Shown here piece after piece: positions 1 to 64,000 of a stretch of 64,000 nt of DNA. The notes below the pieces were generated by a model. It did no database searches. It saw only the letters and a program-made list of their open reading frames with translations, and had not been told where the DNA came from. How positions within the stretch are numbered: position 1 is the first letter of the stretch; every line of letters begins with the position of its first letter. Source of the stretch: Camelus dromedarius (Eukaryota). A program made the position numbers and the translations under genes. The stretch is taken from the NCBI RefSeq assembly GCF_036321535.1, contig NC_087436.1, positions 18,664,001 through 18,728,000 on the forward strand. Direction: 5' to 3'.

Positions 1-2119
1 GTTTTTGTCAGTCTTCTCCTGAAATTAATGATATTATGTCTGTTGCACAATTAAAAATCAGATAGAGTAATTGCTTGATAAACTTAATAATAGTGTTTCT
101 TTAACATTGCCATTTGCAAGGCCCTTGTATGCTTGAAAAGCATGAAGGTAACTGGTGTTTATTTGCATCCTCTGGTTCCTTCTGCTTTACATTTTATTGT
201 CTGAGACTGTCTGATTCCATCACGAGGTGTATATGTGTGTGTGTACGTCTGCGTGCGTGCACAAGTGTAAACAATGGCTAGAAGAATTTCCACTTTTTGG
301 TTTATTTCCTCTTTATGCAACGGGTATAACTCTAGGCCTAACTCATTTTTAAATTTAGGAATCTGTAAATGCTTTAGCAGCAGCAATTTGGCAACTACAA
401 TCAGCTTCTCTGAGAAGGTTATTTAGGGCAAAGAATGTTACTTAGGGGTAGGGAATGGCATCCAGACAAGAGCTGCACATGCATGTTGGGAACTAACAAG
501 AAGTATGAGCTCCTGGGTGTTTCTGAGAGGACTGGCACTCAGTAAGTACGAGAAAAGTCCAGTACAGGCTGGAGGAAGAAATCCTGAAGTTACAGAGATA
601 AGCTAGGAAACATGGAAATTCAGATGTGTAGTGAACCCCTCTTCCATGCCCTCAGCCCAGCCATCTGACACTTGCTGCATTGCTTTTCAGTTGTGTTTTA
701 CATCATGCTGATACATGAAACAGTTTCAGTACAACCTCTTTCAAAGTGAGAGAAAGGGAATAAAATGTGAATAGAAAGAAACCTTTATCATGCACTTTCC
801 TTGTTCTTGTAACATTACTACAGTCTAATCAGTAAGTTTGGCCTGCCCCAAAATGCAGCCCTCACACAGTCTACTTTCACTTACTCTAACATGACTCAAT
901 GCAACAGTCTCTGTCTGGAGACACCTTAGAACTGAGTATAACAGCAATCGATAGAATTGTTAAACACAATGACCTGTGTGATTTGAAAACTCATGTTTCT
1001 TTAATGATCACAGTAGATCCTTTAAACCATCCTTCTCTCAATCCAATTCTTCTAACAGTCAGAGAGACAAAGAGGCTTCATGCATCCCTTTAATAGCAGG
1101 GGAGGTAAAGAAGCTTCACGTATTCTTTTAATAGAATGTTCTCCAAGTCTATGCATTTTTCATAGGTACCTAAACACAACGGTAAAGTGAGATGGATGGC
1201 TACTCATTTGCCCTGCAATACAGAGATAGCTTGACATGGTCAGAGGAACTCGCGGTCTGATATGCGAGACTCCAAAGCAGCAGACTCTCACAGCAGGAGG
1301 CAGCTGTGGAGAAAAGGCAGGAGGGCCCGGAGCTCACATTGCTCAGAAGGATTTCTCTTGACTCTCTTGGGCAAAAGTCAGAGAAATAAACAGAAACACC
1401 TCATGGTCTCCTATCCTGGAGAAGAGCACTGATAGGAGAAAGCAGAAATAATCCCTGAATATTATGAGGCTTTTTTGTTCACTCCAATGCTTTTCTCTTT
1501 TCCTCTGGAAGAAGACTGAAATGACTAAAGAGTATTTTTTTTTAACCCCAAAGGTTTACTTTCTAAAATTAATGTTGGTTGAATGACTCATTACATGAGT
1601 GTGAGAAAAACAGGAATTATACAAATGTATTCCTGCAATGTAAAAACACATCAAACTGTCCACATTGTTTAGAACTACAATAAGGTATATAAAGTACTGG
1701 ATTCCTGAGAGGGAAGAAGAATCATAAGGGCAAATAAGGATGTCTTAATTTTTGTCCATTGCTATAGGAATGTAAAAGAAAGTTTTATTTGAATTTTCAC
1801 CAAATTTGGAGATATTCCAGGTGGTCTGACTTAAAATGTGGCTACGGAATAGAAATGAAGTTTAGTCTGGTGAATGGCAGGTAACACCTCAAAGAGATAA
1901 GCAAGTCTCCTTCCCAGCAGGTATTGATGTGCCAAGAAGCTGTTTTGCACATGGTCGGATGGGAATTATTAATTCAGAGACAGTTTATATTATTCTCCCG
2001 AGCCATGATGGATTGGTTAGCTAGTTGTATAAGTATGAACAATCAGTGTTTAATACCCGACACTGTGACTGTGAATGGGTCATGTTAGCATTTTCAAATC
2101 TCTTATTAAAGAGAGATGT

Positions 2120-2992
2120 CCTAACAAAAGGCCAATAGGCACATGGAAAAATGTTCGATATCACTAATTATCAGAGAAATGCAAATCAAAACTACAGTGA
2201 GGTATCACCTCATACCAGTCAGAATGGCCATCGCTAAAAAGTCCACAAACAATAGGGAAAATGATGGAGTCCTACACTGCTGGTCGGACTGTAACTTGGT
2301 GCAGCCGTTATGGAAAACAGTATGGAGGTTCCTTAAAAAACTGAAAATAGAGTTACCACATGATCCAGCAATTCCACTCCCAGGCATATATCCGGAGGGA
2401 ACTCTTAATTCGAAAAGATACATGCACCCCAATGTTCATCGCAGCACTATATACAATAGCCAAGATATCAAAACAACCTAAATCGACAGATGATTTGATA
2501 AAAATGTGGTATATATCTACAATGGAATACTACTCAGCCACAAAAAAGAATGAAATAATGCAGAAACATGGATGGACCCAGAGATTATCATTCTAAATGA
2601 AGCAAGCCAGAAAGAGAAATAAAAAATCATATAACATCACTTATATGTGGACTCAAAAAAAAAAAAACAAACAGACACAAATGAAGTTATTTATGAAATA
2701 GAAATAGACTCACAGACAGAAAACAGACTTATGGTTCCCCAGGGGAAAAGAGGGTAGGAAGGGATAGCTTAGAAGTTCGAAATTGCAAATGCTAACTACT
2801 ATATATATAAAACAAACAACAAGGTTCTACTGTATAGCACAGGGAACTATATTCAATATCATGTAGTGACCTATAGTGAAAAAATATGAAAAGGAATATA
2901 TGTATGAATATGTATGGCTGAAACATTAGCTGTACAACAGAAATTGACACAACATTGTAAACTGACTATACTTCAATAAAAAAATTTTAAAA
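2120..2992 (+). mobile_element. 5'-truncated L1 (ORF2 C-terminus plus 3'UTR)
   Basis: ORF 2143-2481 reads [22 protein letters not shown]...[28 protein letters not shown]. Ends in AATAAA and an A-tail, with aaagagag-like flanks as a possible TSD. Confidence 0.95.
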
Positions 2993-4503
2993 AGAGAGAG
3001 ATACTGAGGAAGCCAAGTGTTGAGTTCATGTAATATTTCATGAAGAGAAAATCAAAAACTTTTGAAAAGGAAAATAATTAAAGTTCTATAGCTTATGATA
3101 AACATTTTAAATTAATTACACATTTTCAATTTTTGCCTCATAACTGGGTTCTGAAATCCTGCTTTAAGTTCAAATAGAAAACACATGTATGTATTCATGC
3201 TATTCTGTGGAAAGAGACGGTATGTGATTTTTAAATTTTTATTTGTGGTCTAATTTCCCCAATTTTGCAAACAGTGTCCTGGAGTCATTTTGAGATGAGT
3301 TTTCCTTGTAATGCTCAAAATCCTAATGACTGTTCTCGTCTTTATTGTTAGACCACTGATGTTCCTGGTAGGCTAGTATAATTTCACCATAGTTTGAGTG
3401 TATTTACTGGAAACTGAGGTTATTGTTCCTCTTAAACCTAATCATGTCTTCATCTGACAAAACTTTCCATTTAAAGTCAGATTTCAGAATATTATTGCCA
3501 AGAATAGTTTTGTTTCTATGGACAACACATAGAAGAAAAAGAAAAAAAAAAGGCTAAGGAAAGTGCTTTCCCTGGGCTAGGAATAAAGACATTCCAAAAC
3601 ATCTGGCACAGATCATGTAACTTCATTTGAATTTTAGTTCATTTGGATTCTTGCAGCAATTTCCCCCTCACAACCACTAGACCAAATATGGGATGTCTGA
3701 TTCCCTTCAGCTTTAGTTGTTTTGGTACCAAACAGTCCCCAGAGCAAGGTGATCACCCTAACAGTAGGTGGGATCTTCCTCCCCTACTCAGGCTCTAACT
3801 TTGCCTGATTGTCTTTGGGTCCTTATTGCCTGGCTCTGTGGCGGACACACAGCGGGCACTCCATAAATGTAAACTGAAGCAGTGAAGGAAGCAACAGTGA
3901 AACAGGAGGCCTGTCCTAAACAGTTTTAGTAACAGTGCTCAACGAGGTCACCCCTGGCTGGCTATCATGTGCACCCCGTTATCTTGAAGTTGCTCAGATA
4001 ACCGCGGGGAGCCAGCACGTCATCCAGACAGTCAAAATTAAATTGGCCCTCCCCGTTTCAAGCCATACTGTGGCTATCTGGCTTCTGAACAGCATCACAT
4101 TGAAAAGGTAACTGAAACTGAAGATATATATTTATCTTAAGTACTTTTTGGGCTCTGTAGGTCTCACCCTGGAAACTGACTCAGGAAAATCTACTGATCT
4201 TTTCCCAGATTGCCCATCCACTCTGCAAGCTCAGGGCTCGCAGGAGAATCTGATTCATGAAAGACCATGACTTTGAAGAATCATCCCTGAAATACTATTT
4301 TGGTAACAATTAAGTTAGAAAATAAGTGCAACATTTAACAAATAAAATTGTACAATGTTACCGAGTTTTAAGATAGCAGTAACTGCTCTCAGGAAAAACA
4401 AAGACTAAAATTCCAAAGGTCAGAAAAGTCTGCAGTAACTCTCCTAACTGTGGAATCAGAGCATACATTCAGACCTGCAAATGCATCTGTGGTTACTTCC
4501 TAC

Positions 4504-4923
4504 CTTAAATACATTGATAGGGAGATCAATGACCACATAGATAAGGTCTCCAAGGGCAAGGCTGGCTATCAGCGCGTTGGGGCCATTCCTCATACACTTG
4601 TTCTGGTAAATGATCCTGAGCAGGGTCGCATTCCCCACCATTCCCACGATGAAAATAGTACATGATATCACAGTGTTAATGTATTTGAAAGCGGAAGTAA
4701 TCTTCGTCTGCTGTGGGCAATAGTTGTGCATGGAACTGTTGCTGGGGAGGGCCAGATTCGTGGGTCGATGAGTTGTGACCACGAAGCTGAGTTCTGTCCC
4801 ACGAAAAGTGGTGAAATCGTCCACGTGCGTACTGAGATTGGTGCTGTAGCTCTCAGGATTATCACCGATTACACATCCAACCAGCGCCACCCAAAAGGAC
4901 AGCCTGAGGCAAAAGGCTTCCAT
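4504..4923 (-). CDS. EDNRA: Endothelin receptor type A, first coding exon (aa 1-140: signal peptide, N-terminal ectodomain, TM1-TM2)
   Basis: Translation [31 protein letters not shown]...[75 protein letters not shown] is recognisably ETA. ATG at 4923 is in strong context (aagATGg). 420 nt followed by a phase-0 donor AAG|GTAGGA at 4504/4503. The remaining exons lie left of the window. Confidence 0.98.
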
Positions 4924-4993
4924 CTTGATGCACATTTGAGGAAATGTCTCTTACTATGTTGCTCTTACACCCTCCTTTTTTTTGTTTTCCCAC
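4924..4993 (-). other. EDNRA: EDNRA exon 2 5'UTR portion (70 nt) with splice acceptor
   Basis: Minus strand shows a polypyrimidine tract and tttccag|GTGGGAAAAC, with AG at 4995-4994. Confidence 0.88.
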
Positions 4994-5589
4994 CTGGAAA
5001 AAGAAAGGAGGAAAAATCATTTTGGTTATTAAAATCCAGCTGCCAGTAAGACTGTAGTCAATGATAATTACTGCTTCAATTAAAAGGCAGGATGTATTTG
5101 GTAATTAGATAAGATATATCTGTGTCAGGTTACCCCATGGCAGAACAAAACCAGGGAAGATCAAAGCTCTATTAGGGCAAGTTATAGCTCTATTTTGATT
5201 TCTGTCTCTGTCTATCTCATCACTATCCGTAAGTCTATACTTACATCTAGATTATAATATGGATAAGGATGTGTCAGTTTTTCCTTCAAGAAGTAGATAA
5301 AAAGTTACTTTTTTCTCGATGTTACACCTAGGCTGATAACCTGAATTACAGAAACTCTTCAAGAGTTGAGACACAGTATTTTATTTATTAATGGAAGAGA
5401 AAAGACATTGTATGCTGAGTGAAAGTTATATAGTATTAAGACATAAAATCACCAAATTCTGTAATTAACAGTTCAGTATTGCAACACGTGTACTGTCTTG
5501 CACATGGTAATTAATGAGCATGAGAATAAAATGCAGCACAGGTAGCCATTTAAAAGTGTTATAAAATGTTAATTTAAAATCAGAACTCT

Positions 5590-5862
5590 GGTTAAAAGTT
5601 GGGGGGGGTTGGAAGGCTACACTGGGAGTTCAGGATTTGCAGATACTAACTACTATACATAAAATAGATAAACAACAAGAACCAGGGAACTATATCCAGT
5701 ACCTTGTAACAGCCTATAATGAAAAAGAATATGTATATGTATAGCTGAATCACTAGGCAGTACACCAGAAACTAACACAGCATTGTAAACCGACTATACT
5801 GCAATAACAAAAAATTTTTTTAAAAAATTAAATAACTTGGAAAATAAAAGAAAAAAATAAAA
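5590..5862 (+). mobile_element. L1 3'UTR fragment
   Basis: Similar to 2760-2985 (tactaactactata...ataaacaacaag...cattgtaaaccgactatact). A-rich tail; aaaatcagaact/aaaatcataact flanks. Confidence 0.85.
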
Positions 5863-6164
5863 TCATAACTTTAACATCATTAACATTTAACAGTCTTAGT
5901 CAATTAAAAATGATATGATTGGTAAAGACAAAGTATTTATTTTTTGAAAATCTGGATGATTAATGTGTACGAGTCACATCTTCTGATAGTTTCCGATAGG
6001 AGTTTTTTGCTTTTCCATTTGTCAGAAATTATTGTCAGGATATTTGCCAATGAATGAAACTAGGAGTAGTGGACTTTCCCAGGCCAGGCGTACTATTTGG
6101 TTTTTCTAAGGACTATCGATCCCATGCTCTCTTTCAAGCATCCTTTATAGCTACGTTGATTATG

Positions 6165-6380
6165 ACTAGTGTCTGTGCTGAGCACTTCACATGCATGATG
6201 CCATCTAATCCATACAATGACCCTGTGAAGCAGATACTTGGCTCCATTATAAACACAGAGAAACAGGTTCAGGAAGGTCAGGTAGCTTGTTGAGGCCGCA
6301 GGTGGTGGTGGCCCTGCTGTGATTCGAGGAAGGCAGGTTAGCCTGACTCTGAGCCCGAGCTCTTAACCACTAGACCATAC
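6165..6380 (-). mobile_element. MIR SINE
   Basis: MIR core (acagagaaacaggttcaggaaggt...gagctcttaaccact). Confidence 0.75.
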
Positions 6381-8579
6381 TCGCTTTCTTGCACCTGAAG
6401 TGTTTTAACAATATCTACAGATTTCTGAAGAAGCAATAGACTTGGGAGGGTGGTTAGACATTTTCAAAAGATCGTTTTGTTTTTTTGACTTGTTTTGTTT
6501 TGTTTTAGTCACTTGCAGAGAGCAAGTGGTTCTTCTTGTCCAGAAAGTCTAGGTTTCTATTTTAATCCTTAAATAAAAGCTGCTGGGAAATTGAGGGAGG
6601 TTGGCAGTAACACAATAATCAAAGGTAAATAAAAGTGGTTCTTCTCATTTTAATATTTTATACGTTTTCTTTTCTGTGAGTTTTTGTGAACCTTTCAATG
6701 AAGGTCATCAGCTCATTTATGATATAGTGTGTGTGTATGATGAATACACCCAGGTCATAATTCAAGTTTTAAGAATTATGTCCTTTTTAGTCTATTCACG
6801 ATTGATAACCACTTTTCAGAATTTTGATAATTATCTTGGTTATCAGTAAAACTTCGGGCTTAGTCAATATATGGATGAAAGATGATTTGTTCAAGTTGTA
6901 TAGAACGTCTAAAGTAAATATAAGGTGCAAATACTGCAGACTTTTGCCTTCCCCAGAGACTTTCCCCAGGAACCTGAATTAATAATAACTTTTTACATAT
7001 AGTAGTAACTTATTATATATGTATTTGTTATCTGACCTGAGATTTACAACTTTAGGTAGTCAGGGGGCAATATCCCCATTCACTCATGAGGAAACTGAAG
7101 CTTGAAGAAGTTAAGTCATGTTTTTGTGGCCAAGAAGTGGCAGGACAGGTATAATGCCTCACTTTACTTGGCTCATGGGACTCGATTCAGTCTGATTAAA
7201 TGATTAAAATATCAGTTTTTCTAAGTTCAGGGCATCCTGGGTATACACTTCTGCCTAGACTTACTTATAAGTAGTTTTTTCCCACTTTTTACAGTTTGGA
7301 GTATCTGACCAAATATTAGTAGACCTACGAAATGACACTATTTCCATTCTGCAGTGGAGACCAGGGCTCTAAGAACAAAGCATACTCTAATTCTTCTGTT
7401 GAAGTCAGAGATGGAAAAAAGGAAATCTTTCAATATCTTGGGCTGTTTAATGACTGAAGCTTCCTAGTTTCCGCTGAGAATGAACCTTCAGAAGTAGTTT
7501 TTTTTCATAAGAAATAAGAGAGAGATGGCCTTTTCCAGAAATGAGATGGCTCTTTGCCCATTACAGTCTGCTAGGTGGATATTTAGGGAACTGACCTAGC
7601 TATCTTGAGTGTACACTACTCTCAACAGTACCACTCGTGTTTGAACATCAGCATGTTGGTTTGTTTGGTCAGCTGATTACTGCGGAGCTGAGGAGTCCAA
7701 AGCTATGGGTTCTTATCAAAGTGTGAGCCAGCTACCATGAAAAGCACCTCCTCCAACAATGACGCCACCCCAGAAGTCACTTCTGATGACATCTGTCTCA
7801 GCTCACCATGCATATGAAGCTGAAGACCTAAGGGATACTTGGCAAAGGCACATGGCTGCCCTACCATCATTGACTGAGAAATACAAAACTAAAGGAAAGA
7901 ACCCTCTCAAACGCAAGTTCCTCCAAGGATGAGTCTGTAGCTCATTTCCATGGATCTAAGCCACGCGGTGCTTCAGAACATGAGTCATAATCGGTCATAA
8001 CTCTAGTGAAGCATCTCAGGTTCAGACCTGAAGGACATGGTTTATATATCGAGCATTCTTCATATTTGGGGTCTAAGGATTTGCTGGAGTTCAAAAGCTA
8101 TTATTAAGCAAAAGGACTGAATCCTTCCACTTTAACCATTTAACATCTTTGACTCAGGATCAAAGTTCACCTGTAATTAGTAATTTGGAAATTCCAACCT
8201 GACCAAGATGGCACAAGTTTAGAGGAGCTAATTTACACAAAATGATTGCCAAGCTGTTTCTCAACTAGTTAACCAAAACAGAGGGAGTTGGGGGGGTCAT
8301 TAATATCTACAAATAAACTAGCAGCTTTTAAATAAGTTTTCGTTGGTTTGGTTTTGTTTGGTGGCCTTTGCTTGCTGGGTGAGAAATTAGTACCTCTCCT
8401 TACAGATGTCTGACTTTACTACGCCTCCCAGCCCACCCCCTCCGCCGCCAAGTCTATCCCGGAACGCCATTAGGATGGGGTTAACAGAGACTGATTATCT
8501 GGAAATAGCCCTTGTTTTCTGCAAGTGAAAAGGCAACAAGTGTCCTTTAAAGGAGAGCACTTAACAAAACGCTCAGACC

Positions 8580-9730
8580 TCCACGGGCCGGTTTCCAAAC
8601 TAGCTGCACTGGGGGTTTTCCCAAACACAGGAGTCCCTCACACCCAGTGCCCCTGGCTACCCTCGGCATGCCCCGGGTCTGCGGGGAGGAGAAGCAGGCG
8701 GGTCAGAAAAGGCTGCGGGGCAAAGCCCACAAGTGGGCTTCGGAGCCAGCGACAAGCGCGTGATGCTCCACAAAGTTCTCGTACGCCCGAGAAGGGAGAC
8801 CCAGGGAGAACTGTGGGTTTTCCTTTGACTGCAGATCCGACGCCCGCCTCGGGAGACTGAGAGACTTTCAGACAGATCCCCAAACCCCAAACGTTCCCAG
8901 AAGGCACCCCGCCGAGGAAGGCGCCCTCGCCTCCACGCGCCTTTGGGCAGGTGGTGCCAGCCCGGGTGTAGGAGGTGCCGGGCGCCACGGAGCTCGCGTC
9001 TCCTCCAGACCCAGGGGCCCGCCGGCGTCTCCCCCACCCCGCTTGGGTCCCCGGAAAGAAAGAGTCGCACCGACCGTGGAGCCTGGCGGGCGCAGACGGC
9101 TGCTCGGTGGTCGGCGCGCGGCGCCCGGGCGAGAGGAAGCCGAGCTGGCGAGGGTGGGTGGCGAGGGTCCCGGCTCCGGTGCGGCGGCGGCCCCCAGCTG
9201 CACCGCTGCCTCCGCTTCGGAAAACTTCCTGGGCACGGCTGCTCAGGGGAGGTCCTCCCGGAGCCGCCAGCCTCCGGGCACCGGGTGGGATGGAGCCTCT
9301 CCACCTCCGGTCCGCAATCGCCCGACCAAAGGCAGGACTGCGCGCCCGCACGCGCGAGTGTTCGCAAGAAAAAGAAAACTCCAGAGGAGCACGCCTCCCG
9401 TCTGTCCTCCCCGTCTCCTCCAAAAGCTCAGACCTACTCCAGTCTAGGGCGGCAAGAATGTTCTAACCTTCCAGCCCTTCTGGGCTGCAGCCACTATAAA
9501 GCACCAGGCTGCCGCCCCCTCCCCGGCCCTGAAGGGCTGGAGTCTTTTTAACTATTTCCTTCCTGAAGCGAAGGTGGTGGTGAGAGGGCGGTAATGGAGG
9601 GATGTGGGTGGTTTAACCGAGGAAACTCAAAACTTAGGGAGGCCTTGGAGAGGAACCCTTTCCTTCTCAGTAAGTGCGGGCAAATTCGATCTGGACGGAG
9701 CGACTGCAGACAGAGCCAGGGGCCAATCTT
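8580..9730. promoter_or_regulatory. EDNRA promoter CpG island
   Basis: Dense CpG/GC stretch in an AT-rich background. GC box (gccgccccc, ~9510-9518) and TATA-like CTATAAA at 9494-9500 lie just upstream of exon 1. Confidence 0.9.
9075..9465 (-). other. EDNRA: EDNRA non-coding exon 1 (5' boundary approximate)
   Basis: GC-rich minus-strand sequence (GGAGACGGGGAGGACAGAC...GAGTTTTCTTTTT...CTCCACG) resembles the recalled human EDNRA leader. Donor CCACG|GTCGGT at 9075/9074. Confidence 0.8.
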
Positions 9731-10129
9731 GGTTTCTCTGCGTTCCCTGCCTCTTTGCTTGGCTTCTGCGCTCCCTCTTAACCTTATATCAAGTTAAAGA
9801 GCCAAGGTGGACAGCAGTTTACTGGATTAAGGACGTTTTACTTCTGTCTTGTCCCTTGAAGCCAGCACCCCAAGGCTACATACTACTGGCCCGGGGCAAA
9901 GCAGGAGCCCCTGGAGAGTCTGTGGAAGGGTCCAGCGTGTGGCTTCTAGAAACGTTGATTCCTCAAGAAATCCAAACAGGGAGGGTGCAGATGCTGCAGA
10001 AGATGGGCCTCAAGGCCTTTATATGATAGAGATTTCTATCCTAAATGGGGCCATGAGAGAGGAGATGAGGGATAAAGGCCATTGCCTGTGATATTTGAGA
10101 AAAAAAATCGGGGGCTCCTTGAAAAGAAA

Positions 10130-10835
10130 ATCCTAGTACACTGTTGGTGGGAAAACAAGTTGGTGCGGCCACTGTGGAAAACAGTATGGAGTTTCTTTTA
10201 AAACATCACCAATAGAACTACCCTACGATCCAGCAATTTCATTCTTAGATATATATCCGAAGAAAATGAAAATAGTAATTTGAAAGGATACATACACCCC
10301 AGTATTCATAGCAGCATTATTTATAATAGTCAAGACGTGGAAGCAGCCTAAATGTCCATAAACAGATGAATGAAATATATAAATGGTATACTACTCAGCC
10401 ATGAAAAAAAGAATGAAATTTTGCCATTTGCAACATGGATGGACTTGGAGGGTATTATGCTGAGTTAAATAAGTCATATAAAGAAAGACAAGTACTGTGT
10501 GTTATCACTTACATGTGGAATCTAAAAAATAAAACAAACTAGTGACTATAACCAAAGAGAAACAGACTCACAGATGTAAAGAACAAACTAGTGGTTACCA
10601 GTGGGGTGAGGGAAGGAGGGAGGGCCAAGATAGGGGTAGGAGATTAAGAGATACAAACTACTATGTATAAAATAAATAAGCTACAAGGATGTATTATAAC
10701 ACACAGGTAATATAGCCAATATTTTATAATAACTATAAGTGGAGTATAATCTTTAAAAATTGTGAATCACTATGTTGTACACTTAATACTTATATAATAT
10801 TATAAATCAACTATATATACCTCGATAAAAATTAC
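10130..10835 (+). mobile_element. L1 (L1MA9-like) 3' end
   Basis: cactgttggtggga...ccactgtggaaaacagtatgga...gatccagcaatt... through the 3'UTR to aactatat...ataaaaa. Confidence 0.9.
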
Positions 10836-11029
10836 AATATGAGAGAATATTTAATAATCTGAGTAAATGGTCAATATCAAGTAAAGAATCAAAATAAAAC
10901 ATTCTATAGAAAAAAGAAAACTCAGGGGCTCCACAGAGCGGGCCTGCCTGGGAGTCCTTCAGAGCACTGCTGGTGTGAGGCACATTGTGAAAATGTGAGT
11001 TTGGAGCAGTGGTCATGTTCTATTACAAA

Positions 11030-11475
11030 CTGTTCTGATTATCAACTGCAGCTAAAGAAAATCACCCTAAAATGGTAGTGGTTTAATACAACCACATTCA
11101 TGTACCTTACTCATCAATCTGCAATTTGGGCGGGGCTTGGCTGGGACAGCTCATCTTTGCTGGGGCTGAGGCTTCACTTCTGAGATAGTTCGCTTTCTTG
11201 CTAATGAGTGTTGGTTGTTCTCCATGTGTGTTTCCCTGCAAAGTGGCTTATGTTTCCTCACAGCATGGTGGCTGGGTTCCAAGGAGGAGTGTCCCAAGAG
11301 ACAGGAAGGGGTAGCTGCCAGTTTCTTAAAGTCTGGGCCTAAGAACTGATACAGTCTCACTTCTGCAGAATTAGTAAAGCAGTCACAGATTCTGGGTTCA
11401 AGGTGAGGGAATATAGACTTTGCCCATCAGTGCAAGGCATGTTGAAGGACTTGAGGGGCATGCTGTAACACCATC
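11030..11475 (-). mobile_element. MaLR solo LTR (MLT1-type)
   Basis: ctgcaatttgggcggggcttggctgggacagctcatct...cacagcatggtggctgggttcc motifs. Confidence 0.75.
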
Positions 11476-11919
11476 AAAGAGATACAGAATACTGCCATTG
11501 AAAGGGACATTAATAGTCATCTAGTTCAACGGGACTAGGTATTACCCTGTGCATTCATCTGTTCCATCTACAGCTACCCCATGATGAAGAGTCAGTTATC
11601 CAGAATAATTAATAGCTTTTATAAGTGCCTTAGTTTGCATTTTAAAAAGGTGCCCTTTCAGGCACATGGCTTGGCAAGCTGACATTGTTCTCAGGGAAGA
11701 AAAAGTTCCCCACCAAGTTTCAAACCTTGGCATGGGAAACATGGCTGGATTTTAGCCCATATTCACCCTGTGACCAGACACAGTTGGACAGTATACAACC
11801 TGCACAACTGAACATGTCAGTCTATTCAGTCTTTGGTAGAATACATCCATCAGCCCCTACGTGCTGGGACAGCTCATCCTACTGTGGTGCAGGTCTAATT
11901 ATTCAGATTTCTTTCTTTA

Positions 11920-12630
11920 CAGTCATTAGGATGACTATTATCAAAAAGCAGAAAGCAACAAATGTTGGCAAAGATCTGGAGAAACTGGAACCCATGTGCA
12001 TTGCTAGTGAGAATGTAAAATAGTGCAGCAGCTGTGGAAGAGTTTGATAGTTCTTCAAAAAATTAAACTTAATATTCCTGTATGATCCAGCAATTCTGCT
12101 TCTGGGTATACACCCCAAATAATTGAAAACAGGGACTTAAACAGATATTCATCCACCCATATTCACAGCAGCATTATTTACAGTAGCCAAAAGATGGAAA
12201 CAACTCAAATGTCCATGTATGGATAAATGGACGAATAAAATGTGGTGTATATACATGAAATGAAATAGTATTCAGCTGTAAAAAATGAAATTCTGATACA
12301 TGCTACAACATAGATCAAACTTGAAGACGTTAGGCTAAGTGATATGTGTGATGCAAAAGGACAGATAGTGTATGAGTCCACTTAGATGAAGTAGTTAGAA
12401 TAGTAGTATCATAGGAACAGAAAGTAGAATGGTGGTTATCAGGGACTCGGGGGATGGAGGAATGAGGATTTATTGTTTAATGTGTTTCAGATTTTCAATT
12501 TGGGGTGATGAAAATGTTCTGGAGATGGATGGTGGTGATGGTTGCACAACATAATGTCACAACCATATACTTAAAAATGGTTAAAATGATAAATTTATAT
12601 TATGTATATTTTACCATAATAAAAAAATTC
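11920..12630 (+). mobile_element. L1MB-like 3' end
   Basis: ORF2 end (IRMTIIKKQKATNVGKDLEKLEP) and 3'UTR gttctggagatggatggtggtgatggttgcacaac...ataaaaaaa. Confidence 0.9.
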
Positions 12631-13989
12631 TTCCTGACATTAAGATGAAATCTGCCTCCTTATATGATTACCTGCTGATCTGTCCTTTAAATTCATAAAA
12701 TACGTTTACCGTCTCTTCTGAGAAAGACCTTCAGATATACATAAATATGTTTATGTGGATCACCAGCATAAATCTGACTTTGTAAGACATTGGGATTGCC
12801 TCATTCTAGGTGAGAGCAACACGAACTTTCCTTCGTTGTCACAGATTTATTTCCTCATCTTCTCCACTTTACTTTGGGGAAAATGACTTCAAAGGATTTA
12901 AACCAGTTATCATTGAAATTAACTGCCTCCCCATAAATACTCCTCTCCCCAAAGCCAAGACTTTAAATACTTGACCCACTTCTATATTCCCTGCTTTGTA
13001 CTTTTAATGAACATATATAATTCATATATTTGACTATGTTTTTCAACTCAACTTCCAAAGGATATTTCTTTTCCTTAGAAGTTAGGTTGGATGCAATCTG
13101 CAGATCTTCTGGGTTTCAGGGAGACTTTCTCACTCACACTTGACTTCTAGTTCAAGCAGCTCATTAAGTCAAGCATTACTGTGATGGCAGTTACAACGAC
13201 TTTTCTCAGTGTCATATTATCATTATTGACGTACTGACCAATAATTGCTGAAGATTAAGAAATACTCAAGATAGCACTTAAAAGCCAACTTCCCATGTGT
13301 CCTTGGGGTAGATATTCTTATGAATTTAGGTTTCTTGATTCACATTTGCAAATCCATTTCACAACTGCTAATTCCTTAGCTCCTCAAACTTGGAACCCAA
13401 TAAAGGATCTGAGTCTCATAGTATTTGCTAGGAATGTTGTGTTCACTTTAGGGCTCCCTGGGGGCAATAAAACATGATAGCTTCAGAGAAGAACCACAAA
13501 GATAAAGAGAGGCTGGACAGCTGGTTGTGAAAGGAGAAATATACACCAGATCCTCAACCTGTCACTGCAGCACTGGGCAAATCGTGCCTGAGACTCGCTG
13601 TTGGCAGCAGACGTCACTGACCTGGAGGAGGAAAAACAAGCCCTGTGAGTTATAGGTCCATTTTTAATTAAAATTCACTATAGGCAGTTTGTTTTCAAAA
13701 GGAAATATTACAAAATGTTAGTTTGTTGATCGGTTACTGAGGATTCTGAAGTGTTTTCTTACTGCAACAACATTGCACCTGGTGGTCAAGACTGCAGGGT
13801 GTCATCACAGTGTGCGTAAGGCATAACGTAGCCCAGTGTTTTGTAACCTGCTGGTGGCCTCACTGGAGGCCAGTCCATCTTAGCATCACTAATGATTGGG
13901 CGAGCAGATATTAGTGTCCTCTGATGACGTATTCTACCTGTCCAAAAATGTTTAACTTGAATCAAGACTTCAGCTATTCTTGTTACCAG

Positions 13990-14370
13990 GAAAGATAGGA
14001 GACAGACACACAAGTTAAACAAGTACCATGAGGAAGCAACAGACAAATCTGGGAAGTATGACATTTTACAGGACAACTAGCCCTGTCGCTTCAACAAGTC
14101 AGTCAATAAAAAAGGGATGTTTTTCTAGATTAAATGAGACTTGAAGGAGCATGACAGTCAATGACACTGGCCTGGATTGGATCCTGATTTGGATAAACCA
14201 ACTGTAAAGTCCCCCTTTTTTTTTTAGAATTGGGAAAATTTAGATTTTGGTTTAGGTATTAGATGTTATGAAGAAATTATTAATTTTATTAAATGTAAAA
14301 TTAATTTTATTAAATGTTATTATTTGGGGACATATAGAAGAATAGTCTTATCTTTTAGAGATTCTTTTAG
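13990..14370 (+). mobile_element. Old L1 (L1ME/MC-like) 3' fragment
   Basis: gacattttacaggacaactagccctg...ttctagattaaatgagactt...ggattggatcctgattt. Confidence 0.6.
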
Positions 14371-15785
14371 GGGAGATATAATTTACTGTTTTAATAATTG
14401 AAGTATAGTCAGTTTACAATGTTGTGTCAGTTTCTGGTGTACAGCATAATAGTTCAGTCATATTAATTTACTTTTAAGTACCGAAGCAGAAACAAAATGA
14501 CATGAGTTAAAGAAAAAGAGTAAAAAGTACCCAAGTCTTGACACATAATAGGAGTTCAATAAATGATAGCTCTTCACTTTCATTTATTCCTTCCTTGTTT
14601 GTCTGGTAGAGCAGAATAAACAGCATCACATGACAACATGGGTGATTTCCGGAAAGTGTCAGAGCAGTAGGACGAAGCTGCCAGGGTGACCAGTGGCATC
14701 CAAGGAGCTACAGTGTGAAAGCTAGAAGGGGATCTGGTGCCTTAAGATGTCCAGGAGAACAGTCATCCACAGGAGAGTTTATTCAACCCTGTAACAAGGA
14801 TCCCTTTAACAATGTGGGAGGGGCCTGAGGGTTCCAGAGTTTGTTAGTGAGAACGAGAGGCCAAGATGGGAGCCAACGTGACATCATTGTGACTCTGACT
14901 CTTGCATGTTCCTTAGGCAGATATTGGGCTTGGGAACTGTGGGTTGCACTTGTAATAGAAGAAGACAAACAAACGAACAAAAAGCCTGATCTTGAATGAA
15001 GGAGACTGAATGAAAAGAGGTGTGCTGTGCTGCACCCTGCAGGCTTTCAAGCTCTGTACTTGCCTAGCCTTGAGAACGAAGAAAGAGCCTGGAGTTGGCG
15101 ACAGAGACATCAGTGGTTTAATAGATGGTAGATCTGAAGCAAAAGGGTCCTGGAGTGACACCCCACCGGTGGACAGCAGACCTCGGGCAGAACAGGGCAG
15201 CAGCAGTCTTTGCTCTTGGGGGAGCAGACAGTCTAGCAGTTATAGGGGGAACTGATAACAGATTGGCTCATTGGTTACCAGGGAAACCAGCAGAGGGGCA
15301 GGGCATTCTTACCCCTTGGGCTAAGTACCTTCATAGGGGACAGAGGTCTTCCCTTTGATCATATTTGCTATTATCCTATTGGCCAAAGCAAGTAACATGG
15401 TCAAGCCCACAGCCAGTATTGGAGGAGGCTAGCCAAGGGCATGGAAAGAGAGAGGAGGAATTATTGCAGATATTTGGACAAACACTCTAATGCAACTCAG
15501 AATTTTTTTTGGGGGGGGGTGGTGCAGATTGAATCTAGGGGATAAAGTGGGAAGAGTCTGAAAATGACTAAAATTTCCTGGAGGGAGTTCAGAACTCCTC
15601 ATCAATATTTATTGAGTAGCAAACTGTGTCTCAGGTTCTGTGCTGGGAACAGAGATTTTAAAAAGGAACAAGAAAAAAAAAAAAAGAAAGAAACAAGACC
15701 CTATCTTAAAGAATCCTCCAGTCTAATGGGGGAAAATATATGCAAGCTGCTTAAAGTGGTTTGGATAGAGCTATCTGCTAGATAT

Positions 15786-15920
15786 GGGGTTGGGAAACAT
15801 TTTCTGTTAGAGTCTCTAGTAAATATTTTTGGTTCTGTGAATCCTACAGCCTTGTCACAACCACTGAACTCTGCTGTGATCACAGGAAAGGGGCCAGAGA
15901 CAGTATGTAAGCAAAGTGAC
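15786..15920. mobile_element. MER58-like hAT-Charlie fragment within L2 remnants
   Basis: ggggttgggaaacattttctgt...tagtaaatatttt...caaccactgaactctgc, similar to 62414-62560. Confidence 0.65.
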
Positions 15921-17184
15921 CAGGTAAGGAAGATGGACAGTGAATCCATTAGGGTGCCTGGAAAGGGAAGCTAGGTTTGGGGGCGGGGGAAGAGGAGCTT
16001 ATAGGAAAGAAGAGGAATTCAGCTTTTAAGTAGCTTGAATCTCAGGGCAGATGAGGGCTTCAGGCTTGAAATAAAAGAGTGTAGTAATCAGTAATGGAAG
16101 CCAAGAATTGGGTGCATTTCATTTGGAGGCAAAACGTGAAAAAGAAAAGGGCAAGCAGGATGAGCCTTGTACAAAGCATTCAGTTGGGCTAAGCATCAGC
16201 TAGAAGCTTGTCAGAGAGAGAGAAGCATCCGAGAAAGCAGCGGAGAAGAAGGGCAGTGTCTGTGACACAAAGACAGAAGGGAGTTTCGGGAATGAATGGG
16301 TGGTCAAGGGAGGTCAGGGGGAAGGAAGAGTGGGACCGGGTCACGGAGATGGGCAATAAGGGGGATATTGTTCTAAGGCTGTCAAGCTGAGCCTTTAGGC
16401 AAACTTTTCTGCTTTACACACATTCAAAATAGCTTGGTAATTAGAAACAGCGCAAAAAACCATGCAGAAACATTGCTAAGTAGTGAGTATAAATCTTTTT
16501 GCTAAATTTATTTTTGTAATATGTGGAAGAAAAATCAACACCGTCTACAATTAGCATGGACTACATTAGGCTTTTTTCCGTAACTTTTGGAAAAGGAATT
16601 TTATTGGGAAACAATTGTATTTATATTTTTATATAGAGGTGAACAAATGACAAGGAGGCTTGCATGGAAGGTAAAATTGGAAGCAAAGCCTCTTACTAAT
16701 TCCTAATTCACATTTTTAAAATGTGAAGATGTTTTCCTCCACCTTAACTGAATGCTGAGTTAAAGAAATAATTGAGACGTCTGGCTTCTCATGTGTATTA
16801 AATTTCATGTGTATTTCATTGATTAAATCTGAGTAATGTTGAATGCAGAGTATGTTCTGTGACAAATTTTTTTTTCCGAATTTTTTCACCTTAATTTTTC
16901 AACCAAGGCTTTAGGATTACTGTTCAGAAATGGATGTCCAAAACTGGTTGATGGGTTTTGTGCTGTAAAGAATTTAGAATTCAGATTTCAGAATTCTCTC
17001 AATGAGCCATTGCCAACAGCTCAGTCGTCTCCCATGGATGAAGCCTTCATTCCAGGTGCCCCTTTTTAACCCCTCAACTGGAAGACTAATGGGTGGCTTT
17101 GCCTAAAGGAGGATGGATGGATTAGACAGCACCTCAAGGGCATTTGTTTACAGCTTTCTGATTTGAATATATTCGGGTGGACAT

Positions 17185-17632
17185 CTGAATTCGTTTGCTG
17201 GGGCTGCCATAACAAAATACCACAGACAGGATGGCTGAAACAACAGAAATTTAGTTCTCACGCTTCTGGGAGCTAGAGAGCAGGTCTGCAGTCAAGGTGT
17301 CAGCAGGTTTGGTTTCCCCTGAGGCCTCTCTCCTTGCCTTGCAGACGGCAGCCTGCTTGCTGTGTCTTCACATGGTCCTTCCTTGTGTGAGTAGGTGTAT
17401 GTCCTAATCCTCTCTTCTTACGAGGACCCTGGTCCCATTGGATTAGGGTCCACCATATGAGCTCATTTTGTCTTAATTACCTCTTTAAAGGCCCTAATTC
17501 CAAACACAGTTACATTCTGAGCTGTTGGGGGTTAGGAGTTCAGCATATGAATTTTAGGGGGGACACATCTAATACTTGCACATTTAATACCTGCATCTAA
17601 TTTTAAGGGGGACACAATTCAGCCCATAACAA
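17185..17632 (-). mobile_element. MLT1B-like MaLR solo LTR
   Basis: gggctgccataacaaaataccacagac...aacaacagaaattt...ggggacacaattcagcccataaca. Confidence 0.9.
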
Positions 17633-19519
17633 CAACTAATATTTGCACATCTAATACTTGGGTCTTGAAAATGGCAGCATGGTTTTGCAGACATGGAGCA
17701 CCTACACTCCAGACTCTGTAGCTCTATTCCAGCTTGCTGTTTCATGTACCATCCTTTGGGTCTGAGTGGTTGAAATGTTGCCAGTTTTCTTTATGTGCTT
17801 CGCAAAGGTCTATATTTCTGTGAAAGTATTTTAAAGTGCAATTATAGACCTAATAACATTCACTTCTAAATCTTTGATTATCTCTAAAATATAAAAGCTT
17901 TTACCTATTGAATCTATTTGTGATTTTATTAAATGTTGATTTCTTCTCAAACATACGAAGTTCAGTTTTGATATGTTCCCGAAGGACTTGTTTTCTGCTC
18001 TCCCCTTTTGGTCAAGCGCGCATAATATCTTCTAGGTGGGTGTTTCATCAACTTTTTACAATTCACAAAGCTTTCTGTGGTTAAGCAACATGAGGAAACG
18101 CTGGCATAGGTAAGGCTCGAGGATGTGGCGATGTGTCATCAGTCACTATTTCAGTAAAACCATGTTGTTGTGCGTCACTACAGGTAAGGCTTAGTCATGC
18201 TAAAGTTTTGTGATTTCTGTCCATGCGAGACTAAAAAAAAAGTCGTATCTCAAGGATATTAAATGTTAGCCGTTGCTTTTTTACGACATTTTAAGCTCCT
18301 TTGCTTTGAGCACTTGCCTGCTTTATTGCTTGGAGATGCTCTTTTTTTTTTTTTTTCTGGGAGCTGATAATATTTCCTTAGAACATTTAAAAAGTTGTGG
18401 GGTTTTTTTTTTGTTTGTTTGTTTTGTTTTTTTGTTTTTGTTTTTGTTTTTGATAAGGGACTGGTGGGAACTAACTTAAGAGGTCATGTGAACGGCTCTG
18501 CCCATCGCCTCTTCCTGCCTTTATTCAGAGCCGGCTCTACATTCATAGAACCGCCCATCTACTCTCCCATCCCAGAACCCTGCAAGGATGTTTCCTGTCT
18601 TCTACCTTGAACTACGGGACACCAAGACGCCTGCATCAGTATTGTAAAGTGAAATCCTGCTAGTCTGTATTTATCATTTGTTATAGGTCCGGCCCCACTT
18701 TTGGGCCTGTGTGTTCTCTGACTTTAGTCAGGCACATCTATTTGACGACTCTCAAGCAAGTGCTACCCAGTTCCGCCCTCTCCTGACACCTTGCCTTTGC
18801 ATTTGCCACTCACTCTGCCCAGAGTGCTCTCCCAGGTCCTTTTCAGAAACACACTCATTCTTGCATCACAGCCTCTGACTCACCCCACCTGCGAGCTCTT
18901 TCCAGACAGCCAGCTGAGTGCACTTAAACTCATCACTCCAGAGGTTAGAATGTGTCCATTTTCTGTCTTCTAGGTTCCTCAGATGCTTGTTTAATTGTAT
19001 TCTTTTTTTGGTTTTCTTTATTGAGGCTTTATAATGGAAGAGAATATAATATATACAGTCCTTGGTCCTACAAATTTTAAAATCTTAAAGGGTGAACATG
19101 TATAGAGATCATGCTGCCTAGGGTGGAATATTTCCAGGCTAGGGAATTGGGATTTTTTGGGGGGGGGGTAATAATTTGCATTTAATTCACTTAACTTTTT
19201 CATGTTGCATTTATAGTCAACATTTTTTTAAGCCTCATAACATTCCTGTAAGAAAGATAGGGCAGGTATAGGCAAATCTTATTTCCTTACCAGAGTTTTT
19301 CTGGAAAATTCATCATAAGGTGAATCATTCTAAGGAGATCCTATTTCCTCCCCCGAAGAAAATGTTAATTTTTAAGGTTGCATCCCTTACTAAAGACTCC
19401 CATTTATCTTAGAGCTATTCGTAAAACAGTATAGTAGGTGCTCAATAAAAACCTGACAAAATGCTGTCTTTTTAAAAATATTTCTTCTTTTTAAAAAAAT
19501 CTTTTAAAAAACATTTTTC

Positions 19520-19678
19520 TCCTTTCTTTCTTTTTTCTTTTTTTTCTTCCTTTTTTTTTTTTTTTTGTGGGGGAGAGGTAATTTATTTATTTAGTTAGTT
19601 TTAACGGAGGTACTGGGGATTGAACCAGGACCTTGCATGTGCTAAGCATATGCCCTACCACTGAGCTATACCCTCCCC
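19520..19678 (-). mobile_element. Camelid tRNA-derived SINE (Vic-1-like) with A-tail
   Basis: Minus strand GGGGAGGGTATAGCTCAGTGGTAG (A box)...GGTTCAATCCCCAGTACCTCC (B box)...AAATAAATTACCTCTCCCCC followed by poly-A. Confidence 0.88.
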
Positions 19679-20149
19679 TTGTCCCCAAATTTCAATAGTG
19701 TCAGCTGAAAAGCCTTGGTTCACATGTTCATAGTGCAAGTATTTTCTTTTCTTTCTTTTTTTATAGTGCAAGTATTTTCTTTGATACTGGGTTATATAAT
19801 TCATGTGTTTCTGAAGAAGCCAACTGTGACCCATGGTTAAAAATAACTAAGATGCTCACCCTTAATAAGTTCCTACTATTACATTTATATGTAAGATCAC
19901 TTACAGGTTCCTGGCATTTCATCTTTATGGATATCCCACAATGCATTTAAAGTGTCTGTAAACTACACAGTCTCCTAGTCTTTCAGCTTCTAGGGTTCCT
20001 CTGGCTGATCCTGATGCACTGAGGGTACAAAGCTCCGTAGGACACACTGATGTCCTCGTTTCATATATTTCCTTCATCATAGTGGGTACCGGTATATCCT
20101 GGAGACTCCTGTGTGTGTATCTATGTCTGTATCTATATCTATGTATCTG

Positions 20150-21690
20150 TCTATGTATATTTTTAATGTGAATTCTCTGCTTTAATTAATATGGCTTTAT
20201 AGGTTTTTTTTTTCATATTTGCTAGGGAAAAATCTCTCATAATGATTCTCTTTCAATTTTTAAGTTGTTTTTCTTTCCCTGGTTACATTCACTATTACAA
20301 ATAAACTTTAAAATCAGCTTTTCAATTTCCATTGAAAATAGTATGGATTTTTGTCAGAATCACATTGAATTTGTAGCTATCAATTTGGCAAAAATCAATA
20401 CATTTACCAATGAAATCTCCCTATGTATAAAATAATAATGTATTTTGGTGTTTATTCAGATTTTTGAAAAGGTTTTTCAGAAGTATTTTATAATTTTCTT
20501 ATACCTTTTTGGTTTGGTTATTCTTAAATATATGAATATTTAAATTTAAAATTGTTATTATAAATATATTTTTATTTCATTTGATAGTATTGTTGATTTA
20601 TAGTAATGTAATTATTTTAGTGTACCTATCTTGTATCTTGATCCCTCAGGAAACTCTCTCATTAGTTCCAATAGTTTTCAATGGATTATCTTGACCTATA
20701 ATTATTCAAAGCCTTGTCTATTTTTTCCCTAATAGTTATACTTTATTTTCTTTCTTGTCTTATTGCATTATCAAAGAACTTCAAAATCAGTTTGGATAAT
20801 TGTGATGATTTGTCTTTTTCTTAATTCTTATCTTTTACCCTTAAGAATGTCGGTTGCTCTATGTTTCAGATACATTCTCTTTATCAAATTAATAGTTTCC
20901 AAATAGTTTCTCTTTATTGTCAGCTTACTGAGAGTTACAAAAGAATTGGGAATGGATATAAAATTTTCAAGTTTGTGTATGTGTGTGTTTGTCCACTTAT
21001 CCAATGGTTCTTTAATATGTTAACACGGTGAATTCTGTGAATTAATTTTCTAATGATAAGCCAGTCCTTATGTAAGCTCTATTTAGTTATAATGCTTTCG
21101 TCTTTTACTCTATGCTACATTTGACTTGCTAATATTTTAGCAAAAATTTTAAAATTTACATTCATAAGTGAAATTGCTGTATGGTAAGAATTGTAAACTT
21201 AAATGCCTAGAGGAGACAAATTTGTTTTAAAAAATTAAGTAGAGTAGATAAGGATCACAAATAGAAGTGGAGACTGCAGGAATAGGAGAATGGATATTGG
21301 GTCTCATAACGTGTATATTCAGCATTGACAAATGCTCTCTAAACAGGATTATTGGCAAGACAGGTACGTCCTGCAGCATCCAGCTAGTAGCATTTATTAT
21401 TTGTGTGTGTGTTTGTGCTATCCTCATAGAATGAGTTAGGAGGCTCGTTTTTAAAAATATCTAGAGATACTGTAAATAAAATAAAGACTATTGGTTTTAT
21501 TGAGGCAAATTCACCCATAAAACAGTCTGGACCCGGTGCTCTTTTGGGGGCACCCCTCCCCCCACCATAATTTTAATTTGTTGTAAGATTATTATCCAAT
21601 TTGGGTTTACAACTTCTGCTGGAAGTCTGGATGTTTACGTTTTCTAGGAACATGGCATTTCTCGTTGAATTTTAAAATTTCTGTGCCAGC
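20150..21690 (-). mobile_element. Ancient, degraded L1 ORF2 fragments
   Basis: T-rich antisense L1 motifs (ttgtcagaatcacattgaatttgtag, tcttattgcatta, gacttgctaatattt, aaattcacccataaaacagtctggacccggtgc). Confidence 0.65.
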
Positions 21691-22759
21691 AGACATGCTT
21701 TCTTTTAGACTGTGTTAGCTGGGAGCAGCTGTGCCGGCTGAGACAACCCAGGATTGCCAGTGCAGGGAATGGGGGTGGAAGTTACTCCTTTCCTGGGTGT
21801 GTGTGTGTCTATGTGTGTGTCCATTGTGGGTGTCTGGAGCTCCCTTGGCCTCAGTGGTGCTTCCATTTCTTGCCCTGTGTTAGGAGCCCTGCTCAATGAG
21901 ATCTTCTGGAAGCAAATATCTGAGCCAGAAGATTTCCATAGATGGGGAGAAGCAGGGACACAGTTGGCTCAGATGTTTTATAGGTATTTCTTTAATTGAC
22001 TACCCTGATAATCTCCTCCTCATCCACTCTGCCCCTCACATTTGTGGATTCAGAGCTCACAGTTTCTCTCTGATGAGTCCTTAGAGATGAATGTCTTTCA
22101 TGGCTGTCTTTCCCACACCTATTGTGTGTTACAGTTTTTTCTGGTTTGGATTTTCCATCAGTCTGATCTCATCTGCTTTTTATTTCCTCCAAGTTTCTGG
22201 TCTGATTATATCTTTTCTTGTTTCCACTGCTGTTAGAAATTTATTCTTTGAAAATATATTTTGTAATTTAAATGGGTTTTGGGAAGGAATGAACATAAGT
22301 ATTTCTTGTCAGCATGAACTGAAGGCTTTCTGGGCTCTGTATAGCAATTGCTTGTTACTTTTTTAGACCCTTGTTCAGTCTCTTGTCTAATGAACATACA
22401 CTTTTCCCCTCCTCTAACTGTTGAGCAGTTAATATTAGATAAAGTTTTTAAAAAATTGTTTAACATTGTGGTAGGAATGCAGCATTGGCTGGAAATATTC
22501 TTTTAATCGCTTCGAAATCTTTAGACACCTTATTACGTTTGAACCATGAACTTATTTGAGCATTAAAAGTTTTGTGGTTTATAATTTTTCTTAAAAAAAT
22601 TATAAACGCTATGGTCTTTGGAATAGTCCATTCAGTAAGACCAGTATGGAATCCAATCACTAAATCAGCTGAGAAAGGATTGATATATAACCCATTGGAA
22701 ACAGGATGGTACTGGTGAGTCGCTGTCTTCTGCTTAGATACCCAAATGGAACATAAGTG

Positions 22760-22935
22760 ATGTAATGAAAGGCTGTTGGATTGGAGTTTGAAGTCATATA
22801 ATTGGATTTTGCCTTTAGCATTCCTAGCTTTGGGAACTTGAGCAAGTCCCTTAAATTTCTGAACCTCAGTTTCCCCATCTGCAAAATGGCAACAATACTA
22901 CCTGCCCATCCCTATCTTACAGGTTTGGGGAGAAT
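22760..22935 (+). mobile_element. MIR SINE
   Basis: cttgagcaagtcccttaaatttctgaacctcagtttccccatctgcaaaatgg core. Confidence 0.8.
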
Positions 22936-24842
22936 GAATATAATGCTCCCTTAAACCAAAATTAAGTAAATGTCAGTCAGTATTAAGTGTTCTCATACCT
23001 TACCAACGACTATTTTCAAAGATTAGTTTTTAAAATCAATAGAATTCTTGACTTCCTTAGAGATGAAGACAATTTGAATTCAAAGATTTATTATTTTTTA
23101 TTGTGAAAATGAGACCTTTTTGTAGGAGACAAAGACATATGCAGAATAATCAGTTCCTTGTTTAATAAAGTAGCACAGTTCATTAGATCTGATGAAAAAT
23201 AGAGGTTTGTTTTCATCAGTGGTTCAAAATTATGCTTTCCAAAAGGAACCAATTTGGAGATGTTTTCATAGACACATCTGGATGGTGGGTTAGCAATGTT
23301 TAGAATGTGCCTTGTCTAAGTATACTTAATTTATTTTGGCTGGCTAAGCCTTTTCTCTAGAATAGACATTTAGATCTCACCTTTCCTTGGTTAGTTCCTT
23401 ACAATGACATTGTCAGCTGAAGAGACTCATTCTTTTAATCAGAAGGCCCAATCTGGCAGTCTGTATGAGTTAGTCTTCAATTTGAGAATTTTGCCAGGCA
23501 GGGAATTGTAAAAGAAAAAATTTGAAGTCAAGCCATGAAAACTCAGGATTCATTTGTGCCCAGCTAATTCACCAGGGAAAATAACCTTGGGGTATATTTA
23601 CTGCAGAAGAAAATTAAGCATTCTAACGGATCAGGATTAAGCCTTTGGAGAAAGAGAGGGATTCGTTAACAAAAGTCCTTCTCTCCTGTCCAACCTTCCT
23701 GTGACCTGAAGTTATGGAAACAAAATGCTCCAAAGAACAAATGCTGTTGAAAGTTTGTTTGTGGTGGTTGAAGGGGAATGGCATTCCACAGAAATGGAAC
23801 AGAATAACAGATGCCTCATGGAAAGCCCAAGACTGTCCTCTTTCTCGGTGGCGAAAATGTTAAAACTTCAAAAACTGATTTTCTTGGTCTAAATAAACTT
23901 TTTAATTTTCCAAGCCCTTTGGGATAATAAATAGATTGCATATGTGTCCATTCAAACCTAGACAATAATAGATGAAGAATGTGAATTAACTTGGAACACC
24001 TTAATGTGTTTTTGAGCATCACAAGCTCTGTCTTTTTCCTTGTGATACTTTTTAATGTATTGGGGGAATATTTTTTTTAAAGGAAAAAAGGAGGATTACT
24101 CTATTGACTGACTACTCAAAGAATGCAATCATCCTTGACTTCACTCCCCACACACCCCCCAACCCCTACCAATCATGGTCCTAAGTCTCTGTTCCATTTA
24201 CAAAATATCTTGAAAGAATTGTCTGTACTCACTATCTCCAATTTCTCTTTCCCTGTTCTCTCTTAAATCCACTAATGTGAACTAGCCCAGACTAACTGGT
24301 CATGTATGACTATCCGATTATTTTTGGTAGATAGTGGCAGCCACCAAGAGAGGCAAGAAGAGGTTTGCCCTTCCTTCACCACCTCCCTACCAGGTTACAA
24401 CGAAAGCAAGTTTCAGAACAAATTCTAACACATGTGCAACATTTGTTAGCAAGCAGGCACAAAGACGGTACACAAATCTCAAATCGTTGTCCACTTTAGG
24501 GTGTTCTGATCACAGTTTGTTTGGAAATTAAACCAAACATGACAACATTCGAGAGGCACCGTTCAGACAATTTGAATTCCCCAAATTCAAAACTGGACAC
24601 AGGACCAACCGGAGATCTTGGTGAGGGTGCTATCCTGAAGTGTACAGGCTACAAGGCGTGCCAGACTTGTGTCCCACCTTCCTGCAAAGTGCAAGAAAAT
24701 ACTGTAGGCAACCCACATTATTGTGGCTATCCCTAATGTCACCTATGGAAGCCTCCCCAAACCTTTGTAATGTTCATAAGCAGGATCTCTGGTGTTAATG
24801 GTAGATAAAAATAAATGAAATAATTTTAGTAGCTTCCTCTGT

Positions 24843-25005
24843 AGTGTGGGCTTTGTAGTTGTGGCTGCATGAGAATCACCTGGAGGATCTGCTGAAACAC
24901 AGTTTGCTAGGCCCCCCACCCTAAGTTTCTGATGGGTGGGGCCTGAGAATATGCATTTCTAACCAGTTCCCAAGTGATGTTATTTCTGATCTGGGGTTCT
25001 CAGTG
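24843..25005. mobile_element. MER5A
   Basis: gaatcacctggagga...gggtggggcctgagaatatgcatttctaaccagttccc. Confidence 0.8.
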
Positions 25006-25534
25006 TAATATTATGTAATAATATGCTCAGGTAGACTCGAAATTATGATTGCAGTATTTCCTCTCAAGTTCATTTGATAAACTTAGAAAATGGTGTATTT
25101 CATCTACGTTTGGAATCCTAATTCATTAATTTTTAATCCCAATCTTTTCTAACATACATATTTAAGATGATAATTGCCCCCTTAGGTATCACTTTATCGG
25201 CATTGTGCAAGTTTTATGTGCAATATTTTTGTCAACATTCAGTTCTAAGTATTTTATAATTTCCAGTATCATTTGGATTTCTCCAATGAATTATTTAGAA
25301 GTCTGGTTTTTAGTTTCTAATTGTATTTTTTACAGACCTTTAAGTATTGATTTCTAACTTTGTTGCATTGCCGTCAGAGAATACTGTCTATAAAATATCA
25401 ATTCTCTAGTATTAGATGAAACTTGCCTTGTAGTATAAGGCATGGGTAATTAAGGTTTCCATGAGATCCTGGAAACATTTAAGGTCTCCAGACCTCTTCT
25501 CTGCTTAGGTCTGTCTGTCCTATGAGATTCTTGG

Positions 25535-25720
25535 CTAGTGAATCTCAGATTTTCTTGTGTGTCACCACCACCTGGGTGACTCGTTAAAACATACATTGCT
25601 GAGCCCCACTGCCAGAGTTTTAGATTCAGTAGGTCACATGTGGCTGAGAAATTGTGCATTTCTAAGTTTCCAGGTGATGCTGAAGTTGCTGGCCTGGGGA
25701 CCACACTTACAGAACTATTA
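25535..25720. mobile_element. MER5A
   Basis: cagagttttagattcagtaggtc...tgcatttctaagtttccaggtgatgctga...ggggaccacact. Confidence 0.8.
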
Positions 25721-27014
25721 GTCCAAACCACAATGCCTCCTCTGTTTCTCATTGCTTTGTTGTCCAATACCCCTGACGTCCAGCTGACAACCCATTTTTG
25801 GTCTCTGCTATCCTGACAGCTCTACACGTTTGTTCCTGTTGTTTCATCCAGGAACTGAGCTCTGTTCTCCAACCTGACTCTGACTTCTGGTTGTTCCATT
25901 TCCTTTTTCCAGACCTTGAGCTGTAGCTCTGATGATGAATCTCACCATGGGTTAGTAATTTCCAACCCTCATTTCACAAGAGAAAGACTTCCAGTGATAT
26001 ATGTTCAGACCCTCTCCTAGAGATTCTGGGGTATGCGCTGGCCACGTGAGAATATTAAACATTTCATAGTTGATTCTAATTTGGAGCATGGATTAAGACT
26101 TATTGATCATATGGTTTGGTGGTAAAGGCTTGCATTTTTGGCTTTGCTGCCTGCCATCCACTTTGCTTATCTGAGAACACGTTAATATGAGATGTCTCAA
26201 GTCTCCAAGTAGAAGCCTTAGCACACTAGAGATGTTGAACTCAGGAGACAGGCTAAGGCTGGAAATAGATATAGAATTAAGGAATAAAGAACATACAACT
26301 TAGCACTGAAGCTATGAGAATGGGTGTGCTGTCTGCAGGGTAAAGGATGGGAAAGAAGACAAGAGGGTCAATGGAAAATAGAAACATGGAGTGTCAGAGA
26401 CAGAAGTAACACAGTGAAGAAATGATTTGTGTAGAACAACCAGTGACTTCAGAGAAATGATCAATTTAACGCATCATTGTCTTTGTAAAATCAACTAACT
26501 CTCCAGTTTCTGTCAATAGTGACACTATATTCCTATTTGTCCAGGTTGAGTTCAGAGCCATCTTTGGTTCTTCATTTTTTTCTGACCCCTCAGGCTCATT
26601 CAGTGACTGAGATCTGACGCTTCTTTTTGTAATGTTTCTCCTTCATTTCTTCCTTCTCATTACTTCTTGTCCAAGTCTTTATATCTATAAATCTGACTTA
26701 TAATGGTCTGCCAATTAGTTCTTAAGCTGCTTGAATCCATCTTGCACATTATTGTCAGAATTGTCTTCCCAAAATGTCATTTTGATTTTTACATTTCTGG
26801 CTTAAAAGTCTCAGTGGTTTTGTTGTTACTGTTACCAATAGCTAAGCTTTCCAATCTTGTCTTTCTCCACTCCAGGCAGACTGTGACTTTTCTCACCTTT
26901 TTGCTTTTGCTCATACCTTCCCCCACCAATCTCCTCTCCATTTAGTGAAATCTTACCAGTCCTTCAAGACCCAGATCAAACCTTACTTCCTTTGGGCCTC
27001 CTTTGGGTTTATAC

Positions 27015-27225
27015 TCTGAAGCCAGAACGTGGATTCAAATCTCAGCTCTGGTACTTAACTGTGTGATCTCGGACAAGCCACTTAACCGTTCTGAGCTTCA
27101 AGTTCCTCATGTGTAAATGAGGGTAATATCACCTGTCTCACAAATTGTTGTAAAAATTAAATGAGTTAATGTATATAAAATACTTAAGTAGCCAGTGGCA
27201 TGTGATAAGCACTTAATACATGCTG
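27015..27225 (+). mobile_element. MIR SINE (next to L2 remnants ~26180-26990)
   Basis: ggattcaaatctcagctctg...tgtgatctcggacaagccacttaacc...gttcctcatgtgtaaatgagggtaata. Confidence 0.8.
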
Positions 27226-28557
27226 GATACATGGTGGGGATGGCGATTTTGATGATGATAATGATGATGACACCATGACAAAGTAGGTCTTCTTTGACTA
27301 TCTGACATGCCTCCTCTTAACTCAGTGTTTATTGACTAAATTACTCATTTAGTAATTATTCATTTAGTAAGTGGCAGAATGATTTCTTGTGTTGGTAGTT
27401 ATCTTTTAAACTAAGTATTATCTCCTCTTTTAGATGCTAACTTTTTCAGGAAAATGGGGGAATCTACCTGCCACTTCTATGTGAAGGCTACAAAGGGCCT
27501 AAAAACATAGCTAGTGTCTGAGGACTGAGAGGTGATGGACAGTGATCACCAAGTGAAAAGTCAAGAAATCTGGTTGAAGAGTAGAACAAAGTACTTCTGC
27601 TACTTACCTAAGATGAGGTCAATCTGGATAGATCTTGGGGCATAAGCTGATGTCAAAAATACACATAAACCAAAATCCCCTTCCAAATGTTTTTAAGTAA
27701 TTTGGACTTTGAAACAATGAAAGAAAGAACTGAAACATATTCTTATATTCCCTACAAATATTTAACAATAGTCTTCATTGGCTGGAACGTATAATTTATT
27801 TTTTTAGAGAAAAGTTTTTTTTTTCCTTTGAGAAATACTCTTTCTGGCTACAATTTTTAAAATAACAACCAGGGCTATAGGGCACTGAAAAGGATCTCTG
27901 TTACTATATCTACTAAGATTTGGCTAGAATAAGGGAAAAGTTATCAAGAACCACTGGCTGCCAAGAAGTAATGATTCTGGTATTAACTGACATGTCTGGG
28001 CTGAACTGTCTTCAGAGACAGTGGTTAAAGTAACAAAGAGGTAATAATTATTTACTCCAAAGAGCAATATGCTTAGTCTTGGCAGTCTTACAATGAATAA
28101 AATGTTCAATAAATAGTTTTTATTTAAATAGAATCTTCAACACTCTTCATTAAATTTAGGAGAAAATCTTCTAGTGACTAGGCCAAAAGGAGGTAAAAAA
28201 TTTCAGGTAATAAATTTTGGAAAGTTAGGTCAGCCAGAGCTATGCTCAACCTCTGTTTATGGTCATAAATAATCACCTAGCTTTGCCTGCCATTAATTTT
28301 CTTTTCTAAAATGACTGTAGTAGTTTTTTGGGTTTTTTTTCCCTACAAAGAAGAAATCTATTGCAAACTGGCAGTGTGACCTTAACTTAGTACCACTTTG
28401 GGCCTCAGCTTAACTATCTATAAAATTGGAGTAGAATTCAGCAATCTCTAAGGGGCATTGCTACACTAAGACACCAGCGTGGTGCACCAGTACAGGCTTT
28501 CTCCTCTATTTTATTTGACTGTCTGTATTTCTTTGCAGGTACCCTAAGTAGAGATTT

Positions 28558-28722
28558 ATCTCTTTCTCTCCTTCCTTCCGCAACTCTCCTTCTTCCTTCC
28601 TTCCTTTTTCTTCTTTCTCTTTCTTTTCGTCCTCTTTCCCTCCCTCCTACTTCCTTCCCTCCCTTCTCTCTCTCCCCCATCCTTTCCTTTTTTCCCTCTC
28701 TCCCTCTGTGCCCCCTCCTCCA
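28558..28722. repeat. CT-rich polypyrimidine low-complexity tract
   Basis: About 160 nt almost entirely C/T. Confidence 0.9.
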
Positions 28723-30777
28723 GTCCCTATAAATGTATCAGTGATCTTTGTAAAAGGCACTGTGCAAGGGATTTTGTGTATTATTCCACTTAACCTCTCC
28801 TCATAAATTCTACTTATTTTACGAATGAAGAACCTGAGGCTCAGGGAAGCTTTGTAACTCGTCCCATATCATAGAACCAGTGAGTGGTAAAAGCGGGGTT
28901 CACATCCAGGTGCATCCAACTCCAAATCCAAGCTCTTTCTACCTGCTTTTCTCTTCATATTGTCTTTCTCTCCTCTTTCCTTAGTTCTGGACAGAATCAC
29001 CTATCATGTCTATCCCTTTTCTTTCCTCTTTGGCTGTGGTAGCAATGGTCACAAGGCTTTAAATCCTCATGTGGGTGTAATTATTTCTGTTCTTATGTAA
29101 CACACACTCAATATAGTATACATTCTACAATTATTCCTGCTAAACTCTAAATAACCCCTTGGATCTCCAGAATGTAGTCTGTGTAAGTTGTTTTTTCCCC
29201 TTTAGTTCTTGAATTTTGCTTTTAAAGCAGGATTTTCAGCAAAACTTCTAAAATTCACCTTTTCCTTGAAAATTCACCTGCATTATGTTTCGTGTCCTTC
29301 ATAGGTGACACCCTTTCCCTTAATATCTGTCCTCTCTTGTTTTGTCTCTTGCTATAAGCCTGTATCTTTCACGTCTTAATCTTTTCTATAATGCCTTTGC
29401 ATGTGCCAGTGTTCCACTTTTGTAGAGACACTTTTCTCCATCTTTCCAAGGAAAGAGAAAACCATTCCCCTATTTCTGACATTAAAATGGAAACAAACCC
29501 ACTATATGCCAAAAAATTTTGGACTATAGTAAAATATGTAAGCTATTTTAAAATCCCATTGGCACTATCATTCTTTGGGGAATGCTCACTTATTTATGGA
29601 GCTGGAGATAGTTTCTTGTATCCCTTAGTAGATATGAAGATGAAAAGCAGTTCTACAGGGTGCCACCACGGACTGGCATCTGCCTTTGATTAAAATGATA
29701 AAGTCTGCTTATGAGAAACTGAGAGAAAGAAAGACTTTGACGTATCGTCCACGTTCTTATACATTTTCCACAATAATACAATTGTAGCATCAGTCGCAGA
29801 CATATTATTAACCTCTCAGAAGTAAGAGATGAATAATACGTTTATGCCAAGATAAAAAATAGCACTCTTTAAGAAATACAAATTCAAGCTCCTTCCACGA
29901 GATCCCAACTGTTATCAATTATTGTTTAATCTAGTGATGAATGCTTTGGGGAAAATTTATTACCAGAAACAAAGGTTTTCTCCCTTGAAGCATTTGTGTG
30001 CTTTCTTTCATTGGCATGCTATAACCCCCTGTATTTTCCTTTTGGTCTTGACTGCCAGGAAGCTTGGGGCCAGGCGTGGAACTCAGTCACAGTAACTATA
30101 TTATCCTTTGTGGTTAGGATACTTGGTTCTTTCTCCTTTTCTGGTTTTAATTCCTATTTCAACAATATTTATGCCTGGTGTTAATAAAAAGCTGTATCAA
30201 CCCCCTCCTACCTTCTTTTAACTAGGCAAGAAGTAATAATAAACAAGTAAAAATGGATTGACTTCTTCAGATAAAACACAATTCATTTAATATTTTTTCC
30301 CCTCAGCGTCAAGACTGCGTCTAGGTTCTCCTTGTCTGACAGTAATTTAGAACTTGGTTTAACTTTGCATTATAGCACACATGTGCGCACAGTCTATGGC
30401 AGCCCTGCAACCAAGTCTTACATTTCTTCCTCTTGATCAGGAGAGGAGGAAGTGGTTGCTCCGTTTGACTCTTTGAATTAGCCGTGGCCTGTAGCCTTCC
30501 GAAGACCTTGCTTCTGAATTGAAGGTGCGGCTCTTTCCTGTTTCACTTCTTAATGGCTGACATCTTGGGGTGGTGGGTGTAGGGGTGGGAGAGGATGAGG
30601 TCGCACTTTCAATCTTTCCTTCTATCTTTCTGGACCAGCCAGGAGAAAATTTTCCAATCAGCGTAGCCATTTATTCTTCTCAACACTTTGTTTCTTTAGC
30701 TAAATTATTATTCTATTTAACCTAATGAACCCAAAGTTCACAATCTGCTTAAGCTCTCTGTGCCTGTATTCTTAAAA

Positions 30778-30925
30778 TGTATATATGTATGTGTATATAT
30801 ATATATATAGATATATATATACACACACACTTTTATATTTTTACTATATAATACACAAAATGTATATAATATAGATGTATATATATATCACACACACTTA
30901 TTACACATACATATCCACACATACT
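30778..30925. repeat. (TA)n/(CA)n compound microsatellite
   Basis: tatatatatatagatatatatatacacacacac... Confidence 0.9.
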
Positions 30926-33761
30926 TTTTCCAGTATTAGAATTATCAAAACTTAAAAATTGTTCTCAGTCCCACCATCTCAGTAGATTATATTGTATTTT
31001 AATATTTCTATCTAGCAAGCCAAACTCTTTTACATATATTTTAAACCTACCAAAGCAAGATGGAATTAGATTTATGAACTTTATGAGATTGTAGTACTCT
31101 TACAACCTATGTTAAAAAGGAAAGTCTTTTTCTGATGCACAGAGGTTCACATTTATAGAGCCTTGCTTTTTTTGTCTGTTTTCACTTATCTCTTTCTACT
31201 GTCTTGGTTTTCCTTTTTCCTCTCTTGTTATCAAATGTATCATTTACACCTGTTACATGTTGGCTTAATTGTACATATTAATGTTGGCTTCATCCCAAAT
31301 GTGAGAGTCAAGAAGTCTTTAGAACAACTTTGCCTTGCATTTTGGAACATCCTGTTCAGCCTGTCATTAGCGTATAGCCACGGTATTGGGGTAGTTCCCA
31401 TAAAATGTTACAACAGTGAATTCGGCATACTTCTCAGCAACTTCTGTTTCTAAGAAGTGGTTGCTGCCTGTGGCTGAACACCGTGGACTTTAGTGGAGGT
31501 ACTAGCACTTTCTCTCAAGATCGGGTGTCTCAAGATCGTGTATTTTGAGAGTTCAAAGGACCTGGACCTTTTCTTTCTTCTTGAGAAATGGACAGTCCCT
31601 TTTCCACCCTGGCTGGAGCAAGAACTCCTGCACGCCCGTAAGAATAGAGTCCTTTACTTTTACTTGACTTGGATAATTATAATCAGTGGTTGTCCTTAAG
31701 GGTTTGTCTTAAAAGAGTAAAGTTTATACTTCTAGAGGAAAAGATCCCACAGACATCTGAACTTCCTTAAACAATAAACCTAACACTCAGGGATCGCCCT
31801 CTGTCCCCTTCCCCTCCCCCTTCCTTGCCTGAACGTCCCCTGTTTCCACAGCTGGAGCTACTTGCTGCCCTCCCCTCCCCAAACTCCACGTGGTCAAGGT
31901 TTGGAAATCTTAGCCTTGCAGAGGTGGGAGTGCAGAAGGCACTCTGAGATTCTCTTCCTTTATCTATAAAAATGAGAAAAGAAAACTACCCTGCCTTCCT
32001 CACAAGGCACATGAGAATGGAATGTGGAAGTGTGTATGGAAGAGCTTTAAACAGGATTTACTCTTTCATGACAGTCTGTGAAGGGGGGACAGTCAGAGCT
32101 GACTACGGCACTTGACTGGGGAAGATTCAGTGGCAGAGTCAGCAGAGTCTTCTTGCAAGAGTAAGGAGTTCGAGGCAATTCTGGGATAGTGACTTCACCT
32201 CGATTCTTGCTAAAGTATCCCCTTCTCTGGACCCTCCTGTCCTTTTTGACTGCTCTATGTCATTTCTCTAAGGACATCTTCTCCCCTGTCTTTAGGGTCT
32301 GAAGACACTGTGCTACATCACAGAACCCCTGGGCCTTCAGAAAAACTGTTTTAGCAACTGAACCTGGACCTGTGAAACTGTCCCTCTTTGGAACTGCTTC
32401 TGTTTCTTTCCATCCTATTCCACTTTAACACTTATTTGGGCACGTGATGTGTTAGGTGCTGGAAAAATTTCACAGAGTAAATTTTTGAGTCAGAGCTCAC
32501 AAATAATGAGAAAGATACACGAGGAAGCCCATCCTGTGATGAAGCCTCTAATTTGGGTAACGATGATGTGTTCTGAAAGCACAGAGGAGAGATTCAATTC
32601 TCAGTGATCAGAGGCATGATGAAAAGTAAACTGAGGAGACTTGTGGAAGATACGGATTTTTGATGGGTCTATACCCGGGAGTGTGTTGGATTGATTCAAA
32701 GGGAGGGATGAATTTGAGAAGATGGGATGCAAGACAGGGTAGGTGAGGGTAGCAGAAGATAGGTCTAGAATGTTGAAAAGTGGGTAGGAGGCCAAGTTGT
32801 AGAAGGGGCATATTTTCACTCTATATTTTTACCTCATATGAATGAACTCACCAGTTTGACTTCCTGAATTTACATTGACTATTGGAAGCTAAATCATTTT
32901 AATCATATACTATTCTTATTCTTCCTATGAAATCCAATTAGGATAGAATTTGGTCCACGGAATCTTTCAAAGTCTGCATCAAGTGAGGAAATAAACCAAT
33001 GCTTTTATAGATTTAAATAACTGTGCTTTTGCTTAACTTTTCTCATCAATAGCTGAGAGTAACTGGTAACCGGATTTTAGTGGTATCTTGTGGAATAAGA
33101 TGTAGAGAATGTGGCTTGTAATGTTACAAGTGGGACTCCGTCTCTGACCAGATACTTAGAAAAACAAAGCCCCAAAGATTATGCCAAAGCAAAGGCAAAA
33201 ATCTGCAGTTGGATTGTAAGTTGGATATTAGTACCTGAGATTCACAAAGTTCATGGTCAGACTTTGAAATAAGTGATAAGGGAAATCAGTCCAGAAACCT
33301 GCTCCCTGCATATTTAATATTGTGAGGAGGGAGGATTTCTATAGATTTATAGCTTAATTTTTTCTCGGATAACACCACTGCAGGCTATATTCATCAGCTC
33401 TGAATATAAAATTAGGAAAAGTTAAATGCAGAAGGAACTTTCTAGTGGAAGTAAAAACATACTGTTCATAGACCATGAAGGTCATAGTCTGAAACAATTT
33501 TTTTTCCCCAAAAGATGAGCAAATTCCCTTCTCTGCCATATACCAAAGCCAGGGGAGAACTCAAGTTGGGTTTAGAAGGCCGGAAAGGCTCTTTTAATGA
33601 GAACGCTTTTCTTCTTTCAGCTTGGTTTTTTTTTTTTTTTGGAGATGCTCAGGGTAGTTGACAAATAACTCATTTATTTTCCAGATTTCCTGAGTGACCA
33701 TATCATCAGCAAAATGTAATTCCAATTCTCAGTGTCTTGGGTGGGCTTTGACAAGGGAGTG

Positions 33762-34076
33762 TGTAGGGAAAACAGAGTCAATCAGGCTCCCTCGCAGGTC
33801 GACGGCTGCCCAGTGATCCAGCAGTATTACCCCGCATGCGCGGTACCCATGTGTTGTTACGAAATGACGACTTGGTTGCGCAGGCGCAGTAGTTAGCCCA
33901 AGTAGTACACGTAGTTGGCTAGGTGCCACTTTTGTGTGCCTTGCTGTGTGAGGGCGGCGGGCCTTTCTGCCTCTTCGCAAAAAAGTCAAGTCAGAGATAC
34001 CTACGGCGGCTCGGCCAGTGCTCTTCAGTCTGCCGGAATCGTGAACCTGCCAGGCCTGGAACGCCTGCAGTAGAAC
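33762..34076 (+). mobile_element. LTR-like segment of a class III ERV (LTR18/ERV-S-like); boundaries approximate
   Basis: Lies directly 5' of a PBS and gag remnant. Blocks gcgcaggcgca, ttggctaggtgccacttttgt, agtgctcttcag and tagaac resemble the recalled LTR18 layout. Confidence 0.6.
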
Positions 34077-34094
34077 TGGCGCGGTCAGCCGGGT
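34077..34094 (+). other. Degenerate tRNA-Ser primer-binding site
   Basis: TGGCGCGGTCAGCCGGGT vs TGGCGTAGTCGGCAGGAT (complement of the tRNA-Ser 3' end): 13/18 identical, continuing with TCG. It sits 15 nt before the gag ATG. Confidence 0.7.
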
Positions 34095-34109
34095 TCGCCG
34101 CGGACAGGT

Positions 34110-34707
34110 ATGGAACCCTCTGCACCGCCGGGGGTGGATTTGAGTGGTGGCCCCCGACTCTGTGTGGTACTCGGTGGTGAGCCTTCTTTCCACTTGGGGC
34201 CGGCCTCAGGACTGGCCGGAGGTGGGTGGGCCCCCTGCCCAAGCGGAAAAGGCCCCGCAGAAGGCGAGGGAGGCCCTAGGGAAGCGGCGTGCCCGCAGGG
34301 CGGCCGGCCGCCGTGCGACGGGTGTTCCTCACAGCCCTGCGGCTGAACCCGGAACCTCGCTGGGACGCGCGGCCACGGTTCAGGAGTCACAGGGAAACGG
34401 AGAGGCTGCGGAAGCCCGCATGCGAGCCCTGGAGGAAGGCTTGCGGACCCCGGAGAGCCAACCGTGGCCCCCACCAGCGGTGGTAAACGCCTCTGAAGGA
34501 GAAGAGCCACAACTACGGGCCTGAGCAGTGGTGACGCGGAAGATGAAGCAGCAGCAGCCGCCGCCGGTGGCCCCGGGAGGACAGGCTCCTGCCCCCGGAG
34601 ATGGCTGAGCCCACGGCGTACCGCCCGTCTACTCAGAACTGGTAGAGCTGGGCAAGCAGTTCCACAGCCCAAAGCCTGGGGAGCTGTTGGCGGCCTGGCT
34701 GTTACGC
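34110..34707 (+). pseudogene. Frameshifted, truncated gag N-terminus of an ERV-S/HERV18-like (ERV-L-related) retrovirus
   Basis: Across frames: MEPSAP / WWPP / DSVWYSVVSLLSTWG..DWPEVGGPPAQAEKA / VFLTALR / EARMRALEE / EGEEPQLRA*AVVTRKMKQQQP / EPTAYRP / ELVELGKQFHSPKPGELLAAWLLR. These blocks are colinear with recalled HERV-S gag motifs (WYPVA..., AFLTALR, EEEPPLRARPVV, ELGKQ.RQ.PGEPL.AW.LR). TGA stops at 34522 and 34606. Confidence 0.8.
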
Positions 34708-35078
34708 ACGCGGGATAATATTGCTGAATCACTGGACGCAGACGTCTGGCGAGAAAGCCTGACTGACTCCATTTTCCCGTTTGTGGAAGAGAAAGGCCAT
34801 GGCTTTCCACTATCCCCTTGTCCTCGAGCAATCCCAGTGCTGATGCTCGGTGTCCCAGTCTGAAAGCTCACAGCGGCTTTGTGATTGTCAACAAGCTGAA
34901 GTGGGACAGGTGACAGGTGGCCCCCACAGTTGAGTCTACCTTTATTACAGCAACACTCTCATTCCGCTCTCCGCTGGTCTAGCTGTTGAGTTGGAGGCAA
35001 GTAGCCAGAAAGGGAGCTGGTAGGGAGGCCCCAAATACTAGGCACCTGGAGCTAAAGCTTTTATAGCCCCTTTCCCCC

Positions 35079-35603
35079 TGTGATGGGTAATTTTCTGTGT
35101 CAACATGGCTAGGCTAGGGTACCCAGTTATTTGGTCAAACAGTCTAGATATTTCTGTGAAGGTATTTTTCAGATCTGACATTTAAACCAATAGCCTTTGA
35201 GTAAAGTCGATTTCTCTGTAATGTGAGTGGGTCTCATCCAATCAGTTGAAGATCTTAAGAGCCTGAGGTCCCCCCGAAGAAGGAGGAATTTTGCCTCCAG
35301 ATTGCCTACAGACTCAAAACTCTAGTATCAGCTCTCCCTGGGGTTCCAGCCGGCCTGGCTTGTGGATTCATTCATGCTAGCCCTCACAGTCACATAAGTA
35401 AATTCCTCAAAAGAAATCCTCTCTCTCCCTCTGATAACTGATAATTAATTGATTAATATATTATAAAAACATAAATTTTATATATAATTCTCCCTTCCTT
35501 CCTTCCTCCCTCCTTTCCTTCCTTCCTTCCTTCCATCCATCCATCTGTATTTATATATATATTGCCTATTGGTTCTGTTTCTCTGGAGAACCCTGACTAA
35601 TAC
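35079..35603 (+). mobile_element. MLT2 (ERV-L) solo LTR
   Basis: tgtgatgggtaattttctgtgtcaac...ctcatccaatcagttgaa...ggttctgtttctctggagaaccctgactaatac. Confidence 0.92.
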
Positions 35604-36099
35604 TTTTTTCCTTTATTTTGGGTTGTTGCTTGTATTACGTAGTCAAGAGTTGAGTATTCCAGAGAGCAGTGAACATAAAATCATGCTCCAGATCACCTCT
35701 ACTTTTTTTTTTTTCTCACTGGTATTAGTCTCCTCATCAGGTCACAAGATGAACTGATAAAAGTGAAGGGTAGTGAGTGGCTCTGGAACGAAGCATGCAG
35801 AGTGCGGGTCTGTTCTGTTTAGCTTCAGCTGCTCTCTGTTACCCACGTTCCCCTTTTAGCTCATTAATGTCACGTTCCATTGAGGTTGAGCTGTGCTGCG
35901 CTTTGCTGGGAAGAAGGAATGTAAGCTGCTTGTTTTAATGGGTATCACGTTGTCCTGACCTATCCAATTTTTTTTTTCTAAGCAAAGATGGTTGAACTTT
36001 TAAAGATGACAGTTCAAGATTTCACTGTTTGATTTGTTTTCGACTGGAGTGAACTTTATACTACTCTTTAAATTTTTGTTTGGTAACCAAATCATCTCT

Positions 36100-36320
36100 A
36101 GTGCAGCACTGTTCAATAGAACTTTCTATGATAATGGAAATGTTCTTTCGTGCTGTCTAGTAGGGTATCCACTAGCCATTGGTGGCTATCGAGCACTTCA
36201 AATGTGGTTAATGTGGCTAACGTGGCTGAGGAACTAAATTTTAAATTTTATTTCATTTAAAGTCATTTAAATTTGAAATAGCCACATGTGGCTCGAAGTG
36301 ACCATATTGCACAACACAGA
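36100..36320. mobile_element. MER3 (hAT-Charlie MITE)
   Basis: cactgttcaatagaactttctatgataatggaaatgttct...gccacatgtggct...atattgcacaacacag. Confidence 0.88.
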
Positions 36321-36366
36321 TCCAACCGAGTCTCCAAACAGAAGTTTCCAGTTTGTTTTCACTCAA

Positions 36367-36848
36367 GTATATTAGTCAGGGTTCTCCAGAGAAACGCAAC
36401 CAGTAGGAGGATAGATAGACAGACAGACAGACAGACAGATAGATATAAGAGGAGATTATCATAGGAATTGTTCCATGTGGTTCTGCTGGGTCAGTCTCAT
36501 AATCTGCTGTCTGCAAGCTGGAGAACTAGGAAAGCCAGTGCTTTAATTCTGTCTGAGTCCTAAGGCCTGGGGATCAGGAGGCTGAGGTCCAGATGTAGGA
36601 GAAAATGGATGCTTAAGCAAAATAAGAGAATTTGTCTTTCTTCCACCTTTCTGTTCTATTCAAACCCTCAGTGGATCAGATGATGCCCGCCTGCAGGGGT
36701 GAGGGTGAGCTGCTTCACTCAGTTCTACTGATTCAAATGATAATCGATTCTGGAAAAATTCCCAGGGACACACCCAGAAATGATGTTTTCCTAGCTCTCT
36801 GGACATCCCTTCGTCCAGTCAGGTTGACACATAAAAGTAACCACCATA
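36367..36848 (-). mobile_element. MLT2 (ERV-L) solo LTR with (GACA/GATA)n
   Basis: tattagtcagggttctccagagaaac...gttgacacataaaagtaaccacca. Confidence 0.9.
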
Positions 36849-36914
36849 CCAGGTAAAAGCAAGTCTCTTTTTGTATATCAACTTAATGATACAAAATAGA
36901 ATAGATAGCCTTAC

Positions 36915-37072
36915 TGCCCGTAACTGAAGTCCTCAGACCAGGAGCATCAGCATCGTCTGAGAGTCTCCTGCAGGGGTAGATGCTGAAGCCACACCCCAGA
37001 CCTTCTGGCTCAGAATCTGCATTTTAACAAAATCTTCCATCTATAGCTCACTCACGTTTAAGAATTACTGAT
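36915..37072. mobile_element. MER5-type MITE
   Basis: agcatcagcatc...ccccagacc...cagaatctgcattttaacaa. Confidence 0.7.
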
Positions 37073-39977
37073 ACAAACCGACCACGTAGTCTTAGGTCTC
37101 TACATGCCTTCCAAGCTCAGTTCTGGAGTTCAGGCACCTCCAACCTTGGCTCCAGCACGACCGTATAAGAGGAATTATTAGAATCTCTCTATGTATGTTT
37201 TTGATTTTCCAAGATGCTACACCTGCTCACAAACTTCTTTTTTTTCCCAGCTTTTTTGAAGTGGAGGGTATCTTAGGACTTTCTTAGAGTGAAAAATCAT
37301 TGCTTCTGAGTAAGTACCTTCTTGTGCTATGTGATATCTCATGCAGTGTAGTTCTTTGATAAAATAACTCTCCAAAGTACAAGTCAACATCCACGTTGGT
37401 TTTCTGTTTGTTTTCATTCAGATCAATTATATCTTATTAACAGCATTAAATGCAATAAATATTGATTTCTTTATGTTCGTGACTACCATATACCCGACAC
37501 TGTTCTGTCATTATATGGGGGAGTAAAAATTGCAGCAGATAATAGAGACTGGAGGTAGTGAATTTAACATCGACTTGGTTTTAAATTAAATCTTTATGCT
37601 CTGTAGACATTGGTAACCACAACCAGTATAATAGAAAAGTCAGATAACTGCTGTTATGTGTCCCCTAAGGTCTTTGGGCCCACAATCCATGTTCACATAT
37701 TCATTAGGTTCTAAAAACACTTCTGAACTACTAGACTTTTCTGACACTATGGTAAGTGTCATGGAAAGCAACTTACAGCAAAGCTGTCCTGTCTTTTAAG
37801 GACATAACTAGGTACTAGGTAGTAAATCATGTTGACGTCGAGTTTTAGTGGCAAAACTTGAAAATATAACTGTATAAAAGAACGAACACCAAGTGCACAG
37901 AGGGACGTTGCGCTATGTGATTTTGTATTCATCTCAATCCTGCATCTTTTTTTGTCCTATACTATGTTCACTTTTTAATCTCACTTCTAATTTATATTAT
38001 TTTGCTACACTTTTATGCAGCTTTGTAAGCTACTTTTTGATAACAATATAGGGCTGTAAATTAACAAATAATAGTTTGGATTAAAAGTCAAGATTTAGTT
38101 GATTTGGAGCAAAATTAGGAATTGCCATCAGACCCACGGATTCATCTATTCTGTTCCTTAGTTAAGCACATACTGTATGCAAATATCAGCCCAATGCTTT
38201 CCTTCCTTAATCTTAACGGGGAGCAGATGGGAGGAAACAATTCTTCACATTCATAGGTCTCAGGTTAAAATTTAGCCTGGGTTTTGCAGTCTGGTAAGTT
38301 TGAATCCTGGCCTATTCATTTATTTGTACAGATGAGATAACACTGACTCAGCGGTAGCTCTGACTTTCTCAGAAAGGATCTGGGGCCTCCTATGCTCCTC
38401 CTAGGAGGTGGCTTTGGCAGGTTAGATTCCAGTTTCTGTAGCCACGTTCAAGGTGTGATGTTACGACTTCGGGGCAATCTAGCCCTAAATATTTCATATA
38501 AACACATAATGGTGACAGGTATTGTGAGTGATATTCTTCAGTAGGTCCAGTTTCAAAAAGACTTGCATGCTGCAGGAGCTTAAAAAGGCTCTCCGGTGGT
38601 CTGACTGGGGACCAAGTGTGTATCTGACTCCCTTGAAGTACCTTCAGCTTCGTGAGTTCCTTTTCTTGAGGATTTCAGCAATATAGGTTCTTTAACTGTG
38701 CTGTGGTTCTACTAAAACTCAGCAAAATCTCTCCCAGCCTTGGCACCTGTGGTGGCCTTCAATGTGCCATGATTCAAGTGTGCAGTGGCTGCCCAGACCA
38801 AGAACCGGTCCAGAGAGCCTGACCTTGTATGTTACTGACCTCTCTGCCTCTTAGTATTTACTGATTTCAACCTGGACCTGTTCTAGGCTTTTGAAAACAA
38901 TGCAGCAGAAAACTCCAGTTATCTAAAATGCCACTGCTCAGAGTTAATGGTTTAAATTTTTGTGTATTTAATTCGAAGTTTTTTGGGGGGGCATTCACAC
39001 ATACGTACATATTCACTTGCATGTGAATTATATTGGTGTTTAACAATATTTTACTCTTTGAATAATATGATAAAGGATAATGAATGTTATTAAATATTTT
39101 CTGGAAGCAGGATTTTTAATGGTTATATTCTTTCCTATTAGATGGATGCTGCATTACCTGTTGATGCATTTCTTATTTTGGGGCTTTGGGTTTTTTTCAG
39201 TTTGTTGTTGCATTATAAATAGTACTTCATTGCTACTGTTCCACTTGACACAAATTCTTTCTTGATACATATTGCTAAATTTAATCCCTGAAAGGTTATT
39301 TCAATAATGTTCCCAGTGGCAGTAACTGAAAATAACATTCCAAGACCCTAGCAAGCCCTGAGAGTTAACATTTAAAAGATGCCCATTTGATGAAAAAGAT
39401 TAACAAACTGTTTTAACTGATAAATTACTTTAACTGAAGGTTTTAGTTTGTACTTTTTTCATTTTTTAAATTGACGTTTTATTAACACGTAACCTTATAT
39501 TAGTTTCAGGTATACAGCCTAATGGTTCAATATTTGTACATATTGCAAAATGTTTACCACGAGTCTAGTTAATGTCCTTCACCAGACATAGTTACCAAAT
39601 AATTTGTACTTCTTTATATGGTTATGTGGGACTTTATTGTTATTCTGTGAATTTGTATGTCTACTTTATCATTTTTTAATACTGGAGTGTTGCAGTTTTT
39701 GTTTAAAAAGAGTTGTATATTTCCCACAATAAATTTTCATCACAGAAAATCAGCTAATGCAGAAAACTGGATAGAAAAAAACACCAAGTCATTCGTGATC
39801 TATTTGCTCAGGAGTAACTGCAGCTGACGTTGACATGTAGAAGTCCCTTCATACTCTTTTCTGTGCCAACATAAATCCAGGCCACAACCACCCACACTTT
39901 CTCTTCTGTTACCAAAATGGAAACACATACTGTTTTTGTCATCTGATCTTTCTCACATAGAACTATCTTGTGAGAGA

Positions 39978-40250
39978 AACAGCATGATGTAGTCAGGAAC
40001 TTGGCCTTGGAAGGCCAGCTCCCTAGGTTGACATCTCAGCTTTACCAGTTAGTAGCTACGTGAGCTTGAGCAGGTTGTTTAATTACTCTGCATCCATTTC
40101 CTTAAGGAAATGGGCCCTGGGAGTAATTGAGAATAATTATAAATGAGAATAATTTATAATCTATTCACAGAGTTGTGAAAGCCAATGAAACAGAGCATGT
40201 GAAAAACACCAAGAACAGTGCCCGACACATAGTAACACCCAGCAAAAGTG
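39978..40250 (+). mobile_element. MIR SINE
   Basis: acagcatgatgtag...tagctacgtgagcttgagcagg...aacagtgcccgacacatagtaa. Confidence 0.7.
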
Positions 40251-40579
40251 AACTTTTGTTATCTTCTCATCGCAGCAATAGATTTGTGTGGCTAGCAGGG
40301 TAATCATTAGTGGTATTTTATTGTATCATCTGTTGTAGCTGGCTATCATAATTTCCTGAAACAATCCCCTTTTGAAGAACTTTTCAGTTGTTTGTAATTT
40401 CTCACTTTTAAACTTCACTAAGATGGATGGTAAATGGAGCAGCACAGAGCTGAAGAATGCTGGCTCTTAAAATTACTCACATGTCCCTGTGAATCCTGGC
40501 TCTGCCACTTACTAGACAAACTACTTAACCAAGTCTTAGATTCCTCATGTACAAATTAGATATAACAAAACTCTCGTAA

Positions 40580-41040
40580 GGTCATTAGTTACCTATCCCT
40601 GCAAAACAAATGAGCACATAACTCGTTGTTTTAAAACCACTGTTTCATTTGCTCATGAGTCTGTGTGTCAGCATTCTGGGCTGGGCTCAGCTTGCTGGGT
40701 CTCTGATTCTCTTGCTCAGGTTCCCCCATGTGGCTCAAATCGAATGAGAGCTCAGCTGTGGCTGGCTGGTCAAAACTGGCCTCCTTCCATGTCTGGTTTT
40801 TGGTGCTGGCTGTTGACAGAACTAGAATCTTCAGCAGCCGAGGGTTTCTTAACATTGTGGCAAGACTTGGAAAGCAGAGAGAAGGAAATCCTCTATTTGT
40901 GATGTGAGCTTGTATCTCACTGGTCAAACAAGTAACATGGCCAAACCCAGAGTCCCTGTGGGAGGGGACCATGCCATGGCAGAGACATGGGGAGGCATTG
41001 TTCACTGGAGCAGGCCATTACTTTACTGTAATGAATAATC
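40580..41040 (-). mobile_element. MLT1-type MaLR LTR
   Basis: gctcatgagtctgtgtgtcagcattctgggctgggctcagc...ggtcaaacaagtaacatggccaaacccagagtc. Confidence 0.7.
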
Positions 41041-41484
41041 TCTTTGTTGTAAGGATTATAATTTTGCTTGCTCATCCTTAAAATGTAGATGATGATAGTA
41101 GTGTCTACCTAAAAAAATTGTCAAAATCAAATGATCCGATGCATAGGTACGATTTTTCACAGTGCTGGAACATTCTACATGTCCAATAAATGCTAGTTTT
41201 TATCCGGAGTACTTATTTCCTTGGGAAATATATTGAGGTATGTACTCGATGAAGACATTAGATACTATTGGCAATACTATATTTTCATACTTTTCAAAAA
41301 CCTTTGGGTCTTAATTGCTTTTGAAATTCATCACTCAGACAAGTAGAAAATAACTCATGGTATTCATTTACACTTCTTCAATTAGTTATATTTCTTTGTA
41401 CGTAATTTCCATAGGTTTTTGATGCTCTGCATTTCTTTAGTGATTTGCCTATTTATTCTCCTTGTGTATGTAAAGGAAAATACA

Positions 41485-43140
41485 TGTTTATTTTGAAATA
41501 ATTTTAGACAAACAGAAAAGTTGCAAAGAGAGTACAGAAAGTTCCTGACTGTCCCTTACAGCATTTTGCCTTACCACGGTCCATGTGTCACAACTAAGAA
41601 ACCAACATTAGTACATTTCTGTGAATTAAGCTTCAGGCTTTATTTTGATTTCACTAGTTTTTCCACAAATGTTCTTTTTCTGTTCTAGGATCCAGTCCAG
41701 GGTGTCACATGGCATTTAATCTTCATGTTTCTGTAGTTGCCTGTGATATGTGACAGTTTTTCATGACCTTCACAGTTCTGAGAGTACGGGTCAGATCTCT
41801 CACTTTGGGTTTGTCTGATGTTTTCTCATGATTCGACCGGGATGATGGGTGTTTGGAAAGAACACTGCAGAGGTGAGATGCCTTTCCCATCACATCCTAA
41901 TCCTGTAGGGGGCACTTGCTGTCAACATGACTTAGCACTCGTGAGATTAACCTTGATCACTTCATACTGGTGGTGTTTGCCAGGTCTCTTCACTGTGAAA
42001 TTATTATTTTTCACTTTCTATACTCTTTTTAAAAACTTTTCTTTGTAAATTGAAGCATAGTTGATTCACAGTGTTGTATTAGTTTCTAGTGTACAGCACA
42101 GTGACTCAGTTGTACACACATACACATTCTTTTTCATTACAGGTTATTACAAGCCATTGACTGTAGTTCCCTGTGCTATACAGTAGGACCTTATTATTTA
42201 TCTGTTCTGTACGTAGTAGTTTGTATCTGCTAGTCCCAAACTCCCAATTAATTTCTCCATCCCCTCTTTCTATATTCTTATTTACTTTCTATACTGTTAT
42301 TCTTTGGAAGCAAGTCACTAAATTCAGCCCGCTCTCAAAGTGGGAGATAGGGGTTGGGGTGCCACGTCTGGAAAGGGAGGTGTATTCACTTGCTAGGGCC
42401 ACTGTAACAGAACGCCAGGAACGAGGTGGTGTAAACAACAGAAACTTACTTCTCACAGTTTGGGAGACCAGCAGTCCAAGGTGTCAGCAGGTTGGGTTTC
42501 CTCTGAGGCCTCTCCCCTTACCTTGCAGGTGTTACTGTGTCTTCTCATGGTCTTGTGTGAGTAGGTGTATGTCCTAATCTTCTGTTCTCACAAGGACACT
42601 GGTCCTGTTGGATTAGGAGCCACCATATGAGCTCATTTGGTCTTAATGAACTCTTTAAAGGCCCTATCTCCAGATCTCCAAATACAGTTACATTCTGAGT
42701 TATTGGAGGTTATGCCTTCAACGTACGGATTTTGGGGAGACAATTCAGCCTAAACAGCCTAACTCTATATATTATTTGGAACTTTTCTGTGAAGAAGACA
42801 TGTCTTTTCCCCTCCATTTATTTATGTATTCAACCATTTATATCAGCATGGGATCCTGTTATACTTATTTTATACTTTGGATTGTAATTGAATACCATGC
42901 TAATAATTTTATTGCTCAAATTCTTCTACCTTTGCCACCAGAGACTCAGGTTGGCTCCTGTGTCCCTATACTCTTGTTCTTTGAACATCCTCACTTTCTA
43001 GTCCTACATGATGCTCCAGGATCATTTTGTATTCTTTTGTGCTCCAGTCTTGGAATTACCAGTTTATCGAAGGTGTTCCAGTGCCCTTTATCAGGGAATG
43101 ATACTTAAACACCTATATTTGGGCATTGGGTGTCCCCATT
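41485..43140 (-). mobile_element. L1MC-like 3' end with a nested younger L1 fragment (~42030-42275) and MLT1B
   Basis: ttattttgaaataattttagacaaacagaaaagttgcaa...ctgttctaggatccagtccag; nested aattgaagcatagttgattcacagtgttgt... Confidence 0.8.
42381..42756 (-). mobile_element. MLT1B-like MaLR solo LTR
   Basis: tgtattcacttgctagggccactgtaaca...gggagacaattcagcctaaaca. Confidence 0.88.
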
Positions 43141-43244
43141 TTTTTCCTAGAGGAATGAAATAATATTCTTATTGATGGGAACATCTCTCTATATTAGTGA
43201 TACTGACTTTTTGCCTGTGTTATATGTTACAAAAGTTTCTTCTT

Positions 43245-44270
43245 TTATTAATCAACAAATATTTAGCATGGGCTTACTTTGTATTTGGCATTGGTCAAGA
43301 TGATGGAGATACTGCAGTAAATAAAACTAAGTCCCTGACTTCATGGCACTTATATTCTAGAGAAGGCAATCAGTTAGTGAACAAGTAGGAAAGGAAAAAA
43401 TAACGTAAGACCTATGAAGAAAAATAAAACAGAGTAAGGGCCAGAAAGCAAATGAGGGGATAAGTATCTTAGAAAGGCCAGCTAGGGATGGCTTCTTGGA
43501 TGAGGTGAGATCTGAACAAAGACCTGAATGAAGAGATGAAACAAGCCATGGCAATAGCTGAGGGGTAGAACATTCTAGACAGAAAAAATAGGAAGTGCAA
43601 AGGCACTGAGGTGAGTGCATGCTCACTGTATTGTAGGGATAGTGAAAGAGGCCAATTCAGCTGGGGCAGAATGAGTGAGGGAAGCAGTAATAAAGGATGA
43701 TACAGCTTGGGTTGCAAGGGTCCAGATCATACAGGTGTGATAAACACTTTGGCCTTTCTTCTAAGTGTAACAGGATACCATGGGAGGGTTCTGAGCAGAG
43801 GTAGGACATAATCAGATTTCTATTTTAAAAGTTGTGCCTCTGACTATTTTGTGAACAGTCGACTAGAAGGGACTAAGAGCAGAAGCAGGAATCCCAGTGG
43901 AGAGACTGTGGCAGTGAACCCCAGGAGAGGCGGTGTGGGTTGGGCCAGGGTTATGGTGGTGGAGATGGAGAGAAGTTGGAAACAGGACATATTTTGCAGC
44001 AGAACTAACAGCTTTTTTTGATTGACTAGAGGTGAGGTGAAAGGAGGAAAGGAGTTAAGAGTAACTTCTAAGTTTTGCACCTTAGCCATTGGATGAACTA
44101 AAGACTTTTTCTTGAAAAGGCAAACTGACGAAGAGCAGGTTCTGAAGAGGGAATCCAGAGCTGTCTTTTGGACATTGGTTGCCTAGTGACATTAGAGGGG
44201 AGATAGATGTCCAGTTGGCAGATGGATAAATGACTCTGGAATTCAGGGGTGAGCTGTTGGAAGTCATTGG
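43245..44270 (-). mobile_element. L2 LINE 3' region
   Basis: caacaaatatttag...gaggtgagatctgaacaaagacctgaatgaag...cattctagacaga...gggagggttctgagcagagg. Confidence 0.85.
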
Positions 44271-44601
44271 TTTGTACACATACATACACACACCCAGAGT
44301 TTTAGAGATTAAATGTGGTTTTAATATGCCCATTTAATTTTTACATAATATTACTCACTATTTCTGAAGCTAACAATATCTGGGCTTCTTTAGCTTGTTA
44401 TTTTAACTTACCAAACATACTATGACAGTTTTTCTAAACCTCCAATTCCATTTAGCACTGCTAGTCCATGAAGAGTAATGATTATGCCTATTTTTTTAAA
44501 GAAAAGGTATTATTTTGTACTTTTCTACTGTTTCAACAATTAAAAACAGAATAAAAGCACTAAAAGGGAAACTTTGGTTTCAATGACATTGTGAAGTGCA
44601 C

Positions 44602-45140
44602 TGTATTGGTTAGGACTATATACATGGCAAGTGACTGAAAATCCCACACAAACGAAATATAGAAGGGGATATTCTGGTTTCCTTAACTGGGAACTTCATG
44701 TGGTAGGTGTGGTTCACACATCGTTGGGTCTAGGCGTTCAGACAGTCTCATCAGCCCTCTGTCTGTTTGTCGCTCTTTGTCTCTCAGCATCGCTTATCAC
44801 CACTGTTTTCTTCTTAGGCTCTCTCTATGGCAACATATCCCTAGTGGCCACAAGCATTCTTACAGCTTGGGATCAAAGTGCAAAAGAGACATCCATGTCA
44901 ATTCCTCAGAGAGGACTTGGATGAACCCTCCCTGGGCTGTTGTATGAGGAAGATGACTGATTCTGGTTGGTCAGCCTGGGTGGTGTGTCCGCTGTCCATG
45001 GCAGAGGGTGTGGAGCTGCTGGATGGATGGACTCATGGAATCCCATGAAGAGCCCGAGGACATTTTCCCAAAGAGACCCATGCCACACGGGCAGCCTGCC
45101 CATAGGTATGAAAGTGATTCCACCAGAGAGATGGGGTGGT
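44602..45140 (-). mobile_element. Old MLT1 (J/K-like) LTR
   Basis: tgtattggttaggac...gcaagtgactgaaaatcccacacaaac. Confidence 0.55.
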
Positions 45141-45805
45141 ATTTGTAGTATAGATGGTAAGGGTTCAGCAGTGAGATGACTTTTAGGTCCCCAGAGTGAC
45201 TCTGTCAACTCCCAGGATTTTTCATTATTCAGTGTGGTTTAGTAATACTTACATACATGCCCAGATAAAAATTTTTGTCTTGAAATATTTCCATGAAGTA
45301 AACATGAACACAACATGTGCACACATGTGAAACATTGGATATGAAACTCCGTGACGAGTTAAAGCCTCTGGGACTGTGAAAACTCCTTCAGGAATGAAGA
45401 CTCAGTACCCAAGCAAGCTGTGCACTTGGGGAGGCAGGAGGGAGTGAGAGGGGACCAGAGCTAGTTTCTAAGCGCTTTGCTCCCTTAAAAACATTACAGA
45501 AAGGTTATGTTGGTACAGAAATTGGAGTGACAGGGAACCCTTGAGTTGATCAGTGCAGTGTAGAGGTTAAGCTGGTAGGCTCTGGAGCAGGGAAGTTTTG
45601 TTCATTTCCTACATTCACTAGCCCTGGGATCACTGGCAAATTAAGCTCACAAAGCTTTAGTTCGTTTACCATTCAAATGGCTGACAGTAATCAGATTGAC
45701 CTCAGAAGACTGTGGAGAGGATTACAAGAGATAACATAACATCATATGCTTAATACAGTGCCTGGAACATAGTTGATACTCAATAATTATGGCCTATAAT
45801 GTTGC

Positions 45806-46403
45806 TACAAACAGTGAATTAGCAAATACCGGAGCATTGCTCATAGAGGAAATACAAGGTTAGGTTCCTGTGAGCCTCTGGTGACAACATTTTTGTCAAC
45901 TGATCAATATATAATCTTGTTTTGTATGTGTTTCCGTTGAAAGAGACCTTATTTAACATATATTATTGATTCATTAACTTTGAACTCACAGCCAACAGCA
46001 CTGTTATTCATGTCTGAATGAAACTTACTTAATACATGTGTTTTTCCCTCAAGGTACATTGCAGCCCTCGTGCACTTAGAAATGTGAGACAGCACTTTGG
46101 TGCTACGCTAGGTGGCCATTTTAAACAGTGAATTCCTAACAAAAAAGTACAAAAATGTGAAAAATATGGCATTAAATAGATAACGAAAAGGACACTTGTT
46201 CACAGTCTGAGAGTTAAAACAAGAAAGAAGGCAGAGCATTGTTTGTTCCACCTCTGTTGGGAATGTGTGGTTGCACCTCAAAATGCTCCCTGCTCTGAGC
46301 GTATTCACAGATGACCGTGAAAGCACTGGGAGTATTGATTTGAGATTCCAAAGGAATTTTAGCAGGTAGGCAAATGGAATCCGTGCATGATAAGAATCCA
46401 CTG
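45806..46403. mobile_element. MER82-like TcMar-Tigger element
   Basis: gaactcacagccaacagcact...ggccattttaaacagtgaa...aaaaggacacttgttcacagt...gagtattgattt...gataagaatccactg. Confidence 0.8.
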
Positions 46404-49400
46404 ATTTCTTTATCTACACTGTGTGAAGTAAGTGTTATCTTTATTTCACAAATTAAAAAATCTCTGAGGTTTAAAATGCTGAATCACTTCCGTAAGGCTA
46501 GGCAGCTAGTTAGCAGAAGGTAAACGTTGCTCATCTAATTCCAGAGGCAATGCTTCCATCTTTACACTATGTATCTCACACATTTGAGAAAGCTAAACTA
46601 TCTCTTGACAAATTCTGAAGTCAGCCAGGTGCTGTTCTCTTCCCTATGTTAGATTGTGACAAGTGAGACATCTCTCCTCCTATGTTTATCCCTGGACTGC
46701 TCAAACAGGATTTACTCTGTTTAATCAAATGCATCTTATTCTGAAACATATATTCTATTTCAGATAGTCTCACTGAATGGATCTTTCTTAGAAGTAACTT
46801 CTTATAATGTTCTTATGGTGTTCTATAACACGTAACTTATTGGAGTTACAAGTTCTCGGAGAATAGTTACCTCTTATCTTTCTTTATATGACCTCTCTCT
46901 CTTCTCAGAGGCTTTTCCCTAAGAAGTTTATTTCCCCTCATTAGAAAGATAATCCATGTTATTTCAGTGAATTTTGAAAACATAGAAAAGCCCAAAGAAT
47001 AAAATACAAGTCATCCATCTTTCTTACACAAAGAATCTTTATTAACATCGAATATGACTTCTTTCCATTTCCCCTCTCTTGTTTTCTGTATGTATGTATG
47101 TCTATTCAAATTCACATGCAGGTATTAAGAACTGGGGCCTTATCCTATTTATTATTTTTAACTTTTTCATTTAAGAATGTATTTTGGAGATTTTAAACTG
47201 TCATTATATGGGTATGCCATGGTTTATCAAACGATTTAGATTGCTTTAAATTTTTAGCTATTTCAAACACATTTTTAATTGAGCGTTGCTTAAGATGAAT
47301 ATTAGTAAATGTTCCAATTGTCATGTGGAAAGAGAATTTTTGCATTGGAATATGTTGGCATTGTAAAGGCTTTTTGATAATTATTGGTAAATTGGTTTCA
47401 AGAAGGTTATATCAATTTAATTTTCCCACTAGCCTGTGGGCATTTCCACATGCCTGTGTCCTTGCCTTCTTGGAAAGAGGACATGATCTAGAGGCTTTAC
47501 CTTAAGTTGCTTTATTTGAGGCAAGTAAATGCCTTTATTAAGAAGGGAAGGTATAAGTTTTAGAATGCTCTCCAACTGAAATGCATGATTCAGATTCTAT
47601 TTCTCCTAGTAGTAGGCTATATGTGCCATGCAGTTATTTGTACTGTAATGAGTAAAGGGAGTGGGCGTCCCAGGGAACACCACAATATGAGTGAGGAGGC
47701 AGGGAAAGATGCACCCAAGAAGGAGACAGAGACTGAGAAGCAGAAAGATGCCAAGAGAACCTGGGGAGCAGGATGTCACTAGGACCAGAATGAGGCAGTT
47801 TCCAGAAAGCTGTAAAGTTTCCATTACACAACAGTGTAAATGCTTCGGAAAGTATTCAAAAAGCCAAGTAAGACAAGAGCTAAAAGTTGTCCATTTAATT
47901 GAGCAAAAAGGGAGGACGAAATCTGGCTGACTGTGGGCCGAGGTGCATGCGTCAGTGACCTGTTTTTTGCATATGCTTGTTTCTTTTTAGTTCCTGTTAG
48001 TTTTATTATTTTTTTTGAGTGTGTGTGGGGAGTGAATATACAAACACGGATTATTCTGGAAGCAGCTGGCACCGTTTGCTTCAGGCCACCTGCTTTGGGG
48101 GATCAGCAATTCCATAAATGCAGAGGCAAATAATTGCAGATACTATCTGCCTGCTTTTGAATCACCATAAAAGGCCAATTTCAATTTTGTTCTAAAAATG
48201 GGCCAAAGTTTTCCATGGACTCGTCTGGATGAGACATTCTAAAGAAGACTTTTCATCCATTCAGTAGCTAGGTGAACTCTTAGCAGGACGGAGTGGGTTA
48301 TTCCAGCAATGAGTTGTTGGTGTTTCATTTTAGTGCCACCCCTGACCTTTGACAACAATTGAAATGTCACTTTTTGTTGCCGTGAGTGGCCCAAGTTTAC
48401 ATTTGAGTTTAAATCCTGTCTTCACAACCCCATTTAGAAAGAACTATAAGGATTTGTGTTTTGGCAACGATGGAGCAGGCATTACTAAGGTTAAGAGCAA
48501 TGCATCAAATTCTCCATTTAGATGCTTCCTGGTGGCAGGGACATCCAGGTGAGAGGAACCACTCAAAAGTCTCTTGGGAGTAATTGGGAAGAGCTGAGTT
48601 CTTCCCATTCGGAGCTTTCTCTGCTTAAGAAGAGAATGGGAGATACTGGAACAATAATAGTGATAGCACTGCTGTTAATAGCTAATACTCACTGAGCCAT
48701 TACTCTGATCCAGGCTACGTGCAAAGCCCTTGACAGTGTTATGAAATGCAATCCTCACCGTCATCTTTATGATTCATGAACCAGTAGATTTTATGGATGA
48801 GCAAAGTGAGATGCAGAGTGGTTACATTTCTTGCCTGGAGTCGCTCAGGTGATGAGAGGTGAAGGTGAGCATCACACCTTGGTCTCCTTGACTCCTGGGC
48901 CCTCCTCTCATCCATTGCTACTTCTTATGTCTGTAAAGTGCCTGGCACATAGTAGGTGCTCGCTGGATGTTCATTCTTTTCTCTTCCGGGTAGTGACAGA
49001 CCGGGTAGAATGGCAGGCTTGCTCTCTCTTGTCAGATGGGATGGCCACACACCACGAACACCGCCAGGACACTGGTCGGTCAGGCTGGAATGACAAGCAT
49101 GAGGAGGGCAGAGGTTACAGGGCTCTCTGGACCCTCTGGGGGATTTAAGAACATTATATAACCTTCTGAGTCATTCTCTGTCATAGTGTGGTATTGCCTG
49201 ATCACATCCTTAGCAGCGGGTCATGATTTTTGTTACTAAGTAACTCTTAAAAAATTTTTTTTAAACTCATTTTTCTTTACTAGCTGAAGACTGATGTGAT
49301 TGGGGGGAATGAGGAGGTTTTGAAAGGAATGTTCTGCTCTGGGGTCAAGGAGAGGAGTTTCTTCCTATCTGTCTGGAGCTGATTCAGGAACTGATGAGGA

Positions 49401-50304
49401 GCCGAGTTTCAAGTCCAAAGGTACAGGAGAAACTGGCTTTTTTTTCTTTACACAGAAACATGAAATGTCCTTGCTGTTTCCAGTGCTTAAAGGCCTGAGA
49501 GGGTTCAAAGAGGAAGGCTAAAGTTTACAGTTTCTTACTACCCTGCTCAGATTTTGCTTCTGTTCATGGGGGAGGCTGGTGGAGAAATTCATAGTGTCAA
49601 AGCCAGATCCTTGTTTCATGGTGTAGGTCTTGGAGGGAGCACCATCACAGGCCACGGGCTTCCCCTGGCCTGACTAGGGAGCCCTCCCATTACCCGCCCA
49701 GCTTGGATGAAGGATGCTTGACCCTTACTAAGAGTGGAAGTACATTTAGGGACACATATAACAACAGTCTTTTTAAAGCAAAGAGCTAAAATCCTAATCA
49801 CACATTTATGGTTAAAATATAGCATGAGTGCCTGATTTCGAACTCTGTATTGTATGTAATAAGTTGCATTAATAAGCTTTGCATCTGTCTATAAGGCCTC
49901 TGGGTTTCACCTACTTTGGGATACATACTGGAAACAAAAGGGAAAAATGAACTTGAGTGGCAGACGGGGTTTGAATTATAGCTTCAGGATTTACTGGTTG
50001 TAGAGCTTGGACAAGACACTTGAGCTCTTTAGTGGCCTGTTTCCTCGTTGGTAAGCTGGAGTGAACAATACCTCATGGAGTTGTTGTGAGGGTTGAGTCT
50101 TAATAATAATAATAATAATACATGTAAAGCAACCAGCACTATGTAAGGGTCAGCTAGTCTCATTTTTGTTATTGTCGTTGTTATGTTAGAAAATGGCATA
50201 TGCCTAGGGGTGGGGAGACGCCTTACAAGACAACAGCAAAAATTGTTAAGAAAATTAGTTGGTGGAGTTCTCTGTGTTCAAGCTGTATGTAAAAACAATG
50301 GAAA

Positions 50305-50970
50305 GTTCACAGTGAGATGCCACCTCACACCCACTTAGATAGCTATAATTAAAACCAAAAACCAAAAAAAGAAAAGGAGAAACCAAAATGGAAAACAACA
50401 AGCGCTGGCAAGGATGTGGAGACATTGGAACCCTCTTACATTGCTGGTGGGGATGCAAAATGGCTCAGCTGCTGTGGAAAATAGCTTGGCAGTTTCTCAA
50501 AAAGTTAAACATAGAGTAACTGTGTATGTAACCCAGCAGTTCCACTCCTAGTTTTATAGCCAAAAGAAATAAAAACAGTTACTCAAGTATTTATACGTGA
50601 ATGTTCACAGAAACACTATTGGCAATAGTCAAAAGATGAAAACCATCCAGATATTCATCAGTGCGTGAATAGGTAAACAAACTTTTATACAAACAATGGG
50701 ATAGTATTTGGCCATAATTTATTGAGGAATTAAGTACTGATCTGTGCTACAATATGGACAAACTTTGAAAACATTATGCTAAGTGAAGGAAGATGGACAC
50801 CAAAGGTCACATATTGTATGATTCCAGTTTATGAAATATCTGGAGTAGGTAAATCTGTAGAGAGAGAAAGCAGACTGATAGATGCCAAGGAATGGGGGAA
50901 GAGGGAATGGGGAGTGACTGCTTAATGGATACTGGGTTTTATTTTGGGGTGATGATAATTTTTTGGCAAT
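50305..50970 (+). mobile_element. L1MB-like 3' fragment
   Basis: ctggcaaggatgtggagacattggaaccctc...aacattatgctaagtgaagga...ttttggggtgatgataa. Confidence 0.88.
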
Positions 50971-50979
50971 TTTTTGCAA

Positions 50980-51108
50980 TTTTGAGGTAATACCTTATTG
51001 TAGTTTTGACTTGCATTTCTCTAACAAATAGTGATGTTGAGCATCCTTTCTTGTGCCTGTTGGCCAACTGTATGTCTTTGGAGAAATGTCTGTGTAGGTC
51101 TTCTGCTT
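50980..51108 (-). mobile_element. L1 ORF2 fragment, antisense
   Basis: ttgtagttttgacttgcatttctctaacaaatagtgatgttgagcatc...ttggagaaatgtctg. Confidence 0.85.
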
Positions 51109-52489
51109 GTGCAGTACAATTTTAAAGTGACAAAAACTAGCCACATGCATTTGAGATTAGGTTGAGAGGGTCAGTTTGCCTGCAAAAAATTAAGGATAGT
51201 GGAAGATCAATTTGAGTCATAGAATTACCTCACTTACTGAATATTAGCTTAGAGGCAGGTTAAGAATTTAGCCTATAAATGGGGGCATAAGGCACACTGA
51301 AGCTGGAGAAACCCATTCTGTAGAGGAAAATGCTGGTTAATGAAAATGTCCACTCTTTGCCCATCATACAATGCTTTTTTAATCCATATACTGGCTAAAC
51401 TTTTTTCCTGGAGGCAATTTGTCAAATTTCCCTAAATGTAAAGACATTTACATCAGTAGAAACTATTTTCGTTTCATTTATTTTATCACTGTTTTTACTA
51501 TTTGTTAAATGTTGGTCATTAAATCTTTAATGTTTTAAACTCCAAATAAAAGGAAATTTTAATTTTTAGCTGATTGTTTTTAATGTTTTTTTTGAAAATG
51601 TATTTGAATAGGCACTATTCAATGTTAATAAATGTTAAATATTTAAATTTTCCTCTTCATAAAGAGGTAAAATGTATTCTATATATGAATACAATGATTT
51701 GAATGGTACTGATTTTCAACAAGAATGACAAATAGCTTTAAACAGAATGGCATATGTTTTAGATTATTATATTTCTATATGTAGTATTAAGTGAAACAAA
51801 ATATTTTTGCCTCCATAAATTAAAAAAGTCAGGCAGCCATTATGCGTGGCTTTTCTTTAGTAAAAGAGAGATCTTCCTAGTTCAAACATTTTGTGACATA
51901 ACATCCTTGTTTTCTTTGTCCTTCTGACTGTGGCCATGATTCAAGATATGGCCATTCTATGGCCCTCAAATCCTTATCTGTATTTTAAAGTGAGGCATAT
52001 ACTGCCAGAGGTGGGGGAGGAGGAAGAGGGAGGGAGAACATGAAGTGGAAATTTTCAGAAATTAATTAAGATGAAGTAGACCCAAAGAATGTAAGCTGCA
52101 TGCATTAAATTTTATGCCCGTTGAACTGCAGAAACAGTCTTTGGAATACGTTAAGTTGAGAAAACCAAGAACTGCTTGCCTCTATTGAAATCCTTTTAAT
52201 TATGAAGGAAGAAGGTATTTTGTTACTATATGACGGATTTCTATTTGTTGACTTTTATTCAGGACTATCATCTTTAGGCACAAAGAGAAAAACCTAGACA
52301 TGGCAATATAAAGAAGGATTTTCTCACTTTTTCATTGGTTGGAGTTTGGCTAAACCATAAGAATGAGTATCAAGGATGGAACCTTGTTCCCAGAGTTATT
52401 CGCCTCTTCTGTAGCAGACTGCGGATTTACCATAACTCCTGGCTGTGTTTAGAGGGTATGAGGGACTTTACTGCAACTTTCATAGAAAT

Positions 52490-53025
52490 CAATCATTCAT
52501 TCGTTCATATAGTTATTTATTTGTTAATTCATTCATGCAGCAAATATTTATTGAGAACTCTGCATCAGGCACAAGTTCAGTTCTCTGGAGATGTGTTGGT
52601 GGACAAGACAGACAAGGTCCTTGCTCTTGGGGTGCTTGTATTAGATGGGGGACACAGACAGAAAACAACCAAACACAAATGAACAGGATATTTCAGAGAC
52701 GGGACAGTGCTATGAAGAAAACACAGCCGCAAAGAGAGGGATTCACAGCTGCTATTAGGGAGAGTGACCTGGGAAAACAAGAGGAGGCGACATGTCAGCT
52801 GAGTCATGAATGACAAGTAGAAGGAAACTGTACATCTAACCTGGGAGCAGAGTGTTCTGGGCAGAGGGAGTAGCGAGGTGCTGTGGTCTCAGCAGGAACA
52901 AGCTCGGTTTATCTGAGGAACAGAGAGAAGGTTGGTGTGGTTGGAGAGGAACCATCGTATAGAGGAGTGTTAGGAGGAAAGGGCGGAGGAGGGGGGCCCC
53001 ATCCCACGGTGTCTTGGAGGCTGTG
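52490..53025 (-). mobile_element. L2 LINE 3' region
   Basis: cattcattcgttcat...cagcaaatatttattgag...gacaagacagacaaggtccttgctct. Confidence 0.8.
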
Positions 53026-54954
53026 CTCTATTTGATTTAGGACACACAATGCCTCCTTTGTGTTTTGCCAATATCACAAAAACATACGCAGTTGTAGAGT
53101 GAAAAATCTCCTCCCTTCCTGGCTTCCTTCATTCAAGGAGAAATAATCAGTTTATTTTTCTCTCATTGAATTGATTAAAAATAAAACCCAATTATTTATG
53201 GTTCATGTAGGTGAAGCCGGAAGAGAATTAGAAAAAAACTAAAGAGTATGTGTTTTAAAATGCAAGGTATCACCACGAGGAAACTATAAGACTACAAGGC
53301 GGTCCTTCTTTAGCTCCACCTGAATTTGAGGTGCGCCTTCAGCCAAGTCTACATGGGCCAAATGTAACATAAGACTTAGCCCATCTTGCTCAAGAATGTT
53401 GGAGAATCTATCATTTCATTGTATGTGATTCATTCATGTTCTCGTGATGGAATTACGATTAAACTTTGAGGCTGATGAAACAGGGACAGGAGCCCAACAA
53501 AGTTAAGTGTGGGCATTTCCCAGGAAGGCAGGTTCTCACTAGTCATGCAGAGAGAGGCTCAGCGGAGAAGCTGAGGTCAGCCCCTCAGCCATGTGTTCAG
53601 TTAGCAGGAAAGTCCAGGACAGCTCGGGGACCACCTTTTGGGGATAATAAAAGTGCCTCCATTTTATAGAGAATCTTTTTGACCCCAAAGTTGGGAGACT
53701 TGTTTACAAGTGTGATGTTTGATCTTCATTTTCCTCAAAGTAACTGAACACTCAATTCTTTTCTTTTTTGTTGACTGTTCCTGAAAAATATAAGGAGTCT
53801 GCATGGTTTCATAAAAGGATGTATTTCCAATTTTGAAACAGTGAAAAACAGTCTTCTCCAAATACCCCTTTACTTGCTTCATTTAATTTTCCAATCGCTT
53901 GATCAACAGATATTTATTTTTAGTGACAAGCTCTGTGGCAAAATCAAGGTCATCTCCTTCATGAAGCACTGCTTTGTAACTAGTGGGGCAAAGGGCTCTC
54001 TGAATTCCAACCCAGCACACTGTTTGATGGCGGTGTTCCTTGTGAGATGTTTTGGTGGATTCCGTGTGGGAAGACAGCATGGGATGGTGGCAAATACACA
54101 GGCCTAGGTTGCCGTGTGAGCTCAGACAAGTTCTTTATACTTGCTGAGGAACCTCTGTTTTGACATTGATAAAATGGCAGTAATACCAACCTGAGGGGTT
54201 TTGTGAGCTTAAACTAGGTTCCGTGTGCATAGTGCCTGGTAAATAGAAACACTAGGAAAAGAACAGCTCATACCCTACTTTGTGTAAACTTAATTAATTG
54301 CCAACATTATTGACTAAAATCTTGAGGTCTTTGGTGGGGAAAGATAGCTCTTCTCTCTCTGATCTCTTTTTCCCTTTCTAAGGTAATACTTCTCTGTTTC
54401 TGTCTTCTTTAAAAAATAATTTCACGTTTTAAATGGTGAGCCTCAGGCACATCTAACTCCTCACTAGAGCAGGTTTTCCAATCTAGCATGAATCGGTCAA
54501 GACATGTCTTAAAAATTGATCATCTGATTGACTAGTAATCAATTTTATGGCTTCTAAATTTGGTACCTTAAATGTAGAAATGATAGTTAATTACACATAG
54601 TTTTCAGAAGAATCACGTAAACTATTAAAAAAATCCTGTCTCACAGCTAGAAGTGATGTAGAGGATCTGGAAACATTTTTCTTTCTGTGCTTGGGGTTAA
54701 TTTTCAGAGTCAGCTGTGTGAATATCTTCCTTCATTTGGAAAGATTCTAGTTGTTTGGTATGTGAACCTTGTCTGATAAGCAATCAGCTAAATCTGTGGT
54801 CCTGGAAAAAATGAGTTAGAGCGAGAAGGGCCATATGGTTTGTTAAGTTACATAGACAATGTTGTAGGTATTTTGCCATCTGTCTCACAAAGCCTTCACT
54901 TATGCAAAGAACACTGGTGAGTATGTCTGGCAAGGGGCAGAATATTTTTAATAC

Positions 54955-55073
54955 TTTTTTTGGGGGGGTGAGTAATTAGGTTTATTTATTTATTTTAATG
55001 GAGGTACTGGGGATTGAACCCAGGACCTCACGCATGCAAAGCTAACACTCTACCACTGAGCTATACCCTCCCC
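54955..55073 (-). mobile_element. Camelid tRNA-derived SINE (Vic-1-like)
   Basis: gtaattaggtttatttatttattttaatggaggtactggggattgaacccaggacc...ctaccactgagctataccctcccc; homologous to 19568-19678. Confidence 0.9.
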
Positions 55074-55105
55074 ACCAGACATTTTCACTTAGTGAGGCTA
55101 AATCA

Positions 55106-55472
55106 TTGTTACGGACTGAATGTTTGTATTCCATCCCTCGCCCCGCCCCAGTTCCTTTGTTGTGATCCATCCTAATGTGATGCTATTAGGAAGTGGAGTC
55201 TTTGGGAGATAATTAGGTTGTGAGGGTGGAGCCCTCGTGAATGAGATTAAGCGCCGTTATAAAAGAGACCCCAGAGAGCTCCCTCACCCCTTCTGCTTTG
55301 TGACAATACAGAGAGAAGACAGCTGCCTTTGAACCAAGAAGCAGGCCCTCCCCAGATACTGAATCTGTCAGTGACTTGATCTTGGACTTGCAGCCTCCAG
55401 AACTGTGAGAAATATTTATTAAGTTACCCAATCTATGGTATTTTTGTTAGAGCAACTCTAATGGATGAAGAT
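55106..55472 (+). mobile_element. MLT1A-like MaLR solo LTR
   Basis: tgttacggactgaatgtttgt...gagggtggagccctcgtgaatg...cttggacttgcagcctccagaactgtgagaaata. Confidence 0.9.
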
Positions 55473-55589
55473 CATGATGTGTACCTGTAATTGTTTTAGG
55501 ATATGTGGGAGCCTTACTTGAATTTTACAACAGATAGCAAAAAGACCTGTACTTAGGAATAATAGTCAAGAATCCTACTTCCATGAGTA

Positions 55590-56385
55590 GCACCATCGTG
55601 CCATCCAGTGTCCTAAGCCAAAAGTCCTGTCATTCTTACTTCCATCTCCCGCACCTTTCATATCCAAAGTATCATGAAAATCCTGTCATTTTAATGCCTA
55701 TATATTTCTTCTGTCCTCCACCACCTCTACCCTAGTCTGGAATACCATTGCCTCTTGTTCAAACTGCTCATTAGCTTCCAGTATTTTCTATCTTATCTGT
55801 CACTCTTGCTTCATAATATTCCAGTCAGATCTCCACATTGTAACCCTGTGATCTTTACACAAGGCAGTATGAACATAATATTCAACACACTGTTTTCATG
55901 ACTTAAAACTCTATGATTGAGTCCCAGGGCTCCTGGAGTAAAGTGAGAATCCCCTTAAAATAGCCTGAATGGCCATGGACCCTACCTCCTTCCCAACTTC
56001 ATCTCGCTCTGTGATCCCTCTCATTGTTCAGTGCACTCACAGTGGCTTTCTTTTCTTTTGTAAAATAGACTGGCTTCCTCCCTCTGCCTCTGGAGATTGT
56101 CTGCTCTTTGCCCTTCAAATGGCTTTTCTTCTCATCATCATTCAGAATTGAGCTCACATGATCGGTCTGTGAGGCGAAAGTCCTGTCATAGCAGAGGGCA
56201 CCTCTTCCCTTCCTGGCACCTGCCCCATTTCAGTTTGACACTTACTTGTGTGGCTGGTGTGTTTTGTGTTTGTCACTTCTCCCCTATGTTCTAAGCACCT
56301 AGACAGCAAGAACTTGCTCACCATTTATCCCCAGTGCTCACCTCAGTGCCTGATATGTATAAATCACTCAATAAATATGTATTTT
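55590..56385 (+). mobile_element. L2 LINE remnant
   Basis: ccaccacctctaccctagtc...ctcagtgcctgatatgtataaatcactcaataaatat. Confidence 0.65.
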
Positions 56386-58479
56386 GAGACTCTAAGCTCC
56401 ATGAGGGCGGAGGCAATGCTCATATTGTTCACGTGTGTATGTCTGATGCAATAACCATTTCTTGGATCTGTCAACAAATTTTCAAAACACTTTCCATTTA
56501 TTATCTTATTTGAGCTTCCTAACCACTCCTTGAGATGAGGATATATGGCAGACAACCTAAGTTTGCACTTCTCCTAATTTGTTGGAACTTGATCTTGAAC
56601 ACAATACTTCTCTAAACCCATTTTTTATTTATTACCTTGCTCTCCATCAAAGACATTAAGTTGTTTTCCTGATTTTCAATTCATTCTGAAATTTTACTAT
56701 TATTCCTGAGTCCAGGGCTTTTGGTTATGCATTGTAAAATGTAGATAAGGACCCCACATCTCAAAAATAGTTGTAGGTAAACATCATTCATTCTTACTAA
56801 GAGTGTTCCCACCAGATACACTCAGCAGAGTGTTCCCTTACATGGATGAGAGCTTTGTAACACACCTGACAGAACATCTGCAATATTGTCTGTATAACTC
56901 CCCAAACCACATGGCCTCTCTAACTCATTTTTCTCAAGACCATAGTTTTAGCTGGTTGCTCACCAGGCAAGGTTAACATATAGAACTGCTGTAATCTTTC
57001 AAAGTGAAGGAAGATCTTCCCACATCTGACTGTGAAAATTAACTCCAAGACCAGAGGGAAAAGTGTTTCCAAATTCTTCTGCATCCTTTTAGATGTGAGG
57101 GAAGAAATGTTAAGCCTCGGTGGTCTTCAGTTACCAAATGAGGATATGAATGTCCGTCCCATAGGGTTACTGTGAGGATTACGATAACTAAAATCAAATG
57201 GAGTATATGAGGATACTTTACAAATAGTAGTTTATAAATATAAACCATTATTTCATAGGTATGTATGGAAATGAGCTGAAGTTTAGTTATTAGGCAGATC
57301 TTTATCCAGCTGAGGATTATTTCAAACTATTTCCAAATTTTTTTCTTTTCTCTCTCTCCCTTCTTTTCTCCATTCTTCTTGTCGTCCCTCCTTCGTGGCC
57401 AAGTCAATACTTTATAAACTACCTACTAAAATCTCTCTCCTCTTATCTCTAATCTCTTATCCCTACTTCCTGTTTCTAAAATACTCTCTTTTAAACTTTT
57501 TATGCTCTTTCCTGCTGTAAACCTTCTTTAAGACCAGTGCCCTGACCTTGTCATCATCATCTTCTTTTTTTGGTGCATCTATCCCTAATTTCTGGAATAA
57601 AGTAGGTGTTAATAATGTTTTAGTTTGTTTCAAACAGCAAAATCTGATAGCTGAGAGCACAGATTTGGACCCACCATCCCAGGAAGTGCTTAAGACCATC
57701 CACTGGGATGTGGAAAGAAACTATGAGGACTTTATTCCTAATTAGTTTTCTGCTCATACCTTTCAAATTTGTAATTTATGTTTATATTTTGTATGTATTT
57801 GTGTTTGCATAGTAATGCATGTATATACACCCAAAAAATATATATGTATTGGGAATGACCAAGCCCCCTTGTCAGCAAAGATAGGATCGAATATTCTTGC
57901 CTAGAAGGAGAGAAGATACTAAATAGTTGCTGAACAGTAATCCAATTTACAACACTTATAAAAAGCATGCAATAAAAGATGTGTGTCCATTGGCCTTGTC
58001 CTAGAAGATGAGGTCCAAATGTCATGTGGTGGCCCTCCCAGACCCAAGTCTGCCCTTCTAGTCTCATCTTCCATTGCTACCTTTCACACACACTGTGATC
58101 TTGGGTGTCTAGACCAGTTGGGTGCTATCCTCCAAATATGCAATGAAAGTTTCCACCTCTGCCTTTCATGGACAATAACTCTAACTATGAAGTAAGTTGC
58201 TGCTGGTGGGAATGAGGGATTTCAGGTCACCACATCCAAGGGTTACAGTGAAAAGTAGTCTGGGTTGGGTCAGAGTGAGGATCCTGGAGGTCAGTTTGAC
58301 CTGAGAGCAGCAAGAAGGCATATTTCAGAAAGGGCAACTCTCAGTTTCAATAGGGTTTGAGTTATCGGTCAAGGAAGTACAAAGTATTCATGCAAGGGAT
58401 TCAGACCCAGCTCTTGAGCTGGGTACAGTTCTTGGCATCTGGGGAGGCACTCAGAAAATGTTAAAAGAGATTTCTGTGT

Positions 58480-59105
58480 TCCTCTACGACCACCTCAGAC
58501 AATCTCCACTATCACTCTGGTCTGAGCCACTACCATCTCCAGTCCAGAGTTTTGAGACAGTTGCCCCTACTTGTTTTCCTTTCCTTCAGAGAGAGAGCCC
58601 TCACAGTGCTCTCCAAGGTCCTACATGATCTGGCCCCTCGTTTTCTCTCTCCCCACGTCTCCTACAGCTGGACTTCCTCTCCACTCCAGCCCCACTGGCC
58701 TTCACACTGTTCCCTGGATGTGTAATTCCTCCATCTCACCAGTCACACTCTGGCACAGACAGTTCCCTCAAAACAAATGATATTAACAAGAATCACATGA
58801 CTTACTCCCAGGCCTCCTTCAGGGCTTCTCTGAAACATGGCCTTCCTGTGGAGGCCTCCTGTATACCCTGTCTAAAACCGCACGTCTCCAACACAACTCC
58901 AGTCCTCTGCCATTACTGTTCTCCAGAGCGCTCTGTACTATGTAAGATGTTTAATTTTTACTTGTTTATTGTCTGATTCCATCCATGGATTGTAAGCTCT
59001 GGGAGGGTGATTATTTTTGCTGGTTTTTTTTTTTTGCTTTAACACTAAGAATAGTTCCTGCCCATCATAGGTCCTCAATCAATATTTGATCAATCAATTA
59101 AAGAA
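58480..59105 (+). mobile_element. L2 LINE remnant
   Basis: tctggtctgagccactaccatctcc...tgtaagctctgggaggg...taggtcctcaatcaatatttg. Confidence 0.7.
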
Positions 59106-62100
59106 AATTTCACTATCTTTTATAGTGATTTCTTTCTCCTTTATCTCCCCAAAGCACTTCTCTGTACCCATTTCATAGTATATGTCATATTCTAGCAGTA
59201 TAGAATTAATCTGTATGTTGGTTCTCTCTCCCACTAGGATGGATATCCAGTGCTAAATTCTGCATGCTTAATACGTTTTTAAAAATGAATTGTAGTTATG
59301 CTTTTAGAGACATTATCATTTTAGTTTCTTCTGCTGAACCACTATTGTCTGTCTCATGTTTAAAATTGATCTCTTCTTAAACACTAGTAGCTGTATTCTA
59401 GCTGTTTATGTGGATGGCCCATCCAAATACAGAGTTACTACATTTCCTCAATTTTCCATATTTTTAAAAGTTACTCTTTCTTTGGGCTTGGATGACTGTT
59501 TTGTTGAGAGGCACAAAATGCTTGATATTACTCAGAACAATCTCAACTTTCAATAAAGATTCAAGTTAAATGAAGAAAGTTTGGGACAGACGATGGGAAT
59601 GGGAAAGAGAAAAAAAATAAAAGATAGATACAGATTAGGTACCACATGCCATTCACTTAACAATTCTTGTTAAACTACTCCTAGGATAGGCACTGGATGG
59701 GAGTATTTCCACATTCCCTCTTATAGATAGCTGCTGTTTACATTGTTCAGGTTGTGTGCTGCACAAGGGTGCCATAGCAAACAGGATTGATTCCATAGGT
59801 ATACATGCTTATTATATTGAGATTTTTAAACTATTTTATTTATCCTAAGTGTTGGATCCAGAGAGGAATTGCCTGCATATTAATTACAGCACATTTCTGG
59901 CTTGTGACAGTAAGGAATTTTCCTCTATTGAAACCAGCATAATGTGACAAATTTCTAATGGAAGGTTGCATAGGGGCTTAATACAGCAGAAAAAATTTGT
60001 ATTATTCTGCTTTACATTACAAAACAGGAATAGATTTAATACTTTAAAAAAACCAACATTTTGATCAAATAACTGGGCCTCTAAACAAGAAAATTCTTAT
60101 TAAATATCTTGGTGAATATCTTTTTAAAAATCCCCTATTGGTTTTAGTACACTGGCTTAATTGGGTATCATATGCTACAGTTTATACCATCTGCCATTTG
60201 TTTCCTAGACCAGAATTGTATTGCTAAGTTACCAGTTAATTTACAAGTACTTATATTATGACACAAATTACTAAGTAATGATTCAAACCCTGTTAATAAT
60301 CTACAAAGTATATTTTACATAGATACAAATTAGATTACCATGTAACAATTTATTAATTATATTATAGTACTGAGTATTTTTTTTACTATGGAAATGTTCA
60401 TGCAAAAATTAACTACTTAAAATTTAGAGACATGTTATATAATATTTTTAAATGTTATAAATTTTTGAAAAAAGGTGTATTTTCCCTCGGATGTTGAAAA
60501 GAAAATTTAAATAAATTATTGGTATCAGAAGAGATGTAATTGGGAAGTTGTTAGAAAAAAAGATAAAGAGAAACTTTGGCTAGTTAAATAAATAGAAGAG
60601 AGAAATAGAAGACCAAAAAATAAAAGAATTTTGAAACTAGAATATTCAGCAGAATGCAGCATAGATATGTCATTAATGGAGATGTATGTAAATTTCCCTT
60701 CCACCTCAATGTCTACTCTAAATGAACAATTTCAAGAACAATTTGAAGGGGAAAAACACAAAAGAATCTTTTAAACTGAACATTCTATTTGGCATCCAGG
60801 TTTATGGCCATCTAATTTGAATATGAAACACAAGGATATGCCACTCCTGTTGAAAATGATCCAATTCTTGTAAGACAGTATTATATTACAAAATAAACTG
60901 TAGGTAAGAACATATGATTATACACGAATTCTCCCAAATGTTGAAAATGATTAGATTATAGTTATTTTACGTCAAAAGATTCTTTTGTCCATATTATAAA
61001 TACTTTGGGGATAGAATAAACTCCACTAATGAATGATGAAGTAGTCAAGGACTGTCAGCTTTTATTATGTATTCTTACTAAGAATGGAAAAAAGTGTAAT
61101 GCACATCAATAGTAATATAAGTGCTCAAAACTGAAATACTGTATAGAAAAGTTTCATAACTATCGATGCTACAGAGGTTATTCAAAAAGAGAAAAATATT
61201 GTCATAGTGTGATGGCCTCTTAATATGAGTGATTCAGTTTTTGGCAAAGCTATGTGTTAGCATTGAGAGGATTATTCAAGAAATTTTGTGAGTGAGATAA
61301 TGGCAGTTTGCTATATTTTGCAGACACTGTAGCAGAATTGTATGTTATGGAAGACATTTGCACAAAATAGAAACATTGGCAACATAATATACTTCCTGAA
61401 GGATGGAATAAAAAACCAAAATTATGAAATTATAACAGAATAGTTTGGATAAAAAGAAATGTAAAACATAACTGAATTATTTTAGATAAAATCCCTAATG
61501 TATGCCAAGTTAAGAGCAATTATTGTTAGGTTTGTAGATTATAGAAATGCATATATTTCCATATGTGAACTCTTGGATTGGAATTTTCCATGTAAATTAA
61601 ATAACTAAAGAAGAACTGTGTACATTTCTTCGGGACTAAATCACTTACGAAAACAATAATAAAGGTAAAAATAGATTGAGGGGCCAGGGATTTAAGTGTA
61701 TATATAGAAAACATAACAGGTTGCACAAAAGTCTTTATTTTTTGACCTGTCCGTTCTTTACACTTGATCATTAACAATGCAGTTAAAAATATTTTTTGAC
61801 ATCACTAAATTTTCCAACTTCCAAGAACTAACCAATGACTTTTTGACTTCAGACATTGAACTGTATTTAAAACCACATTTACGAAGGATAAAAAACTTAA
61901 AAACCTTTGTCAAAAACATGATGAAGTCAACTGATAACATTCTGTCACTGAAAACTAAATTAAAGTGTGTTGTGCACTTTTAGAAATTGCTGATGATGTA
62001 ATGAAAGATACCTAAATACATAGATGTATTAACAATACAGACCTATAAAGAATAATAACATGCAATATAAATACAGTAAATCTAGATCATAATAATACAT

Positions 62101-62229
62101 AATAATAATATATAATAATGTCATTATATAACCATTACTGCTGGTACATAATAATGACATATGCTTCTCATTTTAAAAAGTTTTCAGTACCAAAAGACTA
62201 TCACAAACAATATTATACTGTATATTACA

Positions 62230-62382
62230 GGGAAATATATATAAGACCTTGTGGTAGCTCACAGCAAAAAAAAAATGTGACAATAAATATATGCATGTTC
62301 ATGTATAACTGAAAAATTGTGCTCTACACTGGAATTTGACACAACATTGTAAAATGATAATCAAAAAACGTTTAAAAAAAAT
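62230..62382 (+). mobile_element. L1 3'UTR fragment nested in the hAT fossil
   Basis: gaccttgtggtagctcacagc...gtataactgaaaaattgtgctctacactggaatttgacacaacattgtaaa plus A-tail. Confidence 0.75.
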
Positions 62383-62413
62383 AGACTGTCACAGCCTTCT
62401 CAGAGTTCTAGAT

Positions 62414-62726
62414 CAGGGGTTTGCAAAAGGGCTAGGTAGTAAATATTTTAGGCTTTGTGGGCCATTTGGTCTCTACTCAACTTTGTGTTGTAGTGTAAAA
62501 GCAGCCATATACAATACGTAAGCAAATGAGCAGGACTGTGTTCCAATAAAACTTTATTGGTGAATGCCAAAATTTTAATTTTATGAAGTTTTCATGTATC
62601 ATGCAATACTATTAATGTTTTTTCTCCTAATCATTTAAAAATGCAAAAGCTATTCTTAGCTTATGGCAGTACAAAAACAGATGGTAGGTCAGACTTAGCC
62701 TTTGAGCCGTTGTTAGCTGACCTCTG
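62414..62726. mobile_element. MER58B-like MITE with perfect 8-bp TSD
   Basis: caggggtttgcaaa...gctgacctctg flanked by ttctagat at 62406-62413 and 62727-62734. Confidence 0.92.
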
Positions 62727-63525
62727 TTCTAGATGACATATATACTTTGAAAAACTGTAGAAATGAATTACTACAAGTACGTAAAAATTTACAACTGAAG
62801 TTGACTGATGAACATACTAACGAATGGCACTGATAGCGCATCATGCAGCCTTAATTTACTGCATACAGCTCCAGATACTTATCTGGCTCTCAGTTTACAT
62901 TCAACTCTCAGTATCAGTGCCAGTGGAGACTTTATTCTCACATTAAATATTTAATAAACATGATTTAAGATCTACACTATTACAAAAAATACAGGCTAAC
63001 CCAGAGGCCATTTCTATAGAATGAGACAGTTACAAATAATTATTGGAATTGCTGTAATAAATTTATTCACCATGGAAGAATGATGTGTAATTATTTTAAA
63101 CAAATTACTATATTGTAATTAGTTGGCATTCTTTATTACTCTGATTACAATTTTTAATTTTGTCCTTTATGTTCAAGAGTTGGATTTGTGAATTTCATAA
63201 AGAGTGACTTTATGAAGTCACTGTTGTGGTTGTTGTAACAGAAATAAACACTATGCTGACTTAAAAAAAATTTCTACGGGAAGAAGAGATTTCTTTTTCT
63301 AATTTGTATTGAGGCCCTGTGTAGACCAGTGGAAGCCAGTCCTTGGTAGGGGTGGAGAGCCATATCCTAAGGGAGAAAGATTACAAAGATGAGTAAGACA
63401 CAGCTCCTGGTCTTAGGGTGCTTCTGTGAAGCTGGACGTTTTGCAGTCCTAACATCTCTTTTAAACCGTTCCTGTTACTGTTTTCTTCCATAGTTGTGTT
63501 TCAGTGCAGTCCAGAGTTTCACTTT

Positions 63526-63872
63526 GTTTATTCAAATTTTTTAATTGAATTATATTCAGTTTACAATGTTCTGTTAATTTCTGGTGTACAGAATAGTTAC
63601 TCAGTTATATATATATTCCTTTTCATATTCTTATATTCTTTCTCATTGTAGGCTGCTACAATGAATTGAGTATAATTCCCTATACAACAAGTAGGACCTT
63701 GTTGTTTATCTGGCTTTGTGAAGATTTCTTTGTAGTTCCAATTGTACAAATCTTCTGCCAAAGTTCAGTAGGTATCCTGTGAGAATTGTTGGACGTGTAA
63801 ATGTCTTTTTGATGTATTCATGGGAGAAGGTGAGCTCCTTGTCCTTCTATTCCACCATCTTCAAGCCCCTCC
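63526..63872 (-). mobile_element. Internally deleted L1 (5' end joined directly to the 3'UTR end)
   Basis: Minus strand starts GGAGGGGCTTGAAGATGGTGGAATAGAAGGAC...CTCACCTTCTCCCA (L1 5' end), switches at CAG|ATAAACAACAAGG to the L1 3'UTR and ends in an A-rich tail. TSD 63510-63525 / 63873-63888 (13/16). Confidence 0.8.
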
Positions 63873-64000
63873 TCCAGGGCTTTACTTTAAAACAAAACAG
63901 CAACTAAAATCTATTGTACCTAACAGCAATAAAGCAAAAAATGATGAAAAAAATAGAAGCCGCTCGTAATGTCAGTATGTTAATAAGCTGTGATGTGTAA

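Follow-up and report, generated by a model that had tools for sequence, protein, structure and literature searches.

Results

An orphan CpG island upstream of EDNRA

EDNRA occupies the minus strand of the window, the 64-kb stretch of DNA that was analysed as a whole; its exon at 4456-4950 (-) matches endothelin receptor A (PDB 8hcq, E 2.6e-72). With the criteria of >200 bp, GC >50% and a CpG observed/expected ratio (o/e) >0.6, a 200-bp scan detected two real islands: the EDNRA promoter at 8391-9748, in three runs, and a second island at 33680-34908 (1229 bp; GC 0.61; CpG o/e 0.72), which qualifies as a CpG island. Stricter definitions ask for at least 500 bp, a GC content of at least 55% and an o/e of at least 0.65, values that the second island also exceeds. 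A third run in the scan, of 266 bp with 11 CpGs, lies inside an EDNRA coding exon and barely passed the threshold; this marginal patch aside, the second island is, as originally predicted, the sole CpG-dense block outside the EDNRA promoter. The segment 33750-34850 has a GC content of 0.63 and 82 CpGs at an o/e of 0.75, and the corresponding values of the whole window are 0.39 for GC and 0.27 for o/e.

The island proper, 33762-34778, consists wholly of one old retroviral remnant, comprising a long terminal repeat (LTR), a primer-binding site (PBS), part of gag and an inverted LTR piece, and CpG density falls sharply at both edges of this element. The element lies on the plus strand and points away from EDNRA, and its LTR starts ~24.0 kb from the EDNRA promoter island, in agreement with the predicted distance of ~24 kb. 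The statement that the other old repeats have lost their CpGs also holds: among nine old-repeat segments nearby, eight have a CpG o/e of 0.00-0.23 or 0.34, and one has 0.55 (4 CpGs in 216 bp). No host coding exon near the island was recognised among the long ORFs of the window, and an Rfam search of the locus returned 0 matches.

LTR and primer-binding site

The LTR (33762..34069, +; 308 bp; CpG o/e 0.81) begins with TG and ends with CA, and by eye its first 14 bases resemble the LTR start of a published HERV-S sequence; in the relative P0010, an ORF runs through the equivalent of the LTR end. Seven bases past the LTR end, at 34077..34094 (+), lies a decayed PBS, probably of the tRNA-Ser type. 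The predicted 13/18 match was reproduced against a HERV-S row of PBS sequences in Table S1 of PMC4724089, but a His-type row is matched equally well (13/18), and a score of at least 13 is also attained by three more 18-mers of the window that begin with TGG; an assignment to tRNA-Ser from sequence alone would thus be weak. It is the position of the site together with the adjoining gag, and not its sequence, that identifies it as a PBS. The element shows the order LTR-PBS-gag with a TG...CA LTR that is expected of a class III, HERV-S-related endogenous retrovirus (ERV), and no direct second LTR was found in the 64-kb window.

Three further observations concern these signals. An 18-mer at 32131-32148 (+) scores 15/18 against a HERV-S PBS row and so exceeds the real PBS; no retroviral context was seen around it, and the match is probably due to chance. 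Similar purine runs, resembling a polypurine tract, precede both LTR starts, at 33750-33761 (+), just 5' of the LTR, and at 34822-34807 (-). Flanked by a tract-like run on its 5' side and by a PBS on its 3' side, the left LTR has the arrangement expected of a middle LTR in a tandem provirus.

A broken class III gag

The segment 34110..34704 (+; GC 0.68; CpG o/e 0.68) is a broken 5' remnant of a gag of the class III, HERV-S-like type, with its first ~200 codons; the predicted ATG at 34110 is present. When the gag frame, with X at stops, was searched with phmmer against 1.84 billion proteins (E<=0.001), five proteins matched, all unnamed, the best being 59% identical (E 4.5e-17). The matches are colinear over 34162-34284 (49-56% identity) and 34408-34704 (53%), and the similarity stops near 34704. 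These relatives were found by the exhaustive HMMER search alone, word-index protein searches having returned nothing, whether at near or at longer lengths. Pfam gave no family for the four gag pieces, the Atlas gave no usable match for the window's own ORF, and inspection by eye of the 40 long ORFs in the window revealed no pol-like frame; env was not recognised either.

The link to HERV-S runs through P0007, one of these five proteins, which aligns pairwise with the window frame at 34% identity over 149 columns (E 2e-9). Three of four short P0007 motifs were found in List S3 of PMC4724089, and within that list only in the HERV-S Gag; the Atlas clusters nearest to P0007, which serve as a lead only, are Gag families. 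By its motifs, P0007 is a HERV-S-type protein. The gag blocks of the window likewise follow, by eye, the order of the HERV-S Gag in List S3 of PMC4724089. The original assignment to a class III, ERV-S-like gag is thereby upheld, and since identity to P0007 is only 34%, as against 54-59% for the unnamed relatives, the element would represent a sister family and not HERV-S itself. A search for sister copies at the DNA level yielded 0 loci in viral contigs and, in metagenome contigs, 10 loci with 0 homologues among them (9 without a blastn hit and 1 with a 61-base hit around the seed); the CpG content of these 10 loci is mostly of the bacterial type.

The frame is broken at several points, as had been claimed, although not quite in the way described. 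Of the two TGA stops reported, the one at 34522-34524 lies in the frame that matches the relatives. A 12-residue scan placed most blocks in one frame, but two relatives match another frame at 34592-34615; since the TGA at 34606 falls within this stretch, two frame changes (near 34590-34636, supported by two relatives) describe it better than a stop does. Up to five frame changes are present, those near 34140 and 34285-34400 being based on weak scores and by-eye comparison. A 24-base GC-rich near-palindrome (92%) at 34294-34317 coincides with the CpG peak of the island and lies close to a frame change.

The suggestion that the remnant is a formerly domesticated gag gene, comparable to Fv1 and decayed later, could draw on the start ATG and an open stretch of 126 codons. 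However, the similarity ends at about the point where the capsid-like part would begin, so that an intact frame with a capsid domain is not what the locus holds, and the frame carries one stop besides its frame changes. No protein on record corresponds to the 126-codon stretch, and neither Pfam nor the Atlas gave a match for it; moreover, long open stretches are frequent in GC-rich DNA, and the EDNRA island itself has six of more than 100 codons. We consider this origin extremely improbable.

An inverted LTR copy closes the island

Immediately after gag, at 34705..34778 (-), lies a 79% identical copy of LTR bases 1-75 in inverted orientation (blastn E 7.6e-11), which is new here and absent from the earlier reading of the locus. 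Both the gag similarity and the island end at this copy. The two arms differ at 15 of 74 sites (Kimura two-parameter distance, K2P, 0.245; ~21% diverged), which corresponds at assumed rates to ~25-135 million years, if the arms were once identical. The provirus was likely cut there, either by an inversion with deletion or by a second, related LTR inserted in antisense. The inverted repeat does not extend significantly into the flanks (329 of 500 shuffles were as good). An interpretation of the inverted arm as gag was rejected, because neither arm has a gag-like protein score (580 and 609 of 1000 shuffles scored as well). RNA folding, run without a shuffle control, pairs both arms; we give this structure no weight, as transcription would likely start downstream of the left arm and there is no sign that one transcript spans both.

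Beyond the inverted copy, 34779..35078 (-) is a GC-rich but CpG-poor block (o/e 0.24) with a TATA-like box at 35065 and an AATAAA at 34946; it is possibly another LTR piece, and it does not significantly resemble the remainder of the first LTR (82 of 500 shuffles were as good). This block adjoins the island yet is CpG-depleted, marking a sharp boundary in methylation history. It is followed at 35079..35603 (+) by an old LTR, which we take to be MLT2-like and which, with a CpG o/e of 0.19, serves as a flanking control outside the island. A second LTR at 36370-36846 (-), presumably also MLT2-like, lies 770 bases from it in the opposite orientation and is likewise CpG-depleted. Farther away, two inverted repeat pairs (54640-54930/56812-57099 and 55474-55569/56693-56787) are 76% identical, lie ~2 kb apart and are probably pieces of old DNA transposons.

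Retention and gain of CpGs

The two LTR arms offer a test of whether CpGs were retained or are new. Four CpGs are shared between the arms and two are unshared (4/6), whereas the 20 other repeat pairs of the window (4033 aligned bases) have one shared CpG and 35 unshared (1/36); the difference is significant (Fisher p=0.0006), with an arm test of 6 CpG sites and a control set in which some pairs overlap and are AT-rich L1 ends. The repeat names used for the window (MLT2, MER3, MaLR and L1) are our own assumed assignments. In the best-matched control pair (76% identical; GC 0.46-0.48), none of eight CpGs is shared and seven face TpG or CpA. That CpGs are common to arms ~21% diverged and almost never to other pairs is the strongest indication that ancestral CpGs were kept and not just recently made, and the central claim of the original prediction, a degraded remnant that kept its CpGs, is thus supported. 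Decay was not fully avoided: TpG+CpA o/e is 1.17-1.22 in the remnant versus 0.92 in the EDNRA island, and at four sites the window has TpG or CpA where a relative fits CpG, the reverse being the case at seven.

In mammals, a kept CpG implies low germline methylation. CpG retention is read as a record of such low methylation in the excerpted text of PMC5793779 as well. The retention of CpGs despite the age of the element therefore points to a long escape from germline methylation, and we regard germline hypomethylation of the element as quite probable.

These data also bear on the proposal that the locus is an ordinary, methylated and silent remnant of an unusually GC- and CpG-rich family, in which case this copy would not be special. 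Young LTRs easily reach island values, according to the extract of PMC12582260. However, the present element is old, as its frame changes and arm divergence attest, nearby repeat pairs of equal divergence retain almost none of their CpGs, and CpG density does not fade but drops at the element edges; we hold this reading to be improbable.

GC-biased gene conversion is a further candidate: the island might have been built mainly by conversion at a long-lived recombination hotspot, with many of its CpGs new. At non-CpG sites, comparison with the two closest non-overlapping relatives gave 17 weak-to-strong and 8 strong-to-weak differences (p=0.11); when changes were polarised by two agreeing relatives, the counts were 7 versus 2 (p=0.18), with six of the seven outside CpG. 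A cruder split gave 15:12 (p=0.70). The counts thus lean in the direction that the original prediction had allowed for, but they come from protein alignments and not from DNA, no pooled count is significant (p=0.11, 0.18 and 0.065), and only one of five single-relative tests fell below 0.05 (P0006, 0.039). Conversion as the dominant cause was weakened once the substitutions were counted; the CpGs common to both arms point to ancestral CpGs, and conversion at such sites would itself presume low methylation. We consider conversion unlikely as the main builder of the island, and a modest contribution on top of retention is plausible.

Motifs and transcripts

A cluster of predicted binding sites lies in the LTR at 33832..33887 (+), with NRF1-type sites at 33832 and 33878, a C/EBP-type site at 33857 and a CRE half site at 33865, according to motif definitions that we assume for these factors. 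One of the NRF1-type sites is an exact match, the only one in 64 kb. Two NRF1-type sites at one mismatch or fewer were reached by 2 of 2000 LTR shuffles and the C/EBP-type site by 73 of 2000; the CRE half site (806 of 2000) is at chance level. On the basis of these motifs, the LTR may be predicted to bind NRF1/bZIP factors and to act as a weak promoter directed away from EDNRA, with the chances about evenly balanced.

Of the 24 runs listed, six are of RNA type and contain part of 33300-35100: the share of the segment's words is 0.81 and 0.67 in two runs from the reproductive tract and 0.16-0.33 in the other four, which are no evidence of expression. The two best runs cover ~40% of a genome (if the size column counts contig letters; DNA runs have ~2,000 million), and their signal would then be explained by DNA carry-over or by pervasive transcription. 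A widely expressed transcript from the locus is not suggested.

Discussion

We lean, by a modest degree, towards the following explanation as a whole: the 5' end of a HERV-S-like provirus persists as an orphan CpG island, its LTR bound by NRF1 and unmethylated in the male germ line. An ancient class III provirus related to HERV-S has been broken, and the LTR, the PBS and part of gag are left. Methylation-sensitive factors such as NRF1 would bind the LTR, which would act as a weak promoter held open and unmethylated in the male germ line, and its CpGs would then escape decay and form the island. Modest GC-biased conversion, invited by the hypomethylation, may have been added on top. Excerpts of several publications are consistent with individual steps: methylation sensitivity is described for NRF1 and CREB1 (PMC9729108); NRF1 occupies unmethylated retrotransposon promoters in the male germ cells of mice (PMC12420836); NRF1, AP-1/CREB and C/EBP motifs accompany activity in LTR18A, an LTR family of HERV-S (PMC9712623); many retrotransposons are low in methylation in sperm (PMC5793779); and hypomethylated regions attract GC-biased conversion (PMC11161765). 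NRF1 is known to be excluded by methylation; that its binding would in turn protect a site from methylation is an inference.

CpG retention needs only low germline methylation; hence neither a host function nor a link to EDNRA is required, and no selected host function is needed to explain the island. The element could nevertheless have been co-opted, as a selected enhancer or orphan-island tether, to regulate EDNRA. Apart from the CpG-island promoter, the 64 kb contain no island but this one; the motif cluster of the element is intact, and a crude CTCF-like match occurs once within the island and nowhere between island and promoter; in addition, orphan-island turnover tracks enhancer change across mammals, as stated in the excerpt of PMC11170920. 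However, the LTR points away from EDNRA and the retention of CpGs is explained without selection, which leaves co-option a rather doubtful proposition. A fuller version, in which a lineage-specific co-opted island contacts and tunes the EDNRA promoter, is held open by NRF1 and stays GC-rich through biased conversion, seems to us to have a similarly small chance of being right. As regards the original prediction as a whole, the class III HERV-S-like identity and the CpG retention have stood, and the domesticated gag has not.

Orphan islands derived from transposable elements are a known class, and the element is another example of it. Its value lies in its being a clean single-locus case of an old retroviral remnant that became an orphan CpG island and that carries its own control, a pair of LTR copies which have diverged and yet have CpGs in common. 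As LTR-derived islands are a small minority, the locus is a useful case on which to test whether islands arise by retention or by biased conversion. Its importance would grow if the element regulates EDNRA in the lineage; if that co-option is true, a major vascular and craniofacial receptor would have a regulatory island built from an ERV.

Fv1 and other domesticated ERV-L gag genes are of class III gag origin, an origin common to the present element, which differs from Fv1 in having no intact frame and no capsid domain. With HERV-S (HERV18/HERVL18 with LTR18; HSERVIII supergroup, class III), as represented in the tables and lists of PMC4724089, it shares colinear Gag N-terminal blocks, a similar LTR start, a similar LTR length (about 300-360 bp in the HERV-S table rows) and a TGG-starting PBS that matches the HERV-S row at 13/18. 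Unlike the human rows and consensus in that source, which look CpG-decayed, the element is CpG-rich, and it has no recognised pol or env by which it could be classified. ERV-S families have been reported from other mammals, for example the horse (extract of PMC5682256). Among literature on EDNRA or camelid ERVL, no paper on the element was found in the titles and abstract openings of mostly open-access articles.

LTR18A, as described in PMC9712623, in whose main text neither 'CpG' nor 'methylation' occurs, has C/EBP-, CRE/AP-1- and NRF1-type motifs in common with our LTR; its activity was seen by reporter assay in human cells, whereas that of the element is predicted from motifs. The closest parallel in kind is offered by transposon-derived orphan islands and sperm hypomethylated regions, which, in the excerpted texts of PMC11170920, PMC12582260 and PMC5793779, are likewise non-promoter, element-derived and CpG-retaining; element insertion and biased conversion are both proposed as sources of such islands in the first of these extracts. 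LTRs make up 1.3% of human island sequence according to the extract of PMC12582260, whereas at the present locus the retroviral element, gag included, constitutes the whole island.
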